DNA from: Ignavibacteria bacterium
GTDB taxonomy: Bacteria; Bacteroidota; Ignavibacteria; Kapaibacteriales; UBA961
Direction of reading: 5' to 3'
DNA: 64,000 nucleotides
Assembly (NCBI GenBank): GCA_947491315.1
Contig: CANLII010000010.1
Location: forward strand, 2,210 to 66,209
The position numbers and the translations under genes are program-made. The first letter of the stretch is position 1. Each line of letters opens with the position of its first letter. Shown piece by piece: positions 1 through 64,000 of this stretch. Under the pieces are notes generated by a model, which was given only the letters and a program-made list of their open reading frames with translations, had not been told where the DNA came from and searched no databases.

Positions 1-149
1 GCGAAGTAGAATTGATTGCGAAAGTAAGTCCAAAGGATAAAGGATATTTCAATGGTGTTGTAAAGATGAAAACAAATCATCCTGATTATGGCACTTTGGA
101 AATCGTAGCTTATGGGAATGTCAAGCCATCTGTGGTTGACCCCAAATAA
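1..149 (+). CDS. 3' end of a CDS cut by the window edge; Ig-like, possibly DUF1573-type domain
   Basis: Open frame from nt 3 reads EVELIAKVSPKDKGYFNGVVKMKTNHPDYGTLEIVAYGNVKP..., with TAA at 147-149 followed by a terminator. Confidence 0.6.
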   Translation, partial: EVELIAKVSPKDKGYFNGVVKMKTNHPDYGTLEIVAYGNVKPSVVDPK

Positions 150-168
150 GTAATCGGACATAAGATTG

Positions 169-198
169 AAGGCGACCATTGGTCGCCTTTTTTGTTTT
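169..198 (+). terminator. Intrinsic terminator, possibly bidirectional
   Basis: AAGGCGACC-ATT-GGTCGCCTT stem plus T-tract between convergent genes. Confidence 0.85.
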
Positions 199-543
199 TT
201 ACAGCAATCGTAGATCACCAATGATGGGAAGTCGCTTCATTTGCCCTTTTCCCGCATTGATGACTCCGATGATTGAAAAAATTATCGCAGCAACATATAC
301 CAAACCGCTGATCATTCCATCGAATGGAAGAAATGGTATATAACTGACAATACTTGAAAGTACATACAGTAAAAATACATTAACTCCTTGCCTTGCATGA
401 AATGTCGCAAATGTGGATTGCTTTGCCAATAGTAAGGGAATCAGCACCAAAATCCCAAGATATGCGCATATCGCCTTGAATTTATTTGATGCAATATCTT
501 GTGGATCAGCAAATTCAAATTCATCATTATTGAATGAACTCAT
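199..543 (-). CDS. DUF4870-like small membrane protein
   Basis: Three hydrophobic segments; ICAYLG...FHARQG...AGKGQMKRLPIIG pattern; GGAG upstream. Confidence 0.75.
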   Translation of the reverse strand: MSSFNNDEFEFADPQDIASNKFKAICAYLGILVLIPLLLAKQSTFATFHARQGVNVFLLYVLSSIVSYIPFLPFDGMISGLVYVAAIIFSIIGVINAGKGQMKRLPIIGDLRLL

Positions 544-670
544 TGTATAGCTCCATAGTGTATGTATGTGCGAAAGTTAGCCAAACTGCATGTATATTCC
601 ACATGTCACTTGTTGCATTCTTGATTTTTCGCGAACTTTGTCCCATTCTTTCATCCCATTGAGTTTCAAT

Positions 671-1324
671 ATGGAACGCTTACAGAGCTTCGGACCATTG
701 ATTATTCGCCTCATAGTTGGTTCTTCATTTGCATTTGCAGGTATTGTAAAAATCGGTGCTGAAAATCTGAAACCTCCAACTTTTGCAATGACTGCTGATT
801 TACCAATAGCTCTCTTCGGCATTGCGCTTCCATGGATTGAATTGGTATGTGGCATGGCATTGCTCATCGGACTTCCCTTTTCTGATCCCAAACTTCGAAC
901 ACTTGCCCGAATATTGATTGGAACAATTTTCATTGCCGCGGCAATAGATAAAATTGCAAATCCCGAAGCATTTGCAAAGAGCATCAATAATTTTCATCTT
1001 CTTCCCTATGAAGCACTGAATCTTCCTGCTTTGATTTTACCCTGGGTTGAATTATTGACAGGTGGTATGCTACTGTTCAGAATCCAAGAAAAAGCTGCTT
1101 CTTTTTTGATTTCGGGAATGCTCATCGTATTTATCATTGCCATTCTCATTGCCATAGCTCGTGGATATAATATTGATTGTGGATGCTTTGGAGAAAGCTC
1201 ACCGGCCGCAGCAGCCGAAGTCACTAAAGTAGGATGGGCAAAAGTACTTGAAGATGCCAGATGGCTCGTGGCATCCTTATTTCTCTTCATGACTGCAAAA
1301 AACGAAGGGAGCATCGAGGACTAA
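671..1324 (+). CDS. Tandem DoxX/MauE-family membrane protein
   Basis: Two R-x3-G-x2-F-x5-KI...LPW(I/V)EL modules and a C-terminal IDCGCFG motif; start moved to the ATG at 671. Confidence 0.75.
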   Translation: MERLQSFGPLIIRLIVGSSFAFAGIVKIGAENLKPPTFAMTADLPIALFGIALPWIELVCGMALLIGLPFSDPKLRTLARILIGTIFIAAAIDKIANPEAFAKSINNFHLLPYEALNLPALILPWVELLTGGMLLFRIQEKAASFLISGMLIVFIIAILIAIARGYNIDCGCFGESSPAAAAEVTKVGWAKVLEDARWLVASLFLFMTAKNEGSIED

Positions 1325-1325
1325 A

Positions 1326-1901
1326 ATGGCACATTGGCTGATTGTTGGATTGGGAAATCCCGGAGATCGATATGAATCCACCAGACATAATATAGGTTGG
1401 ATGATTGCGGAAACATTTGCGAAATCAAAACAAGCCGGTTTCAAGAAAGGGCGCGGCTCTTGGCTTGAGAGCGAATGCTCGGTTCAAGGGAAAAAAGTAT
1501 CTATAATCTTACCCGAAACATATATGAATAATGCCGGTCAGGCAGTCGGTGAATTCATACGCTATTATAAAATCCCCACAGAACATGTCATTATTCTCGT
1601 GGATGAGTATAATTTTCCTGTCGGCAAAATGCAATTGAAACAGGGTGGTTCCGATGGTGGACATAATGGAACTTCATCGGTGATATCACATATAGGACCC
1701 GGTTTTTGGAGATTCAGATTTGGGATAGATAAAAAATTCGGTCCGGGACAAATGGCAGATTATGTCTTATCACCATTTGCACATGATGAAATAGAAAGCA
1801 GAAATGCCATGATTGAAAGAGGAGTGAAAGCTTTAGGTATGTTCTTTTCCAATAATCCTTCGAGAGCATTGCAACAAATCAATGCTGAAAAAGAATTATA
1901 A
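1326..1901 (+). CDS. pth: Peptidyl-tRNA hydrolase
   Basis: GLGNPG-x2-Y-x2-TRHNIG, PETYMN, GGHNG motifs. Confidence 0.97.
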   Translation: MAHWLIVGLGNPGDRYESTRHNIGWMIAETFAKSKQAGFKKGRGSWLESECSVQGKKVSIILPETYMNNAGQAVGEFIRYYKIPTEHVIILVDEYNFPVGKMQLKQGGSDGGHNGTSSVISHIGPGFWRFRFGIDKKFGPGQMADYVLSPFAHDEIESRNAMIERGVKALGMFFSNNPSRALQQINAEKEL

Positions 1902-4178
1902 TACTTCGAGCAGGAATGAGATTTGTACCATGCCTTCCATGGTTTTGGGATAATTGATGGACTGTGCGGCCTTCAAAATACAATTATCAATTTCAGGGAT
2001 ATTTAATTCTGAATCAGCCATTGAGATCTCGGTGATATTTCCGTCTTCATCATAAATCACCAATATCTGAATTGTACCTTGCAAGTGAAAAAACTTTGGC
2101 AATGCCTCGGCATAGCAAGCAAGCATTGATGAGAGTTGCTGTTCAACAGTATTTTTATAGACATCCAATATGGTATTATCCATCACTTTTTCTGTCATCA
2201 CTGAGCCAACGCTGATCAAACCCTCTTCATCATGAGCACCTGCATCTTGATAATTACAGGCGGCTTCCACTTCCACTTCATTTGTTCTGGCCAACTGCAT
2301 CCCCGAAGAACTCGTCACAAGTGTTCCACCAATTGCAAGATTCAAAGGTTGATACATAATTGCAGGAATCACTTTCTTTTTACCCAATTCATTCCCCAAG
2401 ACTCCAAATGCGGTATAAGGAGTTTGCACACCATAACGCTTGCCAAGTTTTGTGATTTCATTCACGCGTTGACTGGTTCTTTCATAGACATTATAATCAA
2501 TCAGCAATGCAATCCTCTGTTTGGCCCAAAGATATGGCAGCGCTGTATTTGATACTGTTTGCTTTATCGAAGATATCTCAAGTGTTTTGGCAAATGACTT
2601 ATCTCCCATCATGCCGGTTATCACTATTCGACCTTTTGCCTTACCCTTGAATTTTCCAAAAATCATGACTGGTCTTTCAGAATACAAATCAGGATAACTG
2701 GCCGGTTCAAGTTCGATTGCATTGAATCCATCAAAGCCAACTTTCAATTTAGTGAGAGCTGGATTCTGCAACATTCTCACAATATTATTTGACTGCTGTT
2801 CCATTGACTCAAGATTTCCTTTCAGAGCCATGGGTTCTGACATCGTCAAACGAGAAATCGCATCAAAAAATCGTTCATTGCTTTCATTTCCGGTTGCAAT
2901 TGCGAAGATATTGGCATCTGTCAATTGCATTTTCACTTGTTCAAATATATCCGGACCTGCATCCACAAAACCATTTGACAGAATGATGATGGTTCTTGCC
3001 GACATGCTTCCCGATTGAGGTTGAGACAGAATATTGGTCAAGCGATCAATCAGCGCAATTGGCTCAAGTCCTTCGGTTTCTTGTACTCTATTGAAAAAGA
3101 CATGAGCCCTTGAGACCATATCTTTTGTGCAGAATTGCGATGTGTCGGAAAGTTGAATATTCTCATTTCCAAAATGCTGAATATTCACTTTGTCTCCGGG
3201 ATACAATCCCTTTGAGAAAGAATTCCAAAAGGTAGATGCAGCGCCTGTTTCCAAAGCAGATGAATCACAGAGGATCACATATTCATGTGAATGATTGGAA
3301 TCTCGCAATTGTTTGTTAACCGGAGGATGTAGCGTCAAGAGGAAGAATTTATCATTATTGTCTTCATACATCATCACATTAGCGGCAGGTTCCTGATCGG
3401 CAAACTGATATTCAACGGAAAGTTCTTGTGGACTATGTGGTGATTTTGATGAGAATGTTCCAATGAAGGCCGATTCATTTTCTTGCAATGCAAATCCCTT
3501 TGCAGTACAATTGGCCATGGATCCACCCTTTGCGACTATCACAGTTGAAGTGAATGATCCAGCAGGAAATTCCTTCATTTCTGAAAAACTTGTATCGGAA
3601 AAGGTGTCACGATACAATGGAACAAAATCTAAAACTTTGAGATAATATGGTCTGAGCGGTTTGGGTAAAATAAGTTGATATGTTCCCAAATTTGGTTTCA
3701 TTATTTGTGTATAGCGGATCTCATAGGAAACTCTCATTCCAGGTTGAATCCCTGACACATGCATTTGAAAAGCATTAGGTTCATTCCAACTGAGAAAAAA
3801 TGGATCAAGTTTTTTCTTCGCTTGATCATATATCTCTCGAACTTTTTCTTTGTCCTTCATCTCGGCTTTATACGATTGATTACCCACTTTCACCATTCCG
3901 CCATGAATCATGATGGAAGGATGCATAGGCATGAGTAGTGATGCCTCGAGTGTTGAACTGCCCTGATACACAAAAAATTGTTTGATGATGACTTCGGTTA
4001 TGATTCCTGAGACATGCGCTTCGATATGGGTTGAATCAGGCAAAAGGGAGTCAATATCAGAGGCATCGCTATTGACAATAAATCTTGGGAATGGGATATC
4101 TTGAGCCGATATTCGAGTAGGAATCGAATATAAACACATAATGACAAGAATGATGTGCAGTCGGAACATAGATATCAT
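1896..4178 (-). CDS. Secreted VIT + VWA domain protein with C-terminal AgmX/PglI (TonB-C-like) domain
   Basis: Signal peptide; VIT-like N-terminus; VWA core; LWAKQRI...TPYTAF motif; C-terminal CY...GxI...NCI...YP fold. Confidence 0.75.
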   Translation of the reverse strand: MISMFRLHIILVIMCLYSIPTRISAQDIPFPRFIVNSDASDIDSLLPDSTHIEAHVSGIITEVIIKQFFVYQGSSTLEASLLMPMHPSIMIHGGMVKVGNQSYKAEMKDKEKVREIYDQAKKKLDPFFLSWNEPNAFQMHVSGIQPGMRVSYEIRYTQIMKPNLGTYQLILPKPLRPYYLKVLDFVPLYRDTFSDTSFSEMKEFPAGSFTSTVIVAKGGSMANCTAKGFALQENESAFIGTFSSKSPHSPQELSVEYQFADQEPAANVMMYEDNNDKFFLLTLHPPVNKQLRDSNHSHEYVILCDSSALETGAASTFWNSFSKGLYPGDKVNIQHFGNENIQLSDTSQFCTKDMVSRAHVFFNRVQETEGLEPIALIDRLTNILSQPQSGSMSARTIIILSNGFVDAGPDIFEQVKMQLTDANIFAIATGNESNERFFDAISRLTMSEPMALKGNLESMEQQSNNIVRMLQNPALTKLKVGFDGFNAIELEPASYPDLYSERPVMIFGKFKGKAKGRIVITGMMGDKSFAKTLEISSIKQTVSNTALPYLWAKQRIALLIDYNVYERTSQRVNEITKLGKRYGVQTPYTAFGVLGNELGKKKVIPAIMYQPLNLAIGGTLVTSSSGMQLARTNEVEVEAACNYQDAGAHDEEGLISVGSVMTEKVMDNTILDVYKNTVEQQLSSMLACYAEALPKFFHLQGTIQILVIYDEDGNITEISMADSELNIPEIDNCILKAAQSINYPKTMEGMVQISFLLEVL

Positions 4179-4251
4179 GATGAAAGATCAAACATTCTGC
4201 AAATATACCCAATCTCTATTTGAAGCTCTTGATTTTACCTGAACTTGATGT

Positions 4252-6555
4252 TCATATTTTGATTTCCCAGTGAATATCAAGGGTTTTTGCATCCACTTCC
4301 ATGCGAATAAGAGTTGATTCTTCCACTCTTCCATAAGCCCTGGAATAGATTGCGGGAATAATCTCCAATGCAAATCCGGATAAGGAGTTTAGCGATATGG
4401 TCTTACCCAATGGACTCTTCAAGTGTACTGTTCCGGACTTTTCCTGATGCACTTGTATGCCTGGAACGCAGTGAAATTGTACGATTTTCCGCATTTCCAT
4501 TGCGCAATGATCATGTCCTTTGATGCTTTTCTCCGAGAAAATCAATGTTCGCATATGTGGCTGACCATAGGCATGATGCACGCCTTTCCATGTTTTGTCA
4601 TTGAACATTCCGTCTGCATTTGCTTGATCTGGTTTCATCCAAAAGAGTATATCTCCCGGACCTTCAATCCAAGTGTTTTGTTCTTTTCCCGGAATAATCA
4701 TTGTGGAATGCATCGTGACCGATCTTCCGATATTGCGCATGAGGGGCGATGGCGTATACCAAAAAGTACCGGGATCTCCGAAAAATTCTTCACCTTCAAT
4801 CGAGAGAAGAAAAGACAGTTGATCATTATGCGCATGACCTCCCTTGCCTTTTTGTCCGATTGAACCTGCTCTCATGATTGCGCCATATTTTTCATGCTTG
4901 ATGCTCCACAGTCCAAATGCCGGATATGAATGCAAATGCGGATATGCATCTCCAAATGGCAATGGCATATTCGGGGATCCCGACATTTTATATTCAGGTT
5001 CAATGATGGAAGAAATCAATTGATATTCAATGGAGCCAACTTGTTCAAGCATTTCGGGAATTGTTATCTGAAGTGCTCCGGCAATAATCCCCAGTGCAGG
5101 CCTGCAATCCAAAGTATCCGAAATCCATTCAAAAGCTTCATCGGATTTATTATGAGGAAATATACTTTTCACATCAGGCAATTCGAATTCAGGATTTAGA
5201 TTTTGATACTGAAACTGTGCTTCGCGAGCATCAAGCCAATTACCCGAAGGTGTCATGCGAAAAGTGAAGCCACTATCATTGTCTCCAATATTTGGAAGAT
5301 GAATTCCATCCATTGCAAGCAGAATGATTGCATCATATGATTTTCTAATGATTGATTTCAATTCAGAAAGGGCTTTTGTAAACTCAGAGGGAGTGGCGGG
5401 CTGAATGGTAGCAGAAAGTGAGCGGAAATGTACGGGACTGGTACAAATCTTTTCTCTTTCTTCATCGCTGAATGAGGAACAAACCCCAAGAATGATGGAA
5501 AGCAATTCAGATGACAAACCATGATATGGCATTGATGCTTCAACATTCAGTCCATCCTGCAAGAATTGTTGTTTTGCTTCAGCCACGGTTTCAGCTAATG
5601 CGAATCGCAATATTCCCGCATATTCATCTGTCAAGGGCAAACCCTTCAAACCAATCACTATTCCGACAAGATTTGCCAGATAATGATTTCCTCTGTTGGT
5701 CGGCGACCATTCAGGATGCTCCATGATATGCATGACATGCTCATGCAAAGATCTTCTGAAAATGCTTGAGAATTCTCTGTCCCATTCAATCCCAATAGAT
5801 CTGAACATATCATAAGCAATGAGCATATTGAGTATGCGCAAGCCACAATCCATCGGACTTTTCCATTGTACGCCAAATCGGGGTGGATTGAATGCAATGA
5901 AATCAAGAACCTGCGTACGAAAAACATGCGCATAAAATTCTTTGCTTCGGATTGGAGATTCCTCTTGGTCTGTCAGCATTGCGGCACAAGCAAGATTTGG
6001 GGCATGCGTGAATCTTCCCAATTCCCAAGGGACTTTGATATCTGAGCCCTGAACCAATCCATATTGAATTTCACTATAATGCATGAGTGCATCCCAATGA
6101 TATCCGGATTTACAATCCAATTGCCAATCAATTGGGAAATAATGCAAAAGTTCAGCTCCCCTCTTGAGTCCATAAGGTGAGTTAAGCAATATATCAAGGA
6201 TTCGTGCCGATTCAGGATAATTGGAAGATGTGACAGATTCCTTCAATCGAATATGATGATCCTGCCTTTTGATTGTCATATTCACCCAACCACTGTCAAG
6301 AATTGTAAACAGTGATTGCACATGATTGTCAGCCAATGCCTTTATGGACAATGCATGAGCATACATGGCATCACCACCGGGAATCCCAACGATTGGCGAT
6401 TGTTCATCATGATATTCTGCTCGGGCATAAGTACAAACTCTTTTATCTTTCAAGGCTTCAAACCATGCACCACCCTCTTTGGCCAATCTTCGATATGCTT
6501 TCGAAGCCAGCTGGCTCATAGGGACCATTTGAATATGACTGAGTAAATCTTTCAT
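4252..6555 (-). CDS. Heparinase II/III-family protein
   Basis: DIKVPWELGR, GNHYLANL, EASMPYH, GHAHNDQLSF, DPGTFWYT motifs. Confidence 0.85.
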   Translation of the reverse strand: MKDLLSHIQMVPMSQLASKAYRRLAKEGGAWFEALKDKRVCTYARAEYHDEQSPIVGIPGGDAMYAHALSIKALADNHVQSLFTILDSGWVNMTIKRQDHHIRLKESVTSSNYPESARILDILLNSPYGLKRGAELLHYFPIDWQLDCKSGYHWDALMHYSEIQYGLVQGSDIKVPWELGRFTHAPNLACAAMLTDQEESPIRSKEFYAHVFRTQVLDFIAFNPPRFGVQWKSPMDCGLRILNMLIAYDMFRSIGIEWDREFSSIFRRSLHEHVMHIMEHPEWSPTNRGNHYLANLVGIVIGLKGLPLTDEYAGILRFALAETVAEAKQQFLQDGLNVEASMPYHGLSSELLSIILGVCSSFSDEEREKICTSPVHFRSLSATIQPATPSEFTKALSELKSIIRKSYDAIILLAMDGIHLPNIGDNDSGFTFRMTPSGNWLDAREAQFQYQNLNPEFELPDVKSIFPHNKSDEAFEWISDTLDCRPALGIIAGALQITIPEMLEQVGSIEYQLISSIIEPEYKMSGSPNMPLPFGDAYPHLHSYPAFGLWSIKHEKYGAIMRAGSIGQKGKGGHAHNDQLSFLLSIEGEEFFGDPGTFWYTPSPLMRNIGRSVTMHSTMIIPGKEQNTWIEGPGDILFWMKPDQANADGMFNDKTWKGVHHAYGQPHMRTLIFSEKSIKGHDHCAMEMRKIVQFHCVPGIQVHQEKSGTVHLKSPLGKTISLNSLSGFALEIIPAIYSRAYGRVEESTLIRMEVDAKTLDIHWEIKI

Positions 6556-6648
6556 GGATATTGTTTAGCAGAAGGATGTGAGATTAAGTACAAATTACTT
6601 ATCCGTTTTCATGCCATTTTTATGGATTGGGAGAGATAATTTTTCAAT

Positions 6649-6688
6649 AAAAAAAAGCGGTTCTTCAATATGGAAATTGAGGAACCGC
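6649..6688 (-). terminator. Intrinsic terminator of the 6712-7044 gene
   Basis: Minus strand reads GCGGTTCCTCAAT...ATTGAAGAACCGC followed by a long T run. Confidence 0.85.
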
Positions 6689-6711
6689 AAATAAGGGTTG
6701 AATGGGATATA

Positions 6712-7044
6712 TTATTTCAAAGTCGGGGGAAATACTGTCAATTTCATGGTTTTATTGTTTTTGGAAACCACATTGAATCCAACCAATCCGAATATATGAT
6801 TACCGATATATTTGACTGATGAAATCAGCGGATCATCCACGATCGTTTCTTCCACTTGAATGACTTTGATATTCCAGAAAGCCACAGGGAAATCATTACC
6901 TGGCTCGGTTAACTCCAGAATAACATCACCTCCGATGTCATTTGGTCCAACAATATTATCACTGCAAGAAACGATGACAAATAATAACAACAATAGTATT
7001 GAAGCCACTTTCACAGTCGGTTTAAAACATAATAGATCATTCAT
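6712..7044 (-). CDS. Small hypothetical lipoprotein
   Basis: Hydrophobic stretch then lipobox-like IVSC; has its own terminator. Confidence 0.6.
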   Translation of the reverse strand: MNDLLCFKPTVKVASILLLLLFVIVSCSDNIVGPNDIGGDVILELTEPGNDFPVAFWNIKVIQVEETIVDDPLISSVKYIGNHIFGLVGFNVVSKNNKTMKLTVFPPTLK

Positions 7045-7196
7045 GTGTACACCCGAATGATGAGAATGATTACTTTCAAGTTATTGAAGCTATGATTGGC
7101 AATCAATGATATTTGTCAGTTTGACAAATGACTTGAAACTTATTGAATGGCATGATCGTTTCAAACCTTCCTATTGTACAACATTCTCTTCTTTAT

Positions 7197-7934
7197 ATGA
7201 AGCACCCTGATATCGAATCTTTGAGAGAACAACTCATCAATCATGATCTCTACATATCCATGAAAACCGGTGAAGATCTTCGGAGATTCATGGAAACTCA
7301 TGTCTTTGCGGTTTGGGATTTTATGTCACTTCTCAAAGCTTTGCAAAGAAACCTCACCTGCGTGGACCTTCCTTGGATGCCAAAAGGTGACCCCGAGATT
7401 CGACAATTAATTAATGAAATCGTGCTTGGAGAAGAAAGTGACATTGATGAAAATGGAGTCATCATGTCGCACTTTGAAATGTATCTCCTTGCCATGCAAG
7501 AAATTAACTGCGATCTCTCCCCAATCCGATCATTCATGTCATTGATTCAAAGTGGCATGCCGATTAATCAAGCATTGATTGAATCAAATGCTCCGAAAGG
7601 TGCTCAACATTTTGTGAATCACACCTTTTCCATCATTGAATCAGGTGCAATTCATTCAATAGCAGGTGTTTTTACCTATGGCAGAGAAGATCTCATCCCC
7701 GGCATGTTTCTTTCCATCATTGATGCCCTGCACAAAGAAGGAACATTCAGCGCCCCACGATTGAAGTATTATGTGCAAAGACATATCGATGTCGATGGCG
7801 ATCATCATTCTCATTTGGCTATCCGAATGGTTGAATTACTCTGCGATGATGACAAGAAAAACGAAGAAGCACATACTGCTGTCATTGAAGCTTTGCAAGC
7901 AAGAATCGCACTTTGGAATTCCATCATTGCATAA
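7197..7934 (+). CDS. DUF3050 heme-oxygenase-like protein
   Basis: FMETHVFAVWDFMSLLK, INEIVLGEESD, SHFEMY, RHIDVDGDHH motifs; start moved to ATG 7197. Confidence 0.9.
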   Translation: MKHPDIESLREQLINHDLYISMKTGEDLRRFMETHVFAVWDFMSLLKALQRNLTCVDLPWMPKGDPEIRQLINEIVLGEESDIDENGVIMSHFEMYLLAMQEINCDLSPIRSFMSLIQSGMPINQALIESNAPKGAQHFVNHTFSIIESGAIHSIAGVFTYGREDLIPGMFLSIIDALHKEGTFSAPRLKYYVQRHIDVDGDHHSHLAIRMVELLCDDDKKNEEAHTAVIEALQARIALWNSIIA

Positions 7935-7940
7935 ATAGAA

Positions 7941-7984
7941 GAGAATTCATGATATCCTCAGGGATATGCATGAATTCTCCTTTG
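7941..7984 (+). terminator. Hairpin after DUF3050, probable terminator
   Basis: GAGAATTCATGATATCC...GGATATGCATGAATTCTC long stem with a weak T tail. Confidence 0.55.
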
Positions 7985-8215
7985 TATCCTGAGTTTTTTC
8001 CATATCATGATCCAGCCAATAGATCATCTGCTGATACGGTGAAAAAACAGCACTGATGTTTTTTTTCAAAACATCAACGCTCACAATTTACCGTGTGGGG
8101 ATGACGTAGATTCTACTCATTATCTACTCATTTTGATGTTTTTTCAAAAAAAACGACATCTTTTTCTTCTTTTCAGGTTTCACATCAAGAGAATTTCTCT
8201 TGCTGACAAAATCCG

Positions 8216-8223
8216 TAATTTTG
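8216..8223 (+). promoter_or_regulatory. Bacteroidota-type -7 promoter element
   Basis: TAATTTTG matches TAnnTTTG, 4 nt before the MFS start codon. Confidence 0.5.
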
Positions 8224-8227
8224 CCGA

Positions 8228-9493
8228 ATGAATATTCACAGCAATGACCCCTATGCCGCTCTGCGGATTCCCTCCTTTCGACGCATTTTGCTAGGTAGAC
8301 TTTTTCTTACGCTTGGCATTCAAATTCAAGCAGTTTCTATTGGTTGGCTTCTTTACATCAAAACAGGTGATCCGCTTGCTCTTGGATTGAGTGGTTTGGC
8401 CGAGGCAATTCCATATATCACTACCTCGATGTTTTCAGGCTACATTGCTGATACCAAGAACAGGAAGCATGTTTTGATGGGTGCATTATTTTTCCTATTT
8501 CTTGCTTCAATTGGATTATTGTTTCAAATCATGTCGGACTTGAATGCGAGCACACAAAGTTTGAATACACTACCTTATTATTTTGCTTTATTCTGTGTTG
8601 GTTTGTCACGAGGCTTCATGGGACCCTCTCTCCAAGCATTATGGGCGGATATCGTGCCCAAAGAAATTTATCACAATGCTGCCACTTGGTCTGCGAATCT
8701 TTTCAATTTTGCTGCAGTGTCCGGTCCTGCAATTGGTGGTTTGATGTATGGCTTCATGGGTCCGATTTCAGCCAATATCGCCGTTTGTGTATTGCTCGTG
8801 CTATCATTGATAGCATTCACATTCGTTCGATATGTGAGACCGCAGCATAAACCGAGCAATGAAAGTCTTGGACATAAGTTAACTGCAGGTTTGAAATTCG
8901 TGTTTTCCCATCAAGTGCTGGTCGGCGCCATGGCACTTGACATGTTTGCTGTTTTATTTGGTGGAGCGCTTGCACTTCTGCCGGCATTCACAAAAGATGT
9001 GTTATTTCTGGGTCCTGAAGCATTGGGAATTCTTCGCGCTTCTCCATTTGTCGGTTCTCTTCTCATGGGAATGTATTTAGCGCATCATCCACCGATTGGT
9101 CAAACCGGAAAATTACTTCTCATTGCTGTAGCGGGTTTTGGAGTATGCATGATTGCATTTGCGCTTTCCAACAATTATTATTTGTCTTTGATTTTGCTTG
9201 CCTCAAGCGGTGCATTCGATAATATCAGCATGGTGATAAGAGGAAGCATAGCTCAGCTTCTCACCCCCGATGAAATGCGAGGAAGAGTTTCGGCAGTGAA
9301 TGGAATATTCATCGGTGCTTCCAATGAAATCGGTGCCTTTGAAAGTGGTTTGGCCGCGAGATTTCTCGGGCTGATTCCATCAGTCATTGCAGGCGGTTCA
9401 ATGACATTACTTATAGTTGCGCTCACATCTTGGCGTTTACCTGCGATGCGATCATTCTCCATTAAAGAACATGGTATGAATCAAGACCGATGA
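8228..9493 (+). CDS. MFS transporter (MFS_3/EntS-like)
   Basis: About 12 TM helices; GYIADTKNRK motif A; TPDEMRGRV motif. Confidence 0.9.
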   Translation: MNIHSNDPYAALRIPSFRRILLGRLFLTLGIQIQAVSIGWLLYIKTGDPLALGLSGLAEAIPYITTSMFSGYIADTKNRKHVLMGALFFLFLASIGLLFQIMSDLNASTQSLNTLPYYFALFCVGLSRGFMGPSLQALWADIVPKEIYHNAATWSANLFNFAAVSGPAIGGLMYGFMGPISANIAVCVLLVLSLIAFTFVRYVRPQHKPSNESLGHKLTAGLKFVFSHQVLVGAMALDMFAVLFGGALALLPAFTKDVLFLGPEALGILRASPFVGSLLMGMYLAHHPPIGQTGKLLLIAVAGFGVCMIAFALSNNYYLSLILLASSGAFDNISMVIRGSIAQLLTPDEMRGRVSAVNGIFIGASNEIGAFESGLAARFLGLIPSVIAGGSMTLLIVALTSWRLPAMRSFSIKEHGMNQDR

Positions 9494-9567
9494 AATCCTT
9501 CAATGGAAAGCCAGATAATCTTTGTAATTTGTGATGCAGTCTTCCACCAATCTCATGACATAACATT

Positions 9568-10752
9568 ATGGAACCCGAATTAGCGGGTAAACCCGCAATC
9601 AAAATCGATACAGATATTTCTCCTTCCTTTACTTTGGGGATTGAAGAAGAATATATGGTGATCGATCCGCTCACGTTCAATCTCAAATCACATATCGATG
9701 TTGGCTTATTAGAGAAAAGTCAATTGCTCCTTCATGAACATGTCAAACCCGAAATGCATGGCAGCATGCTTGAGATTGGAACGAATGTCTGCTCGAATAT
9801 CGGACAAGCCAAGACGGAATTGACAAAAATGCGATCAATTATTTGGGCATTGTGCAGGCAAAACGGATTGCTTCTCGGAGCGGCAAGCACACATCCTTTT
9901 GCAGCATGGGAAGACCAAGAGATTTATCCCGATGAACGCTATCAAATCTTGATACGAGACATGCAAATGCTCGCCAGATCACTTGTGATTTTCGGTATGC
10001 ATATTCATATCGGTATTGAAGATCGGAATCTTCAAATTCAAATCATGAATGAAATGCGCTATTTCTTGCCTCATATTCTTGCCATTTCAACGAATTCTCC
10101 TTTCTGGACAGGACATGTTACAGGGCTAAAATCTTATAGATCCAAAGTATTCGAAAACTTCCCTCGCACAAATCTTCCTGATGAATTTCAAAGTTATGCC
10201 GAATATCAGGCCTATGTAGATATGCTCATGAAAACCGGATGCATAGATAATGCCAAGAAGATTTGGTGGGATATCAGGCCGCATCCAGTTTTTCCTACTC
10301 TTGAAATTCGCATTTGTGATATACCGATGCGCATAGAGGAAACTATTGCCATTGCTGCATTGTGTCAGGCGATCGTGAAAAAACTCTATACATTATATAC
10401 CAAGAATCTCAGTTTCAGAAGATATTCCAGAGCATTGATTCTGGAAAATAAATGGCGTGCAGTACGCTATGGACTCGATGGAAAATTGATTGATTTTGGT
10501 AAGCAAAAAGAAGTGCCGACCAGAGATCTCATTCGTGAATTACTTGAGTTTGTCGATGATGTGGTGGATGATCTTGGCTCCAGAAAAGAATTGGAGTTCA
10601 TTCATGAAATTTTGGAAATGGGCAGTGGTGCGGATCGACAGATAAAAGTATATGAGGCCACGAATTCATTTGATGAAGTGGTTGCTTATATTCACAAACA
10701 AAGTACAATGGGCTTGCATGATGATGTAGGACCCTATATCAAAGACATCTGA
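9568..10752 (+). CDS. ybdK: Carboxylate-amine ligase (glutamate-cysteine ligase family 2, YbdK-like)
   Basis: FTLGIEEE, GMHIHIG, NSPFW, WWDIRPHP-x-FPTLEIRICD motifs. Confidence 0.9.
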   Translation: MEPELAGKPAIKIDTDISPSFTLGIEEEYMVIDPLTFNLKSHIDVGLLEKSQLLLHEHVKPEMHGSMLEIGTNVCSNIGQAKTELTKMRSIIWALCRQNGLLLGAASTHPFAAWEDQEIYPDERYQILIRDMQMLARSLVIFGMHIHIGIEDRNLQIQIMNEMRYFLPHILAISTNSPFWTGHVTGLKSYRSKVFENFPRTNLPDEFQSYAEYQAYVDMLMKTGCIDNAKKIWWDIRPHPVFPTLEIRICDIPMRIEETIAIAALCQAIVKKLYTLYTKNLSFRRYSRALILENKWRAVRYGLDGKLIDFGKQKEVPTRDLIRELLEFVDDVVDDLGSRKELEFIHEILEMGSGADRQIKVYEATNSFDEVVAYIHKQSTMGLHDDVGPYIKDI

Positions 10753-10756
10753 TAAT

Positions 10757-11212
10757 ATGAAGAGCATGCACACTACTCATAATCCGGGATTTCGTGAAAC
10801 AATTTTGGCCCATCTTGAAAAACAAGAATTCATGAAAGCCATTGGCGCAACATTGATTTCCATTGAACTTGGTAAAGTAATCGCAGAAATACCACTCGAG
10901 AAAATGCATCAACAACAAATCGGACTTGTGCATGGCGGAGTGACAGCCACCATTGCAGATATTGCTGCCGGATTTGCAGGATTCACTTTGGTTGGTCCCG
11001 ATGAACATACAGTCACAGCCGAAATCAAAGTCAGCTATCTGAGACCGGCAAAAGGCATCAAGCTTAGAGCCATTGGTTCTGTGATCAAACAAGGTAGAAC
11101 AATGCATTTTTGCGAAGCACATGTGTATTGCATCAATGAACAAGGCGATGAAGAATTGATTGCACATGCAACAACAACAATGGCTATTATCAAACCCGGT
11201 TTTACAGGGTGA
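10757..11212 (+). CDS. PaaI-family hotdog thioesterase
   Basis: [13 protein letters not shown] and VSYLRPA motifs. Confidence 0.9.
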
Positions 11213-12690
11213 ACATGCAATATCAAAAAGACTTCACTCCTACTTTAGGTCTCATAACAACTATTGCCATTATTGTTGGAGGAGTGATTGGTAGCGGAAT
11301 ATTCAAAAAACCAGCCAGCATGGCTACACAGCTCGGCTCCCCTGAATTACTCATCGGTGTTTGGGTTTTGGCGGGTGTATTGACATTATTCGGGGCTTTA
11401 ACAAATGCTGAGATAGCCAGCATGATTCCGAAAACTGGTGGTCAATATGAATTTTTCCGAATGATGTATGGAGAATTCACAGCATATCTCTATGGTTGGT
11501 CAATGTTTAGCGTCGTGCAAACCGCCTCCATAGCATCCATCACATTCATATTCGCCGATTCTGTCCATTCCATATTTCCTTTACCTCAATTGTCACCAGA
11601 TCTCGAAGCATGGTCTTTGCATCTTCCTTTGATAGGATCCATCTTTCCAATGAAGGATTTTGGAACCAAGATTCTGACTATAGTGGCGATTCTCTTTCTC
11701 ACATTCATTAATTACCGAGGTGTCTCCCTGGGTGGAACCTTGCAAGTCATGTTCACTGCACTCAAAGTTTTGGCATTGCTGTTCATCGTAGGAATGGCTT
11801 TCTTGATTGGAAATGGAAGCTTGATGAATTTCTCACAAGATATAGTCTTAACAAATGGTGTGAGTGCCATACCACAAGGTTGGTCATTGATTTCAGCAAT
11901 TGTCATGGCTTTATCAGGAGCTTTTTGGGCATATGATGGCTGGAATAATATCACCTATATAGCAGGAGAGGTAAAGAATCCTTCCAAGACAATACCCCGA
12001 GGATTATTCCTAGGCATGATGATCATCATCACTGTCTATGTGCTCATCAATCTTGCATATCTCTATATTCTCCCAATCAATGCAATGTCTCAATCCTCAC
12101 TGGTTGCAGTCGATGTGGTTACAGCAATTTTCACTTCGATCAATCCTGCATTGGCATCATTTGCAACAGGATTCATTGCCATCGCGATCATGATTTCAAC
12201 ATTCGGTGCATCTAATGGAACAATACTCGTGAGTTCCAGAGTATATTATGCAATGGCCAAACAAGGATTGTTTTTCCGATCAATGGGCAATGTTCATCCG
12301 ACCTTTAAAACTCCCAGTAATGCTTTGATCATTCAAGGTATTTGGTCATCCGTATTGGTATTCAGTGGTACTTTCGACACTCTCACCGACATGTTGATTT
12401 TTGTCTCTTGGATTTTCTATGCCATGGGCGCATTCGGCGTTTTCGTATTGCGCAAGAAAATGCCCGATCATCCACGGCCATATAAGGTCTGGGGATATCC
12501 ATTTGTACCGGCCATATTTGTGATATTTGCGATTGGATTTGTGCTCTATACATTATACAATGACATTGCGATGTATGCTGAAGGAACAATGCCGATCATC
12601 AATTCCGTTTTTGGTTTGGTGCTCGTCGCACTTGGAATACCGTTTTATCTGTATTTTCGCAAACAACAGTTCAATACATCTTCTGAATGA
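11209..12690 (+). CDS. APC-family amino acid permease
   Basis: [30 protein letters not shown] motifs. Confidence 0.92.
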
Positions 12691-13610
12691 CCATGAATAC
12701 TACACTCTCGGTCTACTTTGGTTCTGAACGCACTTATATCTCACTTCTCAATACTGCAAGAGAAGGAATAGAAGTATTGCATGTGAATGCATTTCCGCAA
12801 ACACTGCGCAATGAAGATGATATTCAGATACTGTCCCAAATCATTAGCAAAGATCTTGCACCGTATTTTGGGATGGTTCAAATGGTGAATTTCAGCATCC
12901 CCATTGAAAAGGTCTATATCTATCAAGTTCCCAATGCCGATTTATCCCGTAAAGCGGAAATCAAAGCATTATTGAATGAAGAGATTCAGCAAGCTGAACC
13001 GGAAAAAACAGCAGATGATTTTTCAATTATGCTCATTCCGGGTCATGCAACTGAAGATGGCTCAAAGCATATGTTGGCAATCATGACCGATCTCGCTTTG
13101 ATTGACATGTGTAAGAAGTGTTTCAGCTCTTTTAAAGTCCCCATCAAGTTCACTCAAAACAGCCAATTCTCTGCACATTCTGCGTGCATGATGAATTACC
13201 CTGAATTCGCACATAAGACCATCGCGATACTTGGCGTTCAAGAACGCTTCATAGATGTAAGTGTTCTCACTGAAGGAAATCTTGCATTTTATTCTCTCTA
13301 TGGAATCACCGCGGATGATGATTTTGGATCTGTGTGTATAAAGATTCTGACATCCGTACTTCCTCAGTATCTTCCTTCTCTCGATCTTGCATTGCTCTAT
13401 GGCGAGGGATTGCGAAAAGATTTGCTTGATACATTATCACATGCCGTGACCGTAGATACAATGCGATTCAATGCTTTTCGTGGCCTGCTCTCCACCACTT
13501 CCCTCGGCATCAGTGACATTGCATTATGCAATAAAGCAGCGCATGTTTTTCCACCGGCAATCGGGGCAAGTCTCAAACCACTTCAAGAAAAAGAAATCGT
13601 GTATCTTTAA
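12687..13610 (+). CDS. Hypothetical protein, probable degenerate PilM/actin-like fold
   Basis: N-terminal beta-strands [14 protein letters not shown], later ILGVQ...IDVSV, LYGEG, and C-terminal AIGASLK resemble the PilM pattern. Confidence 0.45.
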
Positions 13611-13920
13611 TGATTTCAATATGATGAAAGATACTGTGCAATGCATGTCATCTTTAAGCATTGTATGAAGCACATATATTCCTTGGGATACTTGACCATA
13701 TATTTTGTTCTCCCACATCGCTATTTCACTTCCATTGATTGTCACTTCTCAATTACTCGAATATCATGAATCGGGACATATACAAAGTCTATTGCACTAA
13801 AATCGTTTTACCTATCAAGAAAAACGCAAAGTAATATCTCAAGATTTGAATCAATATGTGACGAATCGTAGTTTGCAGTGTTATTGATTCACAAATTCCA
13901 CCATTTATCGGTAAAAATCT

Positions 13921-16900
13921 ATGAAGTTCTTATCGTACTTCTTCATAATTAATGTTCTATTTTCATTTCATGCTGTTGCACAACCCACAAGATTTGAATC
14001 TCGCGGAATGGGCGGTGGAACCACATTTCATTCATTGTCGATTGCACCAGCGATGCCCTATACAGTTCGCGTATCAGGTTCAGCATCCCAAATGTTTGCC
14101 AGTACCGATCTTGGCATATCATGGAATGCGTACCCGCATGCAACTATAGCCGGTGGAAGTTCTGCAGGCAATGTGACATTCACTTCGAATACGCAGATTC
14201 TCTATGCAATCTCGGAGAAAGAGGGAGACTTTATTCCCGTGCGTTCGAGTGATGGCGGAAGAAGCTGGAACCCGATTAATGATCCAACATTTGGTGGCGC
14301 ATATTATATTCATGCAGATCCCGCTTCAATAAATAGACTGATTGTCTCAGATTATACCGATGTCTATTTTTCATCAGATGGCGGAGCAAATTGGACGATT
14401 GCAATCAGTGAAATCTCCGATGGAGCTGATGGATGCTATATTGCAGGCGTTTTGTTTGATGGCACCTATATCATGATTGCCACACAAGCAGGCATCTACA
14501 CTTCGGATGATGATGGCCTCTCATTCATCAAAGATTCTTTTTATGAATTTCCAAAAGAAACCGGCATCATATCTTTTACTTATGGTGTAAGTGGTAATCT
14601 CTATCGTTTGGCTTGCTTGACAGGTCCGATTGAAATGCTCTATCCCGGTATCGAACCCGATGAAATCACCGCTTATGATGAACTCTATGTCATGGATGTG
14701 ATCAATGGTCAATCAGGAGATTGGATTTCTCGAAAGTCTGCATTACCCGGAACATTTTTGCCTAATCATCTGGTCATGTCAATGAATGATCCATCGCGAT
14801 TATATCTAGCCGGATCAAATGACATGAATGAACCCGTGATTTTGCGTTCAGTTAATGGTGGAAATGCATTTACTTCCGTCTTCAAAACCGAAAACAATGC
14901 AAATATCGCAAGCGGTTGGATTGGTTCAGGTAGTGCTTGGGATTGGTCTTATGCGGGAACGGCAATGACATTTTCAGTATCTTCAAAAAATCCCCAAATC
15001 CTTGCAATGGGTGATTATGCTTCACTTCATATCAGTACAAATGGTGGTGATTCCTGGAAACAAGCATATCTCAGAACAGCAGATGAACATCCACAGAATA
15101 CGGCAATTCCACAATCTTCAACATATCAATCCAATGGATTGGAAAATTCAACGGTACATGATATTCTTTATGTAGATTCAACAATCGTATTGGCGGGAAT
15201 TGATGCAGGTGGGATCATTCGATCAATGGATAATGGAATTTCATGGAAGAAGATCAGCATTCCTGCAACATTTTCCACCTGTTATGATATTGAGATATCC
15301 GATGGAATCATCTATGCCGCAGTTTCTTCCCTCTCTTCATTATACTCTATTGGAAAAGTGTCTGATATGTTGATACATACCGCTCCGAGTGCCATTCTGC
15401 AATCAACGGATAAAGGTATTACTTGGTCGATAGTCAAAGAATTTCCTTCTCCCATTTCAAGTTTATGCATCGATCCGCAAAATCCCAAAAGACTCTATGC
15501 CGGACTCGCTCATTCCACTCAAGGCGGAATCATCGTGAATGATAATATTTCAGGAGGTGGTACTTGGAAGAATCTTGCAAATCCACCAAGAACTGAAGGA
15601 CATCCCCATACTATTAAAGTATTGAAAGATGGAACAATTATCGCAAGTTTCACGGCCAGAAGAAATGGAACAGTCCTCACGAAAAGTGCCGGCTTATTTA
15701 CATCAAATGATGGCGGTACAACTTGGACAGATGTCTCCATTGATGAAATGAAACGATGGACAACATCTTTTGCCATTGATCCGCATGATCCATATCGTAA
15801 TACATGGTATGTCACAACATGGAGTGACCCAACAAATGCGAATGATAATTCAGGCGGAGTATATCGCACAATCAATCGTGGAAGAAATTGGACGCGAATC
15901 GTAACATTACCGCTCCGTAATGGATATGCAGGAAGAATCAATGCATGCGAAATCAATCCTGCGCAAAATGGACAATTATATATTGCAACTGAAACGCATG
16001 GACTCTATCTGTCCCAAAATGCGAATGCACAAAATCCTACAAGCGGTGAATTGGCGAATATTTTTCCCGCAAGAGCATCACGCGCCATTTCCTTCAAACA
16101 ATCAGCACCTTGGGAAATGTTCATCGGAACAATAGGCAATGGTTTGCGATTCGGAAAAACAACAATCCCCCAAATACCATATCAGACTGCATCATTGCCA
16201 ATGCGTGATACCGTGATTGTGTATGAGAAAGGATTTAAACCTCAGATGACCATTCTTCCTCAATGGAATGTCGCACAAAACATAATACAAGCACAAGCAA
16301 GATTTTCAAATGGTAGATCATTCACCAAAGCAGACACGATTGATATCATCAATATCAATGCAAATCATATTCCCGGCAATGTACCCGGCATCGATTCCAT
16401 TTGGTATATGCAAAGTCGAATAGGTAATATCTCCGGCTGGAGCGCATGGTCTGAAATGATTGCCATCACATTCAGAGAAGTCAATACCGGAAATGTACCC
16501 GTGATTACATTATTGCAACCAAAATCCGATACGGTCATTCAATATCTTGAAGGAGAAAAACCCGTGCTTGTGATCTCTTGGAGTGCAAAAGCAGAAGATA
16601 GTATCAGCAAATCCCAAGTTCGCTTTTCCATCAATGAGAATTTTATACCATTGGCAGATACAATCGATGCAGGAATCATTCCTTCCATTTCTTTGCCATC
16701 TTCTATCCCCGGTTCCGATTCCATATGGTATATGCAGGCGCGTGCTGAGAATAGGATTGGTTGGGGACCGTGGACCGAAAGGAAAAAACTTACATTCTCA
16801 AAGAAATCATCCAGTGATATCATGGATGAAGAACATGGATTCAAACTCATGCCGAATCCCGTGGGTGATATCTTGACAATCTTAAGTAATTCACAAGATG

Positions 16901-17043
16901 GATTTCGAGTGTATTCCATGACGGGCGAGGAAATTCTAAAAGGCAAAACGGGAATTCCCTTGAATGTCTCAGGAATTCCCGCCGGCTTCTATCTTGTGCG
17001 ATTTGATCAACTCAAAGTCACCATGCGATTTATCAAGGAATAA
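13921..17043 (+). CDS. Secreted BNR/Asp-box beta-propeller protein with two FN3-like domains and T9SS CTD
   Basis: Signal peptide; many S-x-D-G-G-x-(S/T)-W repeats; PNPV...AGFYLV...FIKE C-terminal sorting domain. Confidence 0.85.
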   Translation: MKFLSYFFIINVLFSFHAVAQPTRFESRGMGGGTTFHSLSIAPAMPYTVRVSGSASQMFASTDLGISWNAYPHATIAGGSSAGNVTFTSNTQILYAISEKEGDFIPVRSSDGGRSWNPINDPTFGGAYYIHADPASINRLIVSDYTDVYFSSDGGANWTIAISEISDGADGCYIAGVLFDGTYIMIATQAGIYTSDDDGLSFIKDSFYEFPKETGIISFTYGVSGNLYRLACLTGPIEMLYPGIEPDEITAYDELYVMDVINGQSGDWISRKSALPGTFLPNHLVMSMNDPSRLYLAGSNDMNEPVILRSVNGGNAFTSVFKTENNANIASGWIGSGSAWDWSYAGTAMTFSVSSKNPQILAMGDYASLHISTNGGDSWKQAYLRTADEHPQNTAIPQSSTYQSNGLENSTVHDILYVDSTIVLAGIDAGGIIRSMDNGISWKKISIPATFSTCYDIEISDGIIYAAVSSLSSLYSIGKVSDMLIHTAPSAILQSTDKGITWSIVKEFPSPISSLCIDPQNPKRLYAGLAHSTQGGIIVNDNISGGGTWKNLANPPRTEGHPHTIKVLKDGTIIASFTARRNGTVLTKSAGLFTSNDGGTTWTDVSIDEMKRWTTSFAIDPHDPYRNTWYVTTWSDPTNANDNSGGVYRTINRGRNWTRIVTLPLRNGYAGRINACEINPAQNGQLYIATETHGLYLSQNANAQNPTSGELANIFPARASRAISFKQSAPWEMFIGTIGNGLRFGKTTIPQIPYQTASLPMRDTVIVYEKGFKPQMTILPQWNVAQNIIQAQARFSNGRSFTKADTIDIININANHIPGNVPGIDSIWYMQSRIGNISGWSAWSEMIAITFREVNTGNVPVITLLQPKSDTVIQYLEGEKPVLVISWSAKAEDSISKSQVRFSINENFIPLADTIDAGIIPSISLPSSIPGSDSIWYMQARAENRIGWGPWTERKKLTFSKKSSSDIMDEEHGFKLMPNPVGDILTILSNSQDGFRVYSMTGEEILKGKTGIPLNVSGIPAGFYLVRFDQLKVTMRFIKE

Positions 17044-20000
17044 TCATTCTCCACTGATGATCGGCAATTTCAGATTCACATAATGCTCATTGAATCTCTT
17101 GATTTCGATGAGTTCCATGGCTTTCACCGCATCAAGTTCTTGTTGAATCAATGCGGTGATTTTTTTTACCGCTTCATAAGTCTGCTCTGTTGGCTTTGCA
17201 TCCGCTGATGCAATGGTTGATGTCAAAGCAGACAATTTATTATTCAATTTCATCGGATGATTCAAAAGGTCTTGTCCGGCTTTTGCTTTATTCTGCACGA
17301 GTCTGTTTTCAATTGCATTCAATGAATCAGTGATCAATGTTCCAAGCTTGATAATGTCTTTTGTCAATATCGTATCCTTCACTTCTTTTTTCATTTTTGT
17401 AATTGATTGAGCAATGGTGGACTTCATGTCTTTCATGCGATTGACCGTTTTATGTGTTTCGCTCACCTTTGCATTTACAGATGAATGTAAATCAAATTGC
17501 AATTTCAAATCTTCGGTTTTTGCACCAATAGCCGATGCAATGTCGAATTGTTGTTTTGCAATGATTGAGTCACCTTTTTTCAGAATCACGGAATATGTTC
17601 CGGGAAACACTTTCGGACCTCGCGTTGAAGCACCCCACATCACAACCGGAGATTCAATTGCCGGCGCAATATGCATATCCCAGAAAAAGCGATTGAGTCC
17701 TTTCTGTAAGGAAAGTGCGGCATTCTTCACTTCCTTTCCGGGCTCAGTATGATATACTGATTCGGTGATTGCCTTTTCACCTTTCATGTCTTTGTCTGAA
17801 GAAAATGTTCGCAAGACTGAATCTTTTTGATCGCGGAATTCCATTGTAATCGGACCGCTTCCCGAGCCGTCCCAGTTATAATACACCATCACACCATTCG
17901 GAAGATTTTCGCCTGTTTGCATTCCCGGACTATACCATGCTCCACCTTCCATGCGCCAGCTGGAGCGAGGTTTGAACAAAGTGTATTGAGCATTCTTGAC
18001 TTGATTTGAAGCCACATTGCGAAGAGGCGTGATATCATCCAGTATCCAGAAAGATCTACCATGCGTCGCGATTGCGAGATCGCCTTCTCTTTCATGAATG
18101 ACAAGATCATGTATCGGACTTCTTGGCAAATTATTCTGCATGGCAGTCCATGATGCGCCATCATTGACGGACACAAAGAGTCCGATCTCGGTTCCGGCAA
18201 ATAGCAATCCTTTTTGTTTTGGGTCTTCACGAATCACTCTCGTATAAGCAATATCCGGAATCCCTTTATTGATCAATTCCCAGGACTTTCCATAATTGGT
18301 TGTCCTGAGCAAATATGGTTTTGCATCATCGGCCGATTTATATCTCGTGGCTGCCAAATATGCCGTTCCTTCATCGAAATGTCCTGCATCAATGATGCTG
18401 ATCAAAGCCGGTTTACCACCATTGGGTAATTCTTTTGGTGTCACATTATTCCATGTTTTTCCGCCATCTCTTGTGATATGTACGAGTCCATCATCAGTTC
18501 CGGCCCAAAGGATATTTCTATTGAGTGGAGATTCGCTGAAAGCAAAAATGGTGCAATGCGTTTCAACACCGGTATTGTCTTTCGTGATCATCCCACCTGA
18601 AGCCTGCATTTTACTCGAATCATTCGTTGTGAGATCATCACTTATGCGCTCCCAGGAATGTCCTTCATTGGAAGTTTTGAAGACATGATTACCACAAGTA
18701 TATAGTACATTCTGATCATGTTTTGAGAAGACAATCGGATATGTCCATTGAAAACGATACTGATGATTTGCGGCGGCGCTTCCCACAACATTTTCTGGAT
18801 AGACACTCACATCTTGATCTTGCAAATTCTTCCGATTCAATCTTGAAAGGAAGCCTCCATAATTGCCACCATATATGATATTGTGATCTTTGGGATCCAC
18901 TGCAATATATCCCGATTCACCACCGGCGGCTATGAACCAATCTGATTTATCGATTGACCAACCGAATGACCGTGAAGCGATGCCGATGGAACTATTGTCT
19001 TGCTGACAACCATAAACGCGATAAGGAATTTGATTGTCGGTGGTCACATGATAAAACTGCGCGGTTGGTATATCAATATCGGAATATGTTTTTCCACCCG
19101 TATTCGTAATGAATGCACCTCCATCATCAGCCACAATGAAACGCTCTACATCCTCAGGATCTATCCACATATCATGATGATCGCCATGCATTGTTCTCAT
19201 ACCGGAAAATGTTCGTCCACCATCGGTGCTTTTGAAGATACCCACATTTAATGCATAGATACCATCCGCATCTTTGGGGTCGGCGATGATATGAGAGAAA
19301 TACCAGGGTCTTTGACGAATATTTCTATCTTCTGAAACCTTCATCCATGTTCTTCCGGCATCATCGCTTCTGAATAATCCGCCATTTTCATGTTCTATCA
19401 TTGCCCAAATTCTATCGCGCTTTGCCGGCGAACAAGTCATGCGAATCTTGCCGAGCACACCTTTGGGGAGTCCCGGATTTTTTGAAAGTTCTTTCCATGT
19501 ATCACCTCCATCAGTAGATTGAAACAAACCACATCCGGGGCCACCACTCGACATGCTGAATGCATTTCTGGAAGCTTGCCACAGTGTGGCATAAAGCATG
19601 CGTGGATTATGAGGATCTCGCTGAATATCAATCGCTCCGGTTGAGTCGCCAAGTGTTCCAGGTCTTTTCAAGACCAATGTCCAACTCGACCCACCATTCG
19701 TAGTTTTATATATTCCGCGATCAGGATTTGTTCCGAAAATTCTTCCCATCGATGCGATGAGCACTTCATCCGGATTATTGGGATGAACGGCAATCTTGGC
19801 GATATTCCCGAAACTTCTTGGTGAGATGTGTTTCCAAGTAATTCCTGCATCTAGTGTTCGATAGACACCTTCGCCAAAAGAGATATTTCCTCGAATATCG
19901 CATTCACCGGTTCCAATATAGATCATCGAGGGATCAGATGGAGCAATAGCAATGGCACCGATTGAGGAAGCCATGAAACTTGTATCGGAAATGGAAATCC

Positions 20001-20265
20001 ATGATTCCCCGGCATCTTCTGTTTTCCAAACACCGCCACCCATTGCACCGAAATAATAGGTATTTCGATCCCCTTTGATGCCCGTGCAAGCAAGTGATCT
20101 ACCGCCACGAAAAGGTCCGATATGACGATATTTCATCCCTTCAATAATCTGCTGCTCGAAGGTTTGTGCATGCAATTCAAGGGAAAAAAGTGTCAATAAA
20201 AACACAATGAACATGAGACACCCGGTAAGAATGAACAATGGAACATGATCAAATGAATGATTCAT
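17044..20265 (-). CDS. VPS10/sortilin-like BNR-repeat protein ('glycosyl hydrolase')
   Basis: YRHIGPFRGGRS, repeated SxDGGxTW, HGDHHDMWIDP, ATHGRSFWILDD motifs; helical C-terminus. Confidence 0.9.
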   Translation of the reverse strand: MNHSFDHVPLFILTGCLMFIVFLLTLFSLELHAQTFEQQIIEGMKYRHIGPFRGGRSLACTGIKGDRNTYYFGAMGGGVWKTEDAGESWISISDTSFMASSIGAIAIAPSDPSMIYIGTGECDIRGNISFGEGVYRTLDAGITWKHISPRSFGNIAKIAVHPNNPDEVLIASMGRIFGTNPDRGIYKTTNGGSSWTLVLKRPGTLGDSTGAIDIQRDPHNPRMLYATLWQASRNAFSMSSGGPGCGLFQSTDGGDTWKELSKNPGLPKGVLGKIRMTCSPAKRDRIWAMIEHENGGLFRSDDAGRTWMKVSEDRNIRQRPWYFSHIIADPKDADGIYALNVGIFKSTDGGRTFSGMRTMHGDHHDMWIDPEDVERFIVADDGGAFITNTGGKTYSDIDIPTAQFYHVTTDNQIPYRVYGCQQDNSSIGIASRSFGWSIDKSDWFIAAGGESGYIAVDPKDHNIIYGGNYGGFLSRLNRKNLQDQDVSVYPENVVGSAAANHQYRFQWTYPIVFSKHDQNVLYTCGNHVFKTSNEGHSWERISDDLTTNDSSKMQASGGMITKDNTGVETHCTIFAFSESPLNRNILWAGTDDGLVHITRDGGKTWNNVTPKELPNGGKPALISIIDAGHFDEGTAYLAATRYKSADDAKPYLLRTTNYGKSWELINKGIPDIAYTRVIREDPKQKGLLFAGTEIGLFVSVNDGASWTAMQNNLPRSPIHDLVIHEREGDLAIATHGRSFWILDDITPLRNVASNQVKNAQYTLFKPRSSWRMEGGAWYSPGMQTGENLPNGVMVYYNWDGSGSGPITMEFRDQKDSVLRTFSSDKDMKGEKAITESVYHTEPGKEVKNAALSLQKGLNRFFWDMHIAPAIESPVVMWGASTRGPKVFPGTYSVILKKGDSIIAKQQFDIASAIGAKTEDLKLQFDLHSSVNAKVSETHKTVNRMKDMKSTIAQSITKMKKEVKDTILTKDIIKLGTLITDSLNAIENRLVQNKAKAGQDLLNHPMKLNNKLSALTSTIASADAKPTEQTYEAVKKITALIQQELDAVKAMELIEIKRFNEHYVNLKLPIISGE

Positions 20266-20335
20266 GCAATCAAGTTAGGGAATTGATTAATTGTGATGCA
20301 ATACTTTATGGGAGTAAAAGACTCCTAATACTGCA

Positions 20336-21577
20336 TCAGGGTTTTGGACGAGTGGAATAGATGATTCGAAGTGATGGTCTTTTCTTTGGATCAGAATCTT
20401 TCGGTCCGAAAAATACCATTCTATCAAGGCGTGTTCTATCTCTCAAGATATATGGGAGAATCTTCAATGTGCCGGTTTTTGTATTTCTCAGCAATGATTC
20501 CACCATTCCATTCACAATGGGAAATTCATACACTATTGATCCATTTTTTGAGAAACCGGTGAATTCCCTGATGAGATTACCGGCAAGAGAATCAATAAAT
20601 TGAGAGGAAATCACGCTGTCTCTGAATTGATTGCCACGAATGGTTTCCACACTATCAAGTATGAGTGTCAATACTGCGCCATGAATTGCAATGCCTGTCG
20701 GTAAATCCTTCAGGGATATTTCCAAATTGGAGAATGTTCCTGTTCCATAATTCAAGATGACTTTATCTTGCAATGGATTTGGCTCAGTTGTGAAAGTGGC
20801 ATCATATGCCGATTCCAATATCATCGTATCCACGGTTGCGCTTCCGGCTTTTTTATAAGCAACTCGAATTCGCACTGTTGGATTATTAGGTGTTGAAATG
20901 GTATTTCTAGCAAATGCTCTGATTACAGTTGAGGCACTTTTGGGTTGTAGTGCAATACCATAAGCGGATTCTGTATTAACAGTGGAATCATTCTTTGCTT
21001 TATTTCTTAATACAAACCATGATTTGATAAGGGATTGTGAAATATTAACGGAAATCTCAGGCATTGTATCACGAAGAGCAATGGAACCGTCGAATGTTCC
21101 CATTGACATAATATCTAGAAATCCTGCCTGCAAGAATGAGTCAATCGTGGCTCTGGGAGTCCATGATTTATTGATGGTAAAGACATCAAATGCAATGCGA
21201 TTTGAAAGCGAATCACCGAGAGCATATCGTTTGGGTTGAAGTATCAATGTTGCAGAGATGATTTCTGCATCGGGAAGAGAATCCGGCACATTACCAAAGC
21301 GTGAGAGAATGGTTGAAGTAAATCCCTTGGCAGACCCCAAAAATAAATCAGCAGCATAAGATGCAGATGGTTTGATGCTTCCGGCACTGGAGCCTGTGAA
21401 CATCGAGATAGAATCTGAACTGATAACATTCACATTGATCGTATCATCAAAAATTGCTCCACCTGCAATCGGACTTTGTTCATTGCAGCCGGAGACGGAG
21501 ATGATGATAATCAATGCCCAAACAGGCAATGTGAATCGCAGAATACTCAAAAAAGAATTTTTCTTCACTTCCATCAC
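20336..21577 (-). CDS. Lipoprotein, DUF4270-like
   Basis: Lipobox VSGC; C-terminal PSLRIIYS; downstream of glgA, as is common for DUF4270 in Bacteroidota. Confidence 0.55.
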   Translation of the reverse strand: MMEVKKNSFLSILRFTLPVWALIIIISVSGCNEQSPIAGGAIFDDTINVNVISSDSISMFTGSSAGSIKPSASYAADLFLGSAKGFTSTILSRFGNVPDSLPDAEIISATLILQPKRYALGDSLSNRIAFDVFTINKSWTPRATIDSFLQAGFLDIMSMGTFDGSIALRDTMPEISVNISQSLIKSWFVLRNKAKNDSTVNTESAYGIALQPKSASTVIRAFARNTISTPNNPTVRIRVAYKKAGSATVDTMILESAYDATFTTEPNPLQDKVILNYGTGTFSNLEISLKDLPTGIAIHGAVLTLILDSVETIRGNQFRDSVISSQFIDSLAGNLIREFTGFSKNGSIVYEFPIVNGMVESLLRNTKTGTLKILPYILRDRTRLDRMVFFGPKDSDPKKRPSLRIIYSTRPKP

Positions 21578-23061
21578 AGAGTATCTTTCATGAGTGAGCG
21601 GTAGAGTTCACTATATTGTCTTGCTGCTCGGCCCCATGAACTGTCTTCATTCATGCCATTGAATACCAGTGCATTCCATGGCTCTTCTTCATCGAATAAT
21701 TTGATTGCTTTTTCAATGGCTGACATCATGGATTTTGAGGTATAATCCTTGAACACAAAACCTGTACCCTCGCCTGTCTTCTTATCAAAATCTGTTACTG
21801 TATCTGCTAGCCCGCCTGTTAAACGGACGATTGGAACTGTTCCATATACCAGTGAATACTGCTGATTAAGTCCACATGGTTCATACTTTGAAGGCATGAG
21901 GAACATATCTGCACCAGCTTCCATCAAATGTGCCAATTCATCATCGAATTGAATGCGAAGTGCAAATTTTTCCGGATACTTTTCTGCCAAAGCTTCGAGT
22001 TTTGGATAGAAAGAATGATCACCCTCTCCGAGCATTACGAATTGTATGTCTTTAGAAAAAAGTTCTTTCTCTGCATCAAGAATCAATTGAATTCCCTTTT
22101 GATCGATGATGCGTGTCACCATTGCGATGAGAGGAACTCTTCTGTCTGTATGAATAGGCAAACCGAATCGTTCGAGAACCGTTTCTTTATTTGGTGCTTT
22201 GTTCTCAATTGAAGTTTTATCGTAATTCTTAGTGAGATGTGTATCGATTTTGGGATTCCAAGTATTCAAATCCACACCATGAGTAATCCCAACCATGCGA
22301 TCCGGCTTGGTCTTCAACACATCACTAAGACCATTGCTAAGTTTTTGATCCGCAAGCACTTCCTTCGCATATGTTGGAGATACAGTAGTGATGCAATCTG
22401 AAAAGTGAATGCCGGCCTTCATGAAATTTACTTTCTTTTTATGTGAAAGTGCATCTGCATCAGCGGGAGAAAAACCAGTTTTGGTCAATGATTTCATGGG
22501 GAAATCACCTTGCAAACCAAAATTATGAATCGTGTAAATGATTTTTGTTTTCGCAAACAAATCATTGTGCTTCAGTCTAATTAAAGCAGGTAAAATTCCT
22601 GTTTGCCAATCATTGCAATGAATGATATCCGGGACCCAACCCAAAAGCATGCATGTTTGAATGACGGAATGGCCGAAAAACACAAAGCGTTCATCATTAT
22701 CAGGATAATCCAGCCCTGTCGCAGGATCAGAATAAAAACCTTTATTTGCATCAAAGTAATTGGAATTGGTCGTGATATACGCTTGAACTTTTGATCTGGG
22801 ATTATTGATCGAAGAAGATTTTACGGTTGCATAGGACTCTGTTTCACCAATCGGAATCGGAATGTCTCGCAAACGATTGATTTCATGGATGCGATTCTTT
22901 CTTTCGCTAATAGAACCATATTTGGGAGCCATGACGCGAATATCGTGTCCCAATTCCCTCAAAGCCAATGGTAATGAATACGAAACATCGGCGAGACCAC
23001 CTGTTTTTGCAAATGGATAGACTTCGCTCGTAACAAACAAAATGCTTAATGGTTTTGCCAT
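21574..23061 (-). CDS. glgA: Glycogen synthase
   Basis: KTGGLADV, HCNDWQT, MPSKYEPCGLNQ motifs; start moved to ATG 23061. Confidence 0.96.
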   Translation of the reverse strand: MAKPLSILFVTSEVYPFAKTGGLADVSYSLPLALRELGHDIRVMAPKYGSISERKNRIHEINRLRDIPIPIGETESYATVKSSSINNPRSKVQAYITTNSNYFDANKGFYSDPATGLDYPDNDERFVFFGHSVIQTCMLLGWVPDIIHCNDWQTGILPALIRLKHNDLFAKTKIIYTIHNFGLQGDFPMKSLTKTGFSPADADALSHKKKVNFMKAGIHFSDCITTVSPTYAKEVLADQKLSNGLSDVLKTKPDRMVGITHGVDLNTWNPKIDTHLTKNYDKTSIENKAPNKETVLERFGLPIHTDRRVPLIAMVTRIIDQKGIQLILDAEKELFSKDIQFVMLGEGDHSFYPKLEALAEKYPEKFALRIQFDDELAHLMEAGADMFLMPSKYEPCGLNQQYSLVYGTVPIVRLTGGLADTVTDFDKKTGEGTGFVFKDYTSKSMMSAIEKAIKLFDEEEPWNALVFNGMNEDSSWGRAARQYSELYRSLMKDTL

Positions 23062-23316
23062 GACCTGCTTTTCAAACTGTATAAACGCAAAATTTCTTGC
23101 GCGAAAATACGGATTTTTATCCAATTTCCCTTTCATCAGGTAGAATCATCCAAAACTAACAATATGATTTTCAAGGGATTGGCATTTCCCAACATATTTT
23201 TTGGAAAGCATATAGTATGTGATACAATTGCATCAAAAGAACAATATTCTTCCACGAAAACATGTATTTTCGTGCTCATGAATCATACAGACACATTTTT
23301 AGTTATCGAGTCCTCG

Positions 23317-26300
23317 ATGAAACACCTGAAGAGATTGTTTTTTACAATTGGATGTATAGTATTTTCTTCATGTATTCTCCATTCTCAAGGTGGAACGCCC
23401 TTATTTGGCGTCATCAATAGTTATGCGAGAGTCACAAAATATCATTCTTGTACAAAATCCGTGGAAATTGTCGGTTTATCCGGATTTGAGCCACGAAAAA
23501 AGGTATTGATGATTCAGATGGATGGTTCTGAGATTGATACCAGCAATACTGCTTCTTTTGGCTCGGTGATGAATTATGGAAATGCCGGGAATGCAGAAAT
23601 ACTTGAAATTGAGTCGATTGCAGGTTCATCCATCATATTCAAACATGCACCATTGATGCAATATGATCCTGAGAATGGATCTGTTCAATTGGTGACGATA
23701 CCCACTTATGACACTGCTTTGGTTTCGATTATGCGACCCCTGACATGTAGTCCTTGGAATGGCTCCACAGGCGGTGTTTTGGCATTTGAAGTAAGACTTG
23801 CACTTGATGTTGCAGGCACAATTGATGTCTCTGGTAAAGGATTCGAAGGTGGTAGAGTTCGGAATGCAGCCAGTGGTGCTTATGGTATATTGGATTATGC
23901 ATTACCCAATGACAAAGCAAGTCTTTCCGGAGAAAAAGGTCGTGGAATTGCCATTTTAAAACCAGAATATTTACTTGGCAGAGGTGCCCCTGCCAATGCC
24001 GGTGGTGGTGGAAATGCTCATAATGCCGGTGGTGGTGGTGGGGCAAATGGTGGTCGTGGAGGCATTGGCTCCAAAGACTTCCCAGATGGATTGGTTCATA
24101 ATGGAGGCGATCCCGGAAGAGAACATCCCTATCAACAGTTCATTAATGATTCTCTCCCCCGAATTTTTATGGGCGGCGGCGGCGGTTCCGGACATGTCAA
24201 TAATGATGCAGCATTTCCCGGTGGAAATGGTGGTGGAATCGTTTTTATTCGATCAAATAATTTTGTGATTCGTCCCGGTGCAAGAATATTGAGCAATGGA
24301 GCAAATGTTGGAGGACCAAAAACAGGAAGCTCCAATGATGGTTATGGTGGTGGCGGTGGTGGTGGTTCGATCTATTTTGATGTAAATCGCTTTATATCAT
24401 TCGGCAATGAGATTCAAATTGAAGCCAAAGGCGGCAAAGGCGGAATTTCTGGAGCTTCCAAACATGGTCCGGGAGGCGGAGGCGGTGCCGGTATAGTCAT
24501 GTTCAAAGGCAATATTCCTAATAGATCAATCATTGATATTTCAGGCGGGAAACCCGGTGAGAATTTGATTGAAAATACATCTCTCGGAGCAGAAGGAGGT
24601 CTTGATGGATTGATTTTGGGAAATGTCACATTAATCGAAAGCAATAAAGGCGTAATGGCAATTGCACCATCCAAAGATACTGCGGTTTGTGAAAAATCCG
24701 AGGTGAAATTATCAGTTAAGCCTCTTGGCGGAAAGCCTCCATTTTCTTATCAATGGACAGGTATGAATATCACTGATCCAAATGCACAATCAACAACAGC
24801 AAGACCATTCCAAGATGAAAGTTATAGAGTGATTGTAACAGATGCTAATGGCTGTACGAACTATGCCTTTATAAAAGTGATTGTTTACCCTTCTCCATCA
24901 TTGAATCTTCCCATTAATAGAAGAACTGCTTGCAAAGGAGATACAATCATTCTTCAAGCTAATAGCACGCAAGATCTTACCTGGTTGCCTGCAAATGGTC
25001 TGCTTGAAAACAAAGGTAATCGGGTACGCTTCATTGCAGATACAACTCGGACATATACGATTTTTGCAGAATCTCAAACAGGTTGTTCCGCCATAGACAC
25101 CATTCGCATAGATGTGGAAGAAGCTCCAATGATCACCATGATGGAAAGATCATTTGAACTCTGCCCCGAGGATGACTCCGTTAGCATTCCAAGAACATTC
25201 ATGTTTGGTGGAAATTCACCGTATATCGCCAAATGGATCACAGATTCCGATACGATTTCCATAGATTCAGCATTCACACAATTGCGGGTGATGCCGACTA
25301 AGACCACTACATATTTCATGGAATTCAGTACACCATTTGGTTGTACATACAGAGATTCGGTATCTGTTATCATCAATCCAACACCAAATATCATAATCTC
25401 TGAAGATACTGTCATCTGCAAAGGAAGTTCTGCCCAACTCTTTGCTTCAGGTGGCTCTCAATATGAGTGGTCACCCAGCATTGGTTTATCTGATACAATG
25501 ATTGCAAACCCAATTGCAAATCCAACTATTACAACAACATATTTCGTAAAAGTCACTTCGGCAAAAGGTTGCGTGGCAATGGATTCCATGACTATAATCG
25601 TTGCAGACCCTCCAAGGAAACCAGTACTTTCCAGAAGTAATGACACTGTATTTGTCAAAGGTGATGGCTCGCAATATGAATGGCTTTTGAATGGAAAATC
25701 AATTACAAATGCTCAAGATTCATTATTGGTGATTGATTCTTCTGGTTTTTACTCCGTAATTGCCAAAAATACATATTGTGAAACATATTCTGATTCATTG
25801 TTTGTGTCAATCGGTTATGCGAAAATCATTCTCGATTCAATCACTTTGAACAATAATGAATCTGCTGAAATGCGTATTCAGATATTGGATACAAGCGCGA
25901 TTCAAGAATCCGGCATTACCGGTATTGAGTTTACATTGACGTGGAATGCAACGGTCGCAGAAATATCAAATCCAGGATTCACTCAGTTAACTGGGAAAGA
26001 AATGAAATCAGCAAGACTGTCATTGCCATTCACTTCACTCCCATTGCTTGGAAAGCTAACTGTTAGAGGATTATTGGGTAATGCTCCCAATACCGGAGTG
26101 ATCATAGATGGTATCAAACCGATCGGTGGTTTGCTTCGAACGAATTATGTCAATGGCAATGTGAATATCGCCGATATATGCTATGAAGGTGGCATTCGTT
26201 TATGGCATTCAGACAAAACTGTTACGAGAGCCCGCATCATTGTGAATCCGCATCCGATCGAATCAGGTAGCGAGATAGAATTGGATATTCCTGAACAAGG

Positions 26301-26481
26301 AAATTTCACTTTCCATGCTTATTCACCGATTGGAGTGAAATATCCAATAGCCTCGGGATTCACACTCCCCGGTAAAATAAAGGCAGTATTCCCTTTTGAT
26401 GCATTCTCATCCGGCATGTATATCCTTGTTCTCGAGACTCCCACAGAGTCTCTATCATTACCAATCATTTTGAATAAGTAA
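23317..26481 (+). CDS. Secreted glycine-rich adhesin-like protein with Ig/PKD-like repeats and T9SS-type CTD
   Basis: Signal peptide from ATG 23317; GGGG-rich N-domain; DTxIC...YxW-SP repeats; PHP...SGMYILVL...IILNK tail. Confidence 0.8.
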
Positions 26482-26482
26482 T

Positions 26483-26896
26483 ATGAAGAAGATCACTAAA
26501 TCCGATGCAGAATGGCGCGAGAAACTCACTGATGAGCAATATGACATCACAAGATCAAAAGGAACGGAAAGAGCATTTACAGGACAATATTGGAATCATC
26601 ATGAAACCGGTGAATATTCCTGCATTTGCTGCGAAGCACCCCTGTTCACATCAGATGACAAATATGACTCAGGTTGCGGGTGGCCCTCATTTTTCTCAGC
26701 ACCAAATTCGGAACTCATTGAAGAATCTCCTGATATTTCTCATGGCATGGTAAGAACCGAAATCATGTGTTCACAATGCGGGGCGCATCTCGGTCATGTA
26801 TTTCCTGATGGGCCGGCACCTACAGGAATCAGATATTGCGTAAACTCAGCTTCATTATCATTCAAGGACAAGGAGAAACATGGCAAAGAAGAATGA
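26483..26896 (+). CDS. msrB: Peptide-methionine (R)-S-oxide reductase
   Basis: [32 protein letters not shown] motifs and two Zn-binding CxxC. Confidence 0.97.
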
Positions 26897-27074
26897 AACA
26901 AGTTTTGAAGATCAAATCAAGAGACTGGAAAATATCGTTTCGGTACTCGATCAAGGAAATGCATCATTGAATGACATGATGTCACTTTATGAAGAAGGCA
27001 TGACATTGATTGTCTCATGTAAAAAAACACTCGATGAAGCAGAACAAAAACTCACTGTACTGGGTGCTTTATAG
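26880..27074 (+). CDS. xseB: Exodeoxyribonuclease VII small subunit
   Basis: SFE-x4-LE-x-IV-x2-L...L-x6-YEEG...L-x2-AEQK pattern. Confidence 0.92.
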
Positions 27075-27100
27075 ATGCATGTTTCATTAAGCAATCACGC

Positions 27101-27973
27101 TTAACGAAACATGCCACGCATCTTGTCCTTGAATTCAACTGCTTCCCTACCTTTCAAGCCCAATTCCGTAAGAGTCTCATCTGATGGGAATTCCATGGAT
27201 CCCAATAGATGCTTCATGACTTTCAATTCGGGAGCAGTCATGCGATGTGCATTGAGCACATAATCCTCGAATGCTTCCCATGCATATGGTACGAATGGCT
27301 GTACGAGTTCTGCGATAGCTTCAGCGAATACACGAATCTCATATTGTGCATGAGCATCAATGCGTAATCGTAAAAAATGAAAGAGATTGTGTAGATCAAT
27401 CTTCCAGTACCATTCAGTATAATTTGAAACCGGCAAATTGATGCGAGCAATTTCGCGGGCAATACCTTGTTCCAAGAATTCCTGATACTGAGCATATGCC
27501 TCATCCTGTCCAGATTTAAAAGCATTTGCCGCTTGTTCAGCCATTCCTTCCGGCAAGGTTTCATCGGATCTTCCCTGCTTATTTGCTACACTCTGCGGAC
27601 GGATATCATTCGGATGTGGAGTATAAAACTCATCTTTCATTTCCGAATAACGACCCGAATATTCATTCACATTTGCAGTGCGATGTCTAATCCACTGTCT
27701 TGCCACGAATATTGGCAATTTCACATGGAATTTGAATTCCACCATTTCAAATGGAGTTGTATGCGCATGGCGAAGAAGATAGCGGATGAGTCCACGATCT
27801 TCAAGCACTTTTTTAGTACCTGAACCATAAGATACACGAGCAGCTTGCACGATTGCGGCATCATCACCCATGACATCAATCAAGCGAACAAAACCTTTGT
27901 CCAGACAGTCAATGCGTTTACCAAGTAGAGCATCCTTATCCGATGCATCAATGCCAATTCCAAGTTCAGACAT
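27101..27973 (-). CDS. thyX: FAD-dependent thymidylate synthase
   Basis: AARVSY, HTTPFE, RQWIRHR-x-A-x2-NEYSGRY, HAQYEIR motifs. Confidence 0.96.
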   Translation of the reverse strand: MSELGIGIDASDKDALLGKRIDCLDKGFVRLIDVMGDDAAIVQAARVSYGSGTKKVLEDRGLIRYLLRHAHTTPFEMVEFKFHVKLPIFVARQWIRHRTANVNEYSGRYSEMKDEFYTPHPNDIRPQSVANKQGRSDETLPEGMAEQAANAFKSGQDEAYAQYQEFLEQGIAREIARINLPVSNYTEWYWKIDLHNLFHFLRLRIDAHAQYEIRVFAEAIAELVQPFVPYAWEAFEDYVLNAHRMTAPELKVMKHLLGSMEFPSDETLTELGLKGREAVEFKDKMRGMFR

Positions 27974-28131
27974 GCAGAAACCTTCAACAATTATCTATAT
28001 GAATGCACGCAAAATACAAAATCACTTGTTTTGTTTTACTGAACTGTGGATAACACACTTTTTCATTCCAATTTCTTTTGCAGTTGAGCCCTCATTTCCT
28101 GAATTTTGGCATATCCTTGGAGTTAAGCACC

Positions 28132-28563
28132 ATGCTGAAAGATTTTAAAGAATTCATCAATAAAGGAAATGTCTTTGATCTCGCCATCGGGGTCATGATT
28201 GGTGGTGCTTTCGGAAAAATCGTCACATCTCTTGTCAATGACATCGTGATGCCACCGATTGGCGCAATAAACAAGGTGGATTTGACAAATCTCTTCATTA
28301 GTCTCAATGGCATTGAATATCCCACGCTGAAAGCAGCAAAAGATGCGGGTGCTCCAACCCTGAATCTTGGATTATTTCTCAATTCCATTTTGGATTTTTT
28401 GATTGTGTCAATCTCTATCTTTCTCATGACCAGAACATTGATGAAGTTTCAGCAGGATAAAGAAAGCAAAGTAAAGGAATGTCCGCATTGTCTATTGAAA
28501 ATTCCGGTCAATGCATTTGTCTGCGGGCATTGCACGAGGGAAATTCCCGGACAACAGACATGA
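28132..28563 (+). CDS. mscL: Large-conductance mechanosensitive channel with C-terminal zinc ribbon
   Basis: FKEFINKGNVFDLAIGVMIGGAFGKIV; CPHC...CGHC tail; start moved to ATG 28132. Confidence 0.95.
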   Translation: MLKDFKEFINKGNVFDLAIGVMIGGAFGKIVTSLVNDIVMPPIGAINKVDLTNLFISLNGIEYPTLKAAKDAGAPTLNLGLFLNSILDFLIVSISIFLMTRTLMKFQQDKESKVKECPHCLLKIPVNAFVCGHCTREIPGQQT

Positions 28564-28597
28564 TACAGGGGTATATGAACCATATTGAATATTCACC

Positions 28598-30685
28598 ATG
28601 ACATTTCTCAATCCACTTGTTTTACTGGGCCTAACAGCAGCTGCAATTCCCGTGATTCTTCATTTGTTGAATCTCAGGAAATTAAAAACTGTTGATTTTA
28701 GTACTTTGCGATTCATCAAAGAATTACAAAAAACAAGTATTCGAAATCTCAAGACACAGCAAATCATCTTGCTGATTCTACGCACATTGATCGTGATTTG
28801 TTGTGTATTGGCATTTTCACGACCAACAATAGAAAGTTCAATTCCTGTCATTGGTTCTCATGCAAAAACCAGCATTATTGTCATTCTAGACAATACGCTC
28901 AGCATGGATGTTTCCGATGCGGGTGGAAATAGATTCGCTAAAGCAAAAGCAATCGCAGGGCAAATCGCTTCGGCCATGAAAGAGGGTGATGAATTGTCTT
29001 TCATTCCTCTTTCCTCAATTGCTAGTCAAAGAAAAAGAGCATTCAGCAGAAATAAAGAATATATCAGCAAGGAAATTGCTTCTTGTCTTCCCAATCCTGC
29101 ACGAAGCACCATCAATGATGCACTCCGAGCCACCCAGGGATTATTGGATGCTTCTGTAAATGTTCACAAAGAAGTATATCTCATTTCTGATATTCAGCAA
29201 TCACAAGTATCTTCAATACTTTCGGATTCCGTGAAATTCTTTGATGATCAAACCGGTGTATTCATCATTCCTATGCAAAATGGTAAACCTGCAGGAAATA
29301 TTACCATCGATACTTTGATCATGCTTACTTCAATGTTTGAACAGGATAAAACTGCCGATATTCAAGCTCGTTTGACAAATAGCGGCGGCAATGACGTCTC
29401 AGACATCATCGTCAGCATGTTCTTCAACAATGAAAGAGTTGCCCAAAAATCAATTGATTTGAATGCCGGCTCTTCAGGAACAATCACTCTCTCCGCTCCA
29501 CCAAAGAAGTCGGGAATCATAAGAGTTGCTTTCAAGATTGAATCAGATGCTTTGGAACATGATAATATCCGACATGCCGCATTCATCATACCTCCGCCAC
29601 CGATAGTTGGAGCAGTTTCATCCGGAAAAGCAACTGAGTTCTTGAAACTTGCATCCTCCACCGCTACAGGTTCTTATACTATGTATGCTGGAGAGCAAGC
29701 CGGAACCGTGAATTATGAAGAGCATGATATCGTCATCATAACTGCCGGATTGAATCGCAATGAGGCACAACGATTGGATACATATATTCAATCGGGTGGC
29801 ACTGCGCTTATTTTTCCGAATGAAAGTCTGGATCCCAAAGAACAAATTCCGGCATTGACCATGCTTGGATTGGCACCACTTCAAGTACAAGAGTTTTCTG
29901 AAAAGTCGCCCGGACTGTGCATTTCCGTAGATAGACAGCATCCTGTTTTTCGAGGCGTATTCAAAGGGTTGGAAATGGAAACATCTCTTGGTGATTCCCC
30001 AAAAATCAAGAAGGCACTCATTTCAGGAGGTGGTCAATCACTCATCCAAATGCAAGGCGGTAGTTTTTTCACTGAGATCCGAAGAGGAGAAGGAAAGATA
30101 CTCTACTGCGCCGTTCCTCCATCGCCTGAATGGAGTACATTCCCTTACACTGGATTGATGCCAACATTGATATATCGTGCTTTGCATTATTTGTCTGCCA
30201 AGGAAATGCTCACATCTGAAATCATTTCCGGAGATGATGCAATTGCATTGATACCAACCAAGGCAATGAAAAGTCCGGCACAAATCGTAAAGATGAGTGA
30301 TCCATCAGGCATTGAATCACAAGTGCAAGGAATAACTGTCCCGGGCGGACTTTCCCTCCATATTGGTCGCTTATTCATGCCTGGTGTCTATGCAATTAAA
30401 AGCAAAGAAAATGAATCTCTGACAGCAATGACCGTGAATATTCCAAGTGATGAAGGACATCTCACATATGGCTCAGAATCTGAGCTTTTGTCGGCAATGA
30501 AAAAACGCATGAATGCACCATCGATGGTGAGTATAGTAGACCAATCAGGCAGGATAGGCGATTCCGTTGCCAAAGCAAGAATCGGTACTGAATTATGGAG
30601 ATTCTTTTTGATTCTGGCATTGATATTCGCAATTGCTGAAATGATTCTTGCCAAAAGAGTGAGTAAAAACACAGTAGATCGTTAA
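28598..30685 (+). CDS. BatA-domain / VWA membrane protein
   Basis: MTFLNP-x2-L...IPVILHL N-terminus; DNTLSM MIDAS-like motif; ELWRFF...AE C-terminal anchor. Confidence 0.85.
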   Translation: MTFLNPLVLLGLTAAAIPVILHLLNLRKLKTVDFSTLRFIKELQKTSIRNLKTQQIILLILRTLIVICCVLAFSRPTIESSIPVIGSHAKTSIIVILDNTLSMDVSDAGGNRFAKAKAIAGQIASAMKEGDELSFIPLSSIASQRKRAFSRNKEYISKEIASCLPNPARSTINDALRATQGLLDASVNVHKEVYLISDIQQSQVSSILSDSVKFFDDQTGVFIIPMQNGKPAGNITIDTLIMLTSMFEQDKTADIQARLTNSGGNDVSDIIVSMFFNNERVAQKSIDLNAGSSGTITLSAPPKKSGIIRVAFKIESDALEHDNIRHAAFIIPPPPIVGAVSSGKATEFLKLASSTATGSYTMYAGEQAGTVNYEEHDIVIITAGLNRNEAQRLDTYIQSGGTALIFPNESLDPKEQIPALTMLGLAPLQVQEFSEKSPGLCISVDRQHPVFRGVFKGLEMETSLGDSPKIKKALISGGGQSLIQMQGGSFFTEIRRGEGKILYCAVPPSPEWSTFPYTGLMPTLIYRALHYLSAKEMLTSEIISGDDAIALIPTKAMKSPAQIVKMSDPSGIESQVQGITVPGGLSLHIGRLFMPGVYAIKSKENESLTAMTVNIPSDEGHLTYGSESELLSAMKKRMNAPSMVSIVDQSGRIGDSVAKARIGTELWRFFLILALIFAIAEMILAKRVSKNTVDR

Positions 30686-30771
30686 CTGTGGAAAACTCAA
30701 TATCTCTTTCATCCAAAAAAATTGGAAATTGACCTCGCAATTGGTAATGATAGTTCATTCGGAGCAAATGC

Positions 30772-31320
30772 ATGCAGGACTTTCTTCTGGATTTAGACAA
30801 GGCACTATTTCAAGTGTTGAATGGTCAGCTTATCTCCGCCCCCACTGATTTCCTCTTTCCGATTCTCACTTCAATACATATTATTTGGCCGGTTTATTTG
30901 CTTCTAGCATTTTATCTCCTCTATACTCATAGAGTGAAAGGTCTGTATGTATTGCTTTCTTTGGCAATGGTCCTTGGAATCATGGATCAGATGTCCACGC
31001 ATGTATTGAAACCTTGGTTTGATAGACAAAGGCCTTGTAGACAAGAGACCGAGATTCGCTTGCTCATTCCTTGTGGTCCTGGTCAATCATTCCCTTCAAC
31101 ACATGCAATCAATAATGCATGTCTTGCAATCTTTCTCAGCATGCTTTTCTCTTCGCTAAGAGCTCCCGTCTTGATATTTGCATTTCTTATAAGCTATTCC
31201 AGAATATATGTCGGCGTTCATTATCCTCTTGATGTATTCGGAGGAATGATCATCGGTGCGGTTTTCGGATATATTGCCGCCAAGACTTTTAACTATGTTC
31301 TGAGCTTCAATAAATCGTAG
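30772..31320 (+). CDS. PAP2-family phosphatase
   Basis: K-x6-RP, PSTH, SRIYVGVHYPLD motifs. Confidence 0.92.
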   Translation: MQDFLLDLDKALFQVLNGQLISAPTDFLFPILTSIHIIWPVYLLLAFYLLYTHRVKGLYVLLSLAMVLGIMDQMSTHVLKPWFDRQRPCRQETEIRLLIPCGPGQSFPSTHAINNACLAIFLSMLFSSLRAPVLIFAFLISYSRIYVGVHYPLDVFGGMIIGAVFGYIAAKTFNYVLSFNKS

Positions 31321-31460
31321 AAGCATATTAACACTTGATAATATGAGAACATCAAATAAAACACTCAATTTTGAACACTATCCGCGTTTCTTCATCACAT
31401 CTATATATCAATTTATCGTGCAAGTACAATCTTGCATGAATTCACAATTCAAGGAGTATT

Positions 31461-34400
31461 ATGAGACATAGTGTACTATCACTTTGTGCAAGTGCCATCA
31501 TGGGCTTGGGAGTGTTTTCCGGCACAGTCATCCCCGTGCAATTGCATGCTCAAGGTGTGACGAGTGGTGGAATCACCGGAACTGTCAAAGCCGCAAATGG
31601 CGGAGTTGTTGCTGGTGCCAAAATCATTGCGATTCATATTCCTACAGGTACTCGTTTCGGAGCCAATGCAAAAGCAAATGGGACATTTACAATCAATAAT
31701 GTTCGCGTTGGTGGACCATATACCATCAAGGCGACAGCTGTTGGTTATGGCGAATCTTCATTGTCAGGTCAATTCGTGAAACTCGGACAAAATCTCAAGA
31801 TCACAATGGCATTGTCAGAGAAGGCGGTTGCCACAGATGAAATCACCGTAACCGCTCAAAAAGGAGTATTTGGTGCATCAAGAACCGGTGCTCAAACAAA
31901 TATTTCAAAAGAGCAATTGAATAATTTCCCAACGATTTCTCGTTCTTTCCAGGACTTTGCAAAATTCACTCCGCAAGTTGTGTCAACCGGCGCAGGTGTC
32001 TCAGTTGCAGGAAAAAACAATCGCTATAATAATATCCAGATTGATGGTTCAAATTATACCGATCTCTTTGGTTTGGGTAGTGCCGGAACACCCGGCGGAC
32101 AAGCCAATACAAACCCTGTTTCTCTTGATGCGATTGATGAATTCCAAGTGCTAGTTGCACCATTTGATGTTCGCCAAGGTAGATTCACCGGTGCTGGCAT
32201 AAATGCAATCACAAGATCCGGTACCAATAAATTTGAAGGATCTGCATATTGGTTCACAAGAAATCAGGCAATGATCAGCGATTTGTCCATCACAAGAAAG
32301 AATATCGTTAACAATAATTTGCTTGACCCCGGTACGAAAGATACTACGATCACAACCACATTCAATAATTTCAATGAATTGCAAACAGGCGTGAGATTGG
32401 GTGGACCAATCATTCATGATAAATTATTCTTCTTTGCAAATGCTGAATTCACCTCACGCGTACAACCTGTTGACAATATCTCATTGACTCAAAACTCACG
32501 CGCAAAACAAATTGATTCCATAGCGCAATTGGTGTCATCACATCTTACTTCCAAGTATGGATATAATGCAGGTCAATTGACAGGTTTTGAAATTACTCGT
32601 CCTTCCACAAAAGTATTCGCTCGTTTGGATTGGAATATTGATGATAATAATCGTCTAACATTCAGAAATAATTATGTGAGTGCTTATGATGATAATTATA
32701 GCACCACAGTTACAAGCGCAAGATTTAGTGACAGAAATTATCGCTTTAATAATTCGCAGAATTCCACCGTGCTTGAACTCAACTCTTCATTGGGTGATGG
32801 CATGCACAATGAACTTATCGTTGGCTATACCAGAATTCGTGATTTCCGTGAAGTGACAGGTAAACCATTCTCCGCTATCACTGTGAATGATGTAAGTATG
32901 GGTACAAATGTTGGCGTTCAGTTTGGTTCAGAAGAATTTTCAAATTTCAATAAACTCGATCAGGATGTAATTGAAATCACCAACAATTTCACAATGAATC
33001 TTGGTGATAATCATACATTGACCATCGGCACACAAAATGAGATTTTCTCATTCAGAAATCTCTTCATTCGTGATGCTTATGGGACCTATCGCTTTAATTC
33101 CTATTCTGATTTTGTTGCCGGAAATGCAGCTGCGGTAAGCATGTCATTTGCGCGTCCTGGTTTCCCAACAGATTGGGCGGCTGAATTCGGCGCTATGCAA
33201 CTTGGTGCTTATATTCAGGATGACATTAAGGTATCAGACAATTTCAAAGTAAATGTAGGTTTGCGCGTGGATGTTCCTGTATTCCCTGATGCTCCTTCTT
33301 ATAATACGAAAGCTGAAAATGCATTCGTGAATACAGCTTCTGTTACATATGCAACCAATGGTAATGGTTCCATCAAATATGCCAATGATTCCACAAAAAC
33401 TCTTGGATGGAAAACATCAGAAATGCCACAATCGGCTCTCCTTTTCTCACCAAGAGTCGGCTTCAATTGGGATGTGAATGGCGATCAATCATTGCAAGTG
33501 CGTGGTGGAGCAGGTATTTTCACAGGCCGTGTTCCTTTCGTGTGGATTTCCAATCATTATGGAAATACAGGTGTTGAAATTGCTCGTTTGACATTGAGCA
33601 CAGCAGGCACCGACACCGTACGCTTCAATCCAAATATTGCAAATACACTTTCAGAGAATTTGAAAGACACAACAAAGATTGCTTCTACAACAGAATTGAA
33701 TCTAACCGGTAACAATTTCAAAATGCCTCAAACATTTCGCATGAATTTGGGTCTCGATTATAAGTTACCTGAAGACATCATTATGACTATTGATGGTATG
33801 TACTCAATGAATTTGAATGAGATTGCTTATACAGACTTGAACCTTGGTGAGCGTCGTGACACTACGCAATTTGGTACGACACTTCCTGGTAATCGTGGTG
33901 TATTTGGTATTTATAATGGTCGTAATACAACCGCTCGCTTCCTTGATGGTCGCAAGAATTTCACCAATGTGATTTTGCTTAATAATACAGACATGGGCTA
34001 TTCATATAATATGTCCGTACAATTACAAAAGTCATGGAAATCAGGTCTGGACTTGATGGCGGCTTATACGCATTCAGCTTCTTATGATATCAATTCTGGA
34101 TTGTCATCACAGGCTGTATCACAATGGCGCTTCAATTATATTCAGGATAATCCTAATACTCCTACACTTGCCCGTTCATATTTTGACATTCCACATCGCT
34201 TGATCGCATCAGCGGCATATCGCATTGAACTTGCTCCTGAAGTTGCTTTGAAGGCCTCATTATTCTATGAAGGTCGCTCAGGTCAGCCATTCTCTTATGT
34301 CTATGATGGCGATCTTAACTCCGATGGTCAAACAGGTAATGACTTGATGTATGTGCCAAAAGACAAAAATGACATTGCATTGATTTCCGGAACAGCACGC

Positions 34401-34814
34401 GCAAATGATGCAACATATGATGCACTCGATCGCTATATCACGAATGATGATGGCTTGAATGCTGCCCGTGGTACAATCATTGAACGCAATGCAGCTCGTG
34501 AACCATGGAACAATCGTATGGACTTGCGCATTGCAGCAGACATTCGTAATCCTTTTGCTGATGGACATAATCTCGAAGTATCTCTTGACATCATCAATCT
34601 TGGTTCAAATGCATATCGCTTTGTACCAAATCAGAGCGATGCCATGCTTCGCTTTGAAGGATTGGCTAGAACAGGTAATACATTCGGTGCCAATGGCGCT
34701 GAATTGCCTGTGGGAACTCCAATGTTCAGCTATCGTGACAAAGAGAATCCATATCAATATTCCGATCTCCTTTCACGCATGCAAATGCAATTGGGAATCA
34801 GATATTCATTCTAA
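31461..34814 (+). CDS. TonB-dependent receptor, Oar-like, with N-terminal carboxypeptidase-regulatory domain
   Basis: Signal peptide; INAITRSGTN plug motif; FSPRVGFNWD; C-terminal QLGIRYSF; AAGGAG SD. Confidence 0.92.
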   Translation: MRHSVLSLCASAIMGLGVFSGTVIPVQLHAQGVTSGGITGTVKAANGGVVAGAKIIAIHIPTGTRFGANAKANGTFTINNVRVGGPYTIKATAVGYGESSLSGQFVKLGQNLKITMALSEKAVATDEITVTAQKGVFGASRTGAQTNISKEQLNNFPTISRSFQDFAKFTPQVVSTGAGVSVAGKNNRYNNIQIDGSNYTDLFGLGSAGTPGGQANTNPVSLDAIDEFQVLVAPFDVRQGRFTGAGINAITRSGTNKFEGSAYWFTRNQAMISDLSITRKNIVNNNLLDPGTKDTTITTTFNNFNELQTGVRLGGPIIHDKLFFFANAEFTSRVQPVDNISLTQNSRAKQIDSIAQLVSSHLTSKYGYNAGQLTGFEITRPSTKVFARLDWNIDDNNRLTFRNNYVSAYDDNYSTTVTSARFSDRNYRFNNSQNSTVLELNSSLGDGMHNELIVGYTRIRDFREVTGKPFSAITVNDVSMGTNVGVQFGSEEFSNFNKLDQDVIEITNNFTMNLGDNHTLTIGTQNEIFSFRNLFIRDAYGTYRFNSYSDFVAGNAAAVSMSFARPGFPTDWAAEFGAMQLGAYIQDDIKVSDNFKVNVGLRVDVPVFPDAPSYNTKAENAFVNTASVTYATNGNGSIKYANDSTKTLGWKTSEMPQSALLFSPRVGFNWDVNGDQSLQVRGGAGIFTGRVPFVWISNHYGNTGVEIARLTLSTAGTDTVRFNPNIANTLSENLKDTTKIASTTELNLTGNNFKMPQTFRMNLGLDYKLPEDIIMTIDGMYSMNLNEIAYTDLNLGERRDTTQFGTTLPGNRGVFGIYNGRNTTARFLDGRKNFTNVILLNNTDMGYSYNMSVQLQKSWKSGLDLMAAYTHSASYDINSGLSSQAVSQWRFNYIQDNPNTPTLARSYFDIPHRLIASAAYRIELAPEVALKASLFYEGRSGQPFSYVYDGDLNSDGQTGNDLMYVPKDKNDIALISGTARANDATYDALDRYITNDDGLNAARGTIIERNAAREPWNNRMDLRIAADIRNPFADGHNLEVSLDIINLGSNAYRFVPNQSDAMLRFEGLARTGNTFGANGAELPVGTPMFSYRDKENPYQYSDLLSRMQMQLGIRYSF

Positions 34815-34832
34815 TTGAATATGATCTTGTTC

Positions 34833-34870
34833 AAAACCTCTCATGGGAGTTCTCATGGGAGGTTTTTTTT
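34833..34870 (+). terminator. Intrinsic terminator
   Basis: AAAACCTCTCATGG...TCATGGGAGGTTTTTTTT. Confidence 0.8.
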
Positions 34871-34963
34871 GGCATGGCTATTGTTGTATGATGTTAAACC
34901 GAATATTGACAGGTTTTATCTTAGATTTGCCTATTCTGAATTCTCATTTTAAGGAGTGTGATC

Positions 34964-36268
34964 ATGCGCATCGCAACACTCATCATAAGTTTACTTCTCT
35001 TTTGTGGAAATTCCGCTCACTCCCAAGTGATTGGTCAATATTTCCCGCCCATGAATCCTCAGTCACAATGGGATACTCTTTCCGCTGAAAAGCTTAGTTG
35101 GTGTACAGAAAACTTACCAGCTCTCTATGAGCAATTGGAGAGATCAAATACGAAGGGATATATTCTGTTGTATAAGGGTCGCATCGTCCTGGAAAAATAT
35201 TTCGGAGATTTTGCGAAAGACAGTGTATGGTATTGGGCATCTGCGGGAAAAACTCTGACATCATTTTTGATTGGAAAAGCCCAGGAAGACAAAAAACTCA
35301 GTATCGAAGATCCAACATCTAAATATTTGGGTAATGGCTGGACCGCGATACCAAAAGAGCAGGAAGATAATATCAAAATCAAGCATCAACTCACAATGAC
35401 CACCGGCATAAGTGATGATATTTCCGATTTGGACTGCACAAATGATACATGTCTGCAATACAAGACAGATCCCGGACTTCGGTGGTCATACCACAATGCT
35501 CCCTATACTTTGCTCGAAGAAGTCATTACAAAAGCAACAGGACAAACACTTAATGCATATACTCAAAGCACAATAAAGAATCGCATCGGCATGACAGGCA
35601 TTTGGGTAAAACTGGGGCCAAATAATGTATATCTAAGCACTCCTAGAGCCATGGCACGATTCGGGCATCTCATGCTGAATGATGGTATTTGGAATGGTGA
35701 TACAATCATGAAGGATTCTGAGTATTTCAGAGCCATGATCACGCGATCACAAGTACTCAATCCATCATATGGTTATCTCTGGTGGCTTAATGGTCAAAGC
35801 GGATATATGCTCCCCGGATTTCAGTTCTTTTTCAATGGCAATTTAGCAAAAGAAGCTCCGGAAGATGTGATATCCGGAATGGGAAAAAATGGTCAAATAG
35901 TATCATTCTCAAAACAACATGAACTCGTGATGGTACGCATGGGACAAGCTCCAGATTCACTCGGTTTTGTACCCAATTTCTTCATGAACGATATCTGGAA
36001 ATTAACCATGGATGTGGCTTGCAGAGCGACTTCAGTGGAAGATCAGGGAGAGATGTCTTCATCGATAGCAGTGCATGACAATGTGGTCAGATTCACGAAT
36101 CCCGAGCCAGGTGAGAGAATAATGGTTTTTGACATGACAGGAAAAAAGGTGCACGAACAAATTGATCATGCACCCATTGATATTTCCCATTATTCCACCG
36201 GTATTTATGCTGTAGTGATTTCATCCCAAAAAGGCAGTATCACAGAGCAAATAATCAAGAGGCAATAA
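34964..36268 (+). CDS. Beta-lactamase-family serine hydrolase with T9SS CTD
   Basis: Signal peptide; SAGK (SxxK), YHN, YGYLWW motifs; TGIYAV...IIKR tail. Confidence 0.88.
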   Translation: MRIATLIISLLLFCGNSAHSQVIGQYFPPMNPQSQWDTLSAEKLSWCTENLPALYEQLERSNTKGYILLYKGRIVLEKYFGDFAKDSVWYWASAGKTLTSFLIGKAQEDKKLSIEDPTSKYLGNGWTAIPKEQEDNIKIKHQLTMTTGISDDISDLDCTNDTCLQYKTDPGLRWSYHNAPYTLLEEVITKATGQTLNAYTQSTIKNRIGMTGIWVKLGPNNVYLSTPRAMARFGHLMLNDGIWNGDTIMKDSEYFRAMITRSQVLNPSYGYLWWLNGQSGYMLPGFQFFFNGNLAKEAPEDVISGMGKNGQIVSFSKQHELVMVRMGQAPDSLGFVPNFFMNDIWKLTMDVACRATSVEDQGEMSSSIAVHDNVVRFTNPEPGERIMVFDMTGKKVHEQIDHAPIDISHYSTGIYAVVISSQKGSITEQIIKRQ

Positions 36269-38069
36269 CCAAACTTGGAATTACTATAGACTCGACTTCT
36301 TGAACATATCTCTCGAGTTCTTCAATCATGTCCGGACATTCATATGAGCAATTCTTCAAGAATGCATCATTGATTCCTTTATAGTAAACAATCCCTGACA
36401 GAAGATTTGTTTTGAAAGCATTAAGTGTTCTGAATGTATTTTGATTCAAAGTCAATGCATTTTTGTCTATCTCTTTGCGAAGATATTTCACATAAAGAAC
36501 TAACTCATTAACAAATAGCGATGCTCTTTCTACGGAATTGCGGACATTGGTTCTACCATAGATATGATCTATCATCTCAGCCAATGTGAATGTGCCGGAA
36601 AAATACGCAAGATTGGGTCCGGGACAAATAATCACGCCCTCGGGTTTATGTTGCTTATTGACTATATCATTCTTCAGCAAAGCCGTAGTACCCAAACCTG
36701 TACATAAACATTCCTTCTCGACAATTGCCGAGAATTTCTTTTTATACTCTTCTTCAGGCAAACCTGCTTTGTCCAATTCGTCAATTTTCAAACGCTGATA
36801 CTTGATTGATGCGGTGCAAATTGGCTCAGCAGAAAACTCCGAATTGGAAATAAGTAGCTTTTTCACGCATGGATTTCCAGGCTTTCCTGCAGCAACACGA
36901 TCATCACGCAATTTTTGGGAACCACTTTTTCTAAAATGATTAAATGGAATGCCAAGAGGTGATGCACCACTCAAATAATAATCATCGGGTTCTGCCGTGG
37001 CCAATGAATTGAGCGTGGCTTCATCAACATTCGTTGCCTCGGGAACAAGGAGGAATGGACTTCCCCAGCCGGTTCCATCCAATTCGTAAAATTCCTTGAC
37101 GAACTCTTGCTCATGCGCAGTACCAATACCACCTTGATAGGTGATTCTCTGCATTGGCATTTCTGGGAAAGTATTCTTCCCCAAAGTTTTCAAAGATGCA
37201 TTACAAAGTGTAACTAGTTCTTCACGAAGAGTTTGTCTATTGTCCTTAAATGATTGAAGAATGGGACCACAGAGCAAACCATCTGTTGCAAAAGCATGAC
37301 CACCACAATTCAAACCGGACTCAATGCGGAATTCAGATACCCAAATTCCCTTTTTCGCAAGAATTTTTCCTTGAACAACGGCACTGCGATAATCGCTCAC
37401 TTTGAGAATAACACGCTTTTTGAGCGAACCACATTCCGTTGGATAGAAATCATCAAAAGCGGCAATGTAATTATAGAGTCTTGGATTATATCCAGCAGAA
37501 AATATGATGGAAGAATTCAATGTACTTTGCGCATAACCACGAAGTGCAGTCAATGCATCGGATTGCTCCACAGGCAGTGATCCACCTGTCTTAGCAGCAC
37601 CGAGATTGTCCACCTTAGCCATGATATTCACATCGATATATCCCGGCACTATAGCTGTTCTCAATTCAGCTTCGATAGCAGAACGCTCAGCTGATTCATC
37701 CATCAACAGCATACTGCGATATTTTGCCTTGACAGGCGAGGATTCAGGGAGCAATTCAAAATATTTGACGATTTCTGATCCAAAAACGAATTCTTCATTG
37801 CGAATGGACTCAATTTTCTTCCAGACTAGCTTATCGAGCAAATTACAATATGCCGTAATCCTAGTAGCTCTCGAATCAAATTCTTTTTTGTCAACCGGTA
37901 TGAATTCTAGACCATTCTTCTTGGAATGATGCTCTCTCATCATCTCAAGCAAATCTTCTTCCATTATGGAAACAACAGAAGAAATACCGTAATGCGCAAC
38001 TTTTAGTGGCGTATCTACCGAAAATGATAGTCCCATGACAGGGATGTGGAAATCATGTATATAGTTCAT
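36255..38069 (-). CDS. Hypothetical protein; candidate FMN-dependent TIM-barrel oxidoreductase (FabK/NMO-like)
   Basis: IPVMG, ESGLNCGGH, QGGIGT, GWGSPFLLVPEA motifs plus a Cys-rich C-terminal part; start moved to ATG 38069. Confidence 0.6.
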   Translation of the reverse strand: MNYIHDFHIPVMGLSFSVDTPLKVAHYGISSVVSIMEEDLLEMMREHHSKKNGLEFIPVDKKEFDSRATRITAYCNLLDKLVWKKIESIRNEEFVFGSEIVKYFELLPESSPVKAKYRSMLLMDESAERSAIEAELRTAIVPGYIDVNIMAKVDNLGAAKTGGSLPVEQSDALTALRGYAQSTLNSSIIFSAGYNPRLYNYIAAFDDFYPTECGSLKKRVILKVSDYRSAVVQGKILAKKGIWVSEFRIESGLNCGGHAFATDGLLCGPILQSFKDNRQTLREELVTLCNASLKTLGKNTFPEMPMQRITYQGGIGTAHEQEFVKEFYELDGTGWGSPFLLVPEATNVDEATLNSLATAEPDDYYLSGASPLGIPFNHFRKSGSQKLRDDRVAAGKPGNPCVKKLLISNSEFSAEPICTASIKYQRLKIDELDKAGLPEEEYKKKFSAIVEKECLCTGLGTTALLKNDIVNKQHKPEGVIICPGPNLAYFSGTFTLAEMIDHIYGRTNVRNSVERASLFVNELVLYVKYLRKEIDKNALTLNQNTFRTLNAFKTNLLSGIVYYKGINDAFLKNCSYECPDMIEELERYVQEVESIVIPSLVIAS

Positions 38070-38302
38070 GCATTCATCTTTTTTTTGATTATGCGCATAA
38101 AATACGAAAAATGAAATGAAAGAAATAGTGGAATTTTTGGGGAAATTCCTTTGATTATTGAATAGAAAGGAATATCTGTGAAATTTCGCCATAATTGACC
38201 GAAAGAAACCAAAATGTTCACATGCAAATACTGATTCCCCATCCTGAATCGCCTTTTCAGTAATTTGCAGCCATTCAATCAGTACAATTGAGCTTTGTTG
38301 AC

Positions 38303-38620
38303 ATGGATTGGCTTTTATTATGCTTTGCTGGAGTTTGTGAAATGGGATGGCCCATTGGTATGAAAATGACTCAAGATCCTTCAAAAAGATGGTGGGGCAT
38401 GATTCTTGCAATCGGCTCTATGCTTTTAAGCTTCTCCTTTCTTTGGTTGGCACAGAAAACCATACCGATCAGCACTGCATATATGGTGTGGACTGGAATT
38501 GGAGCGATAGGAACAATGGCGATCGGAATCATCTTTTACAATGATTCCTCGAGTATGTGGCGAATATTATCCGCATTTTTGGTATTAGCCGGAATCGTCG
38601 GCTTAAAACTCAGCAGTTGA
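38303..38620 (+). CDS. SMR-family transporter, Gdx/SugE-like
   Basis: Four TM helices; W-x5-AG-x2-E, TAYMVWTGIG, GIVGLK motifs. Confidence 0.88.
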   Translation: MDWLLLCFAGVCEMGWPIGMKMTQDPSKRWWGMILAIGSMLLSFSFLWLAQKTIPISTAYMVWTGIGAIGTMAIGIIFYNDSSSMWRILSAFLVLAGIVGLKLSS

Positions 38621-38689
38621 TATACTATCGCCCGAAATGAATCGTCATGTTTGGGCACTTACACTAAAAAAAAAACTTACTGTTTATAT

Positions 38690-39811
38690 ATGAAAAGAAA
38701 TCCGAAAAGAGTCTTGGTAGGCATGTCCGGGGGAGTTGATTCCTCGGTAGCCGCATGTCTTTTGCATGAGCAAGGTTATGAAGTGATCGGCATCACTATC
38801 AAGACCTATAGATATGAAGATGTGGGTGGAAATGTCGGTAATGATTCTTCCTGTTGCTCACTTGATGGCATCAATGATGCAAGACGCGTGTGCAATACAC
38901 TTGGGATTCCGCATTATGTAGTTGATTGGTCAGAGCGATTCAAAGAAGAAGTGATCGACTATTTCGTTGAAGATTACCTTGCCGGCAATACTCCCAATCC
39001 TTGCGTCAAATGCAATCGTTTGATCAAATGGGGTCAAATGCTCCTAAAAGCAGATATGCTCGGCGCCGAATGGATTGCCACCGGACATTATGCCAATATC
39101 AGAAAAGATTCTGCAACAGAGAGATATGTTCTCTCAAGGGATTCAGACAATATCAAAGATCAATCCTATGCTTTATGGGGTTTGAAGCAAGAGCATTTAT
39201 CACGCACATTATTTCCACTGTCAGGCTATACAAAAGACCGTTCCAGAGCAGATGCGGAACGATTCGGACTCACGATTGCAAAGAAACCTGAATCGTATGA
39301 AATCTGTTTTATTCCTGATAATGATTATAAACGCTTCATGCGGGACATGGTACCGAATCTTGAAGATAGAGCCGGCAAAGGCGATATTGTCATGGAAGGC
39401 GAAGTGATTGGTTCTCATGAAGGATATCATGGATTTACTGTTGGGCAAAGGAAAGGACTTGGCATTTCACATCCTGAACCACTCTATGTATTGGATGTTC
39501 TTGCCGACACAAATACGGTTTTGGTTGGCACGGAAGAACATTTGCTCTCAAAAGAGCTTGTCGCACATTCAATCAATCTCATCAAGTATGCAGAGATTGA
39601 TGGTACAAAAACCTTTACCGTAAAAATCAGGTATAAAGATGAGGGCGCTCCGGCAGATTGCACGATGCTTCCTGATGGAACATTGCATGTGAATTTCCAC
39701 GAAGACAGAAAGGCCATCACGCCCGGACAATCCATTGTGCTCTATGAAGGCAATGATGTCATCGGCGGTGGAATCATCGATCGCATCAATCAAGAAGAGA
39801 TTAATGCATGA
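38690..39811 (+). CDS. mnmA: tRNA-specific 2-thiouridylase
   Basis: MSGGVDSS, TPNPCVKCN, ATGHY, KDQSY, GQRKGLG, TPGQ motifs. Confidence 0.97.
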   Translation: MKRNPKRVLVGMSGGVDSSVAACLLHEQGYEVIGITIKTYRYEDVGGNVGNDSSCCSLDGINDARRVCNTLGIPHYVVDWSERFKEEVIDYFVEDYLAGNTPNPCVKCNRLIKWGQMLLKADMLGAEWIATGHYANIRKDSATERYVLSRDSDNIKDQSYALWGLKQEHLSRTLFPLSGYTKDRSRADAERFGLTIAKKPESYEICFIPDNDYKRFMRDMVPNLEDRAGKGDIVMEGEVIGSHEGYHGFTVGQRKGLGISHPEPLYVLDVLADTNTVLVGTEEHLLSKELVAHSINLIKYAEIDGTKTFTVKIRYKDEGAPADCTMLPDGTLHVNFHEDRKAITPGQSIVLYEGNDVIGGGIIDRINQEEINA

Positions 39812-41172
39812 TTGATACTTGGAATCATAGGCACATATCCATCATGAAATCATGCCTGATTTTCATCTTTGTTTTTATGCCCATGATTCTCTTTTCTCAA
39901 ATCAGACAAGGGAGCATTCCACAAAAAAAAGTACCAACAATGTTTGTGGATGCCTTATGGTTCAAAACAGATGGTGATTCATTGCCATTTATTGATGTGT
40001 ATGCAACTATTCCTTATGAGGCATTGCAATTTTCTCCTGAGAAACAAGGATTTAGTGCCGCAATCACGATATCATTGTCAATTCGTGATACAACCGGAAA
40101 GAAGATAGCAGAACAATCTATTGATCGCAAGATCTTTGCTGAAACATATGAGCAATCTCGCGGAGCAAATGCTGAATTTAATCATGTGCAATTTCGCGTG
40201 CCCGCAGGATTCGGCTATCACACATGTTTTGTGAATGTTCATGATGCAGTGGCAAATACGGATATCCGTGAAGTGAGAACAATCACCATTCCGAAGTGGT
40301 CAAAACAAGAAAAAGATCATCGCTATCTCTTCAGTTCCATGATGTATGCATCAGCCATTGAAGAAAAAAGTGGCGGTTCGATTGTCATTACACCACATCT
40401 CTCCGACAATGTGGCAGGCCTTATAGATGGTTTTTTCCTCTATGTGGAATTATATCATTTCGGTGCGGTGAACGATGAAGTCATTGGCATTTCCTATACA
40501 ATCAAAGATCAAAAGCAAAAGGAAGTATTTCTGGAATCTGTTCCTATTACTTACTCGTCAGGAAGAGCTGAATCTCAGCATCTGTATATTCCCGTCAAGC
40601 AAATGCCGATATTACGATCCGGAAGCTATGTCATGACCATCATGGCTCATACCATGAAGAATGATTCGATTGATAAAGAACTCACTCGTGTTTCGAGGAC
40701 ACTCACAATCGAAAAAACCATTAGTGGAATTGTCTATCAAGATTTGAAGAAAGCAATCAGACAACTGAGACTCATTGCCTCTCAAGCCGAGATTGATCAT
40801 ATCAATGAAGGCGAAGATGAGGAAACAAAAAGAATGTTGTTTGAAGAATATTGGAAGGGCATTGACCCGGATCCATCCACTTCGCGCAATGAAGCATTCG
40901 AAGAGTATTATGGTCGCATCGACTATGCAAACAAGAATTTCAGATCCTATACGGAAGGTTGGATGACAGATATGGGCATGGTCTATATCATATTTGGTCA
41001 ACCATTTCAGGTTGAACGCTCTCCACGCGGTTCCGATGGTAGAACATTTGCTCGATGGATCTATCAGAATCAAAGACAATTCACTTTTGTGGACAATAGC
41101 GGATTCGAAGATTTTCGACTTACAAGTCCATTTCCCACAGGCATTAAGTACAGATATTCGGGGACACAATAA
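39808..41172 (+). CDS. GWxTD domain protein
   Basis: DPDPST-x-RNE-x3-EYY-x-R-x2-YAN...EGWMTDMG-x-VYI-x-FG motif. Confidence 0.9.
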   Translation: MIDTWNHRHISIMKSCLIFIFVFMPMILFSQIRQGSIPQKKVPTMFVDALWFKTDGDSLPFIDVYATIPYEALQFSPEKQGFSAAITISLSIRDTTGKKIAEQSIDRKIFAETYEQSRGANAEFNHVQFRVPAGFGYHTCFVNVHDAVANTDIREVRTITIPKWSKQEKDHRYLFSSMMYASAIEEKSGGSIVITPHLSDNVAGLIDGFFLYVELYHFGAVNDEVIGISYTIKDQKQKEVFLESVPITYSSGRAESQHLYIPVKQMPILRSGSYVMTIMAHTMKNDSIDKELTRVSRTLTIEKTISGIVYQDLKKAIRQLRLIASQAEIDHINEGEDEETKRMLFEEYWKGIDPDPSTSRNEAFEEYYGRIDYANKNFRSYTEGWMTDMGMVYIIFGQPFQVERSPRGSDGRTFARWIYQNQRQFTFVDNSGFEDFRLTSPFPTGIKYRYSGTQ

Positions 41173-43322
41173 TGCAAAGGAAAATCAAGCTCCATCTCAT
41201 TATTTTCAGCATGCTCCTACTTTCGGGATGTCATACTTTTGATAATTTCACGACCTTTTTCAATACCTATTACAATATGGATAGATTGATTTGGGAAACG
41301 GAATATGATTTCGAAGGAACAGAAATCATGCGTCGTCAAAAACCGAGAGTACTCACTCCTGTAGATAGTGGAATGCGCTTTGGTCAAGATGCATTTGGAA
41401 GACCGGCAGAGATACCTCAATTTTTGAAAGACATCATGATTGAGCAGACTCGACTCCAGCCCGTGAAAGTAAAATTGGATTCCGTGATCATCAAAGGATC
41501 CAAAATCCTCAAGCAACATCCCAAGTCTGATTATGTGGAAGGTACTCTGCTCCTGATGGCAAAGTCATACTTCTATCAAAGTGAATGGGTTTCCGCAGAA
41601 ATCAAATGCGTTGAATTGATCGATCGATTCGCATTGGGCGATATGTCACCCGATGCGCATCTCCTTCTTTCCAAGATATATCTCATTCAAAGAAAATATA
41701 TACTCGGAAAAACCATGCTTTCGAGGACGGCTGATATCGCATGGTATAAAAAAAGATATGATATTCTCTCTGAAGCATTTCGATTGATGGCAGAACAAGC
41801 GATCTTCGACAATGATGAAGAAGAAGCTGTAAGACCATATAGACAAGCAATTGCACAAAGTGATGATGGTGAGATCCGCGCTCGTTGGCAATTGGATCTT
41901 GCATCACTGTATTATCGATTGGGCAAATTTGACAGAGCTTTAAAAGAATTCGATGCCGTTCTTGATGAAAGTCCCGAACTCGTTCAAGAATTTGAAGCGG
42001 AATTATACAAAGCCGCATGCTTGATGTATCTCAAAAAACATGAAGAAGCACAAGCTATTCTTGATGATCTGGATGGTAATGAGAATTTCAAAGATTTTAA
42101 ACCCGATATTCTTGCTCAAAGACTTCGCATGCTACGCATTCAAGGTAAGAAAGATGAATTCGACAAAATGGCCTCTGAAGCTCAAAAATATGCGGGATTC
42201 ATAGCAATTCCCATAGTGTATTTTGAACAAGCCATGGATTTGTTCAAGAAGGGGAAATATGAAGAGGCAAAATCATATTTCGCAAAATCAAAACCCGTAA
42301 AGTCACAAGTAAGTCCAGCAGCCGCTAAGTATTATGGTTTATTGGCAGAATGGGGACAAAAACAGGATCTACTCAATAAATCAAAACCGATTGTGGATAC
42401 TTCAATTACGGATTCTACAGCAGTAGTAGTTCATGATTCGGTTTTCACCATATACAATTTGACTAATTATCAATTAGCCAGAATTCATGATCAATTGAAT
42501 AATCAAGACTCAGCTTTGCATTATTATACCATAGCCGCACATTCAGCAAAACTGAGTGATTCCAATCGTGCGCAATATCTATTCAGTTATCAGAAAATGA
42601 TACGCAAGAATCAACCTGAAGTGGCAGATTCCATTTTGGAAATTCTTGCTTATGATTATGGAAAGACAGAATATGGACAAGAAGCTCGGATGCAAATGGG
42701 ATTCACTGATGCAGTGGTGATTGACACGCTTGGAGAATTATATTCATCAGGCATCCGCTTTCGGAATATTTCAAATTATGTGTTAGCCGCCAGACAATTC
42801 AATCGAATAGCCGAAGAATATCGGGATTCCCCGCTTGCACCAAAAGCTCTCTATTCACTTGGTTGGATGTTTGAGAACACTCTCAAGCAACCCGACAGTG
42901 CTTTGTATTATTATCGTTTGCTCGTTGAGAGATATCCTCAATCAGAATATGCGAAAGATGTAAGAGCCGGCGTAGAAATTGCACTCGCTCATCAAAGTGG
43001 TTTATATGATGTCAGCACGGGAAAAATGATTGAAAGAAAACCTTTCATTGATACGACACTCATTCCTGTGATTGATTCTACAGCTACACCTGATGCAGAA
43101 ATTCAACAAACAATCAATAATACTAGGACTTTATCGGATCCGAATGCAAATCAGCAAAAAGAACCTCTCAGACAGCGTAGACCAAATCAAAACAATCAAT
43201 TGATCAATCCAAATCAGCCGATGCAATTACCCATGAATGCTCCCCTTCCAGGCAATTTTCAGATTTCACTTCCTCAAGATGCGAGTCCAGTAGATTCCAT
43301 GAAGATAGGTGATCCGCCTTAA
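41172..43322 (+). CDS. TPR lipoprotein, PorW/SprE-like, with Q/P/N-rich tail
   Basis: Lipobox LSGC; NFTTFFNTYYN; HPKSDYV; TPR helices; ERYPQSEYA. Confidence 0.7.
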   Translation: MQRKIKLHLIIFSMLLLSGCHTFDNFTTFFNTYYNMDRLIWETEYDFEGTEIMRRQKPRVLTPVDSGMRFGQDAFGRPAEIPQFLKDIMIEQTRLQPVKVKLDSVIIKGSKILKQHPKSDYVEGTLLLMAKSYFYQSEWVSAEIKCVELIDRFALGDMSPDAHLLLSKIYLIQRKYILGKTMLSRTADIAWYKKRYDILSEAFRLMAEQAIFDNDEEEAVRPYRQAIAQSDDGEIRARWQLDLASLYYRLGKFDRALKEFDAVLDESPELVQEFEAELYKAACLMYLKKHEEAQAILDDLDGNENFKDFKPDILAQRLRMLRIQGKKDEFDKMASEAQKYAGFIAIPIVYFEQAMDLFKKGKYEEAKSYFAKSKPVKSQVSPAAAKYYGLLAEWGQKQDLLNKSKPIVDTSITDSTAVVVHDSVFTIYNLTNYQLARIHDQLNNQDSALHYYTIAAHSAKLSDSNRAQYLFSYQKMIRKNQPEVADSILEILAYDYGKTEYGQEARMQMGFTDAVVIDTLGELYSSGIRFRNISNYVLAARQFNRIAEEYRDSPLAPKALYSLGWMFENTLKQPDSALYYYRLLVERYPQSEYAKDVRAGVEIALAHQSGLYDVSTGKMIERKPFIDTTLIPVIDSTATPDAEIQQTINNTRTLSDPNANQQKEPLRQRRPNQNNQLINPNQPMQLPMNAPLPGNFQISLPQDASPVDSMKIGDPP

Positions 43323-43861
43323 TCAATGCATTGCCATATTCCGGATAATTCTCTTCCCTTCTCCTGATAATCAAGTCCATAACCTATGATAAATACAGGT
43401 GGAATCTCAAAACCAATGAACTCTTTTGAAAGATCTATTGCATGTTGATCAGGTTTTGTGAAAAGAGCAACCGTAGTGCATGAAGCGATCTGCATTGTTT
43501 CCAATACTTTCTTTAATTCCTTGATTGTGCGACCCGAATCAATGATATCTTCAATGATGAGAATATGCTTTCCGGCATAATCTCCTGCGAATTCATTCAC
43601 AGTAACCACACCCGAAGATATCGTATCACCCTTATAACTTGAAGCACGAATCATATCAATGTGCATCGGTATACGCATATGTCTCACCAAATCAGCTGCA
43701 AAGATGAAAGCACCTTTCAATGTTACTAGAACGGTGATTTCGTCCATTTTCGCAAAATGCACATTCAGCGATTGAGCAATTTCATGAACTCTTTTTGCAA
43801 TTGTATTGGGAGAGATAAATTCTTTGAACTGAAGATCATGAATGGTAATGATATCGGACAT
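43319..43861 (-). CDS. hpt: Hypoxanthine phosphoribosyltransferase
   Basis: LKGAFIFAADL, IIEDIIDSGRT, FIIGYGLDY motifs. Confidence 0.96.
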   Translation of the reverse strand: MSDIITIHDLQFKEFISPNTIAKRVHEIAQSLNVHFAKMDEITVLVTLKGAFIFAADLVRHMRIPMHIDMIRASSYKGDTISSGVVTVNEFAGDYAGKHILIIEDIIDSGRTIKELKKVLETMQIASCTTVALFTKPDQHAIDLSKEFIGFEIPPVFIIGYGLDYQEKGRELSGIWQCID

Positions 43862-43901
43862 TGTTACCTCACTATTGAACATTCATATTACTGAATTCTC
43901 A

Positions 43902-44807
43902 TTAGAATTCAAGGATATGCCGAATGCCGAACATGATGGTTGTTTGGATATCCTGCACTGAAAAGTCTTTTTGAGGCGTATATAGTACCATTGGAGATGC
44001 CGTAAGCGACCATTGATCGGAGAGATCATAAGCCATCGAAAACCCCAGTGATGTCATTGCAATCCCAGAAATTGTCTGCAACTTTCCGGGTCTGACAATC
44101 AATAATCTACGAGTCGCTATCGTATATCTCGTGCCAACGATGGATGCAATTGGTGAGAATCGAAAATCACCCCATTGAAACATTCCCATCAAAGTAAGTG
44201 CGAGATAGTTAACCGTCTCTGTTTCAGCACCAAACATTCTATCATACGAAAGATCAATCATGAATGAAGAAGACATGGCAGTGGCATTGAGCGTAAACAT
44301 ATTTGGTATGCCGGCAACTGGATTGATCGAATCTGTCGGATAGCCAAATCGCGTGAATTGTACGCCCAGATCGAGCCAATCGGATGCTGAATATTGATAT
44401 CCTATTCTTGCATTCCAACCCTGCGGACCCGACTGATCTCCAACTCTTCTTGCAAGATCAATTCCTGCCAAGAATCCACCTGTATGGGATGCTTCAGTCC
44501 CTATCGACATGATACCCTGACTTCCACTCAGATTCACCCCATTCTGAACTTGCCTATTCCGAATCAAGATACCAGAACTGAGTGTCCAAGGAAGCGGCTC
44601 ATCATATATATCAGACAGCCAAGTGGAATCCTCCAAATCCAGTGAATCATTAAGCATCAGATCCAGTGAATCATTAATAATTTCAATATCGAATAACTCA
44701 TCGGGATCGCTCGGTAGATCTTGAGCATTCGCAGATACAAACATGAAAACACTCCCCATCAGGATGATGAGGAGTGTAATAAGTTTTGATGAATGAGTCA
44801 AACTCAT
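43902..44807 (-). CDS. Putative outer-membrane beta-barrel protein
   Basis: Signal peptide, acidic linker, alternating beta-strands, C-terminal Phe. Confidence 0.6.
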   Translation of the reverse strand: MSLTHSSKLITLLIILMGSVFMFVSANAQDLPSDPDELFDIEIINDSLDLMLNDSLDLEDSTWLSDIYDEPLPWTLSSGILIRNRQVQNGVNLSGSQGIMSIGTEASHTGGFLAGIDLARRVGDQSGPQGWNARIGYQYSASDWLDLGVQFTRFGYPTDSINPVAGIPNMFTLNATAMSSSFMIDLSYDRMFGAETETVNYLALTLMGMFQWGDFRFSPIASIVGTRYTIATRRLLIVRPGKLQTISGIAMTSLGFSMAYDLSDQWSLTASPMVLYTPQKDFSVQDIQTTIMFGIRHILEF

Positions 44808-45133
44808 GGTTTTCCGGCTCTTTTCAATTCACGCAATTGACGACGACCATCACGGATTGATTCTTTGCCTGATTTGATTTGATCTTTGGCTGTGCGAACC
44901 TGATTTCTCATTTGTTGCATTTGAGCTTTGGCTTGGTCTTTGGTCAATTGACCTGATTTCACTTGCTCACGCAATTGGCGAGCTTGCTCTTTGGCACCTT
45001 TAACGACAGTGACGCCAGCTTTAACTTGTTCCTTGCCGGCATTCATTCTTTCTCTGATTTGATCTTTGTCTTGTGCAATGGCAGAGAATGTGAATCCAAG
45101 TGCAAGAAATAATGCCATGATGAATGTACGCAT
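44804..45133 (-). CDS. Small secreted basic coiled-coil protein
   Basis: Signal peptide ending AIA-Q, then K/R/Q-rich helical heptads; start moved to ATG 45133. Confidence 0.7.
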   Translation of the reverse strand: MRTFIMALFLALGFTFSAIAQDKDQIRERMNAGKEQVKAGVTVVKGAKEQARQLREQVKSGQLTKDQAKAQMQQMRNQVRTAKDQIKSGKESIRDGRRQLRELKRAGKP

Positions 45134-45207
45134 GACTGAACTCCGAAATAGTTGTATAATATAATTGAGAACTCTGTGCATTCAGACCTATCAACATGCA
45201 TAAAGGT

Positions 45208-46197
45208 TTAATCAAGACTGATTTTTTTTATGAGATTCTTTTTTATAAGGAAGGAATGGATGCGCGACTCAAGTCCTAGAGCCACAAGAGCGAGTGCTAT
45301 ACCGGCAATCACATCCACCACATAATGATAGCGAAGATATACAGTTGAAAAAATCAAACTACAGCCCATTATCAAAAATACCCAACGCAGTTTTGACCTA
45401 AAACGAAAGGCCAAGATCATATTCATGAGTGTCATCATGGTATGTCCACTCGGCATGCAATTCCTATGCATTTGTAATGCAGGTGCAATGGCCTTATCAC
45501 GAAATCCATCACCAGTATCAATGATACTGCGTATAATGTCAGTTACCCAAAGTCCAGGTAAATCACTGAAAACAGAAGAATATTCATGAACCGAAAATCT
45601 AGGACCGATTGCAGGCATGAAAAAATATGCCAGGTATGAAAGTAGAAAACCAAAAACGATGGTTCTAGTGACTCGTTCAGCTTCTTCATATAATCCACGC
45701 ATATTCAATTCAATTGATTGTGCGAAGGCATGAAAATAGAACAGTACATAAGCAATCTGCAAGAATTCTGTCAATTCTGGGAAGGCAAACTGTTGTAACC
45801 ATTCTGTTGGATTCATCCCAAAGATTGCCTTATCTAAAGACACAAGAATGGGGTCATAATCATGAGGATTCAAAACACTGATATACACAAAAGCTTGCAT
45901 GAACACCACATAGATGATCGGCAGATGATAATATCTGTGAATATTCAAGAAGATTGTACCGGCTCGATATTTACCTAATGTTGCAATACTGATGATGGTG
46001 ATTGCGATGCATACATTCTGCAAAACCAGGATGCCTATATTTGGAATTTTAGTGATCAACAGCGCTTGTATCACTGTATAGATGACTAGCATTCCAAGAA
46101 AATACCAATCGGCGCCAAGCAGTATATCTCGTAATTTGAATCGCATGAATGGTTGTGTATTCATCAGGGTATAATGTTTTCTGTTTTGGAAAAACAT
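45208..46197 (-). CDS. PAP2_3 / Aur1-like membrane phosphoesterase or phosphotransferase
   Basis: PAIGPR, MPSGH, STVYLRYHYVVD motifs. Confidence 0.85.
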   Translation of the reverse strand: MFFQNRKHYTLMNTQPFMRFKLRDILLGADWYFLGMLVIYTVIQALLITKIPNIGILVLQNVCIAITIISIATLGKYRAGTIFLNIHRYYHLPIIYVVFMQAFVYISVLNPHDYDPILVSLDKAIFGMNPTEWLQQFAFPELTEFLQIAYVLFYFHAFAQSIELNMRGLYEEAERVTRTIVFGFLLSYLAYFFMPAIGPRFSVHEYSSVFSDLPGLWVTDIIRSIIDTGDGFRDKAIAPALQMHRNCMPSGHTMMTLMNMILAFRFRSKLRWVFLIMGCSLIFSTVYLRYHYVVDVIAGIALALVALGLESRIHSFLIKKNLIKKISLD

Positions 46198-47024
46198 CTA
46201 GCCAAAGCCAAGAATTGCTCAGGTACCAATTCCTCTGCTCTCTTACTCATCAGAGATTGAATTTCAGGAGATAGTTCAGCATGATGATTGGAGAGAAATT
46301 GACTCAGTGCATTTGAGAGAATCTTTCTTCTTTGTCCAAATGCCATACGCACAAGTGGATGCACCAGTTTGTAATCCTGCATGGAGATGAACCTTTTCTT
46401 AAAATCGAATACAACAACCGCTGAATCAACCGAAGGTCTTGGAATAAAACAACCCGATGGCACTTTGAGTGCTATGCGTGGCTCTGAAACAAATCGTGCC
46501 GCTATACTCAGAATTCCATACTCTTTTGTGCGAGGTTTTGCGCAAATGCGTTCAGCAACTTCTTTTTGCATCATGATGACGGCTCTTTCCAATACATCGG
46601 ATTGCTCGAAGAGGCGGAACAAAATATCTGAAGTGATATAATACGGAATATTACCGACCACTTTCAAAGAAGGAATCTCCAATCCTTGTTCATTTCTCAT
46701 GAAGCGATTGGCATAGTCACGAAGATTGAATTTCAAGAAGTCTCCATGTTCCACGCTGAATTGCTTATTTGAATCAAACAATTCATGCAGAGTTTCAATA
46801 GCTCTTTCATCCAATTCAATGGAATGAACCATTGCCTGAGATTTCAGCAAGAATTCCGTGAGATCACCGCAACCGGGACCAATTTCAAGTATTGTATCAC
46901 CTTTATGTGCATCCATCAACATTGCTATTTGCAATGCTTTCTTTTTATCTGTCAGAAAGTTCTGTCCAAGCGATCTTTTAGCTTGAATCCGACCAGACTG
47001 AACTTTTTGCTGTTGATTTTTCAT
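46164..47024 (-). CDS. rsmA: 16S rRNA adenine dimethyltransferase
   Basis: KRSLGQNFL, EIGPG, NIPYYITS, QKEVAER motifs. Confidence 0.97.
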   Translation of the reverse strand: MKNQQQKVQSGRIQAKRSLGQNFLTDKKKALQIAMLMDAHKGDTILEIGPGCGDLTEFLLKSQAMVHSIELDERAIETLHELFDSNKQFSVEHGDFLKFNLRDYANRFMRNEQGLEIPSLKVVGNIPYYITSDILFRLFEQSDVLERAVIMMQKEVAERICAKPRTKEYGILSIAARFVSEPRIALKVPSGCFIPRPSVDSAVVVFDFKKRFISMQDYKLVHPLVRMAFGQRRKILSNALSQFLSNHHAELSPEIQSLMSKRAEELVPEQFLALARCFSKTENIIP

Positions 47025-47560
47025 AATGCAGTGCCGGATTTGATATCATCACCAAGAGTATGTTTCAGTAAGGACTGATATCCGGCTTTCAATTCTTGCA
47101 CGATTTTTTCCATGGATGAAGAAATCACTTTGGCATCGCTGATGGTGGACATAAAATTCGTGTCACCATTCCAGCGTGGCACGATGTGAACATGCAGATG
47201 TCCCGGAACGCCCGCTCCACCAGCTTCGCCAAGATTCATTCCGATATTGAATCCATGAGGAGAATACACCGCGAGCAATACATTTTGCAATTTGCGAGTC
47301 ATGAGCATGAGATCGAGATACTCTTCATCGGTCAATAAAAGAGTATCAGGACAATGTCTTTTCGGGGAGAGTAAAATATGTCCGGCATTATATGGATATC
47401 GATTCATGATTACGATTGTAAACTCAGATTCTGCTATCACTAGCGGATCATTGGATTCAGTCATAGAGGCAGAACACAAAAAACAATCCTGATTCTTTTC
47501 ATTATCACAAAATGAATCAATATAAGTGGAGCGCCAGGGAGACCATAATTGTTTCATCAT
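47021..47560 (-). CDS. HIT-family hydrolase (Ap4A phosphorylase-like)
   Basis: LWSPWR, NRYPYNAGH, HLHVHIVPRW motifs. Confidence 0.92.
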   Translation of the reverse strand: MMKQLWSPWRSTYIDSFCDNEKNQDCFLCSASMTESNDPLVIAESEFTIVIMNRYPYNAGHILLSPKRHCPDTLLLTDEEYLDLMLMTRKLQNVLLAVYSPHGFNIGMNLGEAGGAGVPGHLHVHIVPRWNGDTNFMSTISDAKVISSSMEKIVQELKAGYQSLLKHTLGDDIKSGTAL

Positions 47561-48924
47561 AAACCTCTCCAAGATTTTACTGCCGTACATTGTCTGCCAA
47601 ATGTATTTTTGATGATGATTGAACATTCAAATGCAGAAGTAATCTCAACTGACTCTAGAATTTCAATTGCACATCGTTTAACAAGTCCTGAGGAAGTGGA
47701 AACAAGTGCAATATCCTTCTGAGAAATCTGCTTAGTGAATAACTTGCCATTTTGCTTGAAGTCAATATGCACGGTACAGCCATCTTTTGGTAAATAATCA
47801 GTGTATTCAAGGATCAATAATAGTTTATCTGAATCAGCATTTCTGAAGAATTCAGCACCTTTGAATTCAGGCTGATCTTCAAGTGATAATTTTTGAATTT
47901 CACTGCTATTTTTTAAATGTTCTTCATGCACGGAAGACAATTTGATTGTTTGTGAAATTCTTTGTCTTCCCGGCTGAGAACGAAACCAAGGCAATTCATT
48001 GATGGTTTGACTGCTCGCACTCACAACTCCGTCTCCGCCTTCAAAGAGTGATTCCACGCCCATTCCAAGCAATCCCATGATGCGTCTGAATAATTCTTTA
48101 GCTCCCGATTTATTCAATACCGACAATTCTTTCATGATGTCAACATCACCGATCACGCTGATATATTCCACATCGAGTGGATGCTCACGATTGCCGGATT
48201 GTTCAATAAACCAACCTCCATCTTGAGGCCTACGAAGATCACGAATGGCGGGAGAATCAAAAGGGACATCATCTTCGGCTTTGCGAATCATTTCAGAAGC
48301 TTGCTCAACGATGGGTTTGAGAAAACTTTCCTTTCCATCCTGCAAAGATGTATTGACAGAGGTTTTCCAATTGTACACCTTGGCAAAAGCCGAACCTTGA
48401 TGTGGGGAGCCAATGGTGATGAGTCTTTGAACATGATGATCTTTCACATGCTTCGTAAGATAATGTCTGCCGGTCAATCCACCCATGCTATATCCAATGA
48501 GAATCACTTTTTCAGCACCTGTTTTCTCTCTCACAAAGGCAATGCATTGCTCCAATTCTTTGGTCCAACCCTCAACTGAATCAGTAGGATTACTGAACTG
48601 TACGGTGAAAAAATCCATAGTTGAAGAAGACCCTTTTTGATCAAGATAGATTCCCTTTTTTGAGGGTTTCAAAATACCGGCATGTTTCAAACCAAGATCT
48701 TTTTCATAGAATTTTATAGCATGTTTATCCCATACACTAGCCTTCTGTCCCAAACCATGTAATAAAACAATAGGATATGGAATTTGAAGCAATTTCGAAG
48801 GCTTCGCTTCCACATATACAGGAATATATTGCGGAATAGTGAGTTTTGTGCTTGTGCATCCCCAGAGAAAGAGTGTCAGTAATATATAGATGATTGACTG
48901 CATTGATGGAAATTCCTCAATCAA
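47557..48924 (-). CDS. Lipoprotein alpha/beta hydrolase (PGAP1/lipase-like)
   Basis: LWGC lipobox; LHGL, GYSMGG, GSPHQG, GDGVV motifs. Confidence 0.85.
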   Translation of the reverse strand: MIEEFPSMQSIIYILLTLFLWGCTSTKLTIPQYIPVYVEAKPSKLLQIPYPIVLLHGLGQKASVWDKHAIKFYEKDLGLKHAGILKPSKKGIYLDQKGSSSTMDFFTVQFSNPTDSVEGWTKELEQCIAFVREKTGAEKVILIGYSMGGLTGRHYLTKHVKDHHVQRLITIGSPHQGSAFAKVYNWKTSVNTSLQDGKESFLKPIVEQASEMIRKAEDDVPFDSPAIRDLRRPQDGGWFIEQSGNREHPLDVEYISVIGDVDIMKELSVLNKSGAKELFRRIMGLLGMGVESLFEGGDGVVSASSQTINELPWFRSQPGRQRISQTIKLSSVHEEHLKNSSEIQKLSLEDQPEFKGAEFFRNADSDKLLLILEYTDYLPKDGCTVHIDFKQNGKLFTKQISQKDIALVSTSSGLVKRCAIEILESVEITSAFECSIIIKNTFGRQCTAVKSWRGL

Positions 48925-48994
48925 AATGAATTCAATTGTACAAATTTACCATTTCACCATGATACATTGAGTATCATGAGAATTCATCTTTCTG

Positions 48995-49636
48995 ATGTAT
49001 ATTCGTAGAAGTGAATTTCAACATATGATTTTGGAAGAGGGTACATTCAGTAAGCAAACCACATATAGCATATTCAAAGGCAAAGATCCTCATGATGATG
49101 ATCAAGCAGACATGCAGAAATATTCACCGTCTTTGGCAAATCGCGTTCTTGTACTCAATCAAAGTTATGAGCCCATAAGCGTTTGCAGTGCCAAAAAGGC
49201 ATTTCTGCTGATTTTTCTGCTTAAGGCAGATCTTGTGGCTGAAAGAGAAGACAGAGTCTTGCGTTCTGTCAATGCGACCTATCCATATCCAAGCGTCATA
49301 CGCCTCTCTTCTTATATCCGCGTACGATTCAAGAATGTTGAATTATCCAGAAGGAATATACTTCGCAGGGATAATAATCAATGTCAATATTGCGGGAAAA
49401 TAACAACTCCTCTCACATTGGATCATATTATTCCTCGTTCTCGCGGTGGTATGGATACTTGGGATAATCTCGTTACAGCCTGTATTCGATGCAATAATCG
49501 AAAAGGGAATCAAACTCCCGAAGAAGCAGGCATAAAACTTGCAAAGCAACCTCGCAAACCACATCATGTCATTTTTCTCAAAAATTTCATGGGCAAGGTT
49601 GATGAGGCATGGAAACCGTATCTTTTCCTCGATTGA
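48995..49636 (+). CDS. HNH endonuclease (McrA-like)
   Basis: VLVLNQSYEP, RD-x3-CQYCG, DHIIPRSRGG, C-x2-CN-x2-K motifs; true start uncertain. Confidence 0.92.
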   Translation: MYIRRSEFQHMILEEGTFSKQTTYSIFKGKDPHDDDQADMQKYSPSLANRVLVLNQSYEPISVCSAKKAFLLIFLLKADLVAEREDRVLRSVNATYPYPSVIRLSSYIRVRFKNVELSRRNILRRDNNQCQYCGKITTPLTLDHIIPRSRGGMDTWDNLVTACIRCNNRKGNQTPEEAGIKLAKQPRKPHHVIFLKNFMGKVDEAWKPYLFLD

Positions 49637-49656
49637 TTCCTGTTAATACCTGAAAC

Positions 49657-51018
49657 ATGCTAATTTCTCTCTATGTTTTGAGACTCCATTTCGGTCCTTT
49701 TCTTTTTGGGACTTTGACCGTTATGTTTCTTTTTCTGCTTCAATTCTTGATGAATAATCTTGACAAATTGATCGGAAAAGGACTCGATAATGCCATTATC
49801 TTGCAAGTGATCATGCTGAGTTTATCTTGGATGATCGTCCTTGCCATTCCAATGGGCGTGCTTTTCTCCACTTTGATGGCCTTTGGAAGCATGTCCGGCG
49901 CACATGAAACCACTATCATCAAATCAGGTGGACGAAGTTTATATCGCATGATGTTTCCACTCATCATTATCGGAGCGGGATTATTCTATGGGGTTTACTG
50001 GTTCAATGACACCATACTTCCCGAATCGAATCATCGTTTTAAGATATTGATGCAGGACATACAAAGAAAGAAGCCGACTTTTGCGATTGAATCAGGTCGA
50101 TTTGTTTCTCAATTGGAAGGATATACCATCCTCTCAAGAAAAGTGGATACGCTCAGTGGCGAATTATATGGGGTGACGATTTATGACAATGGCTATACAA
50201 ATAGAACGAATGTATTGTCTGCCGATACCGGATCCATCAAATTTTCATCTGATTATTCCAGAGTGATTGTTACGCTTCGCAATGGTGAAGTGCATCAATT
50301 ACAAAAGCAAAAGCGTACTGATTTTCGCATGATGCGATTTTCTAAGCATGTGATTTCCATTGCTGCCCGTGATTTCCTCTTTCAGAAGTCTGATGTGAAT
50401 CCCGGTTCTAGAGGCGATCGTGAGATGTCGATTGCAGATATGCGATCTATCGTTCAAGAAACAGATATTTCTCTGAATGTCACTCAAAAGAGAATAGACA
50501 CTTTATTGAATGAGCATTATGGTGAAGTGGTTCAAGCGAGATTGCCGGGTGATTCCGCTAATGTGACCATCACACCGCTTCGTGAGAGAGTATTGACAGA
50601 ACAAGAAATCCACAAGCGAGTGCTCAATAGATTATCGGTATTGCGTTCACCATTGGAATCTGATTTGTTTCAGGCAAATGAACAGCAAAAGAAGAAAAAG
50701 GCATATTTGGTGGAGATTTATAAAAAATACTCGATACCTGCCGCTTGTCTTGTTTTTTTATTCATCGGATGTCCACTCGGAGTACTCAGCAAGCGTGGTA
50801 ATTTCGGGATTAGCGCTGCGATCAGTCTTCTCATTTATGTGGTCTTTTGGGCTTGTCTGATTGGCGGAGAAAAATTAGCTGACAGAGATTTGATTTCAGC
50901 CGAGATAGGCGGATGGTTCGGCATTTATGTTACTGGAGCCATAGGACTGGCATTGACATTCATCATGAACAATGAATTATCTGTCAAGGATCTTTGGCAG
51001 AAAATAAGAAGGACTTGA
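49657..51018 (+). CDS. LptF/LptG-family LPS export permease
   Basis: Three N-terminal and three C-terminal TM helices; E-x4-KSGG; KKYSIPAACLVF-x2-IG-x-PLG. Confidence 0.88.
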   Translation: MLISLYVLRLHFGPFLFGTLTVMFLFLLQFLMNNLDKLIGKGLDNAIILQVIMLSLSWMIVLAIPMGVLFSTLMAFGSMSGAHETTIIKSGGRSLYRMMFPLIIIGAGLFYGVYWFNDTILPESNHRFKILMQDIQRKKPTFAIESGRFVSQLEGYTILSRKVDTLSGELYGVTIYDNGYTNRTNVLSADTGSIKFSSDYSRVIVTLRNGEVHQLQKQKRTDFRMMRFSKHVISIAARDFLFQKSDVNPGSRGDREMSIADMRSIVQETDISLNVTQKRIDTLLNEHYGEVVQARLPGDSANVTITPLRERVLTEQEIHKRVLNRLSVLRSPLESDLFQANEQQKKKKAYLVEIYKKYSIPAACLVFLFIGCPLGVLSKRGNFGISAAISLLIYVVFWACLIGGEKLADRDLISAEIGGWFGIYVTGAIGLALTFIMNNELSVKDLWQKIRRT

Positions 51019-51020
51019 TT

Positions 51021-52721
51021 CTATTCTTCGGGTCGGATGTCTTTTATGGACAATTGGGGTGCATTCGATCCATTATGCGTATTCTCTTCCAAATTGAAGC
51101 AAATGGAAAATGGCTTACCATTCGTGCAATATTTAATTTTATGAGCAAGATTGAATCCGATTGCATCAATGACAAAATTGGATTGCACAGTGCGTAATTT
51201 TATATGATTCCCGCCGATGATTTTCACGCCATTTGCCGAACGAACATTTTTTGCATAAAACATTGGTTTGGAATTCGCATATCCAAATGGGGCAAATCTT
51301 CGCAATACTTCCAAGAATCTCGGTGAAAGCTCACTGAGTTGCAATTCGGAATCAACGACAATCTCAGGAACAAGCATTGCAGGAGTGATCTCACGATGAG
51401 CGATTTCATCGATGGATTCGCGCAATTGAAGAATGTCTTTCTCGAGTAATGTCACACCCGCGGCATGTTTATGTCCACCAAATTCTAAAAGCAAATGCTC
51501 ACATTCTTTCAAAGCACTGTGAATATCGAAATTACGAATGCTTCTTGCTGAACCTTTCGCATGTTTATCCAATGAGGTAAGCAGAATCGATGGAAGATGA
51601 AAGCGTTCCACAAGGCGTGATGCCACGATTCCTATGACACCGGCATGCCAGCCCGGTTTATACACGACGAGTGATCTACGCTCTTTCTCTTTCATTAGTC
51701 TTTCAGCTTCTTTACTGGCTTGGTCGAATGTGAATTCATCGAGTTGACGGCGACGACGATTATCGCTTTCAAGAACTTGTGCAATTGAAAATGCAGTGTA
51801 TTCATCATCTGCAATCATCATGTCCACAGCTCTTCTGGCATCACCCAATCTTCCTGCTGCATTTATTCTCGGAGCAATTCCAAAGATGATATTTGAAGTT
51901 GTCAAACTTCCAGGACGCATGTCAGCGCAATCAAGCAAACCTTGAAAACCTGGTCTTGTATTATTATTCAATCGTTCAAGTCCATAATGGACAAGGATGC
52001 GATTTTCACCACTCAATGCCACAATGTCTGCGGCTGAAGAAATAGCAACAAAATCCAGATAAGAAAATGGCAAATCGGGTTTATTGAGTGCGAAACAAAC
52101 TCCCTGCACCAATTTGAATGCTACACCACAGGCGGATAAATGCTTGAAAGGATATGTACACTCAGGTTTGAGAGGATCAAGAATCGCATAAGCATCAGGC
52201 AATACTTCCGCAGGTTCATGATGATCACAGATGATGGTGTCTATTCCAAGGGATGTTGCATATTCGACGGGTTCGACGGAAGTAATTCCACAATCTACAG
52301 CGATGATAAGAGTAGCCCCTGCTTCTCTGGCTTTTTGAATGCTTTGATGTGATAAACCATATCCTACCCCTTGTCTGTTTGGAACAAAATAGTGTACTTC
52401 TCCCCCTATCTCTCTCAAAAAGAGGAGCATCATTGCTGTACTTGCGGTTCCATCAACATCGTAATCGCCATGTATCCAAATGGTTTCCCCATTTGCAATG
52501 GCTTTGCATACACGCTCCGTAGCCCTGTCCATACCATCCATCAAAAAAGGATTATGGATTTCTTCAAGTACAGGAGTGAGAAATCGTTCTGCTTCAATGT
52601 GATCGACAAGTCCTCTTGTCGTTAAGACCTTAGCGAGACTTATCGGTACATTGAGCGTATCAGCGAGTGTTTTAGCGGAACCATCATCAGCATGTTCTCT
52701 GATATTCCAGCGATATTCCAA
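51021..52721 (-). CDS. recJ: Single-stranded-DNA exonuclease RecJ
   Basis: GDYDVDG, DHH, PRINAAGR, FGGH motifs; probable TTG start at 52721. Confidence 0.96.
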   Translation of the reverse strand: MEYRWNIREHADDGSAKTLADTLNVPISLAKVLTTRGLVDHIEAERFLTPVLEEIHNPFLMDGMDRATERVCKAIANGETIWIHGDYDVDGTASTAMMLLFLREIGGEVHYFVPNRQGVGYGLSHQSIQKAREAGATLIIAVDCGITSVEPVEYATSLGIDTIICDHHEPAEVLPDAYAILDPLKPECTYPFKHLSACGVAFKLVQGVCFALNKPDLPFSYLDFVAISSAADIVALSGENRILVHYGLERLNNNTRPGFQGLLDCADMRPGSLTTSNIIFGIAPRINAAGRLGDARRAVDMMIADDEYTAFSIAQVLESDNRRRRQLDEFTFDQASKEAERLMKEKERRSLVVYKPGWHAGVIGIVASRLVERFHLPSILLTSLDKHAKGSARSIRNFDIHSALKECEHLLLEFGGHKHAAGVTLLEKDILQLRESIDEIAHREITPAMLVPEIVVDSELQLSELSPRFLEVLRRFAPFGYANSKPMFYAKNVRSANGVKIIGGNHIKLRTVQSNFVIDAIGFNLAHKIKYCTNGKPFSICFNLEENTHNGSNAPQLSIKDIRPEE

Positions 52722-52847
52722 AAAAAAGTAACTATTGTTTAGAAAAACTGAGGCTAAAATACATAAATTCCCCAATGTTGCAAGAAATATTGTGTAATTA
52801 AATTGACAGATATGTGTAAACAACCTGACACTTTCCAGAACTATTAG

Positions 52848-53942
52848 ATGAAGAAAAAAAGAGTCGATACCGGAAAGAAGGCGAAAATCAAGCAAAGAAA
52901 GTCATATTCTCAGGAAGATACATGGCTTGAGGAATTTGATGTGCGTTCTGCAACCGGAACTGTACACTCAAAAAAAGAAGAGACACGCACCATGATAAAA
53001 TTGGGCGAGGCACCGAAGGACATGAATATACAGTTTGGCCGAGTGATGGCGGTTGGTGGCAGAACTTGGTATGTGCAGTCTGATGAAGAAGTTATAGAAT
53101 GTATGCCTGCAGGAACCGTATATGCATTGCATGAGGATACTTCGCTTTTGGCAGTTGGCGATATGGTTGGTTTTGAGCGCATTGATGATGGTACGGGTAT
53201 AGTAAAAGGAAATATTATCCAAGTTGAGAAGCGTTTTTCACATTTATCAAGAAAAGGCATTGGGAAATATGCAGGTGAGCAAGTGATCATTAGTAATGTG
53301 GATGGTATTTTGATTGTGATGTCTGCAGCTGATCCATTTTACAATAAGCGCTTATTGGACAGATATCTGATTGCGGCAGAGCTTGGAAAACTCACCCCTT
53401 CGATTTGCATTAATAAAATTGAATTGATGGATAAAGATGTAATTGTAGAAGATTTGGCAGTGTATTCTGATACTTTGAACATACCGGTTTACTTCACCAG
53501 TGTTGCTGAAGAACTCGGTATACATGAATTGGAAATGGGATTAAAGGATCATTCGACGGTTTTATCTGGTCCATCAGGAGTTGGAAAATCATCTCTTATC
53601 AATGCAATTTCCGGTGAACAATTGCAAAGAACAGGCGAGGTGAGTGAGCGCACTTGGAAAGGCAAGCATATTACTTCATCAGCTCGCATATTTGCATTGC
53701 CCGCAGGTGGATTTCTTGCAGATACACCAGGGCTACGCGAATTGGGTTTATGGGATATTCATCCTGATGACACTGCATTTTACTTTCATGATTTCGATCC
53801 ATTTTTTCCGAAGTGCAAATTCACTTCCTGCACGCATAGGCATGAACCGGATTGTGCCGTAAAAAAAGCTGTTGAAGAAGAATTGATCGATCCGGAACGC
53901 TATGTCAGTTTTTTGCAGATCGTTGAGAGCTTGGAAGAATAG
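52848..53942 (+). CDS. rsgA: Ribosome small subunit-dependent GTPase A
   Basis: NKIE, GPSGVGKSS, GKHIT, DTPG motifs and CKF-x2-C-x-H-x2-EP-x-C Zn site. Confidence 0.96.
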   Translation: MKKKRVDTGKKAKIKQRKSYSQEDTWLEEFDVRSATGTVHSKKEETRTMIKLGEAPKDMNIQFGRVMAVGGRTWYVQSDEEVIECMPAGTVYALHEDTSLLAVGDMVGFERIDDGTGIVKGNIIQVEKRFSHLSRKGIGKYAGEQVIISNVDGILIVMSAADPFYNKRLLDRYLIAAELGKLTPSICINKIELMDKDVIVEDLAVYSDTLNIPVYFTSVAEELGIHELEMGLKDHSTVLSGPSGVGKSSLINAISGEQLQRTGEVSERTWKGKHITSSARIFALPAGGFLADTPGLRELGLWDIHPDDTAFYFHDFDPFFPKCKFTSCTHRHEPDCAVKKAVEEELIDPERYVSFLQIVESLEE

Positions 53943-53977
53943 TCCTCTCATTTTTGTAGTTTTACAATCCAAACCAC

Positions 53978-54064
53978 GGAGAAGTGCGAGAGTGGTTGAA
54001 TCGGACGGTCTCGAAAACCGTTATAGGAGTAATCCTATCGAGGGTTCGAATCCCTCCTTCTCCG
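53978..54064 (+). tRNA. tRNA-Ser(CGA)
   Basis: GGAGAAG/CTTCTCC acceptor stem, ACGGT-CTCGAAA-ACCGT anticodon arm, long variable arm, GGTTCGAATCC T-arm; CCA not encoded. Confidence 0.97.
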
Positions 54065-54091
54065 CAACCCAGGTAGAGACTGGAAACTTTT

Positions 54092-54127
54092 GACCGATGA
54101 TTACAATGTGTAGTCATCGGTTTTTTT
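54092..54127 (+). terminator. Intrinsic terminator after the tRNA
   Basis: GACCGATGATTACA-ATG-TGTAGTCATCGGTT plus T-tract. Confidence 0.85.
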
Positions 54128-54323
54128 ATTGGTCTTGGTATTGTCGGGTAGGTATAAATCTTTCACTAACTGTATTGTATTCTATGTAGTTATAGTAGTA
54201 TCAGTTGTATTTCTGACCTCATCATTTCATCACATTCACATCATCATAGTTTACATTCAACACAGTCTCATTCATCTGTATTAAAAGGGGTAAAACGATA
54301 AAAAAAGGGTAATTACAGTATCT

Positions 54324-54366
54324 AATTCGTAACCTTTTGGTCACTTTTTGAAAAAGGTTACGAATT
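54324..54366. repeat. Perfect 15-bp inverted repeat
   Basis: AATTCGTAACCTTTT-N13-AAAAGGTTACGAATT; a third GTAACCTTTT copy at 54456-54465. Confidence 0.9.
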
Positions 54367-54689
54367 TCCCTACAAGTGAGTATTCATCAGTGTAGTTGGG
54401 TATTCGTATTTGAGGGAAATTGAGGTGATACTGAACACTTTTGGTGTCTTTTACAGTAACCTTTTAGATGATTAATTGAACTCGAAAATGACCGTGCCCT
54501 TTGTTTTATACATAAACAAAGTCAAGATAGATAAGGAAATATCAAGATAACACTATCAACAATGCCTCTATATTTCCAATTGCATTGTATTTTTGACCAC
54601 AATGAAAAATTCCAAACCATTACTTAGTAGTAAACTTTAACGAACTTATTTGTTTATCCTTTAGCTCACTCTTATACTCCGGTATCAAC

Positions 54690-55487
54690 ATGCTTCGAAA
54701 TATATTTCACTCTTTGACAGTGCTCGTATTGAGTACTTCCCTATTACTTATCGGTTGTTCAGATCATCCATCAAATTCCATACATGATGATCATGGCTCC
54801 ATTCAAGTTTCTATTGATCATGTATTTGATTCTGCACCTTTCATGTTCGATAAGGCATATTCACTCCCAAATGGTGAATCAGTGAAAGGAACAATGTTGA
54901 AGTATTATGTTAGCAATATCTCGTTTGAAAAAGCAGACGGTTCAACTCATGTCATTCCTCAGGATGAATCTTACTTTTTTATTGATGAATCAATTGAGAG
55001 TTCAAAAAAGGTACTATTGGACCATATTCCATCTGGTACATATACCGCAATTCGATTTACTATTGGAGTTGATTCACTTCGTTCGACCATGGGACTCGAC
55101 AAGAGAAAAGGAATTCTTGATATTGGTGCTGCTGCTCAGGACATGTACTGGTCATGGAATTCTGGTTATATCCACTTGAAATTTGAAGGTTCATTTACTG
55201 CTCCAAATTCTTCAGGTGATATACGATATCATGTCGGAGGTTTTGGTGGTTATTCCTCCCCCACAATCAATGCCATTCGAAATATCCGATTAACTCTTAA
55301 TACTGCTCCATTGGTGGTTACAGGAACTTCTCAAAAGTCATTGGCACTTTCCGCTGATTTGAAGAAAATGTTCACGGGATCAATCCCCTTTTCCGTAGCA
55401 GAGAATTCATCCGTAATGTTTTCACCTTTTTGTGTGACAATAGCCGATAATTATGCAACGATGTTTTCTGTAGTAAACAAGGATTAA
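54690..55487 (+). CDS. mbnP: MbnP-family copper-binding lipoprotein
   Basis: Lipobox LIGC; LKYYVSNI, GVDS, MYWSWNSGYIHLKFEG (WxW), HVGG motifs. Confidence 0.88.
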   Translation: MLRNIFHSLTVLVLSTSLLLIGCSDHPSNSIHDDHGSIQVSIDHVFDSAPFMFDKAYSLPNGESVKGTMLKYYVSNISFEKADGSTHVIPQDESYFFIDESIESSKKVLLDHIPSGTYTAIRFTIGVDSLRSTMGLDKRKGILDIGAAAQDMYWSWNSGYIHLKFEGSFTAPNSSGDIRYHVGGFGGYSSPTINAIRNIRLTLNTAPLVVTGTSQKSLALSADLKKMFTGSIPFSVAENSSVMFSPFCVTIADNYATMFSVVNKD

Positions 55488-55490
55488 TCA

Positions 55491-56528
55491 ATGAGATTAA
55501 CAGGAAATATATTGCTACTAGGATTGTGTTCAATTCTTCTGTCCTGCGGTGAAACCACACAGCCTGAAGAGTCATTTGATGTCACATTCACGGTTCCTTC
55601 TAATTTTCCTGCACCTGTCTATGATGTATCAAAAAACCCCATTACCAAAGATGGCTTCTTGCTTGGCAAGAAATTGTTTTATGATGGCATTCTCTCGAAA
55701 GATGCCTCGATTTCATGCGGAACTTGCCATATACAATCATCCGGATTTACTCAACATGGACATGATCTCAGCCATGGCATTGCAGATCGGTTGACTTTGC
55801 GCAATACTCCCGGCATTCAGAATGTGGCTTGGAAAAAGTTTTTTCAATGGGATGGCGGAGTTTTTAACCTTGACCTTTTTGCCATAAATCCCATTACAGC
55901 TCATAATGAAATGGATGAAACCCTTGAGAATATATTAACCAAATTACGAAGACATGCTCACTATCCCGGATTGTTCAAATCTGCATTTGGTTCAGAAGAG
56001 ATAACTACAGAGCGCTTTCTGAAGGCACTCTCCCAATTTCAATTGATGTTTATTTCTTCCGGCTCTAAGTATGATAAAGTCATGCGAAATGAAGGAGTTA
56101 CATTCACGGTTGAAGAGCAAGACGGTTATTCAGTATTTAAACAAAAATGCGCGACTTGCCATACTGAGCCATTATTCAGTGATGAATCCTTCAGAAATAC
56201 AGGCCTTGCGGTCAGAAATCAGAATGATAAAGGTAGGGCTCTCATCACATTGAATGAAAAAGATGTCTATGCCTATATAGTGCCCTCATTACGAAATATC
56301 ATGATCACTGCTCCATATATGCATGATGGTCGTTTTGATAATATAGACAAAGTGCTCAATCATTATGAAAAAGGGATGATTGATTCACCATATCTTGATT
56401 CTATTTTTAAACAACAAAATCCTGCCGGAATAGCTCTTTCAGAGCAAGACAAGACCGCATTAAAGGCATTCCTTCATACACTCACAGATCAAGAGTTTGT
56501 GCAAAGAAGAATGCTTTCTGAGTATTAA
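55491..56528 (+). CDS. mbnH: Di-heme cytochrome c peroxidase, MbnH/MauG family
   Basis: CGTCH and CATCH heme motifs; PSLRN, TAPYMHDGRF motifs; directly follows mbnP. Confidence 0.88.
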   Translation: MRLTGNILLLGLCSILLSCGETTQPEESFDVTFTVPSNFPAPVYDVSKNPITKDGFLLGKKLFYDGILSKDASISCGTCHIQSSGFTQHGHDLSHGIADRLTLRNTPGIQNVAWKKFFQWDGGVFNLDLFAINPITAHNEMDETLENILTKLRRHAHYPGLFKSAFGSEEITTERFLKALSQFQLMFISSGSKYDKVMRNEGVTFTVEEQDGYSVFKQKCATCHTEPLFSDESFRNTGLAVRNQNDKGRALITLNEKDVYAYIVPSLRNIMITAPYMHDGRFDNIDKVLNHYEKGMIDSPYLDSIFKQQNPAGIALSEQDKTALKAFLHTLTDQEFVQRRMLSEY

Positions 56529-56532
56529 TATG

Positions 56533-56627
56533 ATTGTCATATCAATCTGACACCACCCTTACACAACACACACAATTTTACATCGTCGAGCACTATAGAT
56601 ACTCCTTCTTACCATTGATATATCAAT
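56533..56627. promoter_or_regulatory. Two related palindromic 14-mers, candidate enhancer (UAS) sites
   Basis: ATTGTCATATCAAT (56533-56546) and ATTGATATATCAAT (56614-56627). Confidence 0.45.
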
Positions 56628-56707
56628 ATTTTTGAATGTCTTAGAAGCATGTGTTCATAAGGGTTTTAGGCAATTCGATACTATCGGCTTCACCCACCTA
56701 AAAAAGT

Positions 56708-56724
56708 TTGGCACGGCAAATGCA
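56708..56724 (+). promoter_or_regulatory. Candidate sigma-54 (-24/-12) promoter
   Basis: TTGGCACGGCAAATGCA gives TGGCACG-N4-ATGC with exact GG-N10-GC spacing, about 105 nt before ATG 56831. Confidence 0.65.
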
Positions 56725-56830
56725 TTATGTATTTCTGTGCGACGATATGATACACAATCAGAATATATTTTCAGGGTTTGCACAGCAATTTTTCAATTTC
56801 ATTTTTACATCTTTTATTAGGGTTTTTTGT

Positions 56831-57232
56831 ATGAAAAGCATCGTTTTTTTGCTCGCTTTTGTTGCAATGTCAACAACACTCTTTGCACAACATCAAGTTT
56901 TGGGTCAGTCACCAAGAAGTGCAAAAATCTATACTAAACAAGTGAGTAATCATCAAGTTCTTGGTCAATCACCAAGAAGCGCGAAGATTTACAATTCAGA
57001 ATATGTTCCGGTTGCTGCTACAGCAGAAGTGCAAAATCAAGAACAAGAGTCAACACATTTGGTATTGGGGCAATCACCAAGAAGCGCGAAGATTTATAAT
57101 TCTACATATGTTCCAACTCATATCGTACTTGGTCAATCACCAAGAAGCGCCATTGTTTATAATTCAGATGGATATGAATTGTGGAAGTATCGTAATGGCG
57201 TATTCAATGTTTCATTGAAATCTGTTAAGTAA
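56831..57232 (+). CDS. Small secreted protein with four HxVLGQSPRSAxxY repeats
   Basis: Signal peptide MKSIVFLLAFVAMSTTLFA-Q; repeats conserved at the protein level with synonymous codon variation. Confidence 0.85.
   Translation: MKSIVFLLAFVAMSTTLFAQHQVLGQSPRSAKIYTKQVSNHQVLGQSPRSAKIYNSEYVPVAATAEVQNQEQESTHLVLGQSPRSAKIYNSTYVPTHIVLGQSPRSAIVYNSDGYELWKYRNGVFNVSLKSVK
56891..57160 (+). repeat. Four 42-nt coding repeats
   Basis: Copies start at 56891, 56951, 57056 and 57119; shared core CARTCACCAAGAAGYGC. Confidence 0.9.
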
Positions 57233-57304
57233 CACTGTACACATTCTTCTCATCAGAGGAAGAATTCTTTTATTCCATTAGGGTTTTTGAAAACAAGGGT
57301 AATT

Positions 57305-57832
57305 ATGAAAAAAACTTGGATTGCTATTGCAATTACATGTTCACTTGGATTTATTGGTTGCGACAAAACTTCAAATCCGGTAGAGGTCACGGAAAACAAA
57401 TCTGAGATTATTCAGCATCCCACTACTGTGGAAGGCATGCCGATCATGACAAGAATGAGCATTCCTGTTGAAGTGGTACTTGAATCATGTCTACACTTAT
57501 CTGCTGATCAAAAGAAAGTATGCACTGTGAATCGCAGTGAATTTATTGAAATGAAGATTTCGGAATCTGAACGCATCAAATCATTGGATGACATTCAGAA
57601 AGCAAAGCAGAGTAGACTGGAAAAGTTAGAACGTTATGATCCTGATTATGGACTTAAATTCAGATTAATTGAAACAGAGTTTGAAGGGAAAAAACACTAT
57701 GTGGAAGAGTACACATCCTTTTGGCTGAAAAGTCTCTCTCAAAGAGTATCCAATTCATTCCGTGAAGTCATGAATGACAAACAAAAGAAAATATGGAATG
57801 AATGGATCGTTCTGAATAAAAAGCCCTGTTGA
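57305..57832 (+). CDS. Hypothetical helical lipoprotein, Spy/CpxP-like
   Basis: Lipobox FIGC; two LTxxQ-like motifs (LSADQK, MNDKQK); start moved to ATG 57305. Confidence 0.6.
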   Translation: MKKTWIAIAITCSLGFIGCDKTSNPVEVTENKSEIIQHPTTVEGMPIMTRMSIPVEVVLESCLHLSADQKKVCTVNRSEFIEMKISESERIKSLDDIQKAKQSRLEKLERYDPDYGLKFRLIETEFEGKKHYVEEYTSFWLKSLSQRVSNSFREVMNDKQKKIWNEWIVLNKKPC

Positions 57833-57899
57833 AATCCATTTCTCGCAATTCTGTTTTTCTGTGTAAATTACATGGTCGACAATCAATTGCGAGTCTCAC

Positions 57900-60335
57900 A
57901 TGACATATATATCCCTATTCGTACTTTTCTTCTGCTCAATCAGCATGCATTCCCAGCAATCACTCATCGGGTATTTCCACAATTGGAATTCTCAAGATGT
58001 TGCATGGGTGCATCCACAGAGCATTGATTCTCGTTATTCCGTGATTGCAATTGCATTTGCGATGCCGGCTTCGAATACGGACATGACTATGACATTCACT
58101 CCTGAGAATATGTCTGCAAGTGCATTCAAACAAGCAATTGCTCAGTTGAAAGCTCAGGGTAAAAAAGTGATTATTAGCATCGGGGGCGCAACTGCCTATC
58201 TGGATTTTCCAACAGATGCCGTGAAAAACGACTTCATTAATTCAATGAATTCCATCATGGATTATTATGAATTCGATGGTATTGATATTGACATAGAACA
58301 TGGAAATTGCATTCTGATTACAGGTGGTTCAATCGTAAATCCGGCAAATGCTTCACAAGTTCGGCTCATAGATGCAATCAAGTCCATCATGAATCATCAT
58401 CGTACAAGCAAAGGGAAAAAGATGATGCTCACCATGGCTCCGGAAACAGCGTATGTGCAAGGTGGGCAGTCTGCATTTGGTAGCATTTGGGGTGGATACT
58501 TACCAATCATTCATGCACTTCGTGATTCTTTGGATATTCTTCAAGTTCAACTCTATAATTCCGGAACCATGTTTGGCATTGATCGTAATATATATTCGCA
58601 AGGTACCGCTGACTTCATCGTGGCAATGACAGAAGCCGTGATTCAAGGATTTCCTACCGGTGGCGGACAATTCGTCGGTCTTCCCGCTTCCAAAGTGGCG
58701 GTTGGACTTCCCGCTTGCAATCAAGCAGCCGGTGGTGGATTTGTAGATACGGCGACTATTTCTCAGGCAATGAAATATCTACTTGGAAAAGGGAATAAAC
58801 CGGGATCATATTCTCTGGTGTCTCCTGGTGGATATTCAACATTGAAGGGCATGATGACATGGAGCATCAATTGGGATGCAAGAGAACAATGCAATGGTGC
58901 TTATTCATTTGCCGGATGTTATGACAGATTATTTGGCAATACTCCATTGCCGCCTGCTCAAGTGACAATGCTTGCGCCTCAGTATGGACAAAAAATCACC
59001 GCAGAAACAGTATCATTTCGATGGAATAAAGTCAATAATGCAGTATATCATATTGAGATTTTACGAGGTGGAACAATCATCAAAAGTGATTCAACTTTGT
59101 CCGATACCACATTCAAGATTTCAAATTTGGAATATTCGCAATTGCATACTTGGAGAGTACGCGCAAAGAATGCGCAAGGATGGAGTCAGTGGAATAGTCC
59201 TTGGACATTCACTTCAAGCGATTTACCCATTCCATCACAAGTAATCGCATTGTCTCCTGAGAATTTCACAAAAGTGAACAAGGACAGTCTCATTCAATTC
59301 AGATGGAAAAGTGCCCAAAGCAATATTTCATCATATGTGTTCACACTCAAAAAAGGGAGTGAAATCATTCACAGAAAATCAGATGTCAAGGATACGCTCT
59401 ATTCTTATGCTCTCCCTGATTTTGATGCCACCTATTCTTGGAATGTACAAGCGGTCAATTCATCGGGTAGCGGTTTCCCAAGTGATCAGCGATTCATCGT
59501 CACCAATCCAAAACCACTTGATCCTCCGGGACTTGTGACATTGCTCGAACCAAATGCACAAGAAATCATCACTGATTCCATACTTTTCAGATGGTCAAAA
59601 TCCACTCCTTCGGTTTCAAGATATCATATTCAGATAGAACTTGATGGCACCATACTCATTGAAGATTTCATGATGATTGACACATCGCTCATGGTTTCCA
59701 TGCCGGATAAAAGCGGCATCCTCAATTGGAAAGTCCGTGCATTTAATCCATCAGGCTATGGTCCGTGGAGCATTTCAGACAGCATTCGATATCGCAGATT
59801 GCCGCCCATGCCACTTGCAACCAAGTTTTTGAATGTGCCCGACAGCATCAATATCATGACAGATACAGTTACAATTGCATGGGAAAAAGTTGATTTTGCA
59901 GATACATATCAGATAGAAGTAATGAGCGCGGATAGTCAATACAATCATGACACCAGTCTTGCAAATACTTCGATTTCTCTCAAATACTTGAAAGATGGTC
60001 ATGTGTATTCAGTGAGAGTACGTTCCAAGAATGAAAGAGGCTTATCAGCATGGAGCGTACCATTGATAATTACTGTTAACTTCCCCATCTCCTCATTATA
60101 CGATGGACAGGATTTACAGGATTGGTTTATAATTGAAGATGCTGATAGAACACTTCGAATTAAGAGTCAGACTGCTTTGAAAGCAATGTCTATTCAACTG
60201 TTTGATCTTCAAGGAAGAAAAAGATTCGAGCAATCTTTGGATTCACAAGAGGTCCTAATTCCACTTCATGAGTACTCTTCCGGAGTGTATTTTCTTCGGA
60301 TCAATCAACAATTTCGCCCCATTTTTATTCAATAA
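57900..60335 (+). CDS. GH18 chitinase-like glycoside hydrolase with four FN3-like domains and T9SS CTD
   Basis: IGYFHNW, SIGG, FDGIDIDIE catalytic DxDxE, QLYN, GMMTWSINWD; repeated W-x-VRA-x-N-x2-G; SGVYFLRI tail. Confidence 0.92.
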   Translation: MTYISLFVLFFCSISMHSQQSLIGYFHNWNSQDVAWVHPQSIDSRYSVIAIAFAMPASNTDMTMTFTPENMSASAFKQAIAQLKAQGKKVIISIGGATAYLDFPTDAVKNDFINSMNSIMDYYEFDGIDIDIEHGNCILITGGSIVNPANASQVRLIDAIKSIMNHHRTSKGKKMMLTMAPETAYVQGGQSAFGSIWGGYLPIIHALRDSLDILQVQLYNSGTMFGIDRNIYSQGTADFIVAMTEAVIQGFPTGGGQFVGLPASKVAVGLPACNQAAGGGFVDTATISQAMKYLLGKGNKPGSYSLVSPGGYSTLKGMMTWSINWDAREQCNGAYSFAGCYDRLFGNTPLPPAQVTMLAPQYGQKITAETVSFRWNKVNNAVYHIEILRGGTIIKSDSTLSDTTFKISNLEYSQLHTWRVRAKNAQGWSQWNSPWTFTSSDLPIPSQVIALSPENFTKVNKDSLIQFRWKSAQSNISSYVFTLKKGSEIIHRKSDVKDTLYSYALPDFDATYSWNVQAVNSSGSGFPSDQRFIVTNPKPLDPPGLVTLLEPNAQEIITDSILFRWSKSTPSVSRYHIQIELDGTILIEDFMMIDTSLMVSMPDKSGILNWKVRAFNPSGYGPWSISDSIRYRRLPPMPLATKFLNVPDSINIMTDTVTIAWEKVDFADTYQIEVMSADSQYNHDTSLANTSISLKYLKDGHVYSVRVRSKNERGLSAWSVPLIITVNFPISSLYDGQDLQDWFIIEDADRTLRIKSQTALKAMSIQLFDLQGRKRFEQSLDSQEVLIPLHEYSSGVYFLRINQQFRPIFIQ

Positions 60336-60674
60336 AGCATATATCTATCGACATACTTCTACCCTCATTATGTCTGTCTTTTGACAGTAATTAATTTCAT
60401 CTTTCAGGGATATGAAATATGTTGACCATTCTTATCTTCATTGTAAGTGAACACAACGATCTCATTAGGAATACAAGTGAGTTACGTATAATTCTACATG
60501 CCAATTTTCGACATACAATTTGAAATTTACTACAAAGAAATCAGGGGTGATATGTTTGTATTTACACCGGATAATCCAATGCAATTATCCATGCAACAAA
60601 AGGGTATACAGACCACTGTCTATATTATTCTTTGATAATAAATATGGCGAAATCTTGAAGCAAATGGGTATTAG

Positions 60675-62951
<2,277 letters not shown>

Positions 62952-62968
62952 GTAACATGACATTGAAC

Positions 62969-63002
62969 GGGTGGTCTTGACATTTCATGACCACCCTTTT
63001 TT
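62969..63002 (+). terminator. Intrinsic terminator of katG
   Basis: GGGTGGTC...GACCACCC followed by TTTTTT. Confidence 0.88.
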
Positions 63003-63055
63003 GTAACTACTTGAGTTGAACTGCGTATCAGCACAACATTTCTCTAAGAGTATTC

Positions 63056-63946
63056 ATGCTTGTTATCTCCGAACTTTCAAAACAATATGGCACTTTCAAG
63101 GCACTCGATTCCATTTCTTTCTCAACGGAATCGGGTAAGATTTGTGGAATCGTCGGTCCGAACGGTGCCGGAAAGACCACAACCATTCGCATCATATTGG
63201 GTATTCTGGGAGCCAATTCCGGAACAATTACCTATAAAGGAAATCCTATTTCTGATATTCCGCGAAGTGCATTCGGATATTTACCTGAAGAACGCGGTTT
63301 ATATAAGCAGTCAACAGTACAAGAGACTTTGCTATATCTCGGTGCATTGAAATATCCTGATAAACAGAAACTCAAACAACAAATTGAACAATGGCTTGAG
63401 CGTTTTCTCATTCCCGAGTACAAGCACAAAAAAATCGAGGAATTGTCAAAAGGCAATCAACAAAAAATTCAATTCATTGCATCTGTTTTGCATGATCCCG
63501 AATTGCTGATCATCGATGAACCGCTTTCAGGATTGGATCCATTGAATCAGGAATTATTCAAGGATATAGTGAAAGAATTCCGAACACAAGGTAAGACAAT
63601 CATCTTCTGCACCCATCAATTAGGAATTGCGGAAGTATTATGCGATTCAGTCATCATGCTGAATAAAGGCAAAGTTGCAATGAGCGGATCAATGGATGAA
63701 CTTCTTCGTTCCGGAACATCGGACATGATCATTGAATATTCAACACTATTCAATCAAGAAATCCCAAATTCATATCGCAAGGTATCAGACATGCAATGGA
63801 TTTTTCCCAATGAACATGCATCCATGCAGGAAATAGTTTCCAAAGCATCAGAGTTTGGAGAGATTCACAGCATTAATCCCTATCGTCCTACTTTGCTTGG
63901 AATGTTCCGTCAACATATTGAAGATGCAGAGGAGACATTATCATGA
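63056..63946 (+). CDS. ABC transporter ATP-binding protein (NatA-like)
   Basis: GPNGAGKTT, GYLPEERGLY, LSKGNQQK, DEPLSGLDP motifs. Confidence 0.93.
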   Translation: MLVISELSKQYGTFKALDSISFSTESGKICGIVGPNGAGKTTTIRIILGILGANSGTITYKGNPISDIPRSAFGYLPEERGLYKQSTVQETLLYLGALKYPDKQKLKQQIEQWLERFLIPEYKHKKIEELSKGNQQKIQFIASVLHDPELLIIDEPLSGLDPLNQELFKDIVKEFRTQGKTIIFCTHQLGIAEVLCDSVIMLNKGKVAMSGSMDELLRSGTSDMIIEYSTLFNQEIPNSYRKVSDMQWIFPNEHASMQEIVSKASEFGEIHSINPYRPTLLGMFRQHIEDAEETLS

Positions 63947-64000
63947 ATTGGAAATCAGTCTCAACTGTTGCTTGGTGGGAATTCATTCAAAAAGTCAAAA
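63943..64000 (+). CDS. ABC permease (NatB-like), 5' end only
   Basis: ATGA overlap with the ATPase stop; reads MNWKSVSTVAWWEFIQKVK... Confidence 0.7.
   Translation, partial: MNWKSVSTVAWWEFIQKVK

Follow-up and report, generated by a model that had tools for sequence, protein, structure and literature searches.

The REP gene and its surroundings

The window analysed here comprises 64,000 nucleotides from an Ignavibacteria bacterium (contig CANLII010000010.1, positions 2,210 to 66,209). At 56831..57232 on its forward strand it contains an open reading frame, from here REP, with a 133-aa product. The first 19 residues (56831..56887, +) resemble a signal peptide, with MKS, a hydrophobic stretch and A|Q at the presumed border (MKSIVFLLAFVAMSTTLFA|Q). 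Four units of the pattern HxVLGQSPRSAxxY follow on the same strand: unit 1, HQVLGQSPRSAKIY, at 56891..56932 (aa 21-34), unit 2, again HQVLGQSPRSAKIY, at 56951..56992 (aa 41-54), unit 3, HLVLGQSPRSAKIY, at 57056..57097 (aa 76-89) and unit 4, HIVLGQSPRSAIVY, at 57119..57160 (aa 97-110). Units 2 and 3 are directly followed by NSxYVP, and the C-terminal tail NSDGYELWKYRNGVFNVSLKSVK with the stop codon occupies 57161..57232 (+); this tail is one of three unrelated types within the family. Translation thus confirmed the 133-aa reading frame with four units and two NSxYVP extensions described in the earlier note, and all the synonymous differences it listed between copies (ttg/ctt, ggt/ggg, cag/caa, agt/agc, gca/gcg/gcc) are visible in the REP DNA. 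A repeat search recovered a 73-nt unit in four copies with 60-77% DNA identity, while Tandem Repeats Finder reported nothing for REP because the units are irregularly spaced (60, 105 and 63 nt). The long acidic linker before unit 3 (aa 55-75) is absent from the database variant P0015, which is apparently identical elsewhere.

The N-terminal stretch is conserved in all relatives of REP and coincides with a helix predicted at aa 3-20. Together with the sequence pattern, judged by eye, this helix suggests a signal peptide. The earlier note had proposed a structure prediction of the monomer; the AlphaFold2 model has a mean pLDDT of 44.8 and predicts disorder, with no strands but short ones that flank the core in units 3 and 4. 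Cys is absent from the whole protein, and the mature part also lacks Met. A weak terminator-like hairpin 3′ of the REP stop codon in the window scored no better than shuffled sequence (z -0.30).

Upstream of REP lie genes for MbnP (54690..55487, +) and for an MbnH-like di-haem peroxidase (55491..56528, +), with profile matches to Pfam MbnP (1.1e-47) and CCP_MauG (3.4e-46) and to TIGR04039 (1.1e-55). Both are probably outside the REP feature and are mentioned as context. Downstream, at a distance of 72 nt, a gene that belongs to no family encodes a 175-aa lipoprotein-like protein (57305..57832, +) and is possibly co-transcribed with REP. This protein had no Pfam match even at E 10, and the language-model leads from it to LTXXQ-motif proteins are weak (0.77-0.84, against a reliability mark of 0.9).

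A putative sigma-54-type promoter element, TGGCACG-N4-ATGCA with GG at -24 and GC at -12, is located at 56709..56724 (+), approximately 180 bp past the MbnH stop codon, and fits the sigma-54 consensus. Of the 32 loci with 130 nt or more of upstream sequence, 28 have the strict pattern TGGCA[CT]G-N4-ATGCA at -118..-124 relative to the ATG; two of the other four differ in the last base only and two are altered in the GG or the GC. Some 170 bp 5′ of this element, the inverted repeat TGTCA-N8-TGACA (56535..56552) forms a conserved block in the alignment of upstream regions. Of the 31 loci whose upstream sequence reaches 310 nt or more, 22 have it in its exact form at -296..-300 relative to the ATG, and four more have it with a variant second half-site. 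Such repeats are present 14 times in the genome, and only this one has a -24/-12 element within 350 bp, which makes it a candidate UAS, the kind of site where a sigma-54 activator would bind. RpoN is encoded in the genome (Sigma54_DBD, 1.1e-53), as are three strong sigma-54 activators (Sigma54_activat, 1.6e-72 to 2.2e-59). The conserved GG and GC at -24/-12, in a genome with rpoN and activators, are the sequence features of a sigma-54-dependent gene and suggest that REP transcription may depend on this factor. Neither the promoter-like element nor the inverted repeat had been described in the earlier note.

Between promoter and gene, a second conserved inverted repeat (TGTGCGAC ... GTTTGCACA; 56736..56785, +; alignments A4 and A5) lies where the mRNA is predicted to begin. 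The hairpin it could form is weak, with 7 pairs, -1.86 kcal/mol and a compensatory change in one pair, and Rfam over positions 54000-58000 gave nothing in the REP 5′ UTR; a structured RNA was not retained as a candidate. The likely ribosome-binding site, AGGGTT at 56819..56824 (+), ends 6 nt before the ATG, and its AGGG is invariant in 14/14 aligned upstream regions. Similar AGGGG(T) elements are present 5′ of the barrel genes described below and of the next gene of the window (57277-57288).

The REP sequence occurs in metatranscriptome assemblies, with RNA libraries of two studies as their source, in support of the earlier note. RNA contigs from libraries X15 and X16 of one study span 56835-57192, a contig from X19 of the second study, derived from a relative, runs from MbnH to REP, and those from X17 cover small parts only. 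Positions 56750-56834 are not covered by the X15 and X16 contigs, which proves nothing.

A repeat family restricted to one genus

Database searches returned 56 relatives of REP at E<=0.01, and 37 other loci were collected from genome and metagenome contigs (11 + 26). By sequence, REP is a real gene family, far above chance. Its members have 2-6 units each. Among five sampled genomes of one genus of freshwater bacteria REP was present in all five, and it was absent from 396 other genomes of the class. Outside the motif, identity falls to 42-52% within the genus. As the family is confined to one genus, its conservation reflects limited evolutionary depth.

Conservation of the unit was counted over 97 distinct DNA versions of it from 38 loci. 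The residues L, G, Q, S, P, R and A are unchanged in 97/97 versions and each is encoded by 2-5 synonymous codons, which supports the earlier suggestion that selection acts on the peptide rather than on the DNA. These seven invariant residues fall into a stretch of eight, the core LGQSPR[S/N]A. Other positions are less strict: His is found in 74/97 units, Tyr in 80/97, Asn in 74/97 and Lys in 68/97, and in the first units of relatives the His is swapped for Q or N. The invariant His and Tyr pointed out in the earlier note hold for the four units of the window, but not across the family. Linkers, tails and copy number vary freely.

Searches of REP against Pfam, NCBIfam, PDB sequences, PADLOC and PHROGs gave no meaningful match, and the same kinds of sequence searches were likewise without a meaningful family match for the barrel protein and the lipoprotein-like protein. 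Hits to eIF2A (E 0.039), ABCA12_C, LHCI-2 and phrog_7132 were below any threshold and were regarded as chance. When the REP profile was run against 1.84 billion representatives, the seven best of 17 matches were the family itself or its fragments; the other ten were judged to be chance, eight of them being WD40, low-complexity or otherwise unrelated repeat proteins upon inspection. None of 226 candidates for longer or fused forms of REP reached E<=10, and phage and plasmid collections contained no match. The strings LGQSPR, GQSPRSA, VLGQSPR and QSPRSAK were not found in the searched literature, most subscription journals being outside its scope. Hence, the motif that the earlier note did not recognise belongs to no family described in the family collections and literature searched. 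ESM Atlas leads stayed below the 0.9 mark for REP as well, with 0.79 for PcoE.

The gene order around REP is partly shared. MbnP and MbnH are directly 5′ of REP in 26 of the 30 other loci with readable upstream sequence. The pair does not adjoin REP in the loci L011, L033 and L036 or in G401, a complete genome of the same genus. In G401 the MbnP genes are at 0.93 and 2.06 Mb and REP is at 1.54 Mb. In locus L010 MbnP is frameshifted and MbnH truncated, and REP is intact. Since all these genomes belong to one genus, the shared order MbnP-MbnH-REP is weak evidence. The downstream side is variable, with the lipoprotein-like gene, GH18, a barrel gene or KatG. The lipoprotein-like gene is found in 13 of the 37 other loci, solely in the sub-lineage whose REP has the tail type of the window, and is absent from all loci with another tail type. 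Comparison of the loci revealed no conserved modifying enzyme, exporter or dedicated protease beside REP, and no regulator gene adjoins it in any of them. Radical-SAM, YcaO, MNIO, lanthipeptide and P450 families were absent from the five neighbours scanned, and the family scan of neighbours detected no curli or Fap family.

A barrel protein with the same motif

One copy of the motif is also carried by an outer-membrane barrel protein encoded at the REP locus of relatives and restricted to the same genus. The AlphaFold2 model of its representative P0058 has 8 strands (pLDDT 77.6) and a low-confidence, disordered N-terminal tail that holds the motif. Foldseek assigned the model, with probability 1.00, to NspA (1p4t), the OmpA transmembrane domain (1qjp, 1bxw), Ail, OmpW and OmpX, and P0058 is accordingly predicted to be an 8-stranded outer-membrane beta-barrel. 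It shares this predicted barrel with the OmpA, OmpX, OmpW and NspA types, but differs from them in lacking a sequence-family match (the best Pfam match is OMP_b-brl at E 0.12), in its loops, all of them short, in its conserved N-terminal motif tail and in its restriction to one genus. In the alignment of barrel proteins no run of invariant columns is longer than that of the motif, and these copies keep neither the His nor the Tyr.

REP and the barrel protein have homologous N-termini, which comprise signal peptide and motif (hhalign probability 97.1%, E 5e-11). Judged by sequence, signal peptide and motif are common to two genus-specific genes, and REP carries the motif amplified to 2-6 copies. 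A six-frame search of six other genomes of the clade located the motif in REP and in no other gene except one of the same locus, in those genomes that have it; in the genome of the window it is confined to REP. There, a deletion remnant of the barrel gene lies at 60419..60635 (+), detected with tblastn using the intact P0058 and by its sequence. It retains the start (MLTILIFIV) and the last 41 codons and has lost the motif and most of the barrel. Intact barrel genes of 191-197 aa occupy the same place in 13 loci, and loci L014 and L020 have remnants resembling that of the window. Among the five other sampled genomes of the genus, two have a full-length barrel gene and in three it was not found; in the genome of the window it is a remnant. 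REP is kept in genomes without the barrel, and because of this the reader of the motif is probably a third component, neither REP nor the barrel. A complex prediction with barrel aa 17-193 and a two-unit piece of REP (aa 72-116), run without controls, scored 0.00 and is to be taken as "no answer". Like the promoter elements, the motif on the barrel tail and the separation of MbnP and MbnH from REP in G401 are new with this analysis.

Possible functions of the repeats

Our best explanation, a tentative one that falls short of even confidence, is that REP is disordered, inducible and located in the envelope, where it presents a docking or recognition motif in several copies. Speaking for it are the selection on the motif amid freely varying linkers, tails and copy number, the confinement of the motif to REP and the barrel protein with its homologous N-terminus, the predicted disorder of REP, its retention where the barrel is lost, the conserved promoter-like elements and the lack of a conserved modifying enzyme, protease or exporter in the neighbourhood. 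It would be exported via the Sec pathway, stay mostly disordered and act as an intact protein in the cell envelope, with its own sigma-54-type promoter driving it once an activator is switched on. Each of its 2-6 copies of the linear motif, in which short segments prone to form strands border the core LGQSPR[S/N]A, may serve as a docking or recognition site for a partner, be it a binding protein or an enzyme. In 8-stranded barrels the N-terminal tail usually faces the periplasm; with the signal peptide judged by eye, this points to the periplasm as the probable location of REP too. One copy of the same site would thus sit on the periplasmic tail of the nearby-encoded genus-specific barrel, which would make REP the soluble and multivalent counterpart of that tail. 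Towards the reader of the motif, REP could then act as scaffold, as competitor (decoy) or as substrate with multiple sites. Weighing against this reading are the altered GG or GC in two of the 32 loci and the limited evolutionary depth of a one-genus family. Known docking motifs on disordered periplasmic segments are the TonB box of TonB-dependent transporters and the TolB and TolA boxes of colicins and TolB. By analogy, the barrel tail resembles these boxes in bearing a brief conserved peptide within a disordered N-terminal stretch on the periplasmic side of an outer-membrane barrel, where a partner would read it, but there is no sequence likeness to the TonB or Tol boxes, and the barrel here has 8 strands instead of 22. 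We know of no free-standing gene made solely of such docking motifs.

A less probable but serious contender is that REP is a multi-copy precursor, cut at or beside every unit after export to yield 2-6 similar peptides, a signal to other cells or an antagonist of them. Short conserved cores, variable spacers, a copy number that differs among relatives and an N-terminal export signal are the usual anatomy of multi-core precursors, as in several RiPP classes, fungal Kex2-processed repeats and pheromones. Even near-identical strains differ in copy number (P0015 has one unit fewer, L004 and L021 have one more), unit 1 begins 1-2 residues past the predicted signal cleavage site, and a dedicated promoter with inducible expression would suit a signal. 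In a concrete but conjectural version of processing, V-L-G|Q resembles a signal-peptidase-I site, and the Gln at +1 would give peptides that start with pyroglutamate according to the Q-rule, which is documented for Bacteroidetes (PMC5837995, PMC10653852); a crude count in this genome has Gln more often than any other residue behind signal-like hydrophobic runs (87/460). Cutting at G|Q, however, would produce peptides with conserved ends and a variable middle, and cutting at the unit borders needs sites of weaker conservation (the His and the Asn, 74/97 each). Against a precursor also stand the lack of a conserved processing protease, exporter or receptor gene beside REP, the outer membrane that a Sec-exported peptide must still cross, and the presence of the motif on a membrane barrel, which is no peptide precursor; a motif in this position is easier to reconcile with docking or recognition than with release as a peptide. 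A Phr-like pheromone would have an adjacent receptor or regulator gene, of which the loci showed none. A processed product nevertheless retains some likelihood, because the seven invariant residues suit recognition and cleavage by an enzyme as well as docking. The boldest form of this idea, a bacterial neuropeptide-type polyprotein that is sigma-54-induced, Sec-exported and cut at V-L-G|Q by a signal-peptidase-like activity, so that cyclisation of the Gln gives pyroglutamyl genus-specific signals and the barrel serves as tethered ligand or cleavage site, appears improbable to us. Similarly improbable is a polymer in which the units self-associate or become covalently cross-linked into an envelope mesh, anchored in or nucleated at the membrane by the barrel-tail motif, formally like curli CsgA/CsgB or the Gln/Lys-repeat substrates of transglutaminases. 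In curli, a soluble repeat protein (CsgA) and a membrane-associated protein (CsgB) have the same repeat. REP and the barrel match this pair in their one locus, the common repeat, predicted Sec export, the lack of folding before assembly and the division into a soluble many-copy and a membrane-bound single-copy partner, the motif being in these two proteins only; units 3 and 4 each have a weak strand-turn-strand tendency, the unit Gln is invariant and Lys is frequent. Some functional amyloids tolerate linkers of variable length. Yet curli-type repeats usually give an ordered fold in prediction, and AlphaFold2 gave none for REP with its irregular linkers. Moreover, the neighbour scan revealed neither a CsgG/FapF-type channel nor other accessory genes, an 8-stranded barrel cannot export a protein, and REP persists in genomes without the barrel.

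RiPP and metal-binding readings, both raised in the earlier note, are poorly supported, and we consider it quite unlikely that REP is a periplasmic metal sponge with His and Tyr, similar to PcoE/SilE, or a RiPP-like substrate oxidised or cross-linked by MbnH. In favour of such a role are MbnP and MbnH, directly upstream in most readable loci while the downstream side varies, the His and Tyr 13 residues apart in most units, and the weak lead from REP to PcoE. However, metal binding or cross-linking by His and Tyr is unsupported because these are the less conserved residues of the unit, the barrel copies differing at both, and L, G, Q, S, P, R and A are not typical ligands. PcoE and SilE bind metal via repeated His/Met motifs; they resemble REP in length (~130-145 aa), signal peptide, disorder and repeated short motifs, but mature REP lacks Met, its His is not invariant, and Pfam gave no match to PcoE or any other family at E<=10. 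Bufferins need Cys residues and an adjacent MNIO/DUF692 enzyme, whereas mature REP has no Cys and none of the five scanned neighbours belongs to MNIO/DUF692. Bufferins are described as Sec-signal-bearing RiPPs modified by MNIO enzymes (PMC11626156). With REP as predicted here they have in common that they are small, Sec-exported, periplasmic and near copper-related genes. As for RiPPs in general, REP has repeated cores, but a Sec-type signal in place of a leader, no recognition-element partner and no conserved adjacent modifying enzyme, protease or exporter. The one enzyme close by, MbnH, pairs with MbnP, and PMC3621798 presents the two as a self-contained pair. In addition, REP has its own promoter element after the MbnH stop, is ~0.5-0.6 Mb away from MbnP in G401 and is intact beside the damaged pair of L010. 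That REP is merely a young, fast-evolving and dispensable gene with no specific function, finally, is very improbable. Its restriction to one genus, the low identity outside the motif and the unstable copy number would agree with this, but strict purifying selection on the motif, the presence of REP in 5/5 sampled genomes of the genus, the conserved regulatory elements and the REP sequence in RNA libraries of two studies argue against it.

The host group is a poorly known, uncultured one of freshwater bacteria related to the Bacteroidota, and the practical reach of the finding is limited: the REP family is found in one genus and has as yet no link to any generally important process. Should the motif serve for docking or recognition, a new short linear motif system of the cell envelope would be defined by REP and the barrel tail, and REP would exemplify a free-standing "motif-only" protein with the potential to titrate or organise its partner. 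Should REP be processed, it would instead add a rare case of a multi-copy peptide signal that depends on Sec in a Gram-negative bacterium. In both cases, the REP locus shows how a genus-specific gene family has evolved recently.

The repeat protein and its family

Translation of window 56831..57232 (+) gave the 133-codon frame with four units that had been proposed from the sequence, encoding a repeat-motif protein (from here: REP). Its N-terminus is MKSIVFLLAFVAMSTTLFA|Q, followed by units of the form HxVLGQSPRSAxxY at residues 21–34, 41–54, 76–89 and 97–110. Their sequences are HQVLGQSPRSAKIY (two copies), HLVLGQSPRSAKIY and HIVLGQSPRSAIVY, with NSxYVP directly after units 2 and 3, and all the third-position synonymous differences described earlier are present in the window DNA. 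A repeat search detected a 73-nt repeat in four copies (spacing 60, 105 and 63 nt), while Tandem Repeats Finder reported no repeats because the unit spacing is irregular. A 174-codon frame from TTG at 56708 was rejected as an artefact; it crosses the putative REP promoter and 5′ UTR. Public gene calls for six relatives (P0002, P0003, P0007, P0011, P0013 and P0025) likewise extend REP by 37–54 residues upstream (cf. window 56708–56830); this extension consists of promoter and 5′ UTR, inflates the length to 169–205 aa and hides the signal peptide.

The homologues that the earlier note had proposed to look for exist, and seven of the eight positions of the core LGQSPR[S/N]A are kept throughout. 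A word-indexed protein search found 56 relatives of 75–205 aa, and contig scans located REP in 11 genome and 26 metagenome loci, L024 and L006 being two handles for one contig. REP relatives possess 2, 3, 4, 5 or 6 units, and the number differs by one among near-identical strains: the database protein P0015 equals the window REP without unit 3 and that unit's long linker, and loci L004 and L021 have one unit more than near-identical REP. For codon analysis, 161 units were taken from all 38 loci, 97 of them distinct in DNA. The residues L, G, Q, S, P, R and A were unchanged in 97/97 distinct units with 2–5 synonymous codons each, and after the core R, 89 units have S, 7 have N and a single unit has C. 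With a constant core in 97 DNA versions and varying codons, the suggestion that selection acts on the peptide rather than on the DNA holds. The His three residues ahead of the core (74/97) and the Tyr ten residues after the core start (80/97) are softer positions, which argues against the metal-binding or cross-linking role once considered for them. Linkers and C-terminal tails vary freely, the tails falling into three unrelated types. REP thus represents a real gene family with selection acting on the peptide.

The AlphaFold2 model (23-row alignment, mean pLDDT 44.8) contains a helix at residues 3–20 corresponding to the putative signal peptide, and short strands flanking the GQSPRSA core on both sides in units 3 and 4. 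With low confidence, it suggests that REP is disordered and that the units may fold as small hairpins.

The earlier note did not recognize the motif, and searches of Pfam, NCBIfam, PADLOC, PHROGs and the PDB sequences likewise gave nothing meaningful for REP. When 1.84 billion representative proteins were searched with a profile, the hits were the REP family itself and, beyond it, chance repeat proteins, and no fused or longer forms were found; phage and plasmid collections gave no match, and the motif strings were absent from the literature searched. By whole-genome search, REP occurred in 4/4 further genomes sampled from its genus, in 0/3 from other genera of the same family, in 0/393 remaining sampled genomes of the class and in 0/400 of a phylum-wide sample. 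Public contigs with REP are titled Candidatus Kapaibacterium, Bacteroidota or Ignavibacteria MAGs, and sequencing runs containing the stretch are labelled as metagenomes from lake water, freshwater, groundwater and runoff.

Predicted promoter region and transcripts

Relatives with over-called starts have in common an apparent 'protein' segment, MHYVFLCDDMIH, ahead of the real start, which pointed to conserved DNA. The upstream alignment revealed a promoter-like element, TGGCACGGCAAATGCA, at 56709–56724, which we take to fit the sigma-54 consensus of −24 GG and −12 GC. The strict −24/−12 pattern is located 118–124 nt ahead of the REP ATG in 28 of the 32 loci with enough upstream sequence; of the other four, two deviate at nothing but the final base, and two are changed in GG or GC. 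About 170 bp upstream of this element, at 56535–56552, lies the inverted repeat TGTCA-N8-TGACA (exact in 22/31 loci, with a variant half-site in 4), and only this one of the 14 such repeats in the window's genome is near a −24/−12 element. The genome encodes RpoN and three clear enhancer-binding activators. Based on these sequence features, we infer that REP is transcribed from a sigma-54-type promoter.

The predicted 5′ end of the REP mRNA carries a conserved inverted repeat with weak hairpin support and no match in Rfam. Six bases ahead of the ATG, AGGG is invariant in the upstream alignment and resembles elements ahead of the barrel genes and of the next gene. Metatranscriptome contigs from two studies contain REP sequence and are silent on start, strand and level. 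A GC-rich stem-loop (GGGYGGCU ... AGCCRCCC) without U-tail follows the REP stop in L005:1450–1490, L006:8615–8650 and L009:910–945 (z −2.5 to −2.7 versus shuffles). In L007, similar sequence follows the REP stop in the stretch that separates REP from the barrel gene, and at this place the window has a weak AT-rich hairpin only (z −0.30).

A barrel protein with the same motif and the gene neighbourhood

A second gene in related loci encodes a genus-specific, predicted outer-membrane protein of 191–197 aa (the barrel protein) with one LGQSPR[S/N]A copy straight after its own signal-like N-terminus. It matched no Pfam family (best OMP_b-brl, E 0.12), and its relatives are few and from the same sample types as REP. 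The model (pLDDT 77.6) shows an 8-stranded barrel with the motif in a low-confidence tail ahead of the strands, and Foldseek matched it to the OmpA transmembrane domain, NspA, Ail, OmpW and OmpX. The motif is the longest invariant column run in the barrel alignment, and the N-termini of both proteins, comprising signal peptide and motif, are homologous (hhalign probability 97.1%, E 5e-11). A six-frame degenerate-pattern search of six other clade genomes found the motif in REP and the barrel gene only, the latter always in the same locus as REP, and in the window's own genome in REP only.

In the window, a barrel remnant at 60419..60635 retains nine codons from the N-terminal end and 41 from the C-terminal end; an internal deletion has removed the motif along with most of the barrel. 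Loci L014 and L020 contain similar remnants (short C-terminal match only, 123 nt), and the gene is intact in L013 and L016, which are closely related to them. The pattern resembles a polymorphism for presence or loss inside a close population. Among five further genomes sampled from the genus, two have a full-length barrel gene; a search of 75 other genomes from the order found none. REP, unlike the dispensable barrel gene, is present in all genomes sampled from the genus. In G405, a single 4.4-Mb MAG, contigs C4 and C51 (L053, L076, L080, L081) carry two complete loci that comprise REP and the barrel gene and differ in codon choice, most likely from two strains in one bin. No description of the motif, of REP or of the barrel family was found in the resources searched. 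The general kinds are already known: tandem-motif proteins that are secreted, precursors with multiple copies, and barrel tails with docking motifs.

Upstream of REP, the window contains MbnP (PF20243, 1.1e-47) and a di-haem peroxidase resembling MbnH/MauG; MbnP and MbnH are described as a self-contained, conserved pair (PMC3621798). The non-coding stretch ahead of MbnP is about 570 bp, and a tRNA-Ser (CGA) at 53978–54065 is followed by a strong terminator-like hairpin at 54092–54122. MbnH lies directly upstream of REP in 26 of the 37 other loci; in 7 the upstream region could not be read, and in the remaining 4, which are the most divergent members, it differs. Among these four, L011, L033 and L036 have a divergently oriented TonB-dependent receptor gene upstream and a glycosyltransferase-like gene downstream, and the complete chromosome with L011 carries REP at 1.54 Mb and its two MbnP genes at 0.93 and 2.06 Mb. 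In the fourth, the MAG contig L010 (1367–2689), three frames share the MbnP sequence and MbnH ends after about 174 residues, although both keep 70–88% identity to their counterparts in the window; either the genes are decaying or the assembly is faulty, and REP is intact 4 kb away from the truncated MbnH.

Downstream, a lipoprotein-like gene (57305–57832, 175 aa, no family) is limited to the sub-lineage with the window's REP tail type; weak language-model leads, without Pfam support, point to LTXXQ-motif (Spy/CpxP-like) proteins. The 12-nt ATTAGGGTTTTT precedes the starts of both REP and this gene, at 56816 and 57277. The gene separating REP from the barrel remnant (57900–60335) encodes a GH18 glycoside hydrolase that combines three FN3 domains with a C-terminal domain for type-IX secretion; it occurs in many loci but not all and is therefore not tied to REP. 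Also downstream is an ORF whose conserved relatives are provisionally labelled KatG from sequence. Since all genomes come from one genus, common gene order carries little weight.

Possible roles of the motif

The peptide features to be explained are the strict eight-residue core, variable unit number and spacing, predicted disorder and the putative export signal; those of the locus are a putative dedicated inducible promoter, the core on the presumably periplasmic tail of the barrel, REP being kept where the barrel is lost, and no conserved enzyme, protease or exporter in the vicinity. We tentatively favour a short linear docking or recognition motif. A third envelope component would read the core, and REP would show it in soluble, multivalent form as scaffold, decoy or multi-site substrate. 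Possible, though doubtful, is cleavage of REP as a multi-copy peptide precursor: its anatomy fits, and V-L-G|Q looks like a signal-peptidase site carrying Gln at +1, a residue described as normally cyclised in Bacteroidetes (PMC5837995, PMC10653852). However, the barrel carries a motif copy, the outer membrane is a barrier and no conserved processing or export genes were found near REP.

A self-assembling or cross-linked polymer anchored by the barrel tail is unlikely. Improbable, and with the least support, are a copper-related role, an MbnH substrate or a RiPP; the specific chemistry of the earlier note (His/Tyr, RiPP) was not borne out. A functionless young gene, against which selection on the motif argues, is highly improbable, and the rest of the probability belongs to mechanisms that we have not thought of.

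The REP family is limited to one genus, and specific chemical ideas are unsupported. REP is a reasonable subject for a small experimental study because of the motif common to the repeat protein and the barrel tail, the putative sigma-54 control and the copy-number polymorphism.
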